Positions 1-64,000 of a DNA stretch of 64,000 nt are shown in pieces (within the stretch, counting starts at the first letter, position 1; each line of letters opens with the position of its first letter). Origin of the DNA: Myxococcota bacterium (lineage in GTDB: Bacteria > Myxococcota_A > UBA9160 > PR03); assembly GCA_041611735.1 (NCBI GenBank), contig JBFIML010000013.1:1-64000 (forward strand), read 5' to 3'. The notes under the pieces are model-generated. The model made no database searches. It worked only from the letters and a program-made list of their open reading frames with translations, and was not told the origin of the DNA. The position numbers were made by a program, and so were the translations under genes.

Positions 1-357
1 ACGCTCCGCCGCCTCCCCGAGCCGGGCGAGCAGGGTCTCCGGGCGCGCGCGCAGCCACACGACCGTCCCGGTGCGGGCCAGCCACTCCGGCGTCCCGGGC
101 TGGGCCACGGCGCCGCCCCCCAGCGCGATCACCGCGGGCTTTCCGGCCCAGCGGGCCATGGCCTCCCGCTCCCGCGCGCGGAAGCCGCTTTCGCCCTCGC
201 GCCCGAAGATGCCACGCACCGAATCGCCGGCTTCGCGCTCGACCTCCCCGTCCGTGTCGGCGAAGGGCAGCCCCAGCCGGGCTGCCAACGTGCGGCCCAC
301 TGCCGACTTGCCTGCGCCCATCATGCCCACCAGCCAGAGCGTGCCCGAAAGCTGCAT
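1..357 (-). CDS. aroK: Shikimate kinase (partial, runs off the window start)
   Basis: Manual translation MQLSGTLWLVGMMGAGKSAVGRTLAARLGLPFADTD...GESGFRARE...LGGG shows Walker A and shikimate kinase motifs; usual position downstream of pilQ. Confidence 0.92.
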   Translation of the reverse strand, partial: MQLSGTLWLVGMMGAGKSAVGRTLAARLGLPFADTDGEVEREAGDSVRGIFGREGESGFRAREREAMARWAGKPAVIALGGGAVAQPGTPEWLARTGTVVWLRARPETLLARLGEAAER

Positions 358-373
358 CCGGCCCAGTATAGAA

Positions 374-403
374 GACGGGGGGGAGCCGAAGCTCCCCCCC
401 GTC
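374..403 (-). terminator. Stem-loop, probable intrinsic terminator after pilQ
   Basis: Perfect 13-bp stem GACGGGGGGGAGC/GCTCCCCCCCGTC with UUCG loop on the minus strand, followed by TTCTATA, just after the pilQ stop. Confidence 0.7.
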
Positions 404-427
404 GTCGATCCCACGCCGCGCCGGCGT

Positions 428-3400
428 TCAGCTCGCCAGCTCGGGCCCCACCACCACGCGCGGGGTCACGAAGATCAGCAGCTCCTTGCGGACGTCCCGC
501 AGCGTCTGGTTGCGGAACAGGTAGCCGAACACCGGGATCTGGTGCAGGTAGGGCACCCGGCTCGCGCTCTCCGCCTTGTCCACCACGTAGATGCCGCCGA
601 TCACGAGCGTCTGCCCGTCCTTCACCAGCGTCTCGGTCTTCGCCTGGTTCTTGGCGATGGCCGGCGAGCCGGTGGGCGTCGCCACGCTGTCATCCGGAGC
701 GTTCCGGCTCACCTCGATCTTCATGATGATGCTGCGATCGGCGGTGATGTGCGGGGTCACCTTGAGACTGAGCACCGCGTCGATGAACTCGAGCTGCGCG
801 TCGCCGTTCTCGAAGGTCTGGAACGGAATCGACACACCCTGCTCGATCACTGCCTCGCGGTTGTCCAGGGTCACCACCCGCGGACTCGAGATCACCTTGC
901 CCTCGCCCTTCGCCTCGGCCGCCCGCAGTGAGAGCGAGACGTCGAAGCGGTCGTCGAGGATGAAGGCGCCCAGGTTCAGGATCCCATTGGCCACGGACGA
1001 GATCGGGTTCGAGACCACCACGTTGTTGTCCTGCTCGAACGGGAACTTGTCGTCCTGGACCGTGACCGGGCGGCGCTGCCCGATCACGAAGTCGGAGCCG
1101 AGATCCTCGTCCCGCGGCTGCGACCCGAGACCCCACTCGCTGCCGATCTCGCGCGAGAAGTCGAGGTTCGCCTCCACCACCTTGGCCTCGATCATGACCT
1201 GAGGCGTCTGGGTATCGATGGCCTTCATCAAGGCCGTGGCCTCGTCGATCACCGACGGGATGTCCTTGATGATCACCGTATTGGTGCGCTCGTCCACGTC
1301 CACCGAGCCCCGCGGCGTGAGCAGCCGCTTGACCATGTTGGACACTTCCTTGACGTTCGCGTAGTTGACCGGCTGGAGCTTGACCACGAGGTCCTCGAGC
1401 CGCTCCTTGGAGCGACGCTCCTGCAGCCGTGCCTCCTCCTCCGCCTTGAGCATTTCGGCGGGGGCGATGCGCAGCACGCTGCCCACCCGCACGAAGCCGA
1501 GCCCCTTGGTCAGGAGGATCACGTCGAGCGCCTGATCCCAGGGGACGTCCACCAGGCGGATCGTCACCGTGCCCGTCACTTCGTCGCCGGCGATGACGTT
1601 CAGGTCGGAGACGTCGGCGATCAGCCGCAGCACGTCCTGGATGTCGACGTCCTTGAAGTCCAGCGAGATGCGACGTCCCACGTACTGCTTGCCGTCCAGC
1701 AGCCCGCCCTCCTCGAGGATCTCGGTGGGGTCCGACGGCTCGAGGGCCGCCGGGGCCACCTTGGCGGGCACGGACCTGGCCGCCGACGCCTTCACCTCCG
1801 CCGGGGGCGGCGTCTTGGGCGCCGCCTCCTCCAGCGCGGCGCGCACCGACTTGCTCGCCATCGCCGGGGGCACCTCGGCCACGGCACCCTGGCGCGGGAA
1901 GTCCAGGATCAACATGGCGCCTTCCCGGGTCACGGTCGGCACCAGGCCGGGCGCCCGCTTGACGACCACCCGCACCTCCGGCGTCTTCACGTCGGGCTGG
2001 GCGAAGGCGGTCACCAGCGACACCGGGCCGCCGGGATCCGGCGCAATGCGCACCGCCGCCGCTTCATCGATCTCGGCGCCGCGCAGGCTCACCACCAGGG
2101 TGCCCGGATCCGGCCGCATGAGCTGGTGCTCCACGGGCCGATCCGTCACGACCACGACCCGGTCGCGGCTCTCCTGGGGCTCGTACTGCACGCCGTAGAC
2201 GTGCACCAGGCCGCTCTCCGGCTCCTCGGCGGGGGCCGGCGGGCTGGCCTGGGGCGCGGGCTCCGGCTCGATCTTCGCCTGGGGCTCCGCGGCCGGCGGC
2301 GCCATGGCGGCCGGCACCGGCTCGGCGGCCATCTCGGTCGCCGCGCTCTCCGGCTCCACATCCTCCATGGCCGCCACGGCCTCGGCGGGCTCCTGCATGG
2401 CCAGCACCGCTGCCTCGGGCGCCTTCTCCTCGGCGACGGGGTCCGCCTGCTGGGGCTCCGCGGCCATGAACTCCTGGACGGCCTCCGCCTCGGCCATCTC
2501 GGCCACGACCGGCTCGGGCTCCGCAACGGGCGTCGCCTCGGCCGTTTCGATGGCCTGGGGCTCCGCCCACGTCCCCTGCGACGAGCCACTGGCGGCGGCG
2601 AAGGCCTCGGCCAGGGCCGGGCTCTGGCCCAGCGCGATCACGAATCCGTCTGCCACGGTCGCCGTGCCGCGGCCCGCGAAGGGCTGCTTCGCATCGCCGG
2701 CGTCCACCACCAGGCGCACCTTGTCCGGATGGGCCCCGATGCGGATGCGGCTGACCTGGGCGGTGCCCACGGCCAGGTTCGGCACGTCCATGCCGTTGGC
2801 CAGCCCCGGAAGGTCCACGACCAGGCGCGCCGGCTCGTCCAGGGTGAAGGTCTCCGCCTGGGCGATCGCCCCGTCTGCACGCAGGTGCACCAGGACGCCG
2901 CCATCCACCGGCTCGGTGGAGACGGCCAGCAGCCGGGTGGCCGGGCCCCCGGAGGACGACGTGGGAGCCTCCGAGGCCATCGCCTCGGCCGGAGACGACG
3001 AGGCATCGCCCGTCTCCAGAGAGGCGGACGGAGACCCGGCGGGGCGGACGCGCACCTCGAGGCGGTCGCCGAAGGGCACCACGTCGAAGTCCGCTTCCTG
3101 GGCCAGCGAGATCTCGACCCGCGTGGAGGGCTGATCGTCGGTGGCGAATTCCGCCACGGAGACCTCCTCCACCAGGCCATCGTAGATGGCCAGCGCCTCG
3201 GTCAGCCTTTCGGGACGGACCGCCGTGAGATCCACCACCACCCGCGGCGGTTCCTCGCCGCGGAAGGCGGTGAAGACCGGATCGGTCGGACCCACCAGGG
3301 TGATGATCGTCGTGTCCCCGCTTCGCTCGACGGCGATCTTGGAGACGACGGATACCGGCTCGGGAGCCGGAGGTGTGGACGGCGCGGTCACGCAGGCGTA

Positions 3401-3475
3401 CAGCCCACCCAACCACATGGCGACGAGCGTGAAGCCCGCGACGGCGCCGACTCGAGCGTTACCGGATGCGAACAT
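428..3475 (-). CDS. pilQ: Type IV pilus secretin with N-terminal AMIN-like domains
   Basis: ISLDFKDVDIQDVLRLIA, VPWDQALD, QVMIEAKVVE, KELLIFVTPRV secretin motifs; AMIN-like repeats (PPRVVVDL, PARLVVDL); last gene of pilMNOP. Confidence 0.96.
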   Translation of the reverse strand: MFASGNARVGAVAGFTLVAMWLGGLYACVTAPSTPPAPEPVSVVSKIAVERSGDTTIITLVGPTDPVFTAFRGEEPPRVVVDLTAVRPERLTEALAIYDGLVEEVSVAEFATDDQPSTRVEISLAQEADFDVVPFGDRLEVRVRPAGSPSASLETGDASSSPAEAMASEAPTSSSGGPATRLLAVSTEPVDGGVLVHLRADGAIAQAETFTLDEPARLVVDLPGLANGMDVPNLAVGTAQVSRIRIGAHPDKVRLVVDAGDAKQPFAGRGTATVADGFVIALGQSPALAEAFAAASGSSQGTWAEPQAIETAEATPVAEPEPVVAEMAEAEAVQEFMAAEPQQADPVAEEKAPEAAVLAMQEPAEAVAAMEDVEPESAATEMAAEPVPAAMAPPAAEPQAKIEPEPAPQASPPAPAEEPESGLVHVYGVQYEPQESRDRVVVVTDRPVEHQLMRPDPGTLVVSLRGAEIDEAAAVRIAPDPGGPVSLVTAFAQPDVKTPEVRVVVKRAPGLVPTVTREGAMLILDFPRQGAVAEVPPAMASKSVRAALEEAAPKTPPPAEVKASAARSVPAKVAPAALEPSDPTEILEEGGLLDGKQYVGRRISLDFKDVDIQDVLRLIADVSDLNVIAGDEVTGTVTIRLVDVPWDQALDVILLTKGLGFVRVGSVLRIAPAEMLKAEEEARLQERRSKERLEDLVVKLQPVNYANVKEVSNMVKRLLTPRGSVDVDERTNTVIIKDIPSVIDEATALMKAIDTQTPQVMIEAKVVEANLDFSREIGSEWGLGSQPRDEDLGSDFVIGQRRPVTVQDDKFPFEQDNNVVVSNPISSVANGILNLGAFILDDRFDVSLSLRAAEAKGEGKVISSPRVVTLDNREAVIEQGVSIPFQTFENGDAQLEFIDAVLSLKVTPHITADRSIIMKIEVSRNAPDDSVATPTGSPAIAKNQAKTETLVKDGQTLVIGGIYVVDKAESASRVPYLHQIPVFGYLFRNQTLRDVRKELLIFVTPRVVVGPELAS

Positions 3476-3481
3476 CGAAGC

Positions 3482-4000
3482 TCACCCTCCCTGGCTCTGA
3501 CGAACCCGCATCTCGATTTCCTTGCTGGTCCGATCGCCCAAGTAGTCCTCGTAGATCTCGCGGACCAGGACCTCGTTGTCTCGGATGCGGATGACCCGAC
3601 CGTCGTTCTTACCGATCGGCGTCCCTTCCTGGACCACGTACCCTCGACCCGAGGGATCCGTGACCAGCGCCCGCGGCCGCGGATTCCCCCAGACCACCGC
3701 CACCACGGAAAGCTGGCTCAAGTCGAACTGCTCGAGCGGGCCCCGCTCCACTTCGGACACCTCGCGAGCGTGCTCGAGCACGAAGGAGCGGAAGGGATCG
3801 CGCTTGCCCGTGGAGTCGTAGGTGAAGGCGACCGCGGCCGTCTGGACCTGGGGCGCCGCCTGCGTCTCCTCCGCCACGGCGCTGGCGTCCGGCGGCGGCG
3901 CCTTGCGGGCACCGGTCCGGCCGGAGCTCGCAGCCGGGCCGCGATCGCACGCCACCGCCAGCAACAGCGTTCCCATCAGTGCGAGAGCCAACCCCCTCAC
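3482..4000 (-). CDS. pilP: Type IV pilus lipoprotein PilP
   Basis: Lipobox AVAC; KRDPFRS and PLEQFDLSQL motifs; operon position. Confidence 0.93.
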   Translation of the reverse strand: MRGLALALMGTLLLAVACDRGPAASSGRTGARKAPPPDASAVAEETQAAPQVQTAAVAFTYDSTGKRDPFRSFVLEHAREVSEVERGPLEQFDLSQLSVVAVVWGNPRPRALVTDPSGRGYVVQEGTPIGKNDGRVIRIRDNEVLVREIYEDYLGDRTSKEIEMRVRQSQGG

Positions 4001-4659
4001 GTCCGCCTCCCGCTTCGCTTCGCCCCGGGAGCCGGCCGTCCGGCCGGCTCGCTCGCAGCGTCCGCCTGGGTGCGCCCAAGGAAGCGGAAGGTCGTGGCCT
4101 GACCCTTGACCTCCAGCCGGGTGTCCTCGGCGCCCTCCCCCTTGATCCTCACGTCGAGCCGATCCACGTTCACGATGCGCGAGAGCTTCGCCAGCTTGTC
4201 GAAGAAGGTGGCTATGTCGTGGAAGCGGCCGTTGAACTCGATCTCGATGGGCACCTCGGCGTAGAAGCCCTGGGGTACCTCGTCGCGCGGTCGAAACGCC
4301 TTGAACTCCAGGCCTGCGTCCTTGCCCAGGCTCGAGATGTCGGTGAGCAGCACGGGCAGCTGCTTGCCGTCCGGGAGCTTGCGCACCGCGCGGGTGAGCG
4401 CCCCCTCCAGCTCCGTGAGCTCGTCCTTGAAGCGCTCGAGGTTGGTGGCGACCGCCTTGAGCTCGCTCACCTCGCGCTGGAGCTTCTGCTCGCGCTGCTG
4501 GAGCGATGCGAGCTGCTTCTGGGCGGGGCGGAACAGGAAGTACCCGTAGCCGCCGAGGATCACCACGAGCAGTCCCACCACCACACCGATCCGCTGGGAA
4601 CGCGGCAGGCGCGAGAGCTTCTCGATCTGGCCCTGAACGCTGTCGAGTCGTAGATTCAT
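3997..4659 (-). CDS. pilO: Type IV pilus alignment protein PilO
   Basis: TM helix, coiled coil, FYAEVPIEI..GRFHDIATFFDKLAKLSRIVNV; operon position. Confidence 0.93.
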   Translation of the reverse strand: MNLRLDSVQGQIEKLSRLPRSQRIGVVVGLLVVILGGYGYFLFRPAQKQLASLQQREQKLQREVSELKAVATNLERFKDELTELEGALTRAVRKLPDGKQLPVLLTDISSLGKDAGLEFKAFRPRDEVPQGFYAEVPIEIEFNGRFHDIATFFDKLAKLSRIVNVDRLDVRIKGEGAEDTRLEVKGQATTFRFLGRTQADAASEPAGRPAPGAKRSGRRT

Positions 4660-4669
4660 GCCTCGCCCC

Positions 4670-5263
4670 CTACGAGCTCGTGCCGGCGCCGGCCGCTTCG
4701 CCTTCCTGGGCCTCGTCGAGGCCCGGGATCACGAGTACGGCGCGGATGCGGAAGGTGTTCAGCTTGAGATCGTTCACCTGCTTCAGCTCGGTCCCCTGGA
4801 GCTCCACCTGACGGAAGAAGGGCGAAGCCTCGAGTCGGGTGAGCAGTGCCGCCACCAGCTCGTTGTCCAGGCTCATGCCATCGAGCTCCACGGAGCCGTT
4901 CTGGGTGCGCAGCCCAGTGAGCCAGACGCGCTCCGGAACGTGCGTGGCCAGCTCGTCCATCATGCGCACCGGCCCGGATCGCGAGCGCTCCAGCCGGTCG
5001 ATGGCGGCCAGCTTCTGCTCGATCTCGGTCTTCTTCTGCTTGAACTGCTCGAGCTCCGCCTTCTGCGGCTCGTACTGCTTGAGCTGTGCCTGGAGGCCCT
5101 GGATGCGCCGCTCGGCCGTGTCGATGTCGTGCGAGATGTACGCGTGCACCGCCCAGGCCAGGGCGAGCGCCCCCAGGACGCTGCCGGCCCACACGACCAC
5201 CTGCTGTCGCAGGCCGGCCTTGCGGCGCGCCTCTCGGACGGGAAGAAGGTTGATCCGGATCAT
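4670..5263 (-). CDS. pilN: Type IV pilus alignment protein PilN
   Basis: Starts MIRINLLP (INLLP PilM-binding motif); start overlaps pilM stop; C-terminal part of ORF 4670..6655. Confidence 0.93.
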   Translation of the reverse strand: MIRINLLPVREARRKAGLRQQVVVWAGSVLGALALAWAVHAYISHDIDTAERRIQGLQAQLKQYEPQKAELEQFKQKKTEIEQKLAAIDRLERSRSGPVRMMDELATHVPERVWLTGLRTQNGSVELDGMSLDNELVAALLTRLEASPFFRQVELQGTELKQVNDLKLNTFRIRAVLVIPGLDEAQEGEAAGAGTSS

Positions 5264-6336
5264 GCGTCGTCCATCCTCCGGAGCGCCAGACCGACCCCGA
5301 CCCCCAGCGTCGGAGCCATGTCCTCCAGGAAATCGCCATCGAAGCGCGAGGTGGGCAGCATCCGGCCCAGCGGGTTCAGGTGCTCCACCGCGAGCCCCGT
5401 GCGCTCCGCGAAGGCTTCCATGAGCCCGGACACCTTGGAGCCACCGCCGGCGAACAGCACGCGTTGGATGCGGTTCTCGGCCGAGGTGGCGGAGAAGAAG
5501 TCCAGCGAGCGGGCGATCTCGCCCACGATGCTGTCGGTCACGCTCCGCATGGCCTGCTCGACCTCGTGGGGAACGACCTCCTTGCTCTCGGAACCGCGCG
5601 AATCTCCCAGCTTGATGCGCTCTGCCTCGTCGAAGCCCACGGAGAGGGTGCGCTGGATCTCCGCCGTGTATTGCTGACCACCCGCGGAGACGTCCCGCGT
5701 GAAGACCGGAGTGCCGTCGCTGACCACGTTGATGTTCACGACCTGGGCGCCGATGTTCACGAGCGCCACCACCTCCCCGGGCGATGGGTCGTAGTTGGCC
5801 TCGAACGCGTTCTCCATGGCGAAGGCGGCCACGTCCACCACAGCCGGCGTGAGTCCTGCCTCGCGCAGGACGTTGACGTAGTCGTCGATCAGGTCCTTCT
5901 TGGCGGCCACCAGGAGCACGTCCATCTGGCCGTCCGCGTCGCCGCCCTGGAGGATCTGGAAATCGAGGTTGACCTCGTTCACGTCGAACGGGATGTACTG
6001 CTCCGCCTCCCAGCGGATCGACTCTTCGAGTTCCGTCGGGGTCATGATGGGCAGGCCGATTTTCTTGACGATCACCGAGTGGCCCGACACCGCGGCGGCC
6101 ACCCGCTTGGTGCGGATGCCCGCGTTCGAGATCGCCTCCCGGATCGCCTCCACGATGGCACCCGAGTTCAGGAAGGCGCCCTCCACGATGGCCTCCGGGG
6201 CGAGGCGGGCCACGCCGAGGTGCACGAGCTCGAAGCCGTTGCCGCGCCGGGCCAGCTCGACGGCCTTCACGCTGGAGGCGCCGATGTCGAGCCCGACGAT
6301 CGACTTCGAGCGAAGACTCGCGAAGGGAAGCTGCAC
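5260..6336 (-). CDS. pilM: Type IV pilus actin-like protein PilM
   Basis: VGLDIGASSVKAVEL, EAEQYIPF, AGGGSK, GLALR motifs. Confidence 0.95.
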   Translation of the reverse strand: MQLPFASLRSKSIVGLDIGASSVKAVELARRGNGFELVHLGVARLAPEAIVEGAFLNSGAIVEAIREAISNAGIRTKRVAAAVSGHSVIVKKIGLPIMTPTELEESIRWEAEQYIPFDVNEVNLDFQILQGGDADGQMDVLLVAAKKDLIDDYVNVLREAGLTPAVVDVAAFAMENAFEANYDPSPGEVVALVNIGAQVVNINVVSDGTPVFTRDVSAGGQQYTAEIQRTLSVGFDEAERIKLGDSRGSESKEVVPHEVEQAMRSVTDSIVGEIARSLDFFSATSAENRIQRVLFAGGGSKVSGLMEAFAERTGLAVEHLNPLGRMLPTSRFDGDFLEDMAPTLGVGVGLALRRMDDA

Positions 6337-6366
6337 GGGTTCGCCTTTCTCCTGGTGGGCGGAGCG

Positions 6367-6609
6367 TCACTCGCTCGCGCCGACTCCCAAGGATGCCTGG
6401 TTCGACTCGGCCTCCGCCCCGAAGACCTTGTCCTTGTCCGAGATCCTGAGCCCGAGGGCCAGCAAGACCTTGCGCTTCGTATCCAGTCGGCAGGGGCGTC
6501 CTGCCTCCAGCCGGTCGATGGTCAGCGTGGACAACCCCGCCTTGCGCGCGAGCTCGGCCTTGCTCATGAGGAGCGCCTCGCGGTAGCGCTGGACGTTGTT
6601 GCGCGGCAC
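6367..6609 (-). CDS. Small XRE-family helix-turn-helix regulator
   Basis: MSKAELARKAGLSTLTIDRLEAG HTH pattern; first gene of the pilM operon. Confidence 0.8.
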   Translation of the reverse strand: MPRNNVQRYREALLMSKAELARKAGLSTLTIDRLEAGRPCRLDTKRKVLLALGLRISDKDKVFGAEAESNQASLGVGASE

Positions 6610-6664
6610 GCGCCCTCCCCCGCGCCGTGGGCCTCGGACGGACCTCGCGGCTCAATCGACGGGA

Positions 6665-6692
6665 CTATCGGCCTGCCCTGCCGGCGACTTGA
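6665..6692 (-). promoter_or_regulatory. Sigma28-like promoter for HTH-pilMNOPQ
   Basis: Minus strand TCAAG-N15-GCCGATAG. Confidence 0.7.
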
Positions 6693-6772
6693 GGCGCCCG
6701 GGGCCCCCTCCGGTGTCGCAGATCACAGCTTGCCGGCAGGCGGGCGGCCGGCAGGCCGCCCCCGCTGTGGAC

Positions 6773-6800
6773 TCACGCCCCCGCCCTCGCCGGCCGATGA
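6773..6800 (+). promoter_or_regulatory. Sigma28-like promoter for the sigma54 activator at 6818
   Basis: TCACG-N15-GCCGATGA ending 17 bp before the TTG start. Confidence 0.55.
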
Positions 6801-6817
6801 GGGGCCGGGGGTTCCCT

Positions 6818-8179
<1,362 letters not shown>

Positions 8180-8200
8180 GGCGCCCCGCGGCCTGCGGGG

Positions 8201-9181
8201 TCAGCGCGGCGCGACCTGCGCGGGCGGCGTCCCGCCGGCCTCCTGCACCAGCTCCTGCACGTTCAGCTCGAAGCGCTGCTGCGCCTCTCCGCCGTGGGGG
8301 TCCTGCACGGCCACCGTGACCTCGTGGCGGCCGGCCTGGGACGCCGTGGGACGCCAGCTGACCTCGCCGAGCACGGAGTCCAGCTCCATGCCCTGGGGTC
8401 CCGCCACCAGGCGGTAGCGCAGGCGACGGTCGCCATCCGGGTCGCTGGCCTCGATGCGGTAGCGGAAGACCCCGTCGGACGCGACGCCCCCGGGCTGCGA
8501 CGCGATGCGGGGCGGGCGGTTGGCCACCCGGACCGGGGCGCTCTCCAGGCCCGGGCTCTCGTCCTCGCCGTCGTCGGCCACCACCCGGACCCGCACCTCG
8601 TCGCCGCGCTGGAGGCCCGCGGTCGAGAAGGTGGCCCTCCCGGCGTCCACGCGGCGACCGTTCACGGTCCACACGTAGCGGTAGCGCAGCGGGTCTCCGT
8701 CCGGATCCTCCGCGTCGGGGACGACCAGCACCGAGCTGCCCGGCGTCACCTCCGTGGCGGGCTCCAGGGAGACGGCCCGCAGCTGGGGAGCCCGATTGCC
8801 CACCTGCACCGTGGCGCGCACCGGCTCGCTCTCGGCGCGTTCGTCCGCAGCGGTGACGACCACTTCGATGAGCGTGCCTCGCGGCAGCGCCGGCACCTGG
8901 AGCTCGGGCCCGTCGTCCGCCAGGCGACGACCGCCCACCTCCCAGCGATAGCCGATGCGGACCGGATCCCCGTCCGGATCGCTGGCCTGGAGCACCACGC
9001 GCACGCGCTCGCCGGGCAGCGGCCGGTAGGGCTCCAGGCGCACGCCCCGCAGCTCGGGGGGGGCGTTGGGTGGCCCGAGCGGGGCGGCTGCCTGCTCCCG
9101 CCCGGCGTCCCTCGTCTGCGAGGCCGGCCCGCAAGCGAGGCTTGCGGCCAGGGCCACCGCCAGCCAGAGCCACAGCCGCAC
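8201..9181 (-). CDS. Ig/cadherin-like repeat lipoprotein (cassette B)
   Basis: GTG start with GGAGG RBS, lipobox SLAC, three repeats with DPDGD, C-terminal putative Ig domain; paralog of 14758..15759. Confidence 0.8.
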   Translation of the reverse strand: MRLWLWLAVALAASLACGPASQTRDAGREQAAAPLGPPNAPPELRGVRLEPYRPLPGERVRVVLQASDPDGDPVRIGYRWEVGGRRLADDGPELQVPALPRGTLIEVVVTAADERAESEPVRATVQVGNRAPQLRAVSLEPATEVTPGSSVLVVPDAEDPDGDPLRYRYVWTVNGRRVDAGRATFSTAGLQRGDEVRVRVVADDGEDESPGLESAPVRVANRPPRIASQPGGVASDGVFRYRIEASDPDGDRRLRYRLVAGPQGMELDSVLGEVSWRPTASQAGRHEVTVAVQDPHGGEAQQRFELNVQELVQEAGGTPPAQVAPR

Positions 9182-9225
9182 CCCTCCCGTGGGCGGGCGC
9201 CGGCGCACCGCCTCCCCGGCTCCGC

Positions 9226-9588
9226 TCAACGGGGCAGGCTCCGGAGCACCCGCAGCCGCTCGAGCACGAGCTGGCCCCCCACGTTCACGGCCTCGAACCA
9301 GACGCCGTCCACCTCGCGGGGATCCAGGATCGCCTGGTCCGCTCCGGCGGCGCGGAGGTCTTCCAGCGTGACGAAACCGCCGTCGATGCCCTCCAGGGCG
9401 GTCTGCTCCGTCACCCGATAGGTCGTGCCGTTCACCACGAGGGTCCGGGCTTCCAGGTCCTTGGTCTGCACCAGTCCGGCCCCGCGCAGGGGCGTGTCCT
9501 GGGCTCCGGCGGCTCCGCCCAGGACCAGCGCGGCGGCGAGCCCCAGGGTCACCAGCCAGGATCGGGATCTCGTTGCCATGCTCGTCAC
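9226..9588 (-). CDS. Small secreted beta-rich protein (DUF5666-like; cassette B)
   Basis: Signal peptide; GAGLVQTKDLEARTLVV...YRVTEQT...LERLR; paralog of 15779..16102. Confidence 0.75.
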   Translation of the reverse strand: MTSMATRSRSWLVTLGLAAALVLGGAAGAQDTPLRGAGLVQTKDLEARTLVVNGTTYRVTEQTALEGIDGGFVTLEDLRAAGADQAILDPREVDGVWFEAVNVGGQLVLERLRVLRSLPR

Positions 9589-9597
9589 CTCCGCTTC

Positions 9598-12500
9598 CTA
9601 GAAGCGCTCGCGCCAGTAGAGCAGGCGGATGTCGCCCGGCTCGGGAATGTCGTCGTCCGGGCTCTCGATCTCCGCCCCGCTCTTGCCCACGTAGATGCGG
9701 GTGGTCGCGCCGCTCCCGACGCCCACGGAGACCTGCGGGTCCGTGGGCATGCCGGCCCCGATCGAGATGCCCCGGATCGAGTTCCCGACGCCGTCCTCGA
9801 AGTGACCCGCACCGCTGGCTAGCTTGAACACGTAGAGGTTCGAGTTCCCCTTCGCCGTGCACGGCTGCGGATCGTCGATGGGCGTGAAGGAGGCGGCGAT
9901 CACGAAGCCCGCGAAGATCTCGACGTTCGTCACGAACTTCTCGCCGTCGGCGGCCCGGAAGTAGTAGCCGCGGCCCGAGAGGACAGCGCCACCGGGGCTG
10001 GCGGTCAGGTCCTGGAGGTCGGGCTCCGTCACCGTCGCCAGGGGCGCGGCCGCCAGCTCGAGGGGGTCCAGGTCCGTCATCACGTAGAAGCGGTTGTTCT
10101 CCACCGGGCTGCTCGGCTTGCCCAGGAACTGGATGTCGCGCCGCTCCCCGCTCCCGAAGGCCAGCCACACCTTGCCGTTCAACTTGGTGCCGGCCGGCGG
10201 GAAGAAGAAGCTCTTGTAGTAGGTCTTGCCGTCCACGGTGCCGGAGGGCGCCTGGAAGACGCGGCGGAAGCTCCAGCTCGGCTGGGTGAGAGCGCCGGAG
10301 GCGTCGTTCACGCGGTCCTCGCCCACGGGCTTGATGACCCACTTCCACAGGTTTCCGCCCAGGTCGCCCACGTAGACCACGTCGGCGAAGCCGTCGAAGT
10401 CCAGGTCGAAGACCGCGGGCGTGGACGGGATCGCGTAGCGCATGTCGCGCTGCGCATCGCCAATGGGGGCCGCCGGGTCGAAGCGCTTCTGTGCAAGCAC
10501 CTTGCCCGTCTTCAAGTCGAGCACGAAGAGGGAGCGCCCGGCCCGGGCGTTGGCGGCGTAGTTCAGGCTGTCGTTGGGGTCGCCGCTGGCGTGGTAGCCC
10601 CCCGTCACGATGGCCACCCAGCGCTCGTAGCCCTTGCCTCCGTTGTCGTCGGCCCCCACCCGCACCCGCACCCGGGTCAGGATGGCCTGGCCCCAGGTCT
10701 CTCCCATGTAGGGGAGGAACGAGTTCGGGTTGGCGACGTTGTTCGGGTCGTCCTCCCGGGGGAACTCCCACAGATAAACGGGCGCGCTCCCCAGCGTGGG
10801 CTGGGTCACGTCGAGCGCGAAGTACTGGCTCCCGCCCTGGCGCAGGCCGCCCACCAGCACCGTGTGCCAGTCGCTGGCGCTCTTGTCCGCGGGCAGGCTC
10901 CCGGTGGTCGGGGTCGGATGGAACCATGCGTCCGCCACCTGGAGCTGTCCGTCCACGTAGAGCTGGCGGGCGAGCGGGTCGTCGATGGGCAGGCGCCGGA
11001 TGTTGCGGCGCGCCTGCCAGGGCATGAAGGCGAACAGCTCCGCCCCGGTGCCCGCGGTGTAGTCCGGCGGCACCGCCAGGGCGTCCCACGTGCCGGCGTC
11101 GAAGGCGTGCAGGAAGCCGTCGTTGGCGCCGGCGTAGATGACCCGCTTGCGGTTGGCGTGCAAGGTCTTGAAGTCGAAGTAGCTCGGCTCCGGGATCAGG
11201 GCCTTGGGCCGGGTCACGACGATGGGGCTCGAGTGGAAGATGTCCCCCAGCAGCCGGTCCCGCACCATGCAGGCCTGGGGCACGCTCACGTCCGTACCGG
11301 GCACGCCGGTCCCGAGCTCGCAGCCCCGTCCGTAGGCGACGACCTCCTTGGCCAGCCCCGCGGCATTCAGGGCCGTGCTGCCCTTGAGGGGATAGAGGCC
11401 GGAGTTCGGGCTCGGATCGTTGGTCCCGGGGCTCGTGAAGGGGACGATGCCCAGGTCGGCCGGCGCCAGGGCGGCGTCGAAGGCCACCCGGGTGGGGGTC
11501 CCGGCCAAGAGCTTGGACGTGTGGAGCTTGCGCAGGTCCGGCGCCGGCACCTTGGAGGCCGCGTCCCAGAAGGGCACCGCCTCGGCCTTGAAGGGGCCGG
11601 AGTTGCACTCCCCGGGGTCCGGGTCGATGAGCGCGCAGTTGCCCCCCGAGTCGCGCACGGCGCCCTGGGCGTCCAGGCGCCAGGCGGTCAGGTGCCCCTC
11701 CCAGAAGGCTTGCCGCCCCGACGGGATGAAGAAGCTCGCGTAGAAGTCGCCGCCGTCGGCGGTGCGGGTGGACGGCACCGTCACGTTGGCGAAGGACTGG
11801 GCCTTCTCGATGATGTCGTTCAGCGCCGCCAGCAGGGCCGTGGAGAGCTGGTCGCCGTCCTGGGCATGGTAGTAGAGCCCGTTGCCCACGTCCGCGGCCC
11901 GGCGCAGGACGTCGTCGGCCCCTTCGTCGGTGCCGAAGCCGATGGTGTAGACGTCGATGGTCTGGTCGCCCGTCATGTCGGGTCGGCAGTCGTTGTTGGC
12001 CATGAAGCGGGCGATGTCGTCCAGGTACCAGGCGCTCTCCTCGACGTCACCGGGCACCTCGGGCTCGTCGCCGGCGCCCGGGTTGTAGTCCCCGATCAGG
12101 CTGGTGAAGACCGGGAAGCCCACCGCGGTACTGGCCGGGTCCGCGTCGAAGTCGTCCCGGGTGGGGCTGCCATCGGTCACCATGACCACGAAGTTCTTCT
12201 GGCACACGAACTCCATGGGGCTGCCGGGGGGGCTGGCCGTCTGGGCGCCGTTGGCTCCGGACTTGTACTGGTACTTGGGGAAGCGGGTGACGCCATCCTG
12301 GCCGAAGGGCAGGTTGGCCGGGTCGCGGCTCATGAAGTAGGTGTACGACTGGAAGAGCGACTCGCCGAGCGGCGACGCGCCGGAGCCGGAGGAGTTCCCG
12401 ACCGCGGCCTCCAGGTTCGAGGCGTGCCTCGGGGTGGGCTTGTCCACGGGGACCGTCACGAAGCCGCCGTTCGGATCCACGTTGCCCGCGTCCGCCGGCT

Positions 12501-13044
12501 GGCGGAACTCGGCCAGGCCGAAGCTCACGCCCTTGGACTCGGCCTCGCAGATCACGTCCAGGAGCACCAGCTTGGCCGCCTGGGCCCGGGTGCGCCGGTA
12601 CTTGTCCCGGAGCTGGTTGGCCCCGCCGGCGGGGTTGCAGCCCTTGGGGATGGACTTGGCGGTCTTGATCTCGTTGTAGTAGGGGTCCGCGGCCGAGCTG
12701 AAGTACCAGTTCAGGTAGCGGCCGGTCCAGAGCGTGGGGTTCTCGGGCCGCCAGATCGTGCGCGCCTTCCCACAGTGGGTCTCCGTCTTCTGACTGGTGA
12801 TCTCGTAGACGGTGTCGTCGTTCCACTTGTTGCAGAGCGCGGTGTAGCTCTGGCTGGGATCGAAGGCCGGGTGCCACTCGATCTCCTTCATGGAGCGCGA
12901 GTTGTCGATGAAGAGCAGCACGTTGGGCGGCACCGAGGCGGTGAACAGGAAGAGGTCGGTGTCCGGATTGGACCCGGCCGGGACCGGCAGCCCGAGGCCG
13001 ACACCCAGAGCGAGTCCCAGGAGCGCCCGATGCGTTTGCTTCAC
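9598..13044 (-). CDS. pilY1: PilY1/PilC-family pilus tip adhesin with vWA-like domain (copy B)
   Basis: MIDAS-like DNSRSM and VTDG; LGDIFHSSP, YAGANDGFLHAF, GETW, Ca-loop DLDFDGFAD, GDLGGNLWK, YWRE terminus. Confidence 0.92.
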   Translation of the reverse strand: MKQTHRALLGLALGVGLGLPVPAGSNPDTDLFLFTASVPPNVLLFIDNSRSMKEIEWHPAFDPSQSYTALCNKWNDDTVYEITSQKTETHCGKARTIWRPENPTLWTGRYLNWYFSSAADPYYNEIKTAKSIPKGCNPAGGANQLRDKYRRTRAQAAKLVLLDVICEAESKGVSFGLAEFRQPADAGNVDPNGGFVTVPVDKPTPRHASNLEAAVGNSSGSGASPLGESLFQSYTYFMSRDPANLPFGQDGVTRFPKYQYKSGANGAQTASPPGSPMEFVCQKNFVVMVTDGSPTRDDFDADPASTAVGFPVFTSLIGDYNPGAGDEPEVPGDVEESAWYLDDIARFMANNDCRPDMTGDQTIDVYTIGFGTDEGADDVLRRAADVGNGLYYHAQDGDQLSTALLAALNDIIEKAQSFANVTVPSTRTADGGDFYASFFIPSGRQAFWEGHLTAWRLDAQGAVRDSGGNCALIDPDPGECNSGPFKAEAVPFWDAASKVPAPDLRKLHTSKLLAGTPTRVAFDAALAPADLGIVPFTSPGTNDPSPNSGLYPLKGSTALNAAGLAKEVVAYGRGCELGTGVPGTDVSVPQACMVRDRLLGDIFHSSPIVVTRPKALIPEPSYFDFKTLHANRKRVIYAGANDGFLHAFDAGTWDALAVPPDYTAGTGAELFAFMPWQARRNIRRLPIDDPLARQLYVDGQLQVADAWFHPTPTTGSLPADKSASDWHTVLVGGLRQGGSQYFALDVTQPTLGSAPVYLWEFPREDDPNNVANPNSFLPYMGETWGQAILTRVRVRVGADDNGGKGYERWVAIVTGGYHASGDPNDSLNYAANARAGRSLFVLDLKTGKVLAQKRFDPAAPIGDAQRDMRYAIPSTPAVFDLDFDGFADVVYVGDLGGNLWKWVIKPVGEDRVNDASGALTQPSWSFRRVFQAPSGTVDGKTYYKSFFFPPAGTKLNGKVWLAFGSGERRDIQFLGKPSSPVENNRFYVMTDLDPLELAAAPLATVTEPDLQDLTASPGGAVLSGRGYYFRAADGEKFVTNVEIFAGFVIAASFTPIDDPQPCTAKGNSNLYVFKLASGAGHFEDGVGNSIRGISIGAGMPTDPQVSVGVGSGATTRIYVGKSGAEIESPDDDIPEPGDIRLLYWRERF

Positions 13045-13092
13045 GGTCAGATCTCCCCATCCCCTCCGGTGATCGATTCGCTCTCGCCGCGC

Positions 13093-13557
13093 TCACTCGA
13101 GGCGGGCGGCGAGCACCTCCAGTCGCGCCGTGGACCCGGCGGGCTCCTGCCCCTGGACCCGCACCCGCCAGTAGTGCAGCTGGAAGGTCGGGCTCGCGTC
13201 CTGGCCCACGTTCATCTCGAAGCCCTCGATGGGGCTTCCGCCCAGATCGTCCAGCGGGTCGGCGGCCGTGGGATCGGGCTGGTAGCTGGGCCGGCCGTAG
13301 GGAAAGCTGCCCGGGTCCCCCACCGACTGGCCGTTGGTGACGGTGGGCGTGCCGGTGCGGGCCAGGTTTCCGAGCGCCTCGGCCACCCCCGCCTCGGCGG
13401 CGTAGAAGGCCATCCGTTCGCGCATCTGGTAGCCGGCCACCTGGCGCTCACGCGTCACGGTCTCCAGGGCTGCGAAGCCGACGGCGCCGATCAGCACCAG
13501 CATCATGACCGTGGCCAGCAGGGCCGAGCCCTCGATTCGTCGGGTCTGGATTCTCAC
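13093..13557 (-). CDS. pilX: PilX-like minor pilin (copy B)
   Basis: G|SALLATVMMLVLI prepilin leader without Glu5; AFYAAEAGV PilX motif. Confidence 0.8.
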   Translation of the reverse strand: MRIQTRRIEGSALLATVMMLVLIGAVGFAALETVTRERQVAGYQMRERMAFYAAEAGVAEALGNLARTGTPTVTNGQSVGDPGSFPYGRPSYQPDPTAADPLDDLGGSPIEGFEMNVGQDASPTFQLHYWRVRVQGQEPAGSTARLEVLAARLE

Positions 13558-14567
13558 AGGGTGGTCCCCCGGTTGCCCAGATTGCGCAGCTGGACCGTGG
13601 CCGTGTGCACGCGGCGGCGGAAGCCGTCGGCGCCCACCACGGGATCGCGGTTCTCCGTGTTCTGGAACAGACCCTGGCTATACTCCTGCCGCGGATCCGG
13701 GTCCCGGGTGCGCAGCGCCAGGTTGAAACGCACCTCGCGTAGCTCGCGCCCGTCGGCCCCGGCCGCCACGTAGTCGGGCCCCACGTTGTCCCCGCGGTAC
13801 TCGCCGGGATCGATGGCCCCGTTCCCGTTGGCGTCGTAGAACCAGGCGAGCTGGAGGTCGTCCACGTCCTGGGCGAAGACCAGGCCGTCGCGCAGCAGCT
13901 GCCGCTGGGCGTCGACCCGGTAGTCGTGAGCCGGCACGGCCACGAGCTGGGGGGCGCCGCCGGCCGGTGCCAGGGGGCCGCTCACGATGTTCACCTGCAG
14001 GCTGGTGGCGCTCGGGATCCCCACCACCGTCCCGCAGGCCGCCCCGCGCCCGGGGTCGCCCAGGTCGACGACGATCACGCCGCCGTTCACCCGGAAGTCG
14101 CTGTCGGCGACCCCGTCGCCATCCGTGTCGTAGGCGGGACGCCAGGTCGGGTTGGGCTCGATGACCAGCGAATCGACGTTCAGGGTCTGGACGCCGGTCA
14201 CCACGTTGGCGGTCGCCACCGGGAGGCGGGCGCCGAAGTCGAGACCCTTGTCGTCGCCGGGATCGACGGCATCCGCGTCGCTCACGAACAGGCGGTCGGG
14301 GCCGCCGTCCTGGTCGATGCCGCAGACCGCCGCCGCCTCCGACACCATGAGCCCCGCATGGCGGAGGTCGCGCTCCAGGAGATCGGCGATGGCGCGGCTG
14401 TTCTGCCGGACCTCCGACAGCTGGTCGACGACCACGTAGGTGCGCTGCTGGGTCGTGAAGGTCTGGGTGACGAGCACCATCACGATGCCGAGCACCGCCA
14501 CCGCGACGAGCAGCTCCACCAGCGTGAAGCCGCCCTGCCCGCTGCGCCCGGCCCTCTCTGCCCCCAT
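13554..14567 (-). CDS. pilW: PilW-like minor pilin (copy B)
   Basis: G|FTLVELLVAV N-methylation motif; LERDLRHAG; C-terminal VQLRN. Confidence 0.82.
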   Translation of the reverse strand: MGAERAGRSGQGGFTLVELLVAVAVLGIVMVLVTQTFTTQQRTYVVVDQLSEVRQNSRAIADLLERDLRHAGLMVSEAAAVCGIDQDGGPDRLFVSDADAVDPGDDKGLDFGARLPVATANVVTGVQTLNVDSLVIEPNPTWRPAYDTDGDGVADSDFRVNGGVIVVDLGDPGRGAACGTVVGIPSATSLQVNIVSGPLAPAGGAPQLVAVPAHDYRVDAQRQLLRDGLVFAQDVDDLQLAWFYDANGNGAIDPGEYRGDNVGPDYVAAGADGRELREVRFNLALRTRDPDPRQEYSQGLFQNTENRDPVVGADGFRRRVHTATVQLRNLGNRGTTL

Positions 14568-14614
14568 GCCTCACCTCCCCCGGACGGCCGTCGTGCGCCG
14601 TCCTGGCTCCCTCG

Positions 14615-14630
14615 AGCAAGACCCGTGCCG
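14615..14630 (-). promoter_or_regulatory. Sigma54 (-24/-12) promoter for cassette B
   Basis: Minus strand CGGCACGGGTCTTGCT (GG-N10-GC). Confidence 0.72.
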
Positions 14631-14638
14631 TGCTGTCC

Positions 14639-14666
14639 CGATCGGCAACCCAGCCGGGATCATTGA
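14639..14666 (-). promoter_or_regulatory. Sigma28-like promoter for cassette B
   Basis: Minus strand TCAAT-N15-GCCGATCG, 8 bp upstream of the sigma54 motif. Confidence 0.6.
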
Positions 14667-14757
14667 GCTTTTCCTGCCGGCGCCGGGCCGGGCCGGGGGC
14701 CCGGCTGCGCAGCGCCTTGCGCGCCGCGCAACCTGCTGCGTAGACCCGGTTCGAGGC

Positions 14758-15759
14758 TCAGTCGCGCAGGGCGGCCGGCGGGGCGGCGGTCGTCGGCTCG
14801 GGGGCCTGGACCACCAGCTCGAAGCGCTGGGCGGTGCCCCCACCGTGGGGATCCTCCACGGCGAGCTCGACCGTGTGGCGACCCGTCTGGTGCGAGGCGG
14901 GCTGCCAGACCAGCACGCCGGTGGCGGGATCCAGGGCCATGCCTCGGGGGCCCTCCAGCAGCCGGAAGCGGAGCGGTCGGTCCCCGTCCGGGTCCTCGGC
15001 CTGCACGGCGTAGCGGAAGCCGCCTCCCGGCCCGATGCCCTGGGGTGCGGAGCGGATCACCGGCGCCGCGTTGGTGAGCTCGAGCGGTGCGCTGCGTACG
15101 GGCCGGCTGTCCTCGGACCCGTCGCTCACCACGACCTCCACGAACACGCTGTCGCCGCGCCGCAGGCCCGCCGTGGAGAAGGTTGCCTGGCCTCGAGCGG
15201 CCTCGCGATCGTTCACGTACCAGACGTAGTCGAAGCGCAGATGGTCGCCGTCGGGATCGTCGGCCTCGACCCCTGCCGAGATCGGGATTCCCGCCACGAC
15301 GTTCAGCCGGGGCCGCAGGACCACCGAGCGCAGCGCGGGCCCCTGGTTGCCGATCCGCACCTCGGCGCTGCGCGGCTCCCCCTTGGCCTCTCCGTCTCCG
15401 GCGACGACCGTGACCCGCACCGCGTCGCCGCGGCGGGAGCGGTTGCCCGGGAACTCCGGCCCGCTGGCTTCCACCGGCCGTCCGTTGTGCTCCCAGCGGA
15501 ACTCGAGATGCACCGGGTCGTGGTCCGGATCCTGGGCCCGGACCACCGCGCGCACCGGCTCGGCGGCGCGGGGCCGGGCCGGCCGCAGCTCCAGCGTCTC
15601 GATCACCGGGGCCTGGTTGACCCGGTCCTTGCCGCCCGCGGGCCGCGCGGACATGGGCGGGCCCGACGGCGTTCGAGTCGGCTCCTCGCCCCCACAGGCG
15701 GCGAGCGCCGTCGCCGCCAACATCGCCGCGGCGATCCGGTGGAGCTCCCCTCCTCGCAT
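14758..15759 (-). CDS. Ig/cadherin-like repeat lipoprotein (cassette A)
   Basis: Lipobox LAAC; repeats with DPDHD/DPDGD; C-terminal putative Ig domain; shares ATFSTAGLxRGD and DPHGG with 8201..9181. Confidence 0.82.
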   Translation of the reverse strand: MRGGELHRIAAAMLAATALAACGGEEPTRTPSGPPMSARPAGGKDRVNQAPVIETLELRPARPRAAEPVRAVVRAQDPDHDPVHLEFRWEHNGRPVEASGPEFPGNRSRRGDAVRVTVVAGDGEAKGEPRSAEVRIGNQGPALRSVVLRPRLNVVAGIPISAGVEADDPDGDHLRFDYVWYVNDREAARGQATFSTAGLRRGDSVFVEVVVSDGSEDSRPVRSAPLELTNAAPVIRSAPQGIGPGGGFRYAVQAEDPDGDRPLRFRLLEGPRGMALDPATGVLVWQPASHQTGRHTVELAVEDPHGGGTAQRFELVVQAPEPTTAAPPAALRD

Positions 15760-15778
15760 GGTCCCTCCCGTGCGCCGC

Positions 15779-16102
15779 CTAGCGCGGCGCCTCCTCCAGG
15801 CGCAGCCGCTCGAGCTCGAGCCGCCCGCCCCGATCCACCGCCTCCCAGACGTACTGGAAATCCCCTCCCCAGGGATCCTGCACCCGCACGTCCTGCAGCC
15901 CGATCCGCGCGCCGTCCAGGTCGGTGATCACGGTGCGCTCGGTCACGTGGTGCAGGCGCTTGTCGATGGTCACGGTGCGGGCGACCACGTCCTTGGCAGT
16001 GAGCAGACCCGCGCCTTCCACGAGCTCGCCCGCCGACACCGCCCCCGCCAGACCGAGAGCGGCCGCCAGGGCCAGGACCGCACCTGCCCGGATGCCTCGC
16101 AT
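15779..16102 (-). CDS. Small secreted beta-rich protein (DUF5666-like; cassette A)
   Basis: Signal peptide; GAGLLTAKDVVARTVTI...HVTERT...LERLRL; paralog of 9226..9588. Confidence 0.75.
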   Translation of the reverse strand: MRGIRAGAVLALAAALGLAGAVSAGELVEGAGLLTAKDVVARTVTIDKRLHHVTERTVITDLDGARIGLQDVRVQDPWGGDFQYVWEAVDRGGRLELERLRLEEAPR

Positions 16103-16115
16103 GACTCGCCTCCTT

Positions 16116-19100
16116 CTACCGATCTCGCCAGCTCTCGAGCTGGATCAGCCGGGTTCCCAGGTCCGGAGCACACACCTGCTGCATTTCCCCGTCGCTCGTC
16201 ACCACGATCACGCGGTTCTCGCAGGGCGGGCACGGCGGCGTGCCGCAGCCACCTCCACCGCCGCCCCCACCGCCCCCGGCGGCGCCGGAGAGCTGCCCCA
16301 CCGAGACGCGGGGCGCACTGGGGAGCCCCACACCGATGCTCACACGACGGTCGGCTTCCGGATCCGTGGGACCGCTGCCGGGCTCGAACAGCCCGCGACC
16401 GCAGAAGAGGTCGAAGCCGTACAGGAAGGCATCGCCCCCGGTCACGCACGGATCGCCCGAGCTGTCGGGAACGTAGGTGGGCGCCAGCACGAAGCCGGCG
16501 AAGATGGTCGCCTTCTGCACCATCTTCTCCCCGTCGCGCAGGCGGATGAAGAATCCGTTCTGCGAGGTCTGGGCCGCGCATCCCAGGGTGTTGCCGGTGA
16601 GATCGTTGAAGGTCGCGGCATCCCCCACCAGCGTGGTCGGAGTCGCGTCCAGCTCCAGGGGATCCGCATCCTTCATGACGTAGAAGCGGTTGTTCTCCTG
16701 GTTGGTCGTGGTCACTCCCGGGAAGCTCAGGTTGGCGCGCTCTCCGGTCCCCAGCGCGAGCCATAGCGTGCCGTGGATCAGCGCTCCCGTGGGGGGGAAG
16801 AACAGGCTCTTGTAGTAGGTCTGGCCACCGGTGGTGTGCTCCGGCGCCCGGAAGACCTTAAGGAAGGGCCAGCCCGGCTGCGCGACATCGTGGGTCTCGC
16901 CGGGCGAGTGGTCGCCCACGTCGCGGACCACCCACTTCCACAGGTTCCCGCCCAGGTCTCCCACGTAGACCACGTCGACGAAGCCGTCGGAATTGAGGTC
17001 GAAGGCGGAAACCGAGGAGGGAATCGCGTACTTCAGGTCCCGCTGCGGGTCCCCGGCCGGCGCCGCCGGATCGAAGCGCTTGGCGGCCAGCACCCGTCCC
17101 GTGGCCAGATCGATCATGAAGACCGCCCGACCCGCCGTAGCGTTGGCCAGGTAGGACGGCGTATTCGGATCGCCGCTCGGGTCGTAGCCCCCGGTCACGA
17201 TGGCCACCCAGCGCTCGAAGGGCTTGCCGGACGGGTCGTAGCTCCCTCCCACGCGCACCTTCACCCGCGTGATCACCGGCTCGGCCCAGGTCTCCCCGAA
17301 ATACGGACGCCAGGCGTTGCACAAGGCGTCGCCGGGATTCTCACAGGGGAACTCCCAGAGGTACTTCGGGAAGGTCGAGGCCGTGTCGGGATCGGTCACG
17401 TCCAGCGCGAAGTAGGCGTTGCCGCCCTGGCGCAGCCCTCCCACCAGCACCGTGCGCCACTCGCCGGCGGACTTGTCCCAGTCCGTGCTCGTGGAGGGCA
17501 GCCAGGCATCCGCCGCCTGGGCGGCCCCGTCCACCCCATACCAGTGGGCCGTGGCCGGAAGCGGCAGGTTCTTCACCCGTTTGCGCACCGGATACGGCAT
17601 GAAGCCCATGCGCTCCTTGCCGGCCTCCGCGTGCTCCCGGTTGTAGCGGGCCGGCGAGAGGGTCGTGTCCCACACCTCGCCCACGAAGCCATGCAGGAAG
17701 CCGCCGTTCGAGCCCGCGTACACCATCTTGGTCCGCGTGGCCCAGGTCTGGGCGAAGCTCAGGTACGAGCTGTCGTTGATGGCCGCGTTGGGAGGCCCGA
17801 TCACGAGCGGGTTCGAGTGGAAGATGTCCGCCAGCCGGATGCTCCGGTCCACGCAGGGATCCGAGCCGAACTCGCAGCCGCGCCCGTACTGCACCACCTC
17901 GTCGGCCAGCTCTCCGGCGTTGGACGCCGTGCTGCCCAGGGGCACGTACGGCGGCAGGTCGCCGGCCGTGAGGACGAGGTCCACCTCGTCGAGGCCCACC
18001 CGGTCGAAGACCGGCGGGCGGCTGCCCTGGGCCACCCCCGTCTTCGAGACGTAGAGCTTGCGACTTCCGGCGCTCGGCATCTTGTCCTGGGCGTCCCAGA
18101 TGGGCACCAGCAGGTCCAGGGGCTTCAGGTCTCCCCCGTCGCAGGGGGTCGGGTCGCCCGCGAAGACACACAGCCCGTTCTTGTCGCGCACCTCGCCGTC
18201 CGCCTCGATGTCGAAGTTGACCAGGTGCCCCTCCCAGAAGGGCGAGCTGTTCTTGGGCCGGAAGTTGGTGAAGTAGAAGTTGTTCTCCGCCGTGGTGCGG
18301 CTGGCGGGCACCGACACCGCGGTGAAGGACTGCACCTTGTCGATGATGTCCCGGATGGAGTCGATGATGGCCTGGGTCAGCTCCTCGGCGTTGTTGCTGG
18401 TGAAGAAGAGCCCGCCTCCCACCGCCGCGGTCTTGGCCAGCAGGGCGTTTGCCGTCCCCGAGGTGGTGAAGCCGACCGTGTAGATGTCCAGGTTCTGGAA
18501 ACCGCTGCGGTTGGGCATGAAGTCGTTTTCGTGCATGAACTTGGCGATGTCGTCGAGGTAGCCAGCCCCCTCCGACGGCCAGGGCGGATTGCCCTCCTCG
18601 GTCTCGCCGTCCAGGTTGTAGTCGCCGATCAGCTTGTTCTTGAAATCCTTGAAGCCCTTGGCGGTGCTGGTCGGGGATTCCTCGTCGAAGTCGTCCCGGG
18701 TCGGCTCCCCGTCGGTGATGACGATGACGAAGTGCTTCTGGCAGTCGTAGAGGACCGGGGTGTCCGGCACGGTGGGGGGCCCCGAGTTGCTCTGGGGCCC
18801 GTTCAACGTCGTGCGGTACTGGTACTTGGGGAAGCGCGTGCTGGCGTCCTTGCCCTTGGGGCGGTCCCCGTCGTCGCGGTCCATGAAGTAGGTGTAGACC
18901 TGGAAGAGCGTCTCCCCGAGCGGCGTCCAGGTGTCCGGGTCGAGGTTCTGGATGGCGGTGTTCAGGGCCAGGTCCTGGGCCGGCGTGTAGTCGTCAGCCG
19001 GCACCACCACGTAGCCGCCATTGGGGTCGCCACCCTCCCGGAACTGGGCCAAACCGAAGCGCACGTCGCCGGCGGCGTTCACCTGGCAGATCACGTCGCG

Positions 19101-19646
19101 CAGGATGTGACGCATGGCCGAGGCCCGGGAGCGCCGGTAGCGGTGGTAGCTCCCGCCGCCCAGGCAGGCCGAGAAGGTGCCGTTGTTCATGGCCACGATG
19201 GTGGGATACACGGGGTTGGAGGCGGGACTGTACAGCCAGTTCAGGTAGCGGCCGTCCCAGCGGGTGCGATCGCCGTTCACGAAGATCTCCGGGTCGTGGA
19301 ACACCTCCCGCGCGGTCGAGACGCAGCCCGCCGGAACCGGCGCCGGGATCGCGTGGGTCATGGGCGGAAAGAGGGTGTCGTTGGGCCCGCTGAACCCGCT
19401 GGAGCCCGGGTCGACGTAGTAGGTCCAGCCGTCGTTCCAGTAGGTGCAGCTCGGCACGAGCGTCGGATCGAAGCTCTCGTGCCAGACCACGTGCTCCATG
19501 GAGCCGGAGTTGTCGGCCAGGAACACCACGTTCGGCGCCACCACGTTGGAGAAGAGCTCCGTGTCGTCGGCGCGCGGAGTCGCACCGGGCGCGAGGAGGG
19601 ACAGGCCCAGGAGGGCGATGACCCCGGGCAGGTGAAGGCGGGTCAT
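16116..19646 (-). CDS. pilY1: PilY1/PilC-family pilus tip adhesin with vWA-like domain (copy A)
   Basis: Start MTRLHLPG with GGAGG RBS; DNSGSM, TPLGETL, ITDG, DIFHSNP, GSNGGFLHGF, DLNSDGFVD, SWRDR terminus. Confidence 0.92.
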   Translation of the reverse strand: MTRLHLPGVIALLGLSLLAPGATPRADDTELFSNVVAPNVVFLADNSGSMEHVVWHESFDPTLVPSCTYWNDGWTYYVDPGSSGFSGPNDTLFPPMTHAIPAPVPAGCVSTAREVFHDPEIFVNGDRTRWDGRYLNWLYSPASNPVYPTIVAMNNGTFSACLGGGSYHRYRRSRASAMRHILRDVICQVNAAGDVRFGLAQFREGGDPNGGYVVVPADDYTPAQDLALNTAIQNLDPDTWTPLGETLFQVYTYFMDRDDGDRPKGKDASTRFPKYQYRTTLNGPQSNSGPPTVPDTPVLYDCQKHFVIVITDGEPTRDDFDEESPTSTAKGFKDFKNKLIGDYNLDGETEEGNPPWPSEGAGYLDDIAKFMHENDFMPNRSGFQNLDIYTVGFTTSGTANALLAKTAAVGGGLFFTSNNAEELTQAIIDSIRDIIDKVQSFTAVSVPASRTTAENNFYFTNFRPKNSSPFWEGHLVNFDIEADGEVRDKNGLCVFAGDPTPCDGGDLKPLDLLVPIWDAQDKMPSAGSRKLYVSKTGVAQGSRPPVFDRVGLDEVDLVLTAGDLPPYVPLGSTASNAGELADEVVQYGRGCEFGSDPCVDRSIRLADIFHSNPLVIGPPNAAINDSSYLSFAQTWATRTKMVYAGSNGGFLHGFVGEVWDTTLSPARYNREHAEAGKERMGFMPYPVRKRVKNLPLPATAHWYGVDGAAQAADAWLPSTSTDWDKSAGEWRTVLVGGLRQGGNAYFALDVTDPDTASTFPKYLWEFPCENPGDALCNAWRPYFGETWAEPVITRVKVRVGGSYDPSGKPFERWVAIVTGGYDPSGDPNTPSYLANATAGRAVFMIDLATGRVLAAKRFDPAAPAGDPQRDLKYAIPSSVSAFDLNSDGFVDVVYVGDLGGNLWKWVVRDVGDHSPGETHDVAQPGWPFLKVFRAPEHTTGGQTYYKSLFFPPTGALIHGTLWLALGTGERANLSFPGVTTTNQENNRFYVMKDADPLELDATPTTLVGDAATFNDLTGNTLGCAAQTSQNGFFIRLRDGEKMVQKATIFAGFVLAPTYVPDSSGDPCVTGGDAFLYGFDLFCGRGLFEPGSGPTDPEADRRVSIGVGLPSAPRVSVGQLSGAAGGGGGGGGGGCGTPPCPPCENRVIVVTSDGEMQQVCAPDLGTRLIQLESWRDR

Positions 19647-19698
19647 GGCAGGAACCTCCGGATTCGGAGTCGGGGAGCCATCGCCGGGGCCACGACGG

Positions 19699-20232
19699 TC
19701 AGCTCCCGGTGTACGGACGACACACGCTGGCCGTGGCCTGGATCGGCCGCGCGAGATTGTCGGGGGTGGTGCCCTGGACGCGGATCTGCCAGAGCGACTT
19801 CCTCCAGACCACCTTGTCCTCGAGGGCCGTGATGAAGTCGCAGTTGGCACCGCTACCCAGGTAGTCGATGGCGTCCGCCACGGCCGGGTCCCGGCCGAAG
19901 CTCGGCTGGCCGTAGGGCCAGGAGCCCGCCTCGCCCACGGCGGTGGCGCCCGCCGGGAAGGGCGGGTTGTAGGCATCGAGGGCCGCTGCGCCCTCCAGGG
20001 CGTGGATGCTGTCCAGGTCGTTGAGGAGCGAGGCCAGGGCGGTGGACACTCCCGCCTCGCCGGCATCCAGGGCCACCCGGGCCCGGGTCTGGTAGCCCGC
20101 CACCTGACGGTCGGCGGTGACCGTCTCCAGGGCGGCGAAGCCGATGAAGGCCATCAGGACGAGCATCATCACGGTCACGAAGAGCGCGGAGCCCTCGCGG
20201 CCCCGGGTGCGTAGCGGCGCGGACGGGTCCAT
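19699..20232 (-). CDS. pilX: PilX-like minor pilin (copy A)
   Basis: G|SALFVTVMMLVLM; FAALETVT..RQVAGYQ shared with copy B. Confidence 0.8.
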   Translation of the reverse strand: MDPSAPLRTRGREGSALFVTVMMLVLMAFIGFAALETVTADRQVAGYQTRARVALDAGEAGVSTALASLLNDLDSIHALEGAAALDAYNPPFPAGATAVGEAGSWPYGQPSFGRDPAVADAIDYLGSGANCDFITALEDKVVWRKSLWQIRVQGTTPDNLARPIQATASVCRPYTGS

Positions 20233-21218
20233 CAGCTGTTCCCCACGTTGCGGACCCGCACCGTGGCGGTGTGGGTCCGGCGGTGGAAGCGGTCTGGAAC
20301 CGCAGCTCCGAGCGCGCGGTTCTCGAAGGCCTGGGGCAGCCCCTGCACGTACTCCTGGCGGGGATCCGGGTCCCGGCTCACCGCCACCAGGTTGAAGCGC
20401 ACCTCGCGCAGGTTCTGGCCGTTGGCCAGGGACGGGTCGTAGGTGGCGGTGTCGACGCCACCGGCGGCGTCCACGCCGTCGCCGTACATCTCGTCGGGGC
20501 CCAGATTGCGGTCGTCGTCGTCGTCGAAGAAGTAGGCGACCTGGAGGTCCTCGATGTCCTGCGCCAGGGCCATCCCGTCGCGCTGCAGCTGCGGGGTGGC
20601 GCCGCCCGGGGCATTGACCTGGTAGACGTGGGCCGGGATGGCCACCACGTCGGGGTTGGCGCCCACGGGTCCGATCTGGGTGCCGTTCCAGTCCACGCTG
20701 AGGGTGTTGCCCGCCAGGGCCGTGACCACGCCGCAGGCCACCCGGGCGTCGGGATCGTTGCGGTCCAGCACGATCACGCCCGCGTTGGCGGCGAAGTCCG
20801 GTCCGTCCGCGGCCACGTCGAGCCAGTTGCGGCTCAGGGTGATGGCGGCCCCATGGACCCAGCCCGGCCCCACGCCGCTCACCGGGGCGCCCAGGTTGCC
20901 GGCCGCCTCGTCCACCGGGAGCTGGTCCACGGTGCGCAGCACGTCCGTGTTGCTGACGAACAGCGTGTCGGGCCCGTTGGTGCGGTCCCAGCCGCACACC
21001 GCCGCCGCCTCGGGCACCAGGTACCCGGCCAGGCGCAGGTCCCGCTCGATCAGGTCCGCCACGATGCGGACGGTCTGCTGCGCCTCCACGGTCTGGTCCA
21101 CGATGGCGTAGGTGCGCTGCTGGGTGGTGAAGGTGCCCAGCAACCCGGCCACGACGAGGCCGAGGATCCCGACCACGATCAGGAGCTCGACGAGGGTGAA
21201 TCCTGCCGTGCGACGCAT
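20232..21218 (-). CDS. pilW: PilW-like minor pilin (copy A)
   Basis: MRRTAG|FTLVELLIVV; IERDLRLAG; LREVRFNL..RDPDPRQEY shared with copy B. Confidence 0.82.
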   Translation of the reverse strand: MRRTAGFTLVELLIVVGILGLVVAGLLGTFTTQQRTYAIVDQTVEAQQTVRIVADLIERDLRLAGYLVPEAAAVCGWDRTNGPDTLFVSNTDVLRTVDQLPVDEAAGNLGAPVSGVGPGWVHGAAITLSRNWLDVAADGPDFAANAGVIVLDRNDPDARVACGVVTALAGNTLSVDWNGTQIGPVGANPDVVAIPAHVYQVNAPGGATPQLQRDGMALAQDIEDLQVAYFFDDDDDRNLGPDEMYGDGVDAAGGVDTATYDPSLANGQNLREVRFNLVAVSRDPDPRQEYVQGLPQAFENRALGAAVPDRFHRRTHTATVRVRNVGNS

Positions 21219-21223
21219 GGCGG

Positions 21224-21712
21224 CTACCAGTTGAAGCGTGCGCTCGAGAGCGTCACGGTGGGCAGGCTCGTCCGTGTCGGCTTCGCGTTGGGGCGGTTGA
21301 CCTCCGTCCACGTCACCTCCACGTCCACGTTGAGCAGGTTCGGATCGGCGGTGGCGGCGACGCGCCAGGCCACGTTGTAGGTCTGCCCGGCCACCGGGGC
21401 GCCGGCGGGGACCTGGGGCTGCACGGTGATCTGACCGCCCGGCACCCAGGGCGGCACCTGCCAGCCCGCACCGGCTGCCGCATTGACGGTCGCCCAGGGC
21501 ATGCGCTGGATCTGCTCCATCTGGGCCCGGGCGAGACGGCTCGCGTCGCTCACGTGTTGTCCCATGGAGCCGTCGCGCAGGGCCTGGATCTGGAGCGCGG
21601 CGAGCGAGAGCAGCCCGAAGGCGAGCACCGCCAGGGCGATCATGATCTCGATCAGGGTGAAGCCGTCGCCGCGAGGCCGACGGCGAAGCAGGACGGTGGT
21701 CAGTTCAGCCAT
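21224..21712 (-). CDS. pilV: PilV-like minor pilin
   Basis: G|FTLIEIMIALAVLAFGLLSLAALQ; LARAQMEQI; VDVEVTW. Confidence 0.8.
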   Translation of the reverse strand: MAELTTVLLRRRPRGDGFTLIEIMIALAVLAFGLLSLAALQIQALRDGSMGQHVSDASRLARAQMEQIQRMPWATVNAAAGAGWQVPPWVPGGQITVQPQVPAGAPVAGQTYNVAWRVAATADPNLLNVDVEVTWTEVNRPNAKPTRTSLPTVTLSSARFNW

Positions 21713-22383
21713 TGGCCCGAAGCCCCCTGGGTCGCGTCGAACGGGTGGACGCGGGTGGCTCCCAGCGGAGAGAGCACCACCGCGTAGTCCCGGTTGGTGT
21801 TGGTCACGTACACGCCGCCGGCCCCGGAGCCGACCCCGGCCGTGACGAAGGGCGCCACGGAGAAGGCGCGCGGGATGCCGTCCGGCAGGAAGACGACCCA
21901 CTGGGCCGGGTTGTTGGCGGGATCCACGAAGGTGAAGCCGCCGAAGCCGGCGCCGCAGCAGAGCCCGAGGGGATCGGGGTCCGTGGCCGGGGGGCCCGTG
22001 ACGGCGGCCTGGGTGCTGCCCCAGTTGAGCGTCCCGGTCGGGTCCGCCAGCACCGTCACCCGGTTCTCGCCGGGATCGGCCAGTCCGTTGCCGTTGGTGT
22101 CCTGCACCATCAGGGCGGCGAGCCGGTTGCCGGCGCCGTCCAGCAGCGGATTGCCCGCCGGATCGAGCCAGAAGAACACCGGGTGATTGACGCGGGTGCG
22201 GATCGCCTCGGCGCGCGCGAGCTGCATCAGATCGGCCATGGAGCGGGTGGCGGCCCGCACGCGCAGGTCGCGCTGCCAGCGCTGGAAGCGCGGCACGGTC
22301 AGGGCCGAGAGCACCCCGATGATCGCCACCGCGACCATGAGCTCGATCATGCTGAAGCCCGCTCGTCCCCGAGCCGCACGCAT
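21700..22383 (-). CDS. FimT/FimU (GspH-like) minor pilin
   Basis: G|FSMIELMVAVAIIGVL; LARAEAIR motif; first gene of cassette A. Confidence 0.8.
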   Translation of the reverse strand: MRAARGRAGFSMIELMVAVAIIGVLSALTVPRFQRWQRDLRVRAATRSMADLMQLARAEAIRTRVNHPVFFWLDPAGNPLLDGAGNRLAALMVQDTNGNGLADPGENRVTVLADPTGTLNWGSTQAAVTGPPATDPDPLGLCCGAGFGGFTFVDPANNPAQWVVFLPDGIPRAFSVAPFVTAGVGSGAGGVYVTNTNRDYAVVLSPLGATRVHPFDATQGASGQWLN

Positions 22384-22420
22384 CGGAACCTCCCCGGGCG
22401 CCTCGCCCGCCGGCCTGGAC

Positions 22421-22436
22421 AGCAAGCCGTGTGCCA
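22421..22436 (-). promoter_or_regulatory. Sigma54 (-24/-12) promoter for cassette A
   Basis: Minus strand TGGCACACGGCTTGCT, near-consensus. Confidence 0.8.
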
Positions 22437-22444
22437 GTGATCCG

Positions 22445-22472
22445 TTTTCGGCCAAGTCCCCGTTTCGCTTGA
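22445..22472 (-). promoter_or_regulatory. Sigma28-like promoter for cassette A
   Basis: Minus strand TCAAG-N15-GCCGAAAA, 8 bp upstream of the sigma54 motif. Confidence 0.62.
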
Positions 22473-22544
22473 GGATTCGATGGATGCGCCGACTCCGTCG
22501 CTGCGCAGTGCGCTGCGGGGTCCGCAGGCGGCTGCGGGGCTCCC

Positions 22545-24032
22545 CTAGGGCCGCGCCTGGGCGGGCGTCGGGAGGACGGCGGGCAGCCGCAGGGCGAAGG
22601 CGGTGCGCGCCCCGGCCGGGGGCGGCGCCAGCTCGAGCCGGCCTCCGAGCTCCTCGGCCAGGCGCTGGGAGGTGGCCAGGCCCAGGCCGGTGCCCTCCCC
22701 GGGCGCCTTGCTGGTGAAGAAGGGGTCGAAGATGCGCTCGCGATCCTCCTCCGGGATGCCACAGCCGTGGTCGGCCACCAGGCACTCCACGGCGTCCGGG
22801 ACCCGCCGGCCCGCCGCCGCCTCCGCGCCCTCTCCATCCCGCACGTCCAGGACCGCCGGGCGCACCCGGATCTCCACCCGCGGGTCGTCGGCGTCGCGCA
22901 CCGCATCGGCGGCGTTCAGCGCCAGGTTGAGCAGGATCTGGGACACCGCGCCCGGGTCCCCGCGCACGCTCGGGAGGGCGCCTTCCTGGCGGACCTGGAA
23001 GCGCACCTTCCCGTAGCGGCGCTGGGCTTCGACCAGCGCCACGGTCTCCTCGGCCAGGGCGCGAAGATCCAGGGCCACGGCGGCGGCGCGGCGCGGAGGC
23101 CGGGAGAACTCGAGCAGCTGGCGCAGGATGCGCCGCACGCGCTCCCCCTGCTGGGCGGCCCGGGCCAGGTGCTCACGCGTTTCCGGCGCGCAGGCCGGAT
23201 CGCGGCGCGCCAGATCGAGGAAGGCGAGCTGTGCGGCCACCGGGTTGCCCACCTCGTGGGCGACTCCCGCGGCGAGCCGGCCCACGGCAGCCAGGCGCTC
23301 CGCACGGGCCAGGCCGGCCCGGGCATGGCGGAGGCTGCGGTTCGCCTCGCGCAGCTCCGCCACCACCTTCTCGAGCGCCCCGGTGCGTCGCTCGAGAGCC
23401 GCGGTCATCTGGTTGAACGCGGTGGCCACCTCCGCCGCCTCGCGAGGCCCCTCCACCGGCACCCGGTTCGCGAGCTCCCCATCGGCCACGGCCCCGGCCG
23501 CTTCGGCCAGGCGGCGGAGCGGGAGTACCACGCGACGTCGCAGCAGCGAGACCCCGAAGGCCGTGAAGATCGCCACGTCCACCAGCAGCACGATGGCCGC
23601 CGCGCCGAGGGGCGCCGCGCGCAGGCGCAGGGAGGCAGAGCGCGGCAGCCGCGCCACTGCCACCACGCCGTCGGGCTCCGCGGGAGCCCCGAAGCGAATC
23701 TCCTCCCAGGGGGCACCGGGTTGCAGCAGCGGCATGCGCCGCTCGCGCACGCTCGACGCCAGGGCGCGGGTCCTGGCATCGAGGCTGTCCGGGTCCGCGC
23801 CGGCCGGCTCCACGGAGCCGTCGGCCCGCAGGCGCCACCAGCGCGTCCCGGGGAGCAGCATGGGCTCCGGCTGGGGCGCCTGGAGCGCCTCGGCCAGCAG
23901 CGCCCGCCCCAGGACGTCGCGCAGGCGAGCCTCCCCGTGGCGGAGCAGCACTCCGGCGAGCACCGCCGTGGCCGCCAGCATGACCAGGGCCAGGCTCAGG
24001 ATCACCTCGGCCTGCAGGCCGCTGCGCCGCAC
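22545..24032 (-). CDS. HAMP-domain sensor histidine kinase (PilS2-like)
   Basis: Two TM segments, [14 protein letters not shown]-box, NLALNA, DHGCGI, FFTSK..GTGLGL. Confidence 0.88.
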
Positions 24033-24040
24033 GCTCGCGT

Positions 24041-27141
<3,101 letters not shown>

Positions 27142-27155
27142 GCCGGCCTCGGGGC

Positions 27156-28367
27156 CTAGCCCACCGTCTCTGCGATCTTGAAGATCGGCAGGTACATGGC
27201 GATCAGGATCGCGCCGATCGTGCCGCCCAGGAACACCATGAGCAGCGGCTCCAGCAGCGAGGTGAGTGCGGCCACCGCCTGATCCACCTCGTCCTCGTAG
27301 AAGTCGGCGATCTTGCCGAGCATGGCGTCCATGGCCCCGGTCTGCTCACCCACGGTGATCATCTGGACCACCATGCCCGGGAACACCTTCGCCGCGGAGA
27401 GCGGCTCGGCGATCGTCTTGCCCTCCGAGATGCCGGTCCGGGTGTCCCGGAGACCGGCCTCGATCACCTTGTTGCCGGCCGTCCTGGCGCAGATCTCGAG
27501 GGCATCGAGGATCGGGACGCCGCTGGCGAGCATGGTGCCGAAAGTGCGGCTGAAGCGGGCCACCGCGACCTTCTTGAGCAGCGGCCCGAAGATCGGCAGT
27601 CGCAGGGCGATGGCATCGGTCCGGAAACGGAAGCGCGGCAGCCGCTTGCGGGCCTGGGAGAAGGCCACCCAGGCCAGCACGCTCACCACGAGGAACGACA
27701 CGATGTGGGCCTGCAGGAAGTGGCTGATGCCGATCACCATCTGGGTCGGGCCCGGCAGCACACCGCCGAAGTCGCGGAACATCTTCTCGAAGACCGGGAT
27801 CACCTTCACCAGCAGCAGGGTGATCACCGCGATCGAGACCACGACCACCGCGATCGGGTAGACCATCGCGCTCTTCACCTTGCGCCGGAGAGCGTCGGCC
27901 TTCTCCAGATACGTGCCGAGGCGGTTCAGGATCGTGTCCAGGATGCCGCCCACCTCGCCGGCCGCGACCAGGTTCACGTACAGCTCGTCGAAGGCCTTGG
28001 GATGCTTGCCCAGGGCGTCCGCGAAGGTGGATCCCTGCTCCACGTCCGCCTTGACCCGGTTCAGCACGTTCTGGAACACCTTCTTCGGCTGCTGATCCGC
28101 CAGGATCTCCAGGCATTGGACGAGCGGCAGGCCCGCGTCGATCATCGTCGCGAACTGGCGAGTGAACGTCACCAGGTCTCGCGTCGCGATCCTGCCCTGG
28201 AAGAGCGTGATGCCCTCCAGCAGATCCTTCGGCTTGGTCTTCACCGCCATGGGCACGATCATCTGGGTTCGCAGCTGCGCCATCACGGCGGCCTCGCTGA
28301 CGGCCTCCATGACCCCCTTCTTGATCGATCCCTGGCGGGTACGGCCTTCCCAGGCGTAGACGGGCAT
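27156..28367 (-). CDS. pilC: Type IV pilus platform protein PilC (GspF family)
   Basis: FTRQFATMIDAGLPL, AGEVGGILD, KVKSAMVYP, AMYLPIF. Confidence 0.96.
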   Translation of the reverse strand: MPVYAWEGRTRQGSIKKGVMEAVSEAAVMAQLRTQMIVPMAVKTKPKDLLEGITLFQGRIATRDLVTFTRQFATMIDAGLPLVQCLEILADQQPKKVFQNVLNRVKADVEQGSTFADALGKHPKAFDELYVNLVAAGEVGGILDTILNRLGTYLEKADALRRKVKSAMVYPIAVVVVSIAVITLLLVKVIPVFEKMFRDFGGVLPGPTQMVIGISHFLQAHIVSFLVVSVLAWVAFSQARKRLPRFRFRTDAIALRLPIFGPLLKKVAVARFSRTFGTMLASGVPILDALEICARTAGNKVIEAGLRDTRTGISEGKTIAEPLSAAKVFPGMVVQMITVGEQTGAMDAMLGKIADFYEDEVDQAVAALTSLLEPLLMVFLGGTIGAILIAMYLPIFKIAETVG

Positions 28368-28416
28368 GCCTCACTCCCTCATCGGTTGGCAGAAGGGCTC
28401 GCGCCTCCTCCGCTCC

Positions 28417-29520
28417 TCATCGCATCCGGCCAGTCCGCCGCATCGCGGGCGGCGCGCTCCCGCCCCCGATCAGGCTGCGCAGCTCGTCGAGATCGGGGCT
28501 CCGGGCGTGCGCATCGTCCAGCGAGATCATCTTTCGCTGATAGAGGCTGGCCAGGGACTGGTTCAGCGTCTGCATGCCGAACTTGTCCTGCCCCACCTGC
28601 ATCTGCGAGTACATCTGATGGATCTTGTCCTCGCGGATCAGGTTGCGGATCGCCGCGTTCGGGACCATGAGCTCCACCGCCATGGCACGCCCGGGCCCGT
28701 TGGCCCGCGGGATCAAGGTCTGGCACAGGACGCCCTCCAGCACGAAGGAGAGCTGCGCTCGGACCTGACCCTGCTGGTAGGGCGGAAACACGTCCACGAT
28801 GCGGTTGATGGTCTGCACCGCCGAATTGGTGTGCAGCGTCGCGAGGCACAGGTGCCCGGTCTCCGAGACCGTGAGGGCCGCCTCGATGGTCTCCAGATCC
28901 CGCAGCTCGCCCACCAGGACCACGTCCGGATCCTGGCGCAGGATGTACTTCAGGGCGGTGGCGAAGTTCTTGGTGTCCGCGCCCACCTCGCGCTGGTTGA
29001 CCAGACACGCCTTGTGCGGGTGGAGGTACTCGATCGGGTCCTCGATCGTGACGATGTGCTCCTTGCGCTCGCTGTTGATGCGGTCGATCATGCTGGCGAG
29101 CGTGGTGGACTTTCCGGACCCGGTGGGGCCCGTGACCAGGATCAGCCCGCGCGGCTTCTTGGTGAGTTCCGAGACCACCTTGGGAAGCCCCAGTTCGTCC
29201 AGGCTCATGATCTTGTAGGGGATGGCCCGGAAGGCCCCGGCCACCGCACCCCGCTGCATGAAGATGTTGGCCCGGAAGCGCGACAGACCACGCACGCCGA
29301 ACGACAGGTCGAGCTCGCTGTTCTCCTCGAACTTGTGCTTCTGGGCGTCGGTCAAGATCGAGTAGCAGAGCTGCTTGGTCTCCGGCGGCCCGAGCGGCGC
29401 CATCTGCATGGGCATGAGCTTGCCGTCCACCCGGAACTGGGGCGGACTGTTGGTGGTGACGTGCAGGTCGCTCGCCCCCTTCTCGATCATCGACTTCAAG
29501 AGCTGGTGAAGGTTGGCCAT
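28417..29520 (-). CDS. pilT: Type IV pilus retraction ATPase PilT
   Basis: GPTGSGKSTT, TIEDPIE, LRQDPD, AIRNLIRE, GMQTLNQ. Confidence 0.97.
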   Translation of the reverse strand: MANLHQLLKSMIEKGASDLHVTTNSPPQFRVDGKLMPMQMAPLGPPETKQLCYSILTDAQKHKFEENSELDLSFGVRGLSRFRANIFMQRGAVAGAFRAIPYKIMSLDELGLPKVVSELTKKPRGLILVTGPTGSGKSTTLASMIDRINSERKEHIVTIEDPIEYLHPHKACLVNQREVGADTKNFATALKYILRQDPDVVLVGELRDLETIEAALTVSETGHLCLATLHTNSAVQTINRIVDVFPPYQQGQVRAQLSFVLEGVLCQTLIPRANGPGRAMAVELMVPNAAIRNLIREDKIHQMYSQMQVGQDKFGMQTLNQSLASLYQRKMISLDDAHARSPDLDELRSLIGGGSAPPAMRRTGRMR

Positions 29521-29533
29521 GCTTGCTCCGCTC

Positions 29534-31234
<1,701 letters not shown>

Positions 31235-31360
31235 CGCACTCCCTCTCCACGCCGCGGCGCGCCGCGGGCGGCCCGAGCCGCCCGGCGGCCCGAAAGCCGG
31301 GGCCGCGCGGTCGGTTGGCGGTCCGCCTGCGGGTAGGCGAAACCTGTCGATCCCGCAGGG

Positions 31361-31388
31361 TTATCGGCGGCGGGGGTTGGGATCTTTA
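31361..31388 (-). promoter_or_regulatory. Sigma28 promoter for pilB-pilT-pilC-pilS-pilR
   Basis: Minus strand TAAAG-N15-GCCGATAA with consensus boxes, overlapping the last codons of the upstream gene. Confidence 0.75.
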
Positions 31389-32437
31389 CTGGGGTCTGCG
31401 GCCGCGGCGTCCGAGAGCTCCTCGAGCCCCGTGTGGCGCACCCGGAGCACGGCCAGGCCCGCGAGCGTCACCGTCACCCAGAAGACCACGTGGACCAGGG
31501 TCCCGACCGCCACCGCCAGCTCGGGGGAGACCCCGAAGCGGGTCAGGGCCTCCCGGCAGGCGTAGTGGTAGGGCCCGAAGAAGCCGGGCGCGGAGGGGAC
31601 CGCCACGGCGATTCCGACCGCCACCAGGGTGACGTACGAGGCCGCCACCATGCGCTCGAGGCTGCCCAGGTCGACCCCGAGGGCCAGCAGCCCCACCGCA
31701 AAGGGGATGGGGGAGATCACCAGCCAGATCAGGACCGAGTGGAGCCCCACCCAGATCAGGTGGCGGCCGCCCTGGAGCGAGCCCAACCCTTCTGCGATGC
31801 GGTGGAGGAGCGCCTCCACGTTCGCGGTCACCCGCAGCGGCAGCACCAGGCCGAGCACCCTCCCGGCCAGACGGATGGTGCGGTCCGGGGCCGCCCGCAG
31901 CAGGGCCACGGCCCCCACCGGGATCGCCGCCGCCAGCGCCAGCGGCACCCCCACCGCCAGGCCCGCCTGCCCCGCGCCCGGCCCTCCCCGGACCCCGAAC
32001 AGCAGCAGCGCGAGGCCCAGGACCACCATGGCGTCCAGCACGCGCTCGAGCACCACGGTGCCGAACAGCGACGCCGCCCGCGCCCCGGTCTCCCGCGCCA
32101 GGTACCAGGCCCGCACGAACTCCCCGATGCGCAGGGGAAAGATGTTGTTGGCCATGAAGCCGACCGCGGTGGCCCGGAACAGGGGACCGTGGGAGATGGG
32201 TTGGACCGCGTCCGTCAGGTGCCGCCAGCGCAGCGCCCGCAGCCAGATCATGAGCAGGTGCAGCGGCACCGAGACGCCGACCAGCAGCAGCAGGTTCGCG
32301 CGCCGCATCTCGCGCCCGACCTCCGTGAAGGAGACGCCGCGCAGGGCGAGCCACAAGGTGAGCGCAGTGACGGCGCCCCCCACCCAGAAGCGAGCATCCC
32401 GCCACCAGGGTCGTCCCCTCCCGGATGCGCCGCTCAC
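31361..32437 (-). CDS. Lysylphosphatidylglycerol synthase TM-domain / flippase-like membrane protein
   Basis: RALRWR, GFMANNIFPLRIGEFVRA, ERVLD, PSAPGFFG motifs. Confidence 0.85.
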   Translation of the reverse strand: MSGASGRGRPWWRDARFWVGGAVTALTLWLALRGVSFTEVGREMRRANLLLLVGVSVPLHLLMIWLRALRWRHLTDAVQPISHGPLFRATAVGFMANNIFPLRIGEFVRAWYLARETGARAASLFGTVVLERVLDAMVVLGLALLLFGVRGGPGAGQAGLAVGVPLALAAAIPVGAVALLRAAPDRTIRLAGRVLGLVLPLRVTANVEALLHRIAEGLGSLQGGRHLIWVGLHSVLIWLVISPIPFAVGLLALGVDLGSLERMVAASYVTLVAVGIAVAVPSAPGFFGPYHYACREALTRFGVSPELAVAVGTLVHVVFWVTVTLAGLAVLRVRHTGLEELSDAAAADPSKDPNPRRR

Positions 32438-33372
32438 GCCTCCTCCAGGCGGCGACGGGCCTCGGCCACGTCCCGCCCGATCTGCGCCTGCAGCGCCTCG
32501 ACGCTCGGGAAACGGCGCTCCTCGCGCAGGCGCGCCAAGAAGGCCAGCTCGATGCGACGGCCGTAGAGGTCTGCCTCGAAATCGAACAGGTGCGACTCCG
32601 CCACCAACGCGTCTTGCTCGGCGAAGGTGGGACGCCGGCCGACGTTGGTCACGGAGCCGAACGGGCCGGCTGCCGGCTCCAGCAGCCGCACCCGCGTGGC
32701 GTAGACGCCGGAGGCCGGCAGGATCTCGTTCTCGAGCTCGAGGTTCGCGGTGGGGAAGCCGAGCGACCGGCCGCGGCGCGCGCCGGGCACCACACGGCCG
32801 CGCACCGTGTAGGCGCGGCCCAGCAGGCGGGCCGCCTCCGACACCTCGCCTTCCGCCAGCAGGCTGCGGATGCGCGTCGAATTGACGTCCCGCTCTCCGA
32901 TCGTGACCTCCGGGACGATGGTGACCGCGAAACCGAGTCGCGGTCCCATCTCGGTGAGCAGGCGCATCGATCCTTCCCGGTCGCGCCCGAAGTGGAAGTC
33001 GTAGCCCACGTAGACCTCCAGCGGCCGGATCCGGGCGTGGACGTGGTCGCGCACGAAGCGCTCCGGGGGCGTGCGCGCGAACTCTCGGGAGAAGTGCTCG
33101 AGGATCACCAGATCGACCCCCTGCTCCACGAGGAGCTCGAGCTTCTGCTCCACGGTCGTGAGCAGGCCCGGGGCCCGCTCCGGCTGCAGCACCTTGCGGG
33201 GATGCGGCTCGAAGGTGTACACGACCGCCTGTCCGCCCAGGGCCCGAGCCCGGGCCACGACGGTCCGCACGATGGCGAGGTGGCCCAGGTGCAACCCATC
33301 GAAATTGCCGATGGTGAGCACCGGTCGCAGGGGCGGCTTCTCCAGCGCGGCGCTACCGGCGAGCACCCGCAA
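32434..33372 (-). CDS. ribF: Bifunctional riboflavin kinase/FAD synthetase
   Basis: IGNFDGLHLGH, VGYDFHFG, SLGFPTAN, GVY, NVGRRPTF. Confidence 0.96.
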   Translation of the reverse strand: MRVLAGSAALEKPPLRPVLTIGNFDGLHLGHLAIVRTVVARARALGGQAVVYTFEPHPRKVLQPERAPGLLTTVEQKLELLVEQGVDLVILEHFSREFARTPPERFVRDHVHARIRPLEVYVGYDFHFGRDREGSMRLLTEMGPRLGFAVTIVPEVTIGERDVNSTRIRSLLAEGEVSEAARLLGRAYTVRGRVVPGARRGRSLGFPTANLELENEILPASGVYATRVRLLEPAAGPFGSVTNVGRRPTFAEQDALVAESHLFDFEADLYGRRIELAFLARLREERRFPSVEALQAQIGRDVAEARRRLEEA

Positions 33373-33389
33373 GGCTAGACTCCCCCGCC

Positions 33390-34469
33390 ATGACGATCCT
33401 GCAGCGCTACCTGCTGCGGCGCTTCCTGATCCACTTCGCCGTGGTTTTCGTGCTCTTGATCCTCGCCGTCAGCGTCGTGGACACGCTCCTGGAGCTGGAC
33501 GATCTGATGGGCGAGGCGGGCGGGGTGCGCGAGGCGCTCTGGTCCATGGCCCTCCGCGTGCCGGCCCTGCATCTCATGATCCTCATCCCGGCCACCGCCT
33601 TCGCCGCGGCCTTCGTGTCGCTGGGCATGGCGGCTCGCCGCGCCGAGATCATCGCCATGAAGGCAGGCGGGATCTCGCCCCTGCGCGTGGTCCTGCCCCT
33701 CCTGCTCGCGGCCGGCGTCGTCTCCGGGCTGGCCGGAATCCTGAACGAGACCCTGGTGGTGAGCTCGGTCCAGACCCGCCGCCAGCTCGACGGAAGCGAC
33801 CGGGGCCAGCTGACCTTCCGGCGCGGCTCCTTCTGGTACCACCGCGGCCGCTTCGTCTACAACGTACAGGACGCGGACCCCGAGGCTCGCACGCTGCGGG
33901 GGGTCGCGGTCTTCGAGCTGGATCCCCGCGGAAGGCTGGTGCGCAGCATCCACGCGGCCCGCGCCGAGATCGCCGAATCGGGCGACTGGCGACTCCTGGA
34001 CGCGAGCGTACGACGCTTCGACCCCGAGCAACCGGCGCAGCCCGTGCGCTTCGAGCGTCTGCCCGAAACCCAGCTCGCGCTGTCCGAAGAGCCCACGCTG
34101 ACCCTCCTGCAGGCGGACGTGGAAGACCTCTCGCTTCGCGACCTGCGCGACTTCCTGGAGTCGGGCTCCGCGGAGGGCCTCAGCCTGGTGCGCGCCCGCG
34201 CACTCCTGCACGAGCGCCTGACGGATCCGCTCAGCGCCTTCTTGTTCGCGCTGCTGGCCGTCCCGCTCGGGCTCCGCGTGGAGCAGACTCGCAGCCTGGC
34301 GCGACCCGCCCTCCAAGGCGTCGTCCTCCTGTTCCTCTTCTACCTGGCGCGGCAGTCCGGGGCCGAGTTCGCGCGCCAGGGCCTCGCCTCCCCGGTCGCC
34401 ACGCCCTGGCTCATCTTCGCCGCCTTCGCGGCCCTCGGCCTGTGGCGGCTGCTCCGCGTCCCGCGCTAG
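33390..34469 (+). CDS. LptF/LptG-family LPS export permease (LptG-like)
   Basis: MTILQRYL start, EIIAMKAGGISPLR, 3+3 TM with periplasmic beta-jellyroll region. Confidence 0.85.
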   Translation: MTILQRYLLRRFLIHFAVVFVLLILAVSVVDTLLELDDLMGEAGGVREALWSMALRVPALHLMILIPATAFAAAFVSLGMAARRAEIIAMKAGGISPLRVVLPLLLAAGVVSGLAGILNETLVVSSVQTRRQLDGSDRGQLTFRRGSFWYHRGRFVYNVQDADPEARTLRGVAVFELDPRGRLVRSIHAARAEIAESGDWRLLDASVRRFDPEQPAQPVRFERLPETQLALSEEPTLTLLQADVEDLSLRDLRDFLESGSAEGLSLVRARALLHERLTDPLSAFLFALLAVPLGLRVEQTRSLARPALQGVVLLFLFYLARQSGAEFARQGLASPVATPWLIFAAFAALGLWRLLRVPR

Positions 34470-35356
34470 GGCCGGCCCCCCCCCGGCGCGCTGAACAGCC
34501 GGAAGAAGTCGCTGCTCGACGGCAGGACGAGGGTAGTCTGCTTCCCGATGCTCTTGCGATACGCCTCCAGGCGCCGCACGAAGCCGTAGAACTCGGGAGC
34601 CTGACCGTGCGCGGCCGCGTAGATGCGGGCGGCCTCGGCGTCCCCCTCGCCGCGCAGCGTTTCCGCCTCGCGACGGGCTTCCGCCACCAGCACCCGAGCC
34701 CCGCGGTCCGCCTCGGCCCGGATGCGCCGCCCCTCCTCGTCGCCCTCGGCGCGGTACTTGCGGGCCAGGCGCTGGCGATCGGCTCGCATGCGCGCATAGA
34801 CGTTCTGCTCCGTCCCGGTCGGCAGCTCGGTGCGGTTGATGCGCACGTCGCGAACCTCGACCCCGAAAGCCACCATCTCCTGGTTGCTCTCGCTGGTGAT
34901 GGCTTGCATGATCTCCAGCCGCGCGCCGGTCACGACCTCCGAGAGCGTTCGCTGGCCGATCAGGTTGCGGACGTCCGCCCGCACCACGCGGTCGATCTGG
35001 AGCTCCGCCTGGTCCCGCCCGCCCGGGAAGGCGGCGTGGAAGACCAGCGGGTCCTCGATGCGCCAGACCACGTAGTTGTCCACCACGAGCCGCTCCTCGT
35101 CCCGGGTCTGGATGGGAAGCGGCTCCGTGTTCAGGTAGAGCAGCCGGCCGTCGAAGGTGCGCACGTCGGTCACCAGCGGCCAGCGCAGCGAGAAGCCCGG
35201 CTCGGTGCGCACCGCGGTGGGCTTTCCGAACAGCAGCACGAGCTTCTGCTCGCCCTCTCGGGTGATGACGACCGGACCGACCCCGGCCTCGCCCCCCCAG
35301 ACCAGCACCCCAGCCGCCACCCCGAGCACCAGCAGGGCCAGCACGAGACGCCTCAT
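34466..35356 (-). CDS. hflC: FtsH protease modulator HflC
   Basis: SPFH domain; VVDNYVVWRI, RMRADRQ, FYGFVRRLEAY. Confidence 0.9.
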   Translation of the reverse strand: MRRLVLALLVLGVAAGVLVWGGEAGVGPVVITREGEQKLVLLFGKPTAVRTEPGFSLRWPLVTDVRTFDGRLLYLNTEPLPIQTRDEERLVVDNYVVWRIEDPLVFHAAFPGGRDQAELQIDRVVRADVRNLIGQRTLSEVVTGARLEIMQAITSESNQEMVAFGVEVRDVRINRTELPTGTEQNVYARMRADRQRLARKYRAEGDEEGRRIRAEADRGARVLVAEARREAETLRGEGDAEAARIYAAAHGQAPEFYGFVRRLEAYRKSIGKQTTLVLPSSSDFFRLFSAPGGGRP

Positions 35357-36342
35357 CGCTCGCCCCCCTTCGACTCGCCACCCAGCAGGGGAAAGTGGGG
35401 CAGCACGCCGCTGCCGGGCTCGATCACCACCAGCCGCACCGAGGGCAGCACCTGCTCCATGGTCTCCAGGTAGAGCCGCGTTCGCACCACGTCCGGCGCG
35501 CGTTGGTACTCCCCAGCCAGGGCCTGGAAGCGGTTCGCCTCTCCCTGGGCTTCGGCCACCAGGGCCTCCCGGTAGCCGCGCGCCGACTCGCTGAGCTCGA
35601 TGGCCTCGGCCCGCGCCTTCGGCAGCACCTCGTTGGCGTAGCCCTGGGCCTCGTTCATGGCGCGGCTGCGGTCCTGGATGGCGGCGATCACGTCGTCGAA
35701 GGCGTCGCGCACCTCCCGGGGCGGCTGCACGTCCTGGAGCTGCACGGCCAGGACCACGAGACCCGACTCGTAGCGATCCAGCACGTCCTGGAGCACCGTC
35801 TCAGCTTCCGCCTCCACCTCTCCCCGCTTCTCCGAGAGCACGCCGTCGATGGTGGTGCGCCCGACCACCTCGCGCACCGCAGCCTGGGCTGCGTCGCGCA
35901 GGGTGAGCTGGGGCGAGGCCACCCGATAGCGGGAGGCGAAGGCGTCCTTGATGCGGTACTGCACCACGAAGCTCAAGTGCACGATGGCGTTGTCGCTGGT
36001 CTGCATGGCCGCTTCGAGCAGCTCCGGAGCGCTGGGATCCGGACCCGCTCCCGCGCGATAGCCGAACTCCTCACGCTCGATGGCCGCCACGGTGACCACG
36101 TCGTGCCGCTCCACGGGCGGCGGCAGGTGCCACTTGAGGCCGGGATCGACCTCGGTGCGGACGTACTGGCCCAGGCGCAGGATGACCGCCGCCTGTCCGG
36201 GCTGGAGCTGGTAGACGCCGAGCCAGCCCCAGGCACCCAGGACCCCGAGCACGAGCAGCAGCAGGCCCAGGCTTGCCGCCGTCTGGGCGGCGCCACCGCG
36301 CTGGGACGGCGCATCCCCCTCGGCTCGAGCGCGTCGAGCCAT
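35353..36342 (-). CDS. hflK: FtsH protease modulator HflK
   Basis: PGLKWHLP, VQYRIKD, DAFDDV, RTRLYLETMEQV. Confidence 0.9.
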   Translation of the reverse strand: MARRARAEGDAPSQRGGAAQTAASLGLLLLVLGVLGAWGWLGVYQLQPGQAAVILRLGQYVRTEVDPGLKWHLPPPVERHDVVTVAAIEREEFGYRAGAGPDPSAPELLEAAMQTSDNAIVHLSFVVQYRIKDAFASRYRVASPQLTLRDAAQAAVREVVGRTTIDGVLSEKRGEVEAEAETVLQDVLDRYESGLVVLAVQLQDVQPPREVRDAFDDVIAAIQDRSRAMNEAQGYANEVLPKARAEAIELSESARGYREALVAEAQGEANRFQALAGEYQRAPDVVRTRLYLETMEQVLPSVRLVVIEPGSGVLPHFPLLGGESKGGER

Positions 36343-37125
36343 CTAGAGTCCCGACCGGGTCGGGGTCGACTCTTCCGCAGCCTTGCCGCGCTCGTAGAAC
36401 GGCCGCAGCACGTCGAGCGGCAGGGGAAAGATCACCGTGCTCGCGTTCTCCGTGGAGATCTCCGCCAGCGTCTGCAGGTAGCGCAGCTGGAGCGCCGAGG
36501 GCTCCGAGGCCAGGATCTTCGCAGCCTCCGCGAGACGCTGCGACGCCTCGAACTCGCCCTCCGCATGGATGATCTTGGAGCGCTTCTCGCGCTCCGCCTC
36601 GGCCTGGCGCGCCATGGCCCGTTGCATGTCGGGCGGAAGGTCGATCTGCTTCACCTCCACGGCCCGCACCTTGACGCCCCAGGGCTCGGTCTGCAGATCG
36701 ATGATCTCCTGCAACTTGCGGTTCACGGCCTCGCGTTCGGCCAGCAGCTCGTCGAGCTCCGCCTGGCCGCACACGCTGCGCAGAGTGGTCTGGGCGAGCT
36801 GCGAGGTTCCGTACAGGTAGTTCTCCACCTGGATCACCGCCTTCTCCGGGTGGAGGACGCGGAAGTAGAGCACCGCGTTCACCTTGACCGAGACGTTGTC
36901 CCGGGTGATGACCTCCTGGGAGGGGACGTCCATCACGATCTCGCGCAGGCTGATCTTGACCAGCCGATCCACCACCGGAATGATCCAGCGGAAGCCCGCC
37001 TCCTTGACCCCGTTGTAGCGCCCCAGCCGGAAGACCACGCCGCGCTCGTATTCCTGCAGGATCCGGATGCCGGCCAGCACGAGCGCGATGAGCAAGCCGA
37101 CGAAGATGAACGGAATCGGCAGCAT
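36343..37125 (-). CDS. Slipin / stomatin-like SPFH protein
   Basis: [37 protein letters not shown]. Confidence 0.92.
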
Positions 37126-37144
37126 CTCTCTCTCCCTCCTGCGG

Positions 37145-38476
37145 TCAGCGCTCCGGCGGAGCCCGCCGCACGCGCAGGCGCAGCCCTTCCACGCCCGTCA
37201 CCTCGACCCGCTCGCCCGGCGGGATCGACTCGTCCGCCCGGGCCGTCCAGTACTCGCCCCGCACGAAGACTCTTCCCTCCGGCGAAACCGCGGTGGTGGC
37301 GCGGCCCACCAGGCCCAACAGCTCGCCGACGCCGGCGGTCTGTCGGCGCCCCAGGCTGCGCCCCACGGCGAACACCACCAGGGCCGCGAACAGGCCGAGC
37401 GCCGCCACCGCCGGCACCAGCACGGTCCAGAACGAGACCGTCAGGTCGCTCACCTCGGGTAGCCGAAAGAGCATGGAGCCGCCCACCAGGACCAGCCCGA
37501 TGCCCAGGGCGAACAGCAATCCGTAGGACGTGACGAACACCTCGGCCGCCAGCAGCGCGATCCCCGCCAGCAGCAGCAGAAGGCCCAGCCAGGAGAACGG
37601 CAGCAGTTGCAGGGCGATCATCGCGAGGATCAGGCAGGCGGCGCCGACCAGGCCGGGCACGATCAGCCCGGGCTGGTTGAACTCGATGTAGAGGCCGAGC
37701 AGCCCGGCCATGATCAGCAGCACCGCCACGTCCGGGCTCGCCAGCACGTGCAGCAGGCGCGTGAGCGCCGGCATCTCGATGCGGTGCTCCACGGCGCCGG
37801 CCAGGGACAGGGTGCGCTCCTCGCCGGCCACCCGCACGCTGCGTCCCTCCAGCTTCTCGAGCAGCTCGGCCCGGTTCTCCGCCACCAGGTCGATCACGTT
37901 CAGACGCAGGGCCTCGTCCGGAGCGATCGCAACCGATTCGCGCACCGCCTTGACGGCCCACTCGACGTTGCGCTTGCGCTCCTTGGCGATCGATTCGATG
38001 AAGGCCGCCAGCAGGTTCTCGGCCTTCTCGGCCGCGAAATCGCGCGACTTCTCGTCCTCTTCGCCGCCCGGCGCTCCCCCTCCGATCCCGACCGGATGCG
38101 CCGCCCCGATGCTGGTGCCTGGCGCCATGGCCGCCACGTGGCCCGCCAGGGTGATGAAGGTCCCCGCCGAGCCGGCCCAGGCGCCGCGCGGCGCCACGTA
38201 CACCACCACCGGCACCCGCGCGTTCAGGATCGCCTGAATGATGTCCTTGGTGGAGGCGACGAGCCCCCCCGGCGTATCGAGCTCGACGATCAGGGCGGCC
38301 GCGGCCTCGGTCTCGCTCTGGACGATGGCCTTCTGCAGGAAGTCCGAGGAGGCGGGATTGATGGTCCCGGAAATGACCACCACGTTCAGGCGGGCGGCCA
38401 CTGCGGCGGAGGGCAGCGCCGCCAGCGCCGCCGCCAGCACGCCCGCGGCCAGCGCCAGCCACCGCGGTCCGCTCAT
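37145..38476 (-). CDS. nfeD: NfeD-family membrane serine protease (ClpP class)
   Basis: [28 protein letters not shown] region, C-terminal OB fold; adjacent to slipin. Confidence 0.9.
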
Positions 38477-39681
38477 GCGCGGTCCTCCCGCAGCTTCTGG
38501 ACCCGGTCCAGCAGCCGCGCCGCCACCTCGCGCTTGGGCAGCAGTGGCAGCTCCTCCACGTCCCCGCCGGGCCAGACCAGGAAGACCGCGTTGGTGTCCA
38601 CGTCGAACCCGGAGCCGGCCCGGGAGATGTCGTTCGCCAGCATCAGATCGCAGCCCTTGCGGGCGAGCTTGCGGCGCGCCGAGGCGATCACGTCGTGGCT
38701 CTCCGCGGCGAAGCCCACCACCAGGCGATCCCCCTTGACGGCGCCCACCTCGGCGAGGATGTCCGGGTTGCGAGCCAGCTCCAGGGTGAGGCCACCCTCC
38801 GGGCCGAGCTCCTCCTTGCGGATCTTGCGGCCCGCGGGCGTGGCGGGGCGGAAGTCCGCCACCGCCGCCGCCATCACCACGATGGTCGCGCGCGCGAGCT
38901 CGGCATGGACCGCGTCGCGCATCTCGAGGGCGGTCTCCACGTCCACGCGTCGCACCCCCGCCGGCGTCTCGAGAGCCGTCGGCGCCGCCACCAGCACCAC
39001 CTCCGCGCCGCGCCGGGCTGCCTCCGCGGCCACGGCGAAGCCCATCCGGCCCGAGGAGCGGTTGGCCAGCACGCGCACCGGGTCCACGGGCTCCCGGGTC
39101 CCGCCCGCGGTCACCAGCACCACCTCTCCGGCCAGGGTGCGGGGCGCCAGCAGGAGCTCCACCGCCTCGGCGACGGCCACGGGCTCCGCCATGCGCCCTT
39201 CCCCTTCCCACCCGCAGGCCAGGAAGCCGCTCTCCGGACCCAGGAAGCGGATACCCCGCTCGCGCAGGATCGCCACGTTGGCGCGGGTGGCGGGGTGCTG
39301 CCACATGTTCACGTTCATGGCCGGCGCCACCAGGATCGGGGCCCGGGTGGCGAGCAGCAGCGTGGTGACCAGGTCGTCGGCGAGCCCATGGGCCATGCGG
39401 GCCAGTACGTGGGCGGTGGCGGGTGCCACCACCACGGCGTCCGCCCAGTCGGCCAGGGCCACGTGGTCGATGCGGCCCTCCTGCTCGGGATCGAACAGGT
39501 CGGTGCGCACCGACTCCCCGGAGAGCGTCTGGAGCACCAGGGGGGACACGAAGTGGCCGGCCGCCGGGGTCAGGGCGCAACGCACCCCGTGGCCCCGCCG
39601 GCGCAGTTCGCGCACCAGCTCCGGGATCTTGTAGCCCGCGATCCCGCCGCACACGGCGATCAGCAGGCGGCGCTGCGACAT
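38473..39681 (-). CDS. coaBC: Phosphopantothenoylcysteine decarboxylase/ligase
   Basis: GGIAGYK, PAMNVNMW, LACG..GEGRM, NRSSGRMG, VGFAAES. Confidence 0.96.
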   Translation of the reverse strand: MSQRRLLIAVCGGIAGYKIPELVRELRRRGHGVRCALTPAAGHFVSPLVLQTLSGESVRTDLFDPEQEGRIDHVALADWADAVVVAPATAHVLARMAHGLADDLVTTLLLATRAPILVAPAMNVNMWQHPATRANVAILRERGIRFLGPESGFLACGWEGEGRMAEPVAVAEAVELLLAPRTLAGEVVLVTAGGTREPVDPVRVLANRSSGRMGFAVAAEAARRGAEVVLVAAPTALETPAGVRRVDVETALEMRDAVHAELARATIVVMAAAVADFRPATPAGRKIRKEELGPEGGLTLELARNPDILAEVGAVKGDRLVVGFAAESHDVIASARRKLARKGCDLMLANDISRAGSGFDVDTNAVFLVWPGGDVEELPLLPKREVAARLLDRVQKLREDRA

Positions 39682-39718
39682 GCCCGAATCCCTTGAAAAA
39701 CGAGGATCTTGAGCGAGG

Positions 39719-41191
39719 CTAGCCGGAACCCGGGGAATCGTCCACGCGGCGCCGTGACCCGAGCAGCCGGCAGCCGACGGCCAGCCGACGCGCCAGCGCC
39801 CGTGTACCGGGCGCTTCCGCGTACACGCGGGTCACGGGCTCGGTGCCCGAGGCGCGCCACATCACGAAGCCGTCGTCGAGCCCGAGCCGCAACCCGTCCA
39901 CCCGCTCGACGCTGCGCACCCGAGCGCCGTCCAGGCGCGCGGGGGGACGGGCGAGCAGGCGCGCCAGGCGCTCGGTCACGCGCTCGCTGGAGGAGACCGC
40001 CGCCCGCCCGCAGCGGCGCCGCCCGTGCCGGCGCTCGAGCTCGCGCAGCCGCACGCGCAAGGGCGCCCGCAGCGTCGCAGCGAGCTCCGTCAGCAGGCAA
40101 CCGGCCAGGATCCCATCCTTGTCCCGTCCCGCCGCGTCGAGGGCGAAGCCCCCGCTCTCCTCCCCGGCCACGTCGGCCTCCCCGTCTCGCAACGCTCGCG
40201 AAAGGTGCTTGAAGCCGATGGGGAAACGCTGGACCGGGAGGCCGTGGTCCGCCGCCACGCACTCCACCAGCGAGCCGGTGGCGACCGAGACCGCCACCCC
40301 GCGTCGGATGCGTCCGGTGCGGGCCAGATGGTCCACGAGTAGCGCCAGGGCCTCGGCCTCGGAGAGCGGCCGGCCGTCGGCATCGATCACGGCGAAGCGG
40401 TCCGCATCTCCGTCCGTGGCCAGACCCAGGCGCGGCCCGCTCCGGGTGCGCACCAGACGGCGCAGCTCCGCCAGGCGGGTCGTCACGGGGTCCGGCGCGC
40501 CCCCTCCGAAGCGCGGGTCCGGCGCGGCGCGGAGCACCTGGACGGGAACGCCCAGGCGTCGCAACGCCTCGTCCAGCACCCCGGCCCCCGCGCCGTGCAG
40601 GGCGTCGTAGGCGACCGCGGGTCGGCAGGCCCGGAACGGCCTGCGGTCGACGAAGTCGAGCACCCATTCCAGGTAGGGCGTCACCAGATCCACGCCGGCC
40701 CCCGGCACCGGCACCTGCGGAGGCCGCGGGCCCGCCAGGGCGATGGCGGCGAGCCGCTCCAGCTCCCGAGTCTGCTCCGGCGTGGCGGCCCCGCCCCAGG
40801 ACGCCACCACCTTCATGCCCTGGTATTCGGGCTGGTTGTGGCTGGCCGTGAAGACCAGGCCCGCCGCGGCGCGACGTCGGCGCACCGCATGGGCCGCCAC
40901 CGGGGTCGGCACGGCTCCGCGCGCGAGGAGCGCCCGCGCGCCGGCCGCGGCCAGCACACCCGCCGCGGTGCGCGCCAGGTGCTCGCCGAGGAAACGGGTG
41001 TCGTGGGCCACGATCACCCGGGGCCGGGCCGGGCCGGCGCCCAGCCAGGTCGCCACGGCGCGGGCGGCCGCCCGCACGCGCGGGAGGGTGATCTCGTCGG
41101 CCAGGATGCCCCGCCAGCCGCTCGTGCCGAAGCGGATCGGCGCGCCCTCTGCGCCGGGGCGCGCCGCCCCGCCCGCCCCTCGCCGACGCAA
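39719..41191 (-). CDS. Phosphoglucomutase/phosphomannomutase family protein (start uncertain)
   Basis: FGTSGWRG, TASHN, DGDADR, GEESGG, RASGTEP. Confidence 0.9.
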   Translation of the reverse strand: MRRRGAGGAARPGAEGAPIRFGTSGWRGILADEITLPRVRAAARAVATWLGAGPARPRVIVAHDTRFLGEHLARTAAGVLAAAGARALLARGAVPTPVAAHAVRRRRAAAGLVFTASHNQPEYQGMKVVASWGGAATPEQTRELERLAAIALAGPRPPQVPVPGAGVDLVTPYLEWVLDFVDRRPFRACRPAVAYDALHGAGAGVLDEALRRLGVPVQVLRAAPDPRFGGGAPDPVTTRLAELRRLVRTRSGPRLGLATDGDADRFAVIDADGRPLSEAEALALLVDHLARTGRIRRGVAVSVATGSLVECVAADHGLPVQRFPIGFKHLSRALRDGEADVAGEESGGFALDAAGRDKDGILAGCLLTELAATLRAPLRVRLRELERRHGRRRCGRAAVSSSERVTERLARLLARPPARLDGARVRSVERVDGLRLGLDDGFVMWRASGTEPVTRVYAEAPGTRALARRLAVGCRLLGSRRRVDDSPGSG

Positions 41192-41195
41192 GCGC

Positions 41196-41702
41196 CTAGC
41201 GCCCCCGAAGCTTCTCGGTGAGCTTCTTCGCCACGATCGGAGGCACCCACTCCTCCACATTGGCCCCGAAGCGCACCAGCTCCTTGAGCCGCGAGGAGCT
41301 CACGTAGAAGTACTTCTGGCTCGTCATCATGAACAGGGTCTCCACCTCCGGGTAGAGGTGGCGGTTCATCAGGGCCATCTCGAACTCGTACTCGAAGTCC
41401 GAGACGGCCCGCAGACCCCGGATCACGACCCGGGCCCCGATGCTACGCGCGTAGTCGACCAGCAGCCCGTCGAAGCTCGTGATGCGGATGCCCGGCTCGC
41501 CGCCGAGGATTGCCTCGAGGATCTCCATGCGCTCCTCGAGGGTGAAGGTGCCGCTCTCCTTGGCGACGTTCGTGGCCACCGCCACCACCAGGTCGTCGAA
41601 GACCCGGCGGGCCCGCTGGACCAGGTCCAGGTGCCCGTTCGTGATGGGGTCGAAACTCGCCGGAAAGACGGCGACGGTACCCTTCTTGCGCGGGGCACTC
41701 AT
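41196..41702 (-). CDS. coaD: Phosphopantetheine adenylyltransferase
   Basis: SFDPITNGHLD, RGLRAVSDFEYE, VSSS. Confidence 0.95.
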   Translation of the reverse strand: MSAPRKKGTVAVFPASFDPITNGHLDLVQRARRVFDDLVVAVATNVAKESGTFTLEERMEILEAILGGEPGIRITSFDGLLVDYARSIGARVVIRGLRAVSDFEYEFEMALMNRHLYPEVETLFMMTSQKYFYVSSSRLKELVRFGANVEEWVPPIVAKKLTEKLRGR

Positions 41703-42280
41703 GGCTGGCTCGATCCTCCTTCCTCCGAATCCGAACCCGCGGGGGCGAACCGGATGACCCGCGTGTCCCCGTAGCCGCGCTCGTCCAACCGCACCAGGCC
41801 GGGAACCTCCTCGAGCTCGGCGTGGCGCGAGGTCTCCAGGACCACCCGGGAGCCCTGGCGCAGGATGCCCGAGGAAGCCAGCGCCCGCAGGGTCCGGCCC
41901 GCTTCCGGGGAAGCATAGGGCGGATCCAGGAAGACGAGATCGAAGCGCTCCCCGCGGCGCGCCAGGCGCCGGACCGCCGTCGCCGCGTCGGCCCGCACCA
42001 CCTGGCTCGCGGCCTCCAGGCCAAGGGCCGCGAGATTGGCCCGCAGCACCGCGACCACTGCGGCGCTCCGTTCCACGAAGATCGCCCGCTCCGCCCCCCG
42101 CGAGAGCGCCTCGATGCCGAGCGCTCCGGTCCCGGCGAACAGATCCAGCACCGCTACCTCCGCGAGCGACCCCACGCGTGCGAACAGCGCCTCGCGCACC
42201 CGGTCGGAGCTCGGACGCACACCCCGCGCCCCGGGGGAGCGGAGCTGTCGGCCGCGCAAGCGTCCACCCGTCACGCGCAG
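41699..42280 (-). CDS. rsmD: 16S rRNA m2G966 methyltransferase (start uncertain)
   Basis: RVTGG..RGR, RPSSDRVREALF, LDLFAGTGALGIEALSRGA, DPPY; upstream of coaD. Confidence 0.92.
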   Translation of the reverse strand: MRVTGGRLRGRQLRSPGARGVRPSSDRVREALFARVGSLAEVAVLDLFAGTGALGIEALSRGAERAIFVERSAAVVAVLRANLAALGLEAASQVVRADAATAVRRLARRGERFDLVFLDPPYASPEAGRTLRALASSGILRQGSRVVLETSRHAELEEVPGLVRLDERGYGDTRVIRFAPAGSDSEEGGSSQP

Positions 42281-42384
42281 CGGTGCACGTCCTTTTCGTC
42301 GCCGTCGAAGCAGGACGCCTGCACGCGCTTCGTGCAGGCGAGGCCGCCACCAACCCCAGCGTCCTGTTGCGTGCGTGATTCGGC

Positions 42385-42413
42385 TTGCAGTCGGTTGCCT
42401 CGGTTCGTACACT
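42385..42413 (+). promoter_or_regulatory. Possible sigma70 promoter for the HTH gene at 42581
   Basis: TTGCAG-N17-TACACT in the intergenic region. Confidence 0.4.
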
Positions 42414-42580
42414 GCGTGCGCCGCGCAAGCCGCTGTGTCCCGACGGCATCGCCCCGGGACGAGACCGGAGCCACCAACGCAAGTCTGCTAGAAGTTCGAT
42501 CCCGATCGGCCGCGGCCCGATCGGAACCGCGCCGCGGCGGGGGCCACGAGACCCGCGCGGCCCGAGGGGGAGGGGGGCCC

Positions 42581-42820
42581 ATGTCGTCACCCGGGATCGA
42601 TCGTCTCAAGCGCAAGCTTCCCGAGCGCCTGGCCCAGGTGCGCGGCGAACGCTCCCAGCGACGGTTCGCGCGCGACATCGGCGTGTTCCAGCAGAACGTA
42701 AACCGCTACGAGAACGGCACCACGCCGCACATGGATTTCCTGATCCGTCTCGCGGTGCGGGAGAACGTCTCGCTGGACTGGCTGCTGCTCGGCAAGGGGC
42801 GCATGCACCGGCCGCGCTGA
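42581..42820 (+). CDS. Small XRE-family HTH regulator
   Basis: SQRRFARDIGVFQQNVNRYENG...VSLDWLLLGKG; GGAGG RBS. Confidence 0.85.
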   Translation: MSSPGIDRLKRKLPERLAQVRGERSQRRFARDIGVFQQNVNRYENGTTPHMDFLIRLAVRENVSLDWLLLGKGRMHRPR

Positions 42821-42969
42821 CGCGGCCGCCGACGGCAGCCCGCCTCCCAAAGAGGGAAAGTCGCTACCCATGACCCGGGCGGCGTGGGGCGCGGTCCTCC
42901 CCCCGGGCCCAGGCAGCTCCGGCCGCAAGTGACCGGGCTGCGTCCCCATCCAGGCGCACGGGTTTCCGG

Positions 42970-42983
42970 GGCACGGATCTTGC
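42970..42983 (+). promoter_or_regulatory. Sigma54 promoter candidate for the gene at 43041
   Basis: GGCACGGATCTTGC (GG-N10-GC) about 57 bp upstream of the ATG. Confidence 0.6.
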
Positions 42984-43040
42984 GAGGCGAGGCGTCGCCC
43001 GCCACGGCGGGTCCACGCGCCGAGGAGGCCCGTCCCCCCG

Positions 43041-43376
43041 ATGCTCGCGTTCCTCACGCTCGCGCTGCTCGTGCTCACCGCCGCCGACCACTGGACCACC
43101 TATCTGTGCCTGCAGACGCCGGTCCCCGGCTTCGAAGTGACCGAGGCGAATCCCATCGCCGCAGCCCTGTTCGACCACATGGGGCTCGTGCCGGGACTCC
43201 TGCTGGACGGCGCGGTCACCCTGGCCGCGCTCGTCTTCGTGGCCCGCACCCCCCTGCTGCCCCGGATCGTGAAGCAGCTCTTCCTGCTCACCGTGTCCGC
43301 CTGGACGGCGGCAGCGGTGGCCAACAACCTCGACGTGATCGCCTCCCTGGGCCTCTCTCCCCTCGGTCGCTCCTGA
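43041..43376 (+). CDS. Small membrane protein (DUF5658-like)
   Basis: ADHWTTY...EANPIAA...NN motif pattern, 3 TM helices, GAGGAGG RBS. Confidence 0.7.
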   Translation: MLAFLTLALLVLTAADHWTTYLCLQTPVPGFEVTEANPIAAALFDHMGLVPGLLLDGAVTLAALVFVARTPLLPRIVKQLFLLTVSAWTAAAVANNLDVIASLGLSPLGRS

Positions 43377-43569
43377 GCCCAGGACCCGACGCGGGGCGCG
43401 CGCGTCCTAGGAGCCTGACCCAAGACTGGGCACCCGTCCGGACGCCGATCCATCGCCGCTGCCCGCGTTGCGCTGCCTGCACCGTAGCGCCGCTATGGCT
43501 CGGTCGCGCGCCTCGGCAGCGGCGCGTCTCGGCGCCCGGCCCTTCCCACGCCAGTCTTGGGCCAGGCTC

Positions 43570-45039
43570 CTAGTCGGCCCGCCGTGCGGCGCGCCCGCCC
43601 GGCCCGAGGGGGTCCGAGGTCACGAGCACGCGCAGGAACTCGTCCATGGAGCGCATGGCCTGCTCGTCGCTGCCCCGGTAGCCGTTCACGAGCACAGAGA
43701 AGACGACCTCCCGGCCCTGCTGGGTGCGCGCGTAGCCGGAGAGCGCCGTCACCCCGTCCAGGAGCCCGGTCTTGGCACGCACCACGCCGGCGGCTTCCGC
43801 CGCCCGGCGCTCCAGGGTCCCGTCCCCCGCAGCGATGGGCAGCGCCGCCACCAGCTCCGGCCCGAACCCGAAGGAGTCGGCGCCGAGGCGCAGGGTCTCG
43901 ACCAGCAGCCTCGGGGTGAGCCGGTTCTCCCGGGCCAGGCCCGAGCCGTCCACGAGGGTGGCCTGCGAGAGGTCGAGGCCCAGCCCCTCGAGACGCGCAC
44001 GCAGCGCGGTCATGCCGTTGGCCCAGGTGCCGGGCTCCCCGGCCTCGTGGGCCCCCAGACCCTTCACCAGCGCCTCGGCCACCATGTTGTTGCTGTACTT
44101 CAGGAACAGCCGCACGATCTCGGCCAGCGGGCGCCCCGGGAAGGCGAGCAGCTCCGGGGCCGTCGCCGGCGTGGGGCCGAGGCGCAGCTCGCCCTCCACG
44201 GGAATCCCGTTGGCCTCGAGCTGCCAGCGCAGCACGCCGCCGGCATAGGCCGCCGGCTCGGTCACGCTGCGGTAGAAGACCTTGGGGTCGCCCCCCGCGG
44301 GCGCCGTCCCCGAAACGGTCACCCGCTCGCCGCCCGGACGCGCAGCCCGCTCCACTAGCAGGCTGCGACGCTGGCCGGGAGCGCCCGTGGCCGCGCGGTT
44401 CACCAGCTGGAACCAGGGAATCGGGGGATCCAGGCTCACGGCCACGCCCTGCTCCCGGGACGCCGCCGGACGCACCTCCACCGCGAAGGCGCCGTAGTTG
44501 GCCACCAGCGCGCCCACCGGCGCGTGGTAGGCGCGCGCGCCCACCGGCCCCCAGGCCGGGTTCCAGCGCTCGCGATCGAAGAGGGAGTCGTCGAGCACCA
44601 GGTCTCCGCGCACGCGGCGCAGCCCCGCCCGCCGCAGGTCGGCGGCGAGCCGCCACCAGTCCTCGGAGTTCAGGGCCGGGTCGCCCCCACCGCGCACGTA
44701 GAGGGTGTCGACGGCGCCCCGGGGGTCGGGCGGCGCGTCGGCGTGGACCCGCGTCACGAAGCGGTGGGTCGGGCCGAAGGCGTCGAGGGCCGCCAGGGCC
44801 GTGAGGACCTTCTGATTGGAGGCCGGAACCAGGGGACGGCCCGGGGCCAGCTGGTAGAGGACGCCCCCGTCGGCGCGCTGCACGACCAGGGCGCCCAGCC
44901 GCGCACCCCGCAACGGCGCCGCGCCGAGCGCCGCATCGAGGCGCTCGGCGAGCGCGCTGCGCTCGCTCTCAGCACCCGCCGCCGGCGCCATCGCCAGGGC
45001 GACCGCCAGCCCGCATGCCAGACGCAACGCTCCGCGCAT
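43570..45039 (-). CDS. dacB: D-Ala-D-Ala carboxypeptidase/endopeptidase (peptidase S13, PBP4)
   Basis: PASNQK (SxxK), SNN, DGSGL, KTG; signal peptide from MRGALRL. Confidence 0.93.
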   Translation of the reverse strand: MRGALRLACGLAVALAMAPAAGAESERSALAERLDAALGAAPLRGARLGALVVQRADGGVLYQLAPGRPLVPASNQKVLTALAALDAFGPTHRFVTRVHADAPPDPRGAVDTLYVRGGGDPALNSEDWWRLAADLRRAGLRRVRGDLVLDDSLFDRERWNPAWGPVGARAYHAPVGALVANYGAFAVEVRPAASREQGVAVSLDPPIPWFQLVNRAATGAPGQRRSLLVERAARPGGERVTVSGTAPAGGDPKVFYRSVTEPAAYAGGVLRWQLEANGIPVEGELRLGPTPATAPELLAFPGRPLAEIVRLFLKYSNNMVAEALVKGLGAHEAGEPGTWANGMTALRARLEGLGLDLSQATLVDGSGLARENRLTPRLLVETLRLGADSFGFGPELVAALPIAAGDGTLERRAAEAAGVVRAKTGLLDGVTALSGYARTQQGREVVFSVLVNGYRGSDEQAMRSMDEFLRVLVTSDPLGPGGRAARRAD

Positions 45040-45175
45040 GTCTGCTCCGTCGGCGAGCCGGTGCCTCCTCGTGAGCCATCGGCCCGCCCCGGGTGGGTGC
45101 AATCGCTTGACGCGTCTCAACTTATCCGGGAGCCTGCGCCCGAGCAATCCGCGTCCGCCCCCCGCGGAGCCGTGC

Positions 45176-46480
45176 GTGCTCAACGGCATCTGGCTGGCCC
45201 TCGTGCTCGTCTCGATCCTGTGCGCCGCCTACACGGGGCGCATGGAGGCGGTCTCCCAGGCTGCTCTCGAGGGCGCCCGCCAGGCCGTGGACCTGGTGAT
45301 CGGCCTGGTCGGGGTGATGGCGCTGTTCCTGGGGCTCATGCGCGTGGCCCAGGACGGCGGCCTGCTCTACGCCGTGGCGCGCGCCCTGGCCCCGCTGCTG
45401 CGACGGCTGTTCCCGGACGTCCCCCCGGAGCATCCGGCCATGGGCGCCATGATCATGAACCTGGCCTCCAACGTGCTGGGGCTCGGGAATGCGGCCACAC
45501 CCTTCGGATTGAAGGCGATGGTGGAGATGGAACGGCTGAACACCCGGCCCGGCGTGGCCAGCGACTCGATGGTGCTCTTCCTGGCCATCAACGCCTCCAG
45601 CGTCGCGCTCCTGCCGCTCGGCACCATCGCGGTGCGGGCGGCGGCCGGCTCCACGCAGCCGGCCTCCATCATCGCTCCCACGCTCATGGCCACCACCGCC
45701 TCCACGCTGATGGCGGTGACGACGGCCCTCTTGCTGCGCCGCCTGCCCCGCTTCCGCCTGCCGGATGCCGGGACGGCGTCCCGAACCCCGGCGCAGCCGA
45801 CCGAGGGGAGCGACCCGCAGATCGAGCTCCCGCCCCCGCCGCCGCCTCCGGGGCCCACCCGCCGGCTGCTGGTCTGGGGCAGCGTGACTGCCCTCGGGGT
45901 GGCCCTGGCGCTCCAGGTGACGCGCGCCCTGGAGACGAGCCCGGCCGGTGAGGTCACCAAGGACCTGCTCTCCACCTGGCTGCTCCCCCTGCTCATCGCC
46001 GCGCTCCTGCTGGTGGGTCTGCGAGGCCGAGTGCGGGCCTACGAGGTCGCGGTGGAGGGTGCCAAGGAAGGGCTCGAGGTGGCGGTGCGCATCGTCCCGT
46101 TCCTGGTGGTGATCCTGGTGGCGGTGGCCATGTTCCGGGCTTCCGGCGCCCTGGACTTCCTGATCCGGATGCTCGATCCGGTGACCGGACCGCTGGGCGT
46201 CCCGGCCGAGGCCCTGCCCATGGCGCTCTTGCGGCCGCTCTCGGGCTCCGGCGCCTTCGGAGTGATGAGCGAGATCCTGACCGTCCAGGGGCCCGACTCC
46301 TTCGTGGGCCTGCTGGTGAGCAGCCTGCAGGGCTCCACCGAGACCACCTTCTACGTGCTCGCCCTCTATCTGGGGGCCGCTCGCATCCGCGACGCCCGCC
46401 ACGCCTTGCCCGCCTGCCTGGCGGGCGACCTGGCCGGCTTCGCCATGGCCACCGCGGCCTGCCACCTGTTCTTCGCATGA
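45176..46480 (+). CDS. SpmA/SpmB fusion, Gate (nucleoside recognition) membrane protein
   Basis: LNGIW, NVLGLGNAATPFGLKAM (SpmA); LLRPLSGSGA, GSTETTFYVLALY (SpmB). Confidence 0.9.
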   Translation: MLNGIWLALVLVSILCAAYTGRMEAVSQAALEGARQAVDLVIGLVGVMALFLGLMRVAQDGGLLYAVARALAPLLRRLFPDVPPEHPAMGAMIMNLASNVLGLGNAATPFGLKAMVEMERLNTRPGVASDSMVLFLAINASSVALLPLGTIAVRAAAGSTQPASIIAPTLMATTASTLMAVTTALLLRRLPRFRLPDAGTASRTPAQPTEGSDPQIELPPPPPPPGPTRRLLVWGSVTALGVALALQVTRALETSPAGEVTKDLLSTWLLPLLIAALLLVGLRGRVRAYEVAVEGAKEGLEVAVRIVPFLVVILVAVAMFRASGALDFLIRMLDPVTGPLGVPAEALPMALLRPLSGSGAFGVMSEILTVQGPDSFVGLLVSSLQGSTETTFYVLALYLGAARIRDARHALPACLAGDLAGFAMATAACHLFFA

Positions 46481-46511
46481 GGGGTGTCCGGGGCATCCGG
46501 AGTGTCCGCCC

Positions 46512-47447
46512 GTGCGGGCCATGATCCAGGCGGCCGGCCTCGGCAGCCGCCTGCGGCCCCTGACCCACCTGCTTCCCAAGGCGGCCCTGCCCGTGCGCGG
46601 GGTGCCCCTGGTGGCCTGCACGCTGGCGTGGCTCCATCGGGAGGGGGTCCGGGAGGTGGTGGTGAACCTCTTCCACCTGCCCGAGGCGATCCGCGAGGCC
46701 GTGGAGCAGGAGCGTCCGCGGGGATTGGCGGTGCGATTCTCGCCGGAGCCGGAGCCGCTCGGCACCGGGGGAGCGATCCGTCGCGCCCGCGAGTTCCTGG
46801 CCGCAAGCGATCCATCCCTGATCGTGGCCGGCGACATGCTCCTGGATCTGGAGCTGGGCCCCGCGCTGGCGAGGCACCGGGAGCGCGGAGACGCGGTGAC
46901 CCTGGTGCTTCGGGACGACCATCGGGCGGCTCGATTCGGTACGATCGGGCTGGACGGGGCGGGTCGGGTCCGCCGCATTGCCCGGCGGCTGGACCTGGGA
47001 GGAGAGGTGCAGCGGGGCCTGTATCCGAGCGTGCGACTGGTGGCCGCCAGGGCGCTCGAGACGCTGCCGGACCGCGACGTCTTCGTGGATCTGGACGACT
47101 GGCTGGCCCCGCGGCTGCGGGCGGGCGCCGATGACGTCCGGGGCATCGTGCTCGATCCCGAGCGCTGCGTCTGGGAACCGGTCGGCACGCGGGCCGAGTA
47201 CCTGGGCGTCAATCTGCGCCCCCCCGCCCTCTCCTATCTGGACGTGGACGCCCGCGGCCGGGCGCGAGGGGTGCGCTTCGAGGCGGACCTGGTGATCGGA
47301 GCGGGTGCCAAGCTCGGTGCGGGCGTGCAGCTCCAGCGGGCCGTGGTGTGGGACGGGGAGCAGGTGCCGGATGGGCTCCACGCGCGGGACGGGGTCTTCG
47401 CGGGTGGAGCGTTCCATCCCTGTGCGGAGGGGGAGCCGGGGGCATGA
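46512..47447 (+). CDS. Sugar-1-phosphate nucleotidyltransferase (MurU- or Man-1-P guanylyltransferase-like)
   Basis: AAGLGSRLRPLT..PK, EPLGTGGAI; short C-terminal hexapeptide-like segment. Confidence 0.85.
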   Translation: MRAMIQAAGLGSRLRPLTHLLPKAALPVRGVPLVACTLAWLHREGVREVVVNLFHLPEAIREAVEQERPRGLAVRFSPEPEPLGTGGAIRRAREFLAASDPSLIVAGDMLLDLELGPALARHRERGDAVTLVLRDDHRAARFGTIGLDGAGRVRRIARRLDLGGEVQRGLYPSVRLVAARALETLPDRDVFVDLDDWLAPRLRAGADDVRGIVLDPERCVWEPVGTRAEYLGVNLRPPALSYLDVDARGRARGVRFEADLVIGAGAKLGAGVQLQRAVVWDGEQVPDGLHARDGVFAGGAFHPCAEGEPGA

Positions 47448-48181
47448 CGGAAGTGACGTTCGTGGGGACCAGCGACGCGTTTGGAACGGGCGGCCGCCGT
47501 CAGGCCGCCATCTTGGTGCGCCATGGGGGCGGGGCGGTGCTGCTGGATTGCGGGGCCACCACCGGGACGGGCCTGCAGGCCCTCGGCATCGCGCGCGACG
47601 AGATCGAGGCGATCGTGGTCTCCCACTTCCACGCCGACCACTTCGGGGGCATCCCCCTGCTCCTGCTGGCTGCCCACTACGAGGACCGCCGCCGCAAGCC
47701 GCTGGTGGTGGCGGGCCCACCGCAGGTGGAGGCACGGGTGCGGGCGGCGGCCGCCGCCCTGGGCCACGCCATCGAGGACCGGGAGTGGTCGTTCCCGCTG
47801 CGCTTCGTCGAGCTGCAGCCGGGGCAGGAGATCGGGCTCGGCCCGGTCGGCTTCGACGCCTTCGCGGCCCACCACCAGCAGGACTCCCAGCCCCACGGGC
47901 TCGTGGTGCGGGCAGGCCCCCGCACGATCATCTACACCGGCGACACGGGCTGGTTCGACGAGCTACCGGATCGTACCCGCGGCGCGGACCTCCTGATCAG
48001 CGAGTGCACCTTCTTCGACTTCACCTTCGACTACCACCTGACCTATGAAAAGCTCCTGCCGCGGATGGGCGAGTTCCGCTGCGGACGCATCGTCCTGACC
48101 CACCTGGGGCGGGGCATGGCCGAGCGTCGGGGTCGGCTCGAGCTCGAGACGGCCGACGACGGGATGGTGGTGCGCGTCTAG
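47444..48181 (+). CDS. MBL-fold metallohydrolase (RNase Z-like)
   Basis: SHFHADHFGG, YTGDT, LTHL. Confidence 0.85.
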   Translation: MTEVTFVGTSDAFGTGGRRQAAILVRHGGGAVLLDCGATTGTGLQALGIARDEIEAIVVSHFHADHFGGIPLLLLAAHYEDRRRKPLVVAGPPQVEARVRAAAAALGHAIEDREWSFPLRFVELQPGQEIGLGPVGFDAFAAHHQQDSQPHGLVVRAGPRTIIYTGDTGWFDELPDRTRGADLLISECTFFDFTFDYHLTYEKLLPRMGEFRCGRIVLTHLGRGMAERRGRLELETADDGMVVRV

Positions 48182-49350
48182 GAACGCGCTGCGGGGCTCC
48201 GACCGGGCCCCGCCGGCACGATCTCGCCCAGCACCGTGGCGTGGCGGGCGCCCGTGCAGCGCGGCAGGTGGTTGGGGAGGCCCAGCAGGGCGTTGCGACC
48301 GAGCAGCGAGAAGGCCATGGCCTCCGCCGCCCGCGCCGGAACCCCGGCCGCGTCGAAGGGCTCCACCACCGACTCCGGCAGGGCGCGGCGCAGGGCCCCG
48401 AGCAGCGCCGGGTTCTCGGCGCCGCCGCCGCCCACCAGCACCCGGTCGGGAGCCGCCTCGGGGGCGAGGAAGCGCCGGGTGGCGTCGGCCACCGCCTCCG
48501 CCGTGAAGGCTACCAGGGTCGCCACCAGGTCGTCGGGCGCGCGCCCTGCGCGCCGGCACTCCTCGACGAGCGCCTCCGCCTGGGCGAGGCCGTAGCGCTC
48601 GCGGCCCGTGGACTTGGGAGGCGGACGCCGCAGGAAGTCGTCGTCCAGCAGGCGCGCCAGCAGGCCGCGGTCGATGCGCCCGCGGCGCGCTCGCACGCCG
48701 TCGCGGTCCATGCCTTCGCGACCGTCGGTCAGCGTCCGGACCACCCCGTCCACCAGCGCGTTGGCGGGCCCCACGTCGAAGGCCACCACCTCCTCGGGCC
48801 GGCCGCCGCGGGGCAGCCAGGTCACGTTGGCGATGCCGCCCAGGTTCACGGCGAGGCGCGCCTCGGCCGACTCCGCCAAGGCCGCCCAATGGAAGTAGGG
48901 GGCGAGCGGCGCGCCCTCCCCTCCGGCGGCGAGATCGCGGGGGCGGAAGTCGGCCACCGTGGTGCAGCCGGTACGCTCGGCGACGAGCGAGGGATCCCCG
49001 ATCTGCAGCGTGGCGTGGGCCTCCGGGTGGTGGGCCACGGTCTGCCCGTGGGAGGCCACGCCCGCCACCCGGGCGAGCGGGACTCCCGCGGCCCGGGCCA
49101 CCGCGCGGGCCGCGGCGGCGAATCGCTCGCCGAGTTCCACGTCCAACGAGGCGAGCTCGCGAAGCGTGTCCCCGGCCGGAACGCGTCCCGCCGCCAGGCG
49201 GTGGATGCGCGCCTGCAGCTCCGGCTCGAAAGGGAGTGCCTGGAAGGCGAGCAGGAGGAACGGACGCAGCGCGGCGTCGTCGGGCCACTCGACGAGTGCC
49301 GCGTCGACGCCGTCGGCGGAGGTGCCAGACATCAGTCCGATCACGCGCAT
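48178..49350 (-). CDS. anmK: Anhydro-N-acetylmuramic acid kinase
   Basis: GLMSGTSADGVD, SHGQTV, DFR..D.AAGGEGAPL, NLGGIAN, PPKSTGRE. Confidence 0.95.
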   Translation of the reverse strand: MRVIGLMSGTSADGVDAALVEWPDDAALRPFLLLAFQALPFEPELQARIHRLAAGRVPAGDTLRELASLDVELGERFAAAARAVARAAGVPLARVAGVASHGQTVAHHPEAHATLQIGDPSLVAERTGCTTVADFRPRDLAAGGEGAPLAPYFHWAALAESAEARLAVNLGGIANVTWLPRGGRPEEVVAFDVGPANALVDGVVRTLTDGREGMDRDGVRARRGRIDRGLLARLLDDDFLRRPPPKSTGRERYGLAQAEALVEECRRAGRAPDDLVATLVAFTAEAVADATRRFLAPEAAPDRVLVGGGGAENPALLGALRRALPESVVEPFDAAGVPARAAEAMAFSLLGRNALLGLPNHLPRCTGARHATVLGEIVPAGPGRSPAARS

Positions 49351-49408
49351 GCCGGCTCCTGGCGGGTGCGACCCGTCTCCCCCCAGGGAGATCCGGGCCG
49401 AGGTTTCG

Positions 49409-49437
49409 TTGACAGGTCGCTTCAAGCTCCGAATAAT
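49409..49437 (+). promoter_or_regulatory. Sigma70 promoter driving the putative 6S RNA
   Basis: TTGACA-N17-AATAAT. Confidence 0.7.
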
Positions 49438-49444
49438 GCCGTCG

Positions 49445-49637
49445 GTCTGCCCGGTGCGTCAGGGGAGCCGATCGCTCAACCCGGTGAGACGTGATCGGGA
49501 TCCGTTCCTGGCCGTCGACCGAGCGCCCGCCTGGCGGGACGAAGGGACGCGGCGACACGGAGCCCACCTGGTTCGACCAGGGATTGAGTTCGCTTCCCAA
49601 CGGCCATGGCGGACCGTCCTCCGGGCGCATGGGAGAC
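49445..49637 (+). ncRNA. ssrS: Probable 6S RNA
   Basis: About 190 nt after a strong sigma70 promoter; terminal stem GTCTGCCCGGTGCGTC/GGGCGCATGGGAGAC, inner stem GGGATCCGT/ACGGAGCCC, and a CCCACCTGG-TTCG-ACCAGG hairpin in the central bubble, as in 6S RNAs. Confidence 0.6.
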
Positions 49638-49656
49638 GGGAGAGGGGCCCGAGCCG

Positions 49657-49911
49657 ATGACCGACTCCTCGCGCGCGCAGGGGGGGCTGATCTGCCTGGC
49701 GGCGGTGGCCGCCGGCGCGCTCTTCCTGCTCGGCCTGGCCCGGGGCAGCTACTGGGCGCTGGCCGTCCCGGTGGCCCTCGCCGTCTTCTTCGCACTCGGA
49801 CTGACCTTCTGGGTGGGCTGGACCATCGCCACCATCCGGGTGGAGCCCGAGGGCCTCGCCGGGCCCGATGCGGACGCCGAGAGCGAGCCCGCCGCGGACG
49901 CGAACCGGTAG
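49657..49911 (+). CDS. Small two-TM membrane protein
   Basis: Two hydrophobic helices and an acidic tail; first gene of the glycosyltransferase operon. Confidence 0.65.
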   Translation: MTDSSRAQGGLICLAAVAAGALFLLGLARGSYWALAVPVALAVFFALGLTFWVGWTIATIRVEPEGLAGPDADAESEPAADANR

Positions 49912-49919
49912 CGAGAGCG

Positions 49920-51179
49920 GTGCGGATCGCGCTCCTCACCTACCGGGGGAACATGTACTGCGGCGGCCAGGGGATCTACGCCGCCCGACTCGCCCGCGAG
50001 TGGCAGCGCGCGGGCCACGACGTGCACGTGATCGCGGGACCGCCGCTGCCCGAGCTGGCTCCGGGCATTCCGCTGCACGTGATCCCGAACCAGAACGTCT
50101 TCGGCGTGCGCCATCCGGCGTGGGCGCGGCGTCCGAATCCCTTGTCGCTGCTGTGGCCCGTGAACCTGTGGGAGCTCGGCGTCTCGCGCTTCGGCGTCTT
50201 CCCGGAGATGCAGACCTTCGGCCTGCGGCTGCTGCTGCGCTGGAAGCGCCTCCAGGAGCGGCATCGTTTCGACGTGGTGTTCGACAACCAGAGCCTCTCC
50301 TGGGCCCTGCTGGGATTGCGGGCCACCGGCGTCCCGGTGGTGTCCGTGATCCACCACCCGCTCCACATCGATCGCGAGGCCGACTTCGCCATCGATCCGC
50401 ACCTCGAGGCCAAGCTCAAGCGGACGCTCTACTTCCCGCTCTTCATGCAGCAGCGCGTGGCCCCCCGCCTCGACCGCATCGTGACCGTGAGCGAGGCTTC
50501 GCGCGCGGAGATCCAACGCTACTTCGGCATCCCGGAGAAGGAGATTCGCGTGGTGTACAACGGCACCGACGCGGAGCTCTTCCGCCCGGTGCCCGGCCGA
50601 CGCATCGAGACGGACCTGCTCTTCGTGGGCCGCACCGAGGACCGCAAGAAGGGCATCGGGGTGCTGCTCGAAGCCCTGGCCCGACTGCCCGCCCCGGTGA
50701 CGCTCAAGATCGTCGACGGGCGCATTCCCGAGGACGGGCTCGTGCCGCGGCTGGTGCGCCGCTTCGGTCTGGAGGGACGCGTGGTCCTGCTGCGCCGCAT
50801 GCTGACCCTGCCGGAGCTGGTCGCCGAGTACTCGACCGCGCGTGTGGCGGTGGTGCCGTCCTTCTTCGAGGGCTTCGGCTTCCCGGCCAGCGAGGCCATG
50901 GCCTGCGGGCTGCCGGTGGTGGCCCACGCCGCCGGTGCGCTGCCGGAGGTCGTGGGCAGCGACGGGGAGGCGGGCCGCCTGGTGGCGCCCCGCGACCCGG
51001 CCGCCCTGGCGCAGGCGATCCGCGACGTGCTGGCCGACCCGGCGCGCCTCGCCCGCATGGGCCGGGCGGCCCGCTCTCGGGTGCTGCGCCTGTTCCGCTG
51101 GCGCGACGCCGCCGCACAGCTGGTGGACGTGTTCGAGGAGACGCTGCGTGCTGCTCACCGTCGATCTCCGGCGGCTTGA
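49920..51179 (+). CDS. GT4 glycosyltransferase (ManT-like)
   Basis: RIALLTYRGNMYCGGQGIY, DNQSL, IHHP, EGFGFPASEAMACG. Confidence 0.88.
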   Translation: MRIALLTYRGNMYCGGQGIYAARLAREWQRAGHDVHVIAGPPLPELAPGIPLHVIPNQNVFGVRHPAWARRPNPLSLLWPVNLWELGVSRFGVFPEMQTFGLRLLLRWKRLQERHRFDVVFDNQSLSWALLGLRATGVPVVSVIHHPLHIDREADFAIDPHLEAKLKRTLYFPLFMQQRVAPRLDRIVTVSEASRAEIQRYFGIPEKEIRVVYNGTDAELFRPVPGRRIETDLLFVGRTEDRKKGIGVLLEALARLPAPVTLKIVDGRIPEDGLVPRLVRRFGLEGRVVLLRRMLTLPELVAEYSTARVAVVPSFFEGFGFPASEAMACGLPVVAHAAGALPEVVGSDGEAGRLVAPRDPAALAQAIRDVLADPARLARMGRAARSRVLRLFRWRDAAAQLVDVFEETLRAAHRRSPAA

Positions 51180-51864
51180 GGTCCGCCCGGGCGACCGCCT
51201 GCTCGACGTGGGCTGCGGCGAAGGCCGGCACTGCTTCGGCGCCCTCGAACGGGGTGCGCGGGTGGTGGGGCTCGACCTGGACGCCGAGGCGCTCGGGCGC
51301 TCGGCACGGGCCCTGCGCGCCCGCGCCCGCGAGCTGGACGGCTTCGGCATCCTGCTGCGCGGCGACGCCTTCCGCCTGCCCTTCCCCGATGCCTGCTTCG
51401 ACCGGGTCATCTGCTCCGAGGTGATGGAGCACGTCCACGACTACCGGGCGGCGGCGCGGGAGCTGGCGCGGGTGACGCGGCCGGGCGGCAGCGTGGCGGT
51501 GACCGTTCCCACCGCCACCAGCGAGCAGCTCTACCTGCGCCTGGGCGACGACTACTTCGAATCTTCCGGCGGCCACATCCGCATCTTCCGTCCCCGGGAG
51601 CTGGCCGCAGCCCTGGCCGCCGCGGGCCTGCGCCCGCGGGACGTGGGCTTCGCTCACGCCCTCCACACGCCCTACTGGGTGCTGCGCTCCGCGGTGGGGC
51701 TGGCGCGGGCCGAGGAACACCCGCTGGTGCGGGCCTACCGGACGTTCCTGATCCGGGCCACCACCTCGCGACTGCTGCAACGGGTCGAGCGCGTGCTCGA
51801 CCGCGTGTTCCCGAAGAGCCTCGTCCTCTACGCCCGCCGCGAGCCGGCGTCGAGTGCCGCGTGA
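51148..51864 (+). CDS. Class I SAM methyltransferase (mycobacterial MeT1-like)
   Basis: LTVD..RL, DVGCGEGRH, SEVMEHV, GGHIRIF, AHALHTPYW, HPLVRAY, KSLVLY. Confidence 0.85.
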   Translation: MLLTVDLRRLEVRPGDRLLDVGCGEGRHCFGALERGARVVGLDLDAEALGRSARALRARARELDGFGILLRGDAFRLPFPDACFDRVICSEVMEHVHDYRAAARELARVTRPGGSVAVTVPTATSEQLYLRLGDDYFESSGGHIRIFRPRELAAALAAAGLRPRDVGFAHALHTPYWVLRSAVGLARAEEHPLVRAYRTFLIRATTSRLLQRVERVLDRVFPKSLVLYARREPASSAA

Positions 51865-53195
51865 GCGGGCCTCCGCTGCGCATCGCCTTCGTCTCCTATC
51901 GGGGCAACATGCGCTGCGGCGGCCAGGGGATCTACCTGTGGTTCCTGGCCCGCGAGCTGGCCCGCCTGGGACACCGGGTGGACGTGTGGGTGGGGCCGCC
52001 CCATCCGGATCCCATGCCCTTCGCGGACTCGGTGACTGCGCTCCCCAACGACCAGTTCTGGGGCAAGTGGTTCGCCCGGGATCGCTCGGCGCTGCTGCCC
52101 CGCTCCCGGCCGCTGGGCGTCTTCCAGCCGCTGCGCTTCTACGAGCTCGCCGCCAGCCGGATCGGGTTCCTGCCGGAGCCCTTCGCCTTCAGCGTGCGCG
52201 CCTTCCGCTCCCTGGCCCGCTCCCTGCGGCACGGCCGACGCTGGGACCTGGTGCACGACGTGCAGTGTCTCGGCTGGGGGTTGCTCGGCGTGCAGGCCCT
52301 CGGCCTGCCCGTGGTGGCCACCGTGCACCATCCGCTCTCGGTGGACCGCCGGGCGTCCTTTGCCCGCGATCGCACCCTGCGCGAGGCCCTGGGGACCGCG
52401 GAGTTCTACCCGGTGGGGATGCAGGCCCGGGTGGCGCGCCGGCTCGACCGCGTGATCACCTCCTCCGAGGCCAGCGCCCGCACCATCGCCCGGGACTTCC
52501 GGGTCGCGCCGGCGCGCCTGCGCATGCTGGGCAACGGCCTCGACACGGAGCTGTTCCGTCCCGACCCGCGCCTCCCACGGGCCGAGGCGGAGCTGCTCTG
52601 CGTGGGTCGCGCCTCGGACCCGAACAAGGGGGTCCCGCTGGTGGTGGAGGCCCTGGCGCGCCTGCCGCGACCCGTCCACCTCACGCTGGTGGACGAGGAC
52701 CACCCGCTCAACCCGGCCCGCCTGCGGGCCGGCGCGCTCGGCGTGCTGGAACGCGTGCACTTCACCGGGCGCGTCGCGACGGAGCGGCTGCTGGAGCTCT
52801 ACCGCCGCGCCACGCTGGTGGTGGTTCCCTCGCGCTACGAAGGCTTCGGGCTGCCGGCCGCCGAGGCCATGGCCTGCGGCACACCCGTGGTAGCGAGCGC
52901 TGCGGGGGCGCTCCCGGAGCTGCTGCAGGCCACGGGGGGCGGGCTGCTGGCGCAGCCGGGCGACCCGGAGCAGCTGGCCAAGGCGATCGCGACCCTGCTG
53001 GAGCAGCCAGAGACGCGGCGACGTCTGGGCGCGCGGGGACGCGAGCGCGTGGAGGCCCTCTACGCGTGGCCGCGCGTGGCCGCTCGCACCGTGGCGGTTT
53101 ACGAGGAGGTGCTGGCGGAACGACGGGGCCGACCGGCGAGCACCACCACGTCGGCCCAGTCGGGCAACCAGCGCGCCAGTCGCCCCAGCGTCTGA
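51861..53195 (+). CDS. GT4 glycosyltransferase (ManT-like paralog)
   Basis: RIAFVSYRGNMRCGGQGIY, VHHP, EGFGLPAAEAMACG. Confidence 0.88.
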   Translation: MSGPPLRIAFVSYRGNMRCGGQGIYLWFLARELARLGHRVDVWVGPPHPDPMPFADSVTALPNDQFWGKWFARDRSALLPRSRPLGVFQPLRFYELAASRIGFLPEPFAFSVRAFRSLARSLRHGRRWDLVHDVQCLGWGLLGVQALGLPVVATVHHPLSVDRRASFARDRTLREALGTAEFYPVGMQARVARRLDRVITSSEASARTIARDFRVAPARLRMLGNGLDTELFRPDPRLPRAEAELLCVGRASDPNKGVPLVVEALARLPRPVHLTLVDEDHPLNPARLRAGALGVLERVHFTGRVATERLLELYRRATLVVVPSRYEGFGLPAAEAMACGTPVVASAAGALPELLQATGGGLLAQPGDPEQLAKAIATLLEQPETRRRLGARGRERVEALYAWPRVAARTVAVYEEVLAERRGRPASTTTSAQSGNQRASRPSV

Positions 53196-53893
53196 AGCGC
53201 AGCGTGCGCCACCGGCCCCGGCAGGCGCTCCATCAGCCGCGACCACCCCGGCAGTCCCCAGCCCAGGGAGACGCCCTCCATCGCGGCCAGCTCCAAGTGG
53301 CGTCCCGCCTGCTCCCGCATCAGGCCGAGCTCGTAGCGAGTGAAGTGGTCGGCGGGCACGTCGTAGTGCCGGCGTCCGCGCCGCACCGGCCGCCCCAGCC
53401 GGCGCTCGCCGGCTGCATCCAGCGCGCGGGATGCCCGGCAGGCCAGCGAGTCGAAGTTGGCGATGGCGAGCACCACGTGGCCATCCGAGCGGGTGACGCG
53501 GGCCATCTCGGCGATGGCTCGCTCCGGGCGGTCGAAGTGGTCGAGGGCTCCCTTGCACAGGGTCGCATCGAAGCAGCGATCCGCGAAGGGGAGCGCGTCG
53601 GACCAGCCCCGCACCCAGACCGGCCCCGCCGCGACCGGCTCGGCGCTGCGCAGCCGCGACCACGCGGTCATGCGCTGCGAGGGCTCGACCCCCACCACCC
53701 AGGCGCCGCGGCGGGCCAGGGCCAGGGCGTCCTGGCCGAAGCCGCTGGCCACGTCGAGGATGCGGCGTCCCGCTGCTGCGCGCGCCAGGCCCAGCGTCAC
53801 CTCGGTCATGCGGTCGAACAGGTACTGGCTGTCGCGCGTGGTCCCGGTCGGGATCACGTCGCTCATGTCGCGGTCGAGATCGACGACGCGCAC
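53099..53893 (-). CDS. Class I SAM-dependent methyltransferase
   Basis: ILDVASGFG, ALPFADRCFD, ALDHF, EMARV. Confidence 0.8.
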   Translation of the reverse strand: MRVVDLDRDMSDVIPTGTTRDSQYLFDRMTEVTLGLARAAAGRRILDVASGFGQDALALARRGAWVVGVEPSQRMTAWSRLRSAEPVAAGPVWVRGWSDALPFADRCFDATLCKGALDHFDRPERAIAEMARVTRSDGHVVLAIANFDSLACRASRALDAAGERRLGRPVRRGRRHYDVPADHFTRYELGLMREQAGRHLELAAMEGVSLGWGLPGWSRLMERLPGPVAHAALQTLGRLARWLPDWADVVVLAGRPRRSASTSS

Positions 53894-53937
53894 GGGCGCC
53901 GACGGTAGCCCGAGCCCGGTGCGGCGCGCTCAGGCTC

Positions 53938-54252
53938 CTAGAGCCGGCCCTCCAGGTAGCCCTCGATCAGCTCGATGAGGCCGGTGTCCACTCCGTCGAA
54001 GCACAGACCCACCAGGCCGCGCTGCGGATCGCTCCACGCGACCACCGCCTCCAGGGCCAGCGGCAGGGAGATGCCGGGCAGGGCGAACTCGCTGGTGACC
54101 GGCGTCCGCGTCGGGGGCAGCGGCGAAGTCATGCTCACGCTCATGCCCCCGGCGGAGAGGTCGCGGCCCGAGGCCAGCTTCCTGCGCCCTCGAGTGGTGA
54201 TCTCCACCCAGCCTTCGAACGAGGCTCGGGATCGCCCTCGGCGCTCCTGCAT
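53938..54252 (-). CDS. PilZ-domain protein (c-di-GMP receptor-type)
   Basis: ERRGRSR (RxxxR) and DLSAGG (DxSxxG) motifs. Confidence 0.85.
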   Translation of the reverse strand: MQERRGRSRASFEGWVEITTRGRRKLASGRDLSAGGMSVSMTSPLPPTRTPVTSEFALPGISLPLALEAVVAWSDPQRGLVGLCFDGVDTGLIELIEGYLEGRL

Positions 54253-54410
54253 CCCCTCCTCCCCGTCGCGCTCGAAGCCCGCAGGAGGATCCCTTGCAAG
54301 TTTCGTGCTCAGCTCGCTCCGGGCCGGGGCCGACCCGCTCCGGCGCGTAGGAACACTACGTCCGCGGGGGGGATGGGGAGGGGGGCAGGGAGCATTATCC
54401 TCCTCGATTC

Positions 54411-55673
54411 ATGAGCAAAGCTCTTCCGTCGGAGGGAAAGTTCTTTCCGCGAGGCGCCCCCCGAGGCGCGAGTACGCTGGACCGCCTGGCGGCCTTCCGG
54501 GTCACCTACGCGGCCCTCTTCGCCTTCCTGCTGCTGTACGTCTTCACCGTCAAGGGAGTCGAGCAGCTGCTGCAGGACCACTACCGCCAGGCCGTGGCCG
54601 AGGCGGTCCGCGTGGAGGACGTGGACGCTCGGGTGCTCGAACGCATGCGGACGCGTCTCGACCGGGCGGTCCGGGGCTCCGCGTGGGTACGGATCGGCGG
54701 CGTGCGGGTCACCGCCATCGTGATCGGCGCCGACGGGATCACCCCGCTCTACCTGGGGCGGGCGCTGCCGCCGCCCCCCCCACCCCCCGATCCGCTCGCG
54801 GCGGCGGCGGAGGCGGAGCGGCTGCTGCCGGCGACCGCCGACGTCAGCGTCTCGGTGCCCCACAACTCGCTACTGGCCAACGCGATTCTGGTCTCCTACG
54901 CGGCCCTGCTCGTAGTCTCGCTGTTCGCCTACAACCGACGCCTCGCGCGCCGTGAAGAGGAGCAGCTAGCGGCCGCCGTGGCAGAGCGCGAAGCCGCCGC
55001 TGCGCGAGCGGCCCGCATCGAACGCGAGCTCGCCGACGTGCAGCACCGGCTCGAGACCCAGCAGGCCACCACGGACGGCTCCGAGGAGATCCGGACCCTG
55101 CGCGCGGAGCGGGCCCGGCTCCAGGAGGAGCTCGACGCGGTCGGGCGCCGCGAGCAGGAGCTGGCAGCCCGGGCGGGACGGGCGCAGACGCTGGACGAGG
55201 AGCGCCAGGCCCTTGAGGAGCTGCTGGACGAGGCCACCCGCGACCTGACCGGCAAGGACGAAGCAATCCGCTCCCTGGAGCAGCGCCTGCGCCGCGCCAC
55301 CAAGGCCCAGCCGACCGCGCGCGCGGGCAAGGAGGAGGAGCAGCTCGAGCGGCGGCTGCGCACGCTCTACAAGAATCTGGAGATCGACGACCGGGTCGTC
55401 CGCGACCTGGTAGCGCTGCGGGACGAGACCATGAAGCTCAAGGCCGAGGAGAGCCTGAAACGTCTCTCCGACGACACCGAGACCGCCGCGGTACGCCGCA
55501 AGGTGGGAGGCTTGCCGCCGCATCTGTCGATCTTCGAGCTCGGCTTCGCCGGCAAGGGACGCATCTACTACACGCGCGGCCGCCAGCGCCGCTTCCGCGT
55601 GCTCGCCGTCGGCGCCAAGAACACCCAGAAGACCGATCTCGAGTACCTGAGTCGCCTGCCGCGCGACGGCTGA
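54411..55673 (+). CDS. Membrane-anchored coiled-coil protein with C-terminal RelE/HigB-like domain
   Basis: Two TM segments flanking an extracytoplasmic region, long heptad coiled coil, C-terminus IFELGF..GRIYY..VLAVGAKNTQKTDL. Confidence 0.75.
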   Translation: MSKALPSEGKFFPRGAPRGASTLDRLAAFRVTYAALFAFLLLYVFTVKGVEQLLQDHYRQAVAEAVRVEDVDARVLERMRTRLDRAVRGSAWVRIGGVRVTAIVIGADGITPLYLGRALPPPPPPPDPLAAAAEAERLLPATADVSVSVPHNSLLANAILVSYAALLVVSLFAYNRRLARREEEQLAAAVAEREAAAARAARIERELADVQHRLETQQATTDGSEEIRTLRAERARLQEELDAVGRREQELAARAGRAQTLDEERQALEELLDEATRDLTGKDEAIRSLEQRLRRATKAQPTARAGKEEEQLERRLRTLYKNLEIDDRVVRDLVALRDETMKLKAEESLKRLSDDTETAAVRRKVGGLPPHLSIFELGFAGKGRIYYTRGRQRRFRVLAVGAKNTQKTDLEYLSRLPRDG

Positions 55674-55680
55674 GGGCGGC

Positions 55681-56052
55681 TCAGCGCGTTTCGAGCGCCT
55701 CCCGCAGCGTGGCGCGCAGGGCGTGGGCGTCCCAGGGCTTGGCGACCAGGGCGCGGATGCCCAGGGCCCGCATGCGCTCCGGGGCCACCTCCTCCGGCCA
55801 GCCGCTCACCAGGATGCGGACCGCCTGGGGACAGCGGGCGGCCGCCTGGGCCAGGAGATCGAGGCCGCTCTGTCCCGGCATCTTGTGGTCGGAGAGGATG
55901 GCGTCCACCGTTCCCCCCTCGAGCAAGCGCAGGGCGTCGGTCCCGCTGGTCGCGGTGAGGATGCGGTAGCCCTCGCGGCGCAGCGTCCGCTCGAGGGCGT
56001 CCAGAATGCGCTCCTCGTCGTCTACGAGCAGGATCGTCGCAACCGGGGTCAA
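55681..56052 (-). CDS. Single-domain response regulator (CheY-like)
   Basis: ILLVDDE, LSDHKMPG, KPW; TTG start overlapping the kinase stop. Confidence 0.85.
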   Translation of the reverse strand: MTPVATILLVDDEERILDALERTLRREGYRILTATSGTDALRLLEGGTVDAILSDHKMPGQSGLDLLAQAAARCPQAVRILVSGWPEEVAPERMRALGIRALVAKPWDAHALRATLREALETR

Positions 56053-57347
56053 GGCCCCGGGTCCGGGGGCGGCCCGCCCTCGCAGGGAAGCCGGACCTCG
56101 AAGGTGCAGCCGCCGCCCGGCCGGCCTTCGGCACGCAGGGTGCCTCCATGCCGGCGCACCACGTCGTAGGCCGCCGAGAGGCCGAGGCCGGGCCCCTCGC
56201 CCGCCGGGCGGGTGGTGAAGAAGGGCTCGAAGACCCGTTCCCCCGGTCCGGGCGGCAGCCCGATCCCGTCGTCGCTCACTGCGACGCGCACGCCTTCGGG
56301 CACGGGCTCCGTGCGCAGGACGATCTCTCCCTGGCCCGCCTCCGTGCGCAGGCGTTCCTGGATGGCCTGGTGGGCATTCACCAGCAGGTTCATGAACACC
56401 TGTTGGAGCTGGGTGGGGCGACAGCGCACCAGGGGCAGCTCCCCGTACTCCTTGCGCAGCACCACCGTGTGCTTGAGGGTCGGCCACACGATGCGGGCCG
56501 TGGCGTCCAGGACCCGATTCAGGTCGGCGGGCACCGGCTCACCCTCGTGCGGGTCGGCGAAGACGCGCAGGTCCTGGACGATGTGGCGGATCCGCTCGGC
56601 GCCCTCCAGGGATTCGCGTACCGCCTTGGCGGCGTCGCCCAGCAGGAAGTCCGCATCGACCTGGCGGGCCAGGGCGTCCAGGCGGCCCCGGGCATCCCGC
56701 AGCCTCGCGTCGACGCTGGCGCCGGCCGCCTGGCGGAGCTCCGCCACCGCCTCCCACAGCCGACGCAGGTCCGCCAGGTACTCCTCGAGCTGGAAGAGGT
56801 TGGCGTGGATGAAGCCCATCGGGTTGTTGATCTCGTGGGCAACGCCCGCCGCGAGCCGGCCGATGGACGCCATCTTCTCCGCGTGGAGCACCTGGCGCTG
56901 CAGACGTCGGATCCCGGAGAGGTCCTGGAAGGTGGCGACGGCCCCGAGCGGCGAGCCGTCCGCTTCGAGCAGCGGCCCGGAGCTCACTCCGATGGGGACG
57001 CGCTGGCCGTCGCGGCGGGTGAGCGTCAGCTCGGCGCCGCACACGCGGGCTCCCTCGCGCAGGCTGCGGGCGAAGGGGAGCTCGTCGCGTGGCGTGTCCG
57101 GAAACCAGTCCCACACCACGCGGCCCGGCAGCCCCTCGACGGCCTCGCCGAGGATGGCCGCGGCCGGCGGGTTGGCCCCGCTCACCTGACCGCCCGTGTC
57201 CACCACGAGGAGCGCGGTGTTCAGGTTGCGCAGGATGGCCTCGGCGTGCCTTCCCAGGGTCCCTGCGTTGCGGGCCGGGGAGGCCCCCGCGACCCCGGCG
57301 GCGGGGCGTGCAGCGACGCGGCGCGCGGGGCTGGACGGCTCGCTCAT
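56049..57347 (-). CDS. Cytoplasmic PAS sensor histidine kinase
   Basis: [42 protein letters not shown]. Confidence 0.9.
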   Translation of the reverse strand: MSEPSSPARRVAARPAAGVAGASPARNAGTLGRHAEAILRNLNTALLVVDTGGQVSGANPPAAAILGEAVEGLPGRVVWDWFPDTPRDELPFARSLREGARVCGAELTLTRRDGQRVPIGVSSGPLLEADGSPLGAVATFQDLSGIRRLQRQVLHAEKMASIGRLAAGVAHEINNPMGFIHANLFQLEEYLADLRRLWEAVAELRQAAGASVDARLRDARGRLDALARQVDADFLLGDAAKAVRESLEGAERIRHIVQDLRVFADPHEGEPVPADLNRVLDATARIVWPTLKHTVVLRKEYGELPLVRCRPTQLQQVFMNLLVNAHQAIQERLRTEAGQGEIVLRTEPVPEGVRVAVSDDGIGLPPGPGERVFEPFFTTRPAGEGPGLGLSAAYDVVRRHGGTLRAEGRPGGGCTFEVRLPCEGGPPPDPGP

Positions 57348-57389
57348 GGCGTGCTTCCGGCTCGGACGTGGTGGGGGGAACAGCGCAGG

Positions 57390-58829
57390 CTACCCGATGG
57401 ACCCGTCGCGACCAACCCCTCCCCGCGGCGCGGGGATGCCGTGGCGCCCGAGCTTGCGGTAGAAGGTGCTGCGTCCGATCCCGAGCCGGCGCGCGGCCTG
57501 CGTGGCGTTCTGGCCGCTCTCGCGCAGGGCCCGCTCCAGGACGCTGCGCTCGTAGGCCTCCAGGGAGAGCGGCAGCGCCGCGGCGGCTCCGTCCCGACGC
57601 GGGGAGGCGCGGCGGGCCAGGGGAAGGGCCGCCGCACGCAGCCGCGGGCCGCGCGCCAGGGCCAGGGCCGACTCGAGCACGTTCTCGAGCTCTCGCACGT
57701 TCCCCGGCCAGTCGTGCTCCACGAGCAGGGCGAGGGCGTCGTCGTCGATCCCCTCCACGGGCGAACCCGCGCGCCGGTGGCGAGCCAGAAAATGGTGCAC
57801 GAGCAAGGGGATGTCCTCTCTTCGTTCACGCAGAGTCGGAAGCTCCAGGCGCACCACGTTGAGGCGGTAGAAGAGGTCCATGCGGAAGGCCCCGTCCTCC
57901 ACCATGGCGGCCAGGTCGCGGTGAGTGGCCGAGACCACGCGGAGGTCCACGGGGACGGGCTCGGCCGCCCCGACCGGGCGCACCTCCTTGTGCTGGAGCG
58001 CCCGGAGGAGCTTGGCCTGGACCGCCACCGGGATCTCGCCCACCTCGTCCAGGAACAGCGTGCCGCCCTCCGCCATGCGGAACAGCCCCGGGGCCCCGAC
58101 GGCGCCGGTGAAGGCACCGCGCTGGTTCCCGAACAGCTCGCTCTCGATGATCGACTCGGGCAGCGCGCCGCAATCGACGGGCACGAAGGGCCCTCCGGCG
58201 CGCCGGCTCGTGGCGTGGATGGCCCGCGCCACCAGCTCCTTGCCCGTACCGCTCTCGCCGAGGACGAGCACCTGGCTCTCGTTGTGACGCAGGCTCCCGA
58301 TCATCCGCACCAGGGCGCGCATGCGGGGAGAGGTCCCGACCAGCTCCGGCAGCGTGGCACGCCCGCGGAGTTCCTCCTCGAGCTCCCGGTTGCGACTCAC
58401 CAGCCGCCGGCGTTCCAGGGCCTTGCGCACCGTGGTACGCACGCGGTGCACGTCCTCGAAGGGCTTGGCCAGATAGTCGAAGGCGCCGCGCCGCATGCAG
58501 CCGACTGCGCTCTCGACGCTCGCATGCCCGGTCATCACGATCACCTCGAGCTCGGAGTGCTCGCGCTTCAGGCGATCGAGCCACTCGAGGCCGCTGGCGG
58601 AGCCCAGGAACAGGTCGAGGAGCACCACGTCGGGAGGCGCTTCCGCCAGCGCCTGCTCCAGCTCCCGGGGACCCGCGGCCTGCAGGACCCGGTGGCCATC
58701 GGCCCCCAGGATCCGGGAGAGGGCACGCAGCAGGAGCGGCTCGTCGTCCACCACGAGGACGAGGCCCGGGGCCTCCTCGGCCCGCACGCCCCGGCCGTGC
58801 GCCGACGGCAGCGCGCACTCGGTCGTCAT
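57390..58829 (-). CDS. Sigma54-dependent response regulator (NtrC family)
   Basis: REC, GESGTGKE, GAFTGA, WPGNVREL, Fis HTH; start uncertain. Confidence 0.9.
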   Translation of the reverse strand: MTTECALPSAHGRGVRAEEAPGLVLVVDDEPLLLRALSRILGADGHRVLQAAGPRELEQALAEAPPDVVLLDLFLGSASGLEWLDRLKREHSELEVIVMTGHASVESAVGCMRRGAFDYLAKPFEDVHRVRTTVRKALERRRLVSRNRELEEELRGRATLPELVGTSPRMRALVRMIGSLRHNESQVLVLGESGTGKELVARAIHATSRRAGGPFVPVDCGALPESIIESELFGNQRGAFTGAVGAPGLFRMAEGGTLFLDEVGEIPVAVQAKLLRALQHKEVRPVGAAEPVPVDLRVVSATHRDLAAMVEDGAFRMDLFYRLNVVRLELPTLRERREDIPLLVHHFLARHRRAGSPVEGIDDDALALLVEHDWPGNVRELENVLESALALARGPRLRAAALPLARRASPRRDGAAAALPLSLEAYERSVLERALRESGQNATQAARRLGIGRSTFYRKLGRHGIPAPRGGVGRDGSIG

Positions 58830-58836
58830 GCCCGGC

Positions 58837-58864
58837 CTATCGGTCCCGCTTTCGGGACGCTTGA
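58837..58864 (-). promoter_or_regulatory. Sigma28-like promoter for the EBP-kinase-RR operon
   Basis: Minus strand TCAAG-N15-ACCGATAG. Confidence 0.65.
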
Positions 58865-58873
58865 GGCCCGGGG

Positions 58874-58902
58874 TTGAAGCGCGCTCGCCCGCTGCGTACA
58901 CT
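58874..58902 (+). promoter_or_regulatory. Sigma70 promoter candidate for the EBP at 58940
   Basis: TTGAAG-N17-TACACT. Confidence 0.55.
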
Positions 58903-58939
58903 TGGGTTGCCCCCCCTCCGTAGTCGCGGAGGTATCCCG

Positions 58940-60334
<1,395 letters not shown>

Positions 60335-60593
60335 GCTTCGGCCCGCCAGGCGCCCGGGCGACGATTTCGTAACCCCCGCCGGCGGCGGTCGTCGGATTCC
60401 TGACGCTTTCGCCGGCGGCTGATTGGGCCCGCCGCCCCGGGCGGCACTCGACCTGCGCAAGAGCCTGCACTCCGGCCACGCCGCCCGGAAGCGGGAAAGC
60501 GGAACCGGCACCCGGGGTTGCGCCGCTGGGGAGGCGCCGGCCGCCGTCCGCCTGCGCGCTCCCGGACCGCGCGGCCCGTTTCGAACCCGAACT

Positions 60594-60609
60594 TGGCACG
60601 CGCCGTGCT
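60594..60609 (+). promoter_or_regulatory. Sigma54 promoter candidate for fliA
   Basis: TGGCACGCGCCGTGCT (GG-N10-GC). Confidence 0.65.
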
Positions 60610-60700
60610 TTGCTGCGCAGCCTGCGCGCAACCCGGTGCGCTCGGGAGCGGCACGAAGCTGCGGATGCGTCGCTCGTCAACCGTCCAGGAGGAGGACTGC

Positions 60701-61465
60701 ATGGAGCAGATGCTCCGCGATGCCAAGGAGAGATACTCGGAGATTCCCGCGTCGCTCAAGGAGCAGATCGTGCTCGAGCACGCCCCCCTGATCCGCTACA
60801 TCGTGAACCGCATTGCCGTCCGTCTGCCTTCCCACATCGATCTCGACGACCTGCACAACACCGGCGTGATCGGCCTGATGGACGCGATCGAGAAGTACGA
60901 TCCGGAGAAGAACTGCAAGTTCAAGACCTACGCCGAGTTCCGCATCAAGGGAGCGATCCTCGACCAGCTGCGCTCGCTGGACTGGGTGCCGCGCAGCGTG
61001 CGCCAGAAGGGTCGCCGGCTGGAGCGGGCCTACGGCGAGGTGGAGCAGCGCCTCGGGCGCTCGGCCACGGAGGAGGAGGTGGCCGACTCCCTGGGGCTGC
61101 AGATCGAGAAGTTCCACGAGCTGCTCAACCAGGTCCGCGGCGTCTCCCTGGTGAACCTGGAGGAGCTGCGGGGCACCGGGCCCGACGGAGAGCGCACCGG
61201 CGGCTACGCGGACATCGTGGAGGACGTGCACTCCGAGAACCCGTTCTCCGCCCTCAAGCTCTCCGAGACCAAGCGCCTGATCGGCGACACGATCGCGAGC
61301 CTGCCCGAGAAGGAGCGGCTGGTGATCTCCTTCTACTACCACGAGGACCTGAACATGAAGGAGATCGGGTCGATCCTGGGCATCACGGAGTCGCGCGTGT
61401 GCCAGATCCACACGAAGGCGGTGCTGCGGCTGCGTGCCAAGCTGAAGGCCCTGCTGGAGCGGTAG
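60701..61465 (+). CDS. fliA: FliA/WhiG-family RNA polymerase sigma factor (sigma28)
   Basis: RLPSHIDLDDL, KFKTYAEFRIKGAILDQLRSLDWVPRSVR, LNMKEIG.ILGITESRVCQIH; strong RBS. Confidence 0.95.
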   Translation: MEQMLRDAKERYSEIPASLKEQIVLEHAPLIRYIVNRIAVRLPSHIDLDDLHNTGVIGLMDAIEKYDPEKNCKFKTYAEFRIKGAILDQLRSLDWVPRSVRQKGRRLERAYGEVEQRLGRSATEEEVADSLGLQIEKFHELLNQVRGVSLVNLEELRGTGPDGERTGGYADIVEDVHSENPFSALKLSETKRLIGDTIASLPEKERLVISFYYHEDLNMKEIGSILGITESRVCQIHTKAVLRLRAKLKALLER

Positions 61466-61470
61466 CAAGC

Positions 61471-61590
61471 GCAGCCCGCAAGCGGAGCGCGCAGCCGCAA
61501 GCGGAGCGCGCAGCGAGCCGCAGGCGAGCGAAGTCCAACCAGCCGCAGGCGAGCGAAGTCCACCCAGCCCGCAGCCGAGCGGAGTCCCCA
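61471..61590. repeat. Degenerate tandem REP-like repeats between convergent genes
   Basis: Two GCAGCC(C)GCAAGCGGAGCGC units, two AGCCGCAGGCGAGCGAAGTCCA units and one degenerate unit. Confidence 0.65.
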
Positions 61591-61658
61591 GGCCGGGAGC
61601 CCCGCGCCCCGCGCGGCCTGCCTGGCAGGCTGCCGAAAAACCCCGGCGTTTCGCCGGA

Positions 61659-62390
61659 TCAGTCCGTCTTCTCGCAGCGCACCAGGACGACCGTGATGTT
61701 GTCCTCGCCGCCGCGCTCGTTGGCGAGGGCGATCAGTCCGTCCGCGGCCGTCTGGAGATCCCCCTCCCCGGCCAGCGCCGCGGCGATCTCCTCGTCGCGC
61801 ACGTGGTTGGTGAGGCCGTCGGAGCAGAGCACGAAGACGTCGTCGGGAGCCAGGGTGAGCTCCGCCAGGTCCGGCTCCGCGTTGGGCCGCACGCCGAGGG
61901 CCCGGGTGAGCACGTGGCGGTGCGGGTGCTCCCGGGCTGCATCCGGGCTGATCTCGCGGCGGCGCACCAGCTCCGCCACGATGGAGTGATCGTCCGTGAG
62001 CTGCCGCAGCCGCCCCCCACGCTGCAGGTAGGCCCGGCTGTCCCCCACGTGGGCCAGCGCCGCCCGCCCCTCGTCCAGCAGCAGGGCCACGAGCGTGGTT
62101 CCCATGCCGGCGAGCTCCGCGTGGTCGTGGGCGGTCTGGAAGATCTGGCGGTTGGCGGCGGCCACGGCGTAGCGGAGCTTCTCGGCGAGGCTCGCGGAGG
62201 CACCCGCCAGGGTGCTCACGGCCCGCAGGGCCTCCTCCGCGGCCAGCCGGCTGGCCAGCTGGCCGGCCGTGTGGCCTCCCATGCCGTCGGCCACCAGGAA
62301 CAGGCCGAACTCGGGGGCCAGGGCGTAGCGGTCCTCGTTGGTGGAGCGCCGCCGCCCGACGTCTGATCCGGCCGTCGCCCGCAGGATCAA
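61659..62390 (-). CDS. PP2C-type (Stp1/PrpC) Ser/Thr protein phosphatase
   Basis: SDVGRRR..NED, VADGMGG, MGTT, HVGDSRAY, LCSDGL, GGEDNIT. Confidence 0.93.
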   Translation of the reverse strand: MILRATAGSDVGRRRSTNEDRYALAPEFGLFLVADGMGGHTAGQLASRLAAEEALRAVSTLAGASASLAEKLRYAVAAANRQIFQTAHDHAELAGMGTTLVALLLDEGRAALAHVGDSRAYLQRGGRLRQLTDDHSIVAELVRRREISPDAAREHPHRHVLTRALGVRPNAEPDLAELTLAPDDVFVLCSDGLTNHVRDEEIAAALAGEGDLQTAADGLIALANERGGEDNITVVLVRCEKTD

Positions 62391-62462
62391 CGAAAAGCCC
62401 CCTCTCGCGCTCCGCAGGCCGGGCACGCAAGCCCCCGCCTCCCGGCCCGGACCGCCACGGTT

Positions 62463-62490
62463 TCATCGGAGTCTCCAGCCCGCCACTTGA
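62463..62490 (-). promoter_or_regulatory. Sigma28-like promoter for the PP2C gene
   Basis: Minus strand TCAAG-N15-TCCGATGA. Confidence 0.55.
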
Positions 62491-62572
62491 CGGACGGGCC
62501 TCGAGGCGCTGCCGTTGCGGGGAGCCCACCCCGGGGGTCGCTCCACCGCGGCGCCGGGCGGCGAAAAAGCAT

Positions 62573-62600
62573 TCAATTCCCGGGGCCGCGCCGTCGATAA
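62573..62600 (+). promoter_or_regulatory. Sigma28-like promoter for romR
   Basis: TCAAT-N15-GTCGATAA. Confidence 0.6.
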
Positions 62601-62660
62601 TAGGCGCGGAGGGCGTCGATCGGCGAGCGCCCTGGCCGTTCGGCATCGGGTGGGGGAATC

Positions 62661-64000
62661 ATGCCCAGAACGCTGCTCCTCGCTGACGACAGCGTGACGA
62701 TCCAGAAGGTCGTCGGAATCAGCTTCGCCAACGAAGACGTGGTCCTGCTCACCGTCGACAACGGCGACGATGCGATCCGCCGCGCACGGGAGACCCGTCC
62801 GGACGTGGTCCTGGCCGACGTGGTGATGCCCGGCAAGAGCGGCTATGAGGTCTGCGAGGCGATCAAGCGGGACCCGCAGCTCGCTCACGTGCCGGTGCTA
62901 TTGCTGACGGGCACCTTCGAGCCCTTCGACGAGGAGCGGGCGAGCCGGGCCGGGGCCGACGGGCACATCACCAAGCCCTTCGAGGCCCAGGCGCTGGTGG
63001 ATCAGGTGAACGCCCTGTTCGCGAAGAGCGCCGCGGCGGCCTCGGCGCCCGCCGGGCGCCCGCAGCCCGTGGGGCCCCCCGGCGCATCCCAGGCCTACGA
63101 TTTCTTCGAGGACGACCTGTCGCCGTCCATGCCGACCGCCGGCGAGGCCGCTGCGCCTCCCCCCCTACCGCCGGAGGCCGCGCTGGAGCTCGACGAGGAC
63201 CCGGAGCCCCTGGAGCTCGAGGCTGCGGTGGAGGACGACCTGGCAGGCGGACCGATCTCCGAAGCCCGCTCGGTGCCCCCCCCGCCCCCCCCGGCCGCGG
63301 ACTGGCAGCCCGGTCCCGGCGAGACGGACTTCACCACCTGGGGGATGGAGCCGCCTCTCGAGGCCGCGCCTGGCTCCCGGGAGCGCGTGCCCGCGCCGCC
63401 GCCGACTCCGGTCGAGACGCCGCGGAGCGGGCCGGAGTCGAACTCCTGGGGTGACGTGACCGGCGGAGGACCGTTCAGCCTCGATTTCATGCAGCCCGAG
63501 CAGACCTCGGATCGCGGCGCCGAAGATCCCCTGGCCCAGCTCGGGTCCGAGGAGCTCGGAGCGGAGGCGGTGCTGGACCCGGAGGCGGCCCGCGCCCACG
63601 AAGTCTCCTCTTCCGACCTGGGCGCCACCCCGTCGGATTACGACACGCCCACCGCCCGGCCCTACGGCGTCCGGACCCCCGCGCGGCCCCCCGCCCCGGC
63701 TCCTGCCCAGCCCGCCGAAGGCCGGCCGACGCCAGAGCCTTCCTTCGCCGACGTGCCCCTCGCGGAACCGGCACCCTTCGGTCCGCCGGCCTCGCGCCGC
63801 GCGGACGAGGCAGCGATCCCGGAGTCGGAGACGGCCATGACGGAGCTCGAGCCCGTCGCGGAGCTCGAGGAGACCGGGCATGGGGCGCTCGCGCCGGAGC
63901 CCTCCATCGTGGCGGATCCCGAGCGCGCAGCTCCGGTCCACGCGCCCGGCGCGCCGACGCCCCCCGGCGAGCTTCGCCAGCGGATGCACGAGAGCATCGA
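62661..64000 (+). CDS. romR: RomR-like polarity response regulator (partial, runs off the window end)
   Basis: Manual translation MPRTLLLADDSVTIQKVVGISFANED..VDNG..RPDVVLADVVMPGKSGYEVCEAIK..LLTGTFEPFDE..DGHITKPFE matches the Myxococcus RomR receiver as recalled; long Pro/Glu-rich linker follows. Confidence 0.8.
   Translation, partial: MPRTLLLADDSVTIQKVVGISFANEDVVLLTVDNGDDAIRRARETRPDVVLADVVMPGKSGYEVCEAIKRDPQLAHVPVLLLTGTFEPFDEERASRAGADGHITKPFEAQALVDQVNALFAKSAAAASAPAGRPQPVGPPGASQAYDFFEDDLSPSMPTAGEAAAPPPLPPEAALELDEDPEPLELEAAVEDDLAGGPISEARSVPPPPPPAADWQPGPGETDFTTWGMEPPLEAAPGSRERVPAPPPTPVETPRSGPESNSWGDVTGGGPFSLDFMQPEQTSDRGAEDPLAQLGSEELGAEAVLDPEAARAHEVSSSDLGATPSDYDTPTARPYGVRTPARPPAPAPAQPAEGRPTPEPSFADVPLAEPAPFGPPASRRADEAAIPESETAMTELEPVAELEETGHGALAPEPSIVADPERAAPVHAPGAPTPPGELRQRMHESI

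Follow-up and report, generated by a model that had tools for sequence, protein, structure and literature searches.

At positions 54411-55673 of the 64,000-nucleotide stretch analysed here (the window, taken from contig JBFIML010000013.1 of a Myxococcota bacterium), a gene encodes a membrane protein whose last hundred or so residues, to judge from structural models, belong to the RelE/ParE (BECR-fold) superfamily. The protein represents a new architecture inside this known superfamily; its gene is near-core in its bacterial order and is no toxin–antitoxin module. A toxin fold thus seems to have been recruited to a housekeeping role at the membrane. At a probability of about 40%, our main reading is that this domesticated HigB-like module is tethered to the membrane and docks in the ribosomal A site, where it probably still cuts mRNA, with an altered active site and under control in cis. 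The coordinates of its parts and neighbours are collected in Table 1.

Table 1. Parts of the membrane protein gene and its two neighbours, with positions in the window and the basis of each assignment.
Feature	Positions	Strand	Basis or remark
Whole gene, 420 aa + stop	54411..55673	+	ORF list; ATG start; full-length homologs
Cytoplasmic N-terminal segment, residues 1-28	54411..54494	+	Family alignment, charge, model
TM1, about residues 29-50	54495..54560	+	Kyte-Doolittle 19-residue windows 1.5-1.95; within model helix 19-66
Outer (presumed periplasmic) alpha/beta domain, about residues 51-152	54561..54866	+	Model, conservation
TM2, about residues 153-174	54867..54932	+	Kyte-Doolittle windows up to 2.29; start of helix 154-217
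Cytoplasmic helical stalk, residues 175-319 (~145 aa)	54933..55367	+	Full-length AlphaFold2 model
RelE/ParE-fold domain, Gp49/HigB type, residues 320-420	55368..55670	+	AF2, Foldseek, VIA-align
RRK364...FE376-L-G378-F...K382-G-R384-IYY	55494..55571	+	Equivalents of HigB(TAC) K58, E66, R68 (Gly), R77
G401-A-K403-N-T-Q406-K407	55611..55631	+	Equivalents of HigB(TAC) F93 (Gly), K95, Q98, K99
PilZ-domain gene, divergent, context only	53938..54252	-	Pfam PilZ E=1.8e-9
Stand-alone receiver-domain gene, convergent, context only	55681..56049	-	Pfam Response_reg E=1.4e-19

Despite the 73% GC content of this DNA, homologs found in proteins, genomes and metagenomes mark the reading frame as a real gene and not a chance ORF. 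The protein database gave 1105 matches at E<=0.001, the best 119 other matches being 55-75% identical across 94-100% of the length, and relatives are encoded in 123 species genomes and 418 metagenome stretches. The frame proposed in the initial annotation agrees with the ORF list in its position and strand, with an ATG start, 420 aa and the stop codon included. The 16 runs that hold the gene are marine and sediment metagenome DNA only, no RNA run being listed among them. A sigma54 promoter before the gene is not supported: the window contains 14 matches against 17.8 expected by chance, and the nearest sigma54-type match (54295-54310) lies on the opposite strand and is without GG.

Kyte-Doolittle hydropathy and the AlphaFold2 model bear out the order of parts read earlier from the sequence, namely a transmembrane segment, an outer region, a second transmembrane segment, a long helical part and a domain of about 100 aa. 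The first 28 residues contain five K/R, and a juxtamembrane motif LDRLxxFR in this region has D24, R25, F29 and R30 invariant in the family alignment; residues 1-17 are modelled with pLDDT <50. In the outer domain, the model has helices at 75-88, 91-94 and 128-138 and strands at 99-105, 112-115 and 142-148, the conserved residues are W92, G96, G109, Y114, LPA139-141 and P150, and the loop has a median length of 105 aa (n=164 family members). The stretch past TM2 is basic (NRRLARREEE...), which fits a cytoplasmic C-terminal part. From TM2 to the last domain, the model runs through helices 154-217, 225-298 and 303-319 (pLDDT mostly 82-90), and the stalk is partly heptad-patterned, with a/d occupancy up to 6/8; a homodimer prediction for two copies of residues 150-420 scored 0.01 and gives no answer either way. 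The distance from the end of TM2 to the RRK motif has a median of 190 aa in clade 1, to which the gene belongs, and of 171 aa in the second, distant clade (clade 2), which keeps the whole architecture. The term "receptor-like" used in the initial annotation fits as an architectural description and goes no further than that. A word-index search with the N-terminal module (20-180) found it on no other output domain, all 69 matches being proteins of its own family (231-735 aa), and the same part gave no usable match in the ESM Atlas. The structure search with the full-length model was dominated by matches of RelE plus long helices and barely covered residues 1-220.

The AlphaFold2 model of the C-terminal domain (pLDDT 87, pTM 0.80) shows the topology beta1-alpha1-alpha2-beta2-beta3-beta4-alpha3, with a DSSP order in the domain model of E23-25, H27-35, H39-54, E74-79, E83-89, E95-101 and H103-114, in agreement with the topology given for RelE in PMC11980606. 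All top Foldseek matches are RelE, YoeB, HigB, YafQ, ParE or Cami1. When the model was compared by VIA-align with 48,161 PDB representatives, the top 23 rows all came from the RelE/ParE superfamily (Z 10.6 to 6.8, rmsd 2.3-3.7 A over 74-95 residues), led by S. pneumoniae HigB (6af3_A, Z 10.6) and including the 70S-bound M. tuberculosis HigB1 (Z 9.2, 95 aligned) and Cami1 (Z 9.1, chain residues 264-366). The superfamily result was reproduced with the full-length model, which was built from a different alignment, and the ESM Atlas adds a lead for the C-terminal part (best score 0.77), its named matches including RelE/ParE and "plasmid stabilization" clusters. The RelE/HigB-type fold suspected for the last ~100 aa is thus what the structure searches return, with Gp49/HigB-type toxins the closest; the contrary case, a domain without the RelE/ParE fold, was checked, and the modelled domain does adopt it. 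ParE-type members, which are not RNA-cutting, score nearly as high as the HigB matches (Z 8.3-9.5), and this counts against reading the domain as an A-site RNase.

The sequence evidence for kinship to RelE/HigB is by itself weak. All Pfam and NCBIfam matches of the domain stay below cut-off, PF05973 reaching 13.9 bits with the whole protein and 16.2 bits with the domain (cut-off 23.9) and TIGR02683 reaching 14.6 and 19.6 (cut-off 62.85). Among 42 family members, sub-threshold Pfam matches were to Gp49 in 5/42 and to ParE_toxin in 2/42, and a PF05973 search of the gene's own genome did not pick up the membrane protein. In hhalign, the family domain alignment matched a Gp49 alignment, itself validated against 6AF3 (E 1.7e-16) and 7NBU (E 7.3e-11), with a probability of 11.7% and an E of 0.0026 over 85 columns; the match is weak, and its register is the one expected from the fold. 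The domain profile HMM found no RelE among the PDB sequences, its five matches (E 0.66-7.6) being coiled-coil noise. The below-cut-off families and the weak hhalign match likewise count against the A-site RNase reading. They also mark a limit of annotation, since every curated model misses this membrane RelE-fold family.

The residues of the domain can be compared with HigB(TAC), for which Mansour (2022, PMC9098466) gives a pocket of K58, E66, R68, N73, R77, F93, K95, Q98 and K99 and equates R68, R77 and K95 with RelE K54, R61 and R81. Translation of 55494-55631 gives RRKVGGLPPHLSIFELGFAGKGRIYYTRGRQRRFRVLAVGAKNTQK, so the motifs quoted in the initial annotation are present. By hhalign and the HigB1 numbering, K58, E66, R68 and R77 map to K364, E376, G378 and R384, N73 falls in a loop, and F93, K95, Q98 and K99 map to G401, K403, Q406 and K407; the K58-to-K364 match requires a 4-residue insertion, and at the K95 site the HigB1 chain reads F-Y-[K95A]-N-Q-Q-K-T-P. 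Across 343 distinct domains (195 of clade 1 and 148 of clade 2), near-invariance holds for K364 (342/343), E376 (341/343), R384 (343/343), K403 (342/343) and Q406 (340/343). Lys occupies position 407 in 155/195 clade-1 rows; in clade 2 this position varies, and the next one is K or R in 134/148. Conservation is highest in the last 60 residues, where column identity is 0.82-0.93 versus 0.49-0.81 elsewhere; a partner that is itself highly conserved, such as the ribosome, would fit this. The net charge of residues 356-416 has a median of +8 in both clades. Since five of the nine HigB(TAC) pocket residues are near-invariant across two distant clades, it is plausible from these alignments that the RNA-binding or catalytic pocket still works, which qualifies the earlier remark that the domain may be inactive.

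That remark was founded on a Gly in place of the Arg of "ELR", and position 378 is indeed Gly in the translation, as it is in 192/195 clade-1 rows, one other row having Arg; in clade 2, 124/148 rows carry one of the five residues most frequent at this site, I, V, E, L and D. The F93 equivalent, position 401, is Gly in 341/343, and N73 is left without a clear counterpart because the beta2-beta3 loop is three residues shorter than in HigB(TAC). The tRNA contacts K113 and R117 of HigB(TAC) have no counterpart either, because the protein ends 17 residues after K403. According to PMC9098466, R68A abolishes the toxicity of HigB(TAC), R68A and N73A are described as strongly reducing it, and M. tuberculosis HigB2 and HigB3, which are without several pocket residues, are non-toxic. 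The family-wide loss of the R68 and F93 equivalents and the short N73 loop weigh against an A-site RNase and in favour of a non-catalytic ribosome binder, a HigB-like domain without RNase activity that merely occupies the A site and tethers ribosomes to the membrane, silences them in a hibernation-like manner or reports translation status. A harmless product would make it easier to understand why a gene without an antitoxin is kept constitutively, and membrane-anchored ribosome inactivators do exist, namely YqjD, ElaB and YgaM (10.1101/2024.08.16.608256). We regard such a binder as somewhat unlikely in itself and yet nearly as likely as our main reading. What speaks against it is E376, an acidic pocket residue retained in 341/343 domains and better explained by chemistry than by binding, together with the invariance of K403 and R384, which correspond to RelE R81 and R61. 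Moreover, RelE-family active sites are plastic, and losing one arginine need not abolish cleavage.

The gene occurs, mostly as a single copy, in 39/47 other genomes of its Myxococcota order and in 0/253 genomes sampled from the phylum outside the order. Synteny is kept in 65-76 of 80 related loci; inside the order this may be mere general collinearity. Such a near-core, syntenic and vertically inherited distribution is unlike that of a mobile toxin–antitoxin module and unlike the patchy occurrence of stand-alone Gp49 toxins, found in 32/121 phylum genomes. The flanking genes are, as noted from the sequence at the outset, a PilZ gene and two-component genes, which the ORFs and Pfam corroborate. 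By tblastn, the PilZ gene lies upstream in 23/80 related loci. The receiver gene, whose stop is 7 bp from that of the membrane protein gene, is the last of a string of NtrC, PAS-kinase and receiver genes with sigma54 activators nearby; its longest-ORF call (55681-56487) overlaps the kinase gene, so that its product is probably ~122 aa in reality.

This neighbourhood bears on a reading that we consider improbable, in which the RelE/ParE fold has been reused without the ribosome as the output of a membrane signalling protein, its partner being a receiver-domain regulator, a TPR protein, another nucleic acid or, as in ParE, a gyrase-like target. No function follows from a common fold, the sequence-level kinship to HigB is weak, and ParE- and PrpT-type members (Z 8.3-9.7) come within about 1-2 units of the HigB matches. 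The receiver gene abuts the clade-1 gene in 72/80 loci, a receiver gene lies directly downstream in 10/58 clade-2 loci (9 on the same strand), and a TPR protein is encoded just upstream on the same strand in 26/44 clade-2 loci. Against this, the clade-1 and clade-2 receivers are not orthologs, and among own-genome matches in the test with the clade-2 neighbours the clade-1 receiver ranks 13th/30 and 21st/24; a receiver-gene partnership conserved across the clades is rejected on this ground. No TPR gene flanks the clade-1 gene among the window ORFs searched with Pfam, and the general collinearity mentioned above may account for the order-wide synteny. The invariant residues, furthermore, are those that form the mRNA pocket in HigB(TAC), among them the KN.QKT string common to both.

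The absence of an adjacent antitoxin, asserted from the sequence, holds: neither flanking gap has an ORF of at least 25 aa, and 0 of the 60 small immediate neighbours of clade-2 members match an antitoxin family. This absence, together with the mostly single-copy, syntenic and near-core distribution, is why the gene is no toxin–antitoxin module. The window's genome does encode a HigA-type antitoxin (TIGR02684, 60.3 bits, at C5:12925-13170). We rejected a trans antitoxin of this HI1420/HigA family: the gene sits in its own decaying cassette, adjoining a frameshifted toxin remnant, and the family is patchy (10/61 genomes of the order) and absent from many genomes that carry the membrane protein. 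Membership of a defence system was also rejected, PADLOC models giving no match for the domain or for a clade-2 member; the sole PADLOC match is a 17-bit coiled-coil match of residues 185-324 to LmuB. It is therefore very improbable that the protein is still a toxin–antitoxin or anti-phage toxin neutralised by a distant antitoxin, an unrecognised small neighbour or its own N-terminal part, even though 41/60 of the small clade-2 neighbours are without any Pfam family and could hide something, and multidomain, membrane-associated RelE/ParE toxins have been proposed as defence proteins (Gerdes 2025, PMC11980606).

Comparison with known systems shows where the novelty lies. The domain shares with Gp49-type HigB proteins (7NBU, 6AF3 and V. 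cholerae HigB2 5MJE; best Z 9.2, 10.6 and 8.2) the fold, the register (FE-L-x / wE-L-R, GR-IYY / FR-VLF and K-N-x-Q-K-T in both), a basic surface and a C-terminal helix after beta4. The latter are free proteins of ~100-120 aa, often patchily distributed, whereas here the domain is the tip of a 420-aa membrane protein that has lost the R68 and F93 equivalents, has a shorter beta2-beta3 loop and alpha3, has no antitoxin, is inherited vertically as a near-core gene and falls below curated cut-offs. ParE gyrase-poisoning toxins have the same superfamily fold and, according to PMC11980606, are without the catalytic residues of the RNases, whereas the conserved K/E/R/K/Q pattern found here matches the HigB mRNA pocket.

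Cami1 (CARF-RelE, 8PHB/8PHJ) is closer in domain order: its RelE domain follows a sensor-type domain in the chain, has no antitoxin and is controlled in cis. Cami1 differs in being a soluble protein that senses through a CARF domain, which binds cyclic oligoadenylates and belongs to CRISPR type III loci; in our protein, by contrast, this place is taken by an outer domain between two TM segments and by a long stalk, outside any CRISPR or defence context. A Pfam search found no CARF or other domain N-terminal to the RelE-like domain, and only the RelE part of 8PHB aligns with the query (chain residues 263-367, Z 9.1-9.5 across the two model searches). Cami1 has been solved on the 70S ribosome (PDB titles 8phb, 8phj), and with its domain order it is a precedent for the explanation that we propose. 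In ToxM-ToxR, as described by Gerdes (2025, mBio, PMC11980606), ToxM begins with the toxin domain, has one TM region in its centre and ends in an extracellular domain, and toxM is co-transcribed with the upstream RHH/HTH antitoxin ToxR. Both proteins place a BECR/RelE-fold domain on the cytoplasmic side of the membrane, but in ours the domains run the other way round, there are two TM segments and a long stalk, and no antitoxin is encoded upstream; that survey set aside many multidomain proteins for which no antitoxin could be identified. YqjD, ElaB and YgaM, which are membrane-anchored, bind ribosomes and stop translation, offer a functional analogy to the tethering reading; their anchor is a C-terminal tail, their binding site lies on the 50S subunit at the tunnel exit, and the RelE fold is absent from them (10.1101/2024.08.16.608256). 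A description of the membrane/stalk/RelE architecture was not found in the accessible parts of the open-access literature searched, including PMC2701414.

We therefore return to the domesticated, membrane-tethered HigB-like module. In this reading the protein is an inner-membrane, N-in protein in which two TM segments and a small outer domain are followed by a ~145-residue stalk and a tip of HigB/Gp49 type. The analysis establishes this architecture, the fold, the conservation of residues, the lack of an antitoxin and the core-gene distribution; ribosome binding, cleavage and any control by a signal are inferred. The basic tip, whose net charge is about +8, is most likely to dock in the A site of membrane-near ribosomes and most likely to have kept the ability to cleave the mRNA there, or at least to clamp it. 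For this it would use a reduced catalytic set of E376, R384, K403 and Q406, helped by K364 and K382 and without the ELR arginine. Because there is no antitoxin, control must come in cis; the candidates are the membrane tether, which would limit the ribosomes that can be reached, the stalk with its fixed length and perhaps also the condition of the outer domain. A bolder version, to which we assign only a small chance, makes the protein a transmembrane receptor that acts directly on the ribosome: the outer domain would sense the state of the envelope, and the stalk, of fixed length, would place or unmask the HigB-like module at the A site of ribosomes close to the membrane, such as ribosomes bound to the translocon, so that mRNAs under translation would be cut or arrested.

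RelE/HigB nucleases are familiar either as small mobile toxins kept in check by an antitoxin or as the effector part of a defence system. In the family presented here, a toxin fold forms part of a conserved membrane protein, in which it is more strongly constrained than the other parts, and the gene is near-core in a whole bacterial order and has no antitoxin. If the domain still acts on the ribosome, this would be a case of toxin domestication in which tethering and cis-control take the place of an antitoxin, and of spatially restricted translation control at the membrane, a difficult subject with few known factors. If the receptor reading is true, the protein would constitute a one-protein pathway from signal to translation, and it would be the first case in which a RelE-type toxin fold has become fixed in a housekeeping gene that is passed on vertically and has no antitoxin.

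The gene under study encodes 420 residues from an ATG start, in DNA of 71–73% GC where long spurious ORFs on other frames overlap it. Despite this, the gene is evidently real, because 1105 database proteins match its product at E ≤ 0.001 and the best 119 other homologs are 55–75% identical over 94–100% of its length. Hydropathy places two membrane segments at about residues 29–50 (TM1) and 153–174 (TM2). The N-terminus carries 5 K/R within 28 residues and the stretch after TM2 is strongly basic, which implies an N-in topology in which the loop between the two segments, about 100 residues, lies outside and the C-terminal 245 residues are cytoplasmic. The full-length AlphaFold2 model (alignment of 25 sequences; mean pLDDT 77.9, pTM 0.42) contains a helix at 19–66, a small α/β outer domain, helices at 154–217, 225–298 and 303–319, and a compact domain at 320–415. 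The plan proposed in the initial annotation (TM, outer region, TM, stalk, C-terminal domain) agrees with the hydropathy and the model. A juxtamembrane motif, LDRLxxFRxxY, lies directly before TM1, on the predicted cytoplasmic side where the RelE-like domain is also placed; its D24, R25, F29, R30 and Y33 are invariant in 25 full-length homologs.

Judged by sequence methods alone, the C-terminal domain (residues 320–420 approximately) would only perhaps belong to the RelE/ParE superfamily. Pfam Gp49 (PF05973) gives 13.9 bits on the 420-aa protein, below the cut-off of 23.9, and NCBIfam TIGR02683 (RelE/ParE family) gives 19.6 on the last 120 residues, below 62.85; Gp49 touches 5/42 family members and ParE_toxin 2/42, all sub-threshold, and a domain profile run against PDB sequences retrieved no RelE. 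The AlphaFold2 model of the domain, built on an alignment of 28 rows of natural fragments (pLDDT 87.0, pTM 0.80), has the order β1-α1-α2-β2-β3-β4-α3. Foldseek against the PDB gave no match at E ≤ 0.001; nearly all entries listed are RelE, YoeB, HigB, HigB2, YafQ, ParE2, related TA toxins or Cami1, the exception being TrmO in one lower row, and the best is 2KHE (E 1.5e-3, TM 0.71 on target, rmsd 2.4 Å). An independent search with VIA-align 2 against 48,161 PDB representatives is headed by 23 chains, all of the RelE/ParE superfamily, including S. pneumoniae HigB (6AF3_A; Z 10.6, rmsd 3.0 Å over 95 aligned residues), M. tuberculosis RelE1 (Z 10.2), YafQ (Z 9.9), ribosome-bound HigB1 (7NBU_Y; Z 9.2 over 95 aligned residues), Cami1 (Z 9.1) and ParE proteins (about Z 9). 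Below them, at Z 5–7, stand the TA toxins SO_1444/1445 and GraT and, not of the TA kind, Txp40 and TrmO; from Z 4.9 down other folds predominate, interspersed with a few remoter RNase toxins. Since superfamily chains head both searches and the full-length model, which rests on another alignment, repeats the VIA-align list (top 21 rows, Z 10.6–7.8, residues 318–420), the RelE/ParE fold suspected at first reading for the last ~100 residues stands, as a modelled structure on which AlphaFold2, Foldseek and VIA-align 2 agree.

For the pocket residues, the reference was an alignment made from 20 stand-alone Gp49-type ORFs encoded in genomes of the phylum; its profile matches the HigB of S. pneumoniae (E 1.7e-16) and the HigB1 of M. 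tuberculosis (E 7.3e-11). Its hhalign match to the RelE-like domain is weak (probability 11.7%, E 0.0026, 85 columns), and the register is that required by the fold: RRKVGG pairs with aKKIqG (with a 4-residue insertion in the 420-aa protein), FELGF with wELRv, and GAKNTQK with FrKKTQK. According to Mansour et al. 2022 (PMC9098466), the pocket of HigB(TAC), which is M. tuberculosis HigB1, comprises K58, E66, R68 (the ELR arginine), N73, R77, F93, K95, Q98 and K99, of which R68, R77 and K95 equal RelE K54, R61 and R81; toxicity is reportedly lost in K58A, R68A, R77A, K95A and K99A, while the effect of N73A is strong, that of E66A partial and that of Q98A mild. The chain in 7NBU matches this numbering at index +6, K95A change included. 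The equivalents in the 420-aa protein are, in the same order, K364, E376, G378, a shortened loop, R384, G401, K403, Q406 and K407. All proteins collected yielded 376 aligned domain hits; once duplicates and rows gapped at more than 5 positions of residues 355–416 were left out, 343 distinct rows were divided at 60% identity to the query over these residues, a split partly circular with the residues counted, into 195 of clade 1 (the protein's own group) and 148 of clade 2 (a distant group of related membrane proteins).

Residues at the HigB-type pocket positions in the two clades
Position	HigB(TAC)	Clade 1 (n=195)	Clade 2 (n=148)
K364	K58	K 195	K 147
E376	E66	E 195	E 146
G378	R68	G 192, R 1	five commonest: I 44, V 39, E 18, L 16, D 7
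R384	R77	R 195	R 148
G401	F93	G 194	G 147
K403	K95	K 194	K 148
Q406	Q98	Q 194	Q 146
K407	K99	K 155	variable; next residue K/R in 134

These counts indicate that K364, E376, R384, K403 and Q406 are frozen across both clades, and that the equivalents of the ELR arginine and of the aromatic F93 were given up long ago in the family; the glycine initially noticed in place of the ELR arginine is G378, typical of clade 1. Domain identity between the clades is only ~36%, and the median net charge of residues 356–416 is +8 in each. The sequence pattern is HigB-like rather than ParE-like, a distinction that fold scores alone cannot make.

The last 120 residues found only 200 matches at E ≤ 0.001 among 1.84 billion cluster representatives, nearly all 375–430 aa long with the RelE-like domain C-terminal, and no stand-alone toxin was among the 150 matches listed. 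A search with the N-terminal module retrieves only this membrane-protein family. Full-length members (n=198) have two hydrophobic segments in 164 cases, three in 27, one in 5, and four or none in 1 each; the median length of their outer loop is 105 aa. Clade 2, with source names including Desulfobacteraceae and Desulfosalsimonas and abundant in metagenomes (418 stretches), consists of ~382-aa proteins, 35–45% identical in the domain, which retain the whole TM / outer domain / TM / stalk / domain plan. TM2 and the RRK motif are separated by a median of 190 aa (154–201) in clade 1 and 171 aa (159–177) in clade 2. JGI calls the fragmentary members P0127 and P0322 [quoted passage not shown], therefore at least one automatic pipeline caught the RelE/ParE likeness; other members are mostly "hypothetical" or carry coiled-coil-driven misnomers (SbcC, SMC, seryl-tRNA synthetase).

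The upstream same-strand neighbour in clade 2 is a ~760-aa TPR protein in 26/44 loci; clade-1 gene flanks hold no TPR gene. A stand-alone receiver domain is immediately downstream in 10/58 clade-2 loci, and a receiver partnership common to both clades was given little weight because the receivers are not orthologous. Ribosomal protein S6 (a 4-locus cluster) and a "23S rRNA-intervening sequence protein" (3 loci) also occur immediately downstream of clade-2 genes (loci L159, L166, L182 and L135, L136, L157), which may be a coincidence, though both are translation-related.

The target gene is not a toxin–antitoxin module. As first described, its flanking genes include no adjacent antitoxin: a divergent PilZ gene lies on one side and a convergent receiver-domain gene on the other (7 bp stop to stop), the flanking gaps hold no ORF of ≥25 aa, and no antitoxin family matched among 60 small neighbours in clade-2 loci. 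Across a 301-genome sample of the phylum, the protein occurs, mostly as a single copy, in the window's genome and in 39/47 others of the order (by family, f1 5/5, f3 9/9, f4 16/19, f5 6/9, f6, f7 and f41 1/1 each, f2 0/2), and in 0/253 outside it, whereas stand-alone Gp49 toxins are scattered (32/121 genomes). By contig titles, the carriers are uncultured Myxococcota or "Deltaproteobacteria" MAGs. PADLOC gave no defence-family match for the protein. PF05973 finds nothing in the window's genome, where there are two ParE_toxin matches and one HigA-type antitoxin (TIGR02684, 60.3 bits), which lies directly downstream of an HI1419-type toxin in two halves in different reading frames. The latter antitoxin was rejected as a trans partner, since it stands beside its own decaying toxin and its family occurs in only 10/61 genomes of the order, being absent from many genomes in which the membrane protein occurs.

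The target gene's surroundings keep their order in 80 related loci, with at least 1.5 kb upstream in 66 and downstream in 71. Upstream are a methyltransferase (76), glycosyltransferases (65–66) and PilZ (23); downstream are a receiver gene (72), a kinase (72) and NtrC-type activators (69–74).

Coordinates of the target gene and associated features
Feature	Location	Strand	Remark
Target gene	window 54411-55673	+	
LDRLxxFRxxY motif	window 54480-54509		residues 24-33
Two GT4 glycosyltransferases, two SAM methyltransferases	window 49491-53893		upstream of target gene; order conserved in 65-76/80 related loci; may be an envelope-polysaccharide cluster
NtrC-type sigma54 activator, PAS histidine kinase, stand-alone receiver; then second, divergent NtrC-type activator	window 55681-60334	-	minus strand refers to the first three genes; receiver ORF call overlaps kinase 3' end
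Overlap of the two activators	window 58874-58901		longest-ORF calls overlap here and at the receiver, so true starts are probably further in
sigma54 promoter consensus TGGCAC-N5-TTGCW	window 22421-22436	-	perfect match; sole zero-mismatch site in window
HI1419/HI1420-type TA cassette	locus L191 2405-3066 (= G000:C5, contig C5 of the window's genome, about 12900-13570)	-	HigA-like antitoxin intact; toxin split, N-terminal helical part in one frame, GGYRVYF...GGDK..Q..DI core in the other; apparently a classical cassette undergoing decay
TPR-repeat protein of clade 2 (~760-830 aa), example	locus L167:3495-5990	+	immediately upstream; co-transcribed by appearance

In the proposed mode of action, the helical stalk carries at its tip, on the cytoplasmic side of the membrane, a basic module of HigB type whose K/E/R/K/Q pocket is intact. 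No other part of the protein is as constrained as this module (column identity 0.82–0.93), and we suppose that the best explanation is a partner conserved to the same degree onto which it docks, the A site of the ribosome and its mRNA. We lean slightly towards retained but altered mRNA cleavage, in which E376 would act as the base and K403 as the acid while R384 would stabilise the transition state, a scheme that we infer from the RelE and HigB equivalences of PMC9098466. A non-catalytic A-site blocker or tether, for which the loss of the R68, N73 and F93 equivalents speaks, is almost as probable as cleavage. Control would be exerted in cis by the membrane tether and the stalk, perhaps also by the outer domain.

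Conceptually, the nearest published systems are Gp49-type HigB, Cami1, ToxM-ToxR and YqjD/ElaB/YgaM. Gp49-type HigB toxins have the fold and pocket in common with the 420-aa protein, but they are mobile, free proteins guarded by an antitoxin. Cami1, by its PDB titles, is a precedent for a RelE domain that is joined by its N-terminus to a sensor domain and acts on the ribosome with no antitoxin; unlike our protein, it is a soluble fusion in a CRISPR context. According to Gerdes 2025 (PMC11980606), ToxM-ToxR has an antitoxin and a BECR toxin that is associated with the membrane by a single TM region and shows the opposite domain order; multidomain proteins without an identifiable antitoxin are set aside in that paper. 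YqjD/ElaB/YgaM (10.1101/2024.08.16.608256) offer a functional analogy only. No description of this architecture was found in the open-access literature searched, PMC2701414 included. The 420-aa protein is a real and well-conserved protein of putative function, which represents a new architecture within a known superfamily.
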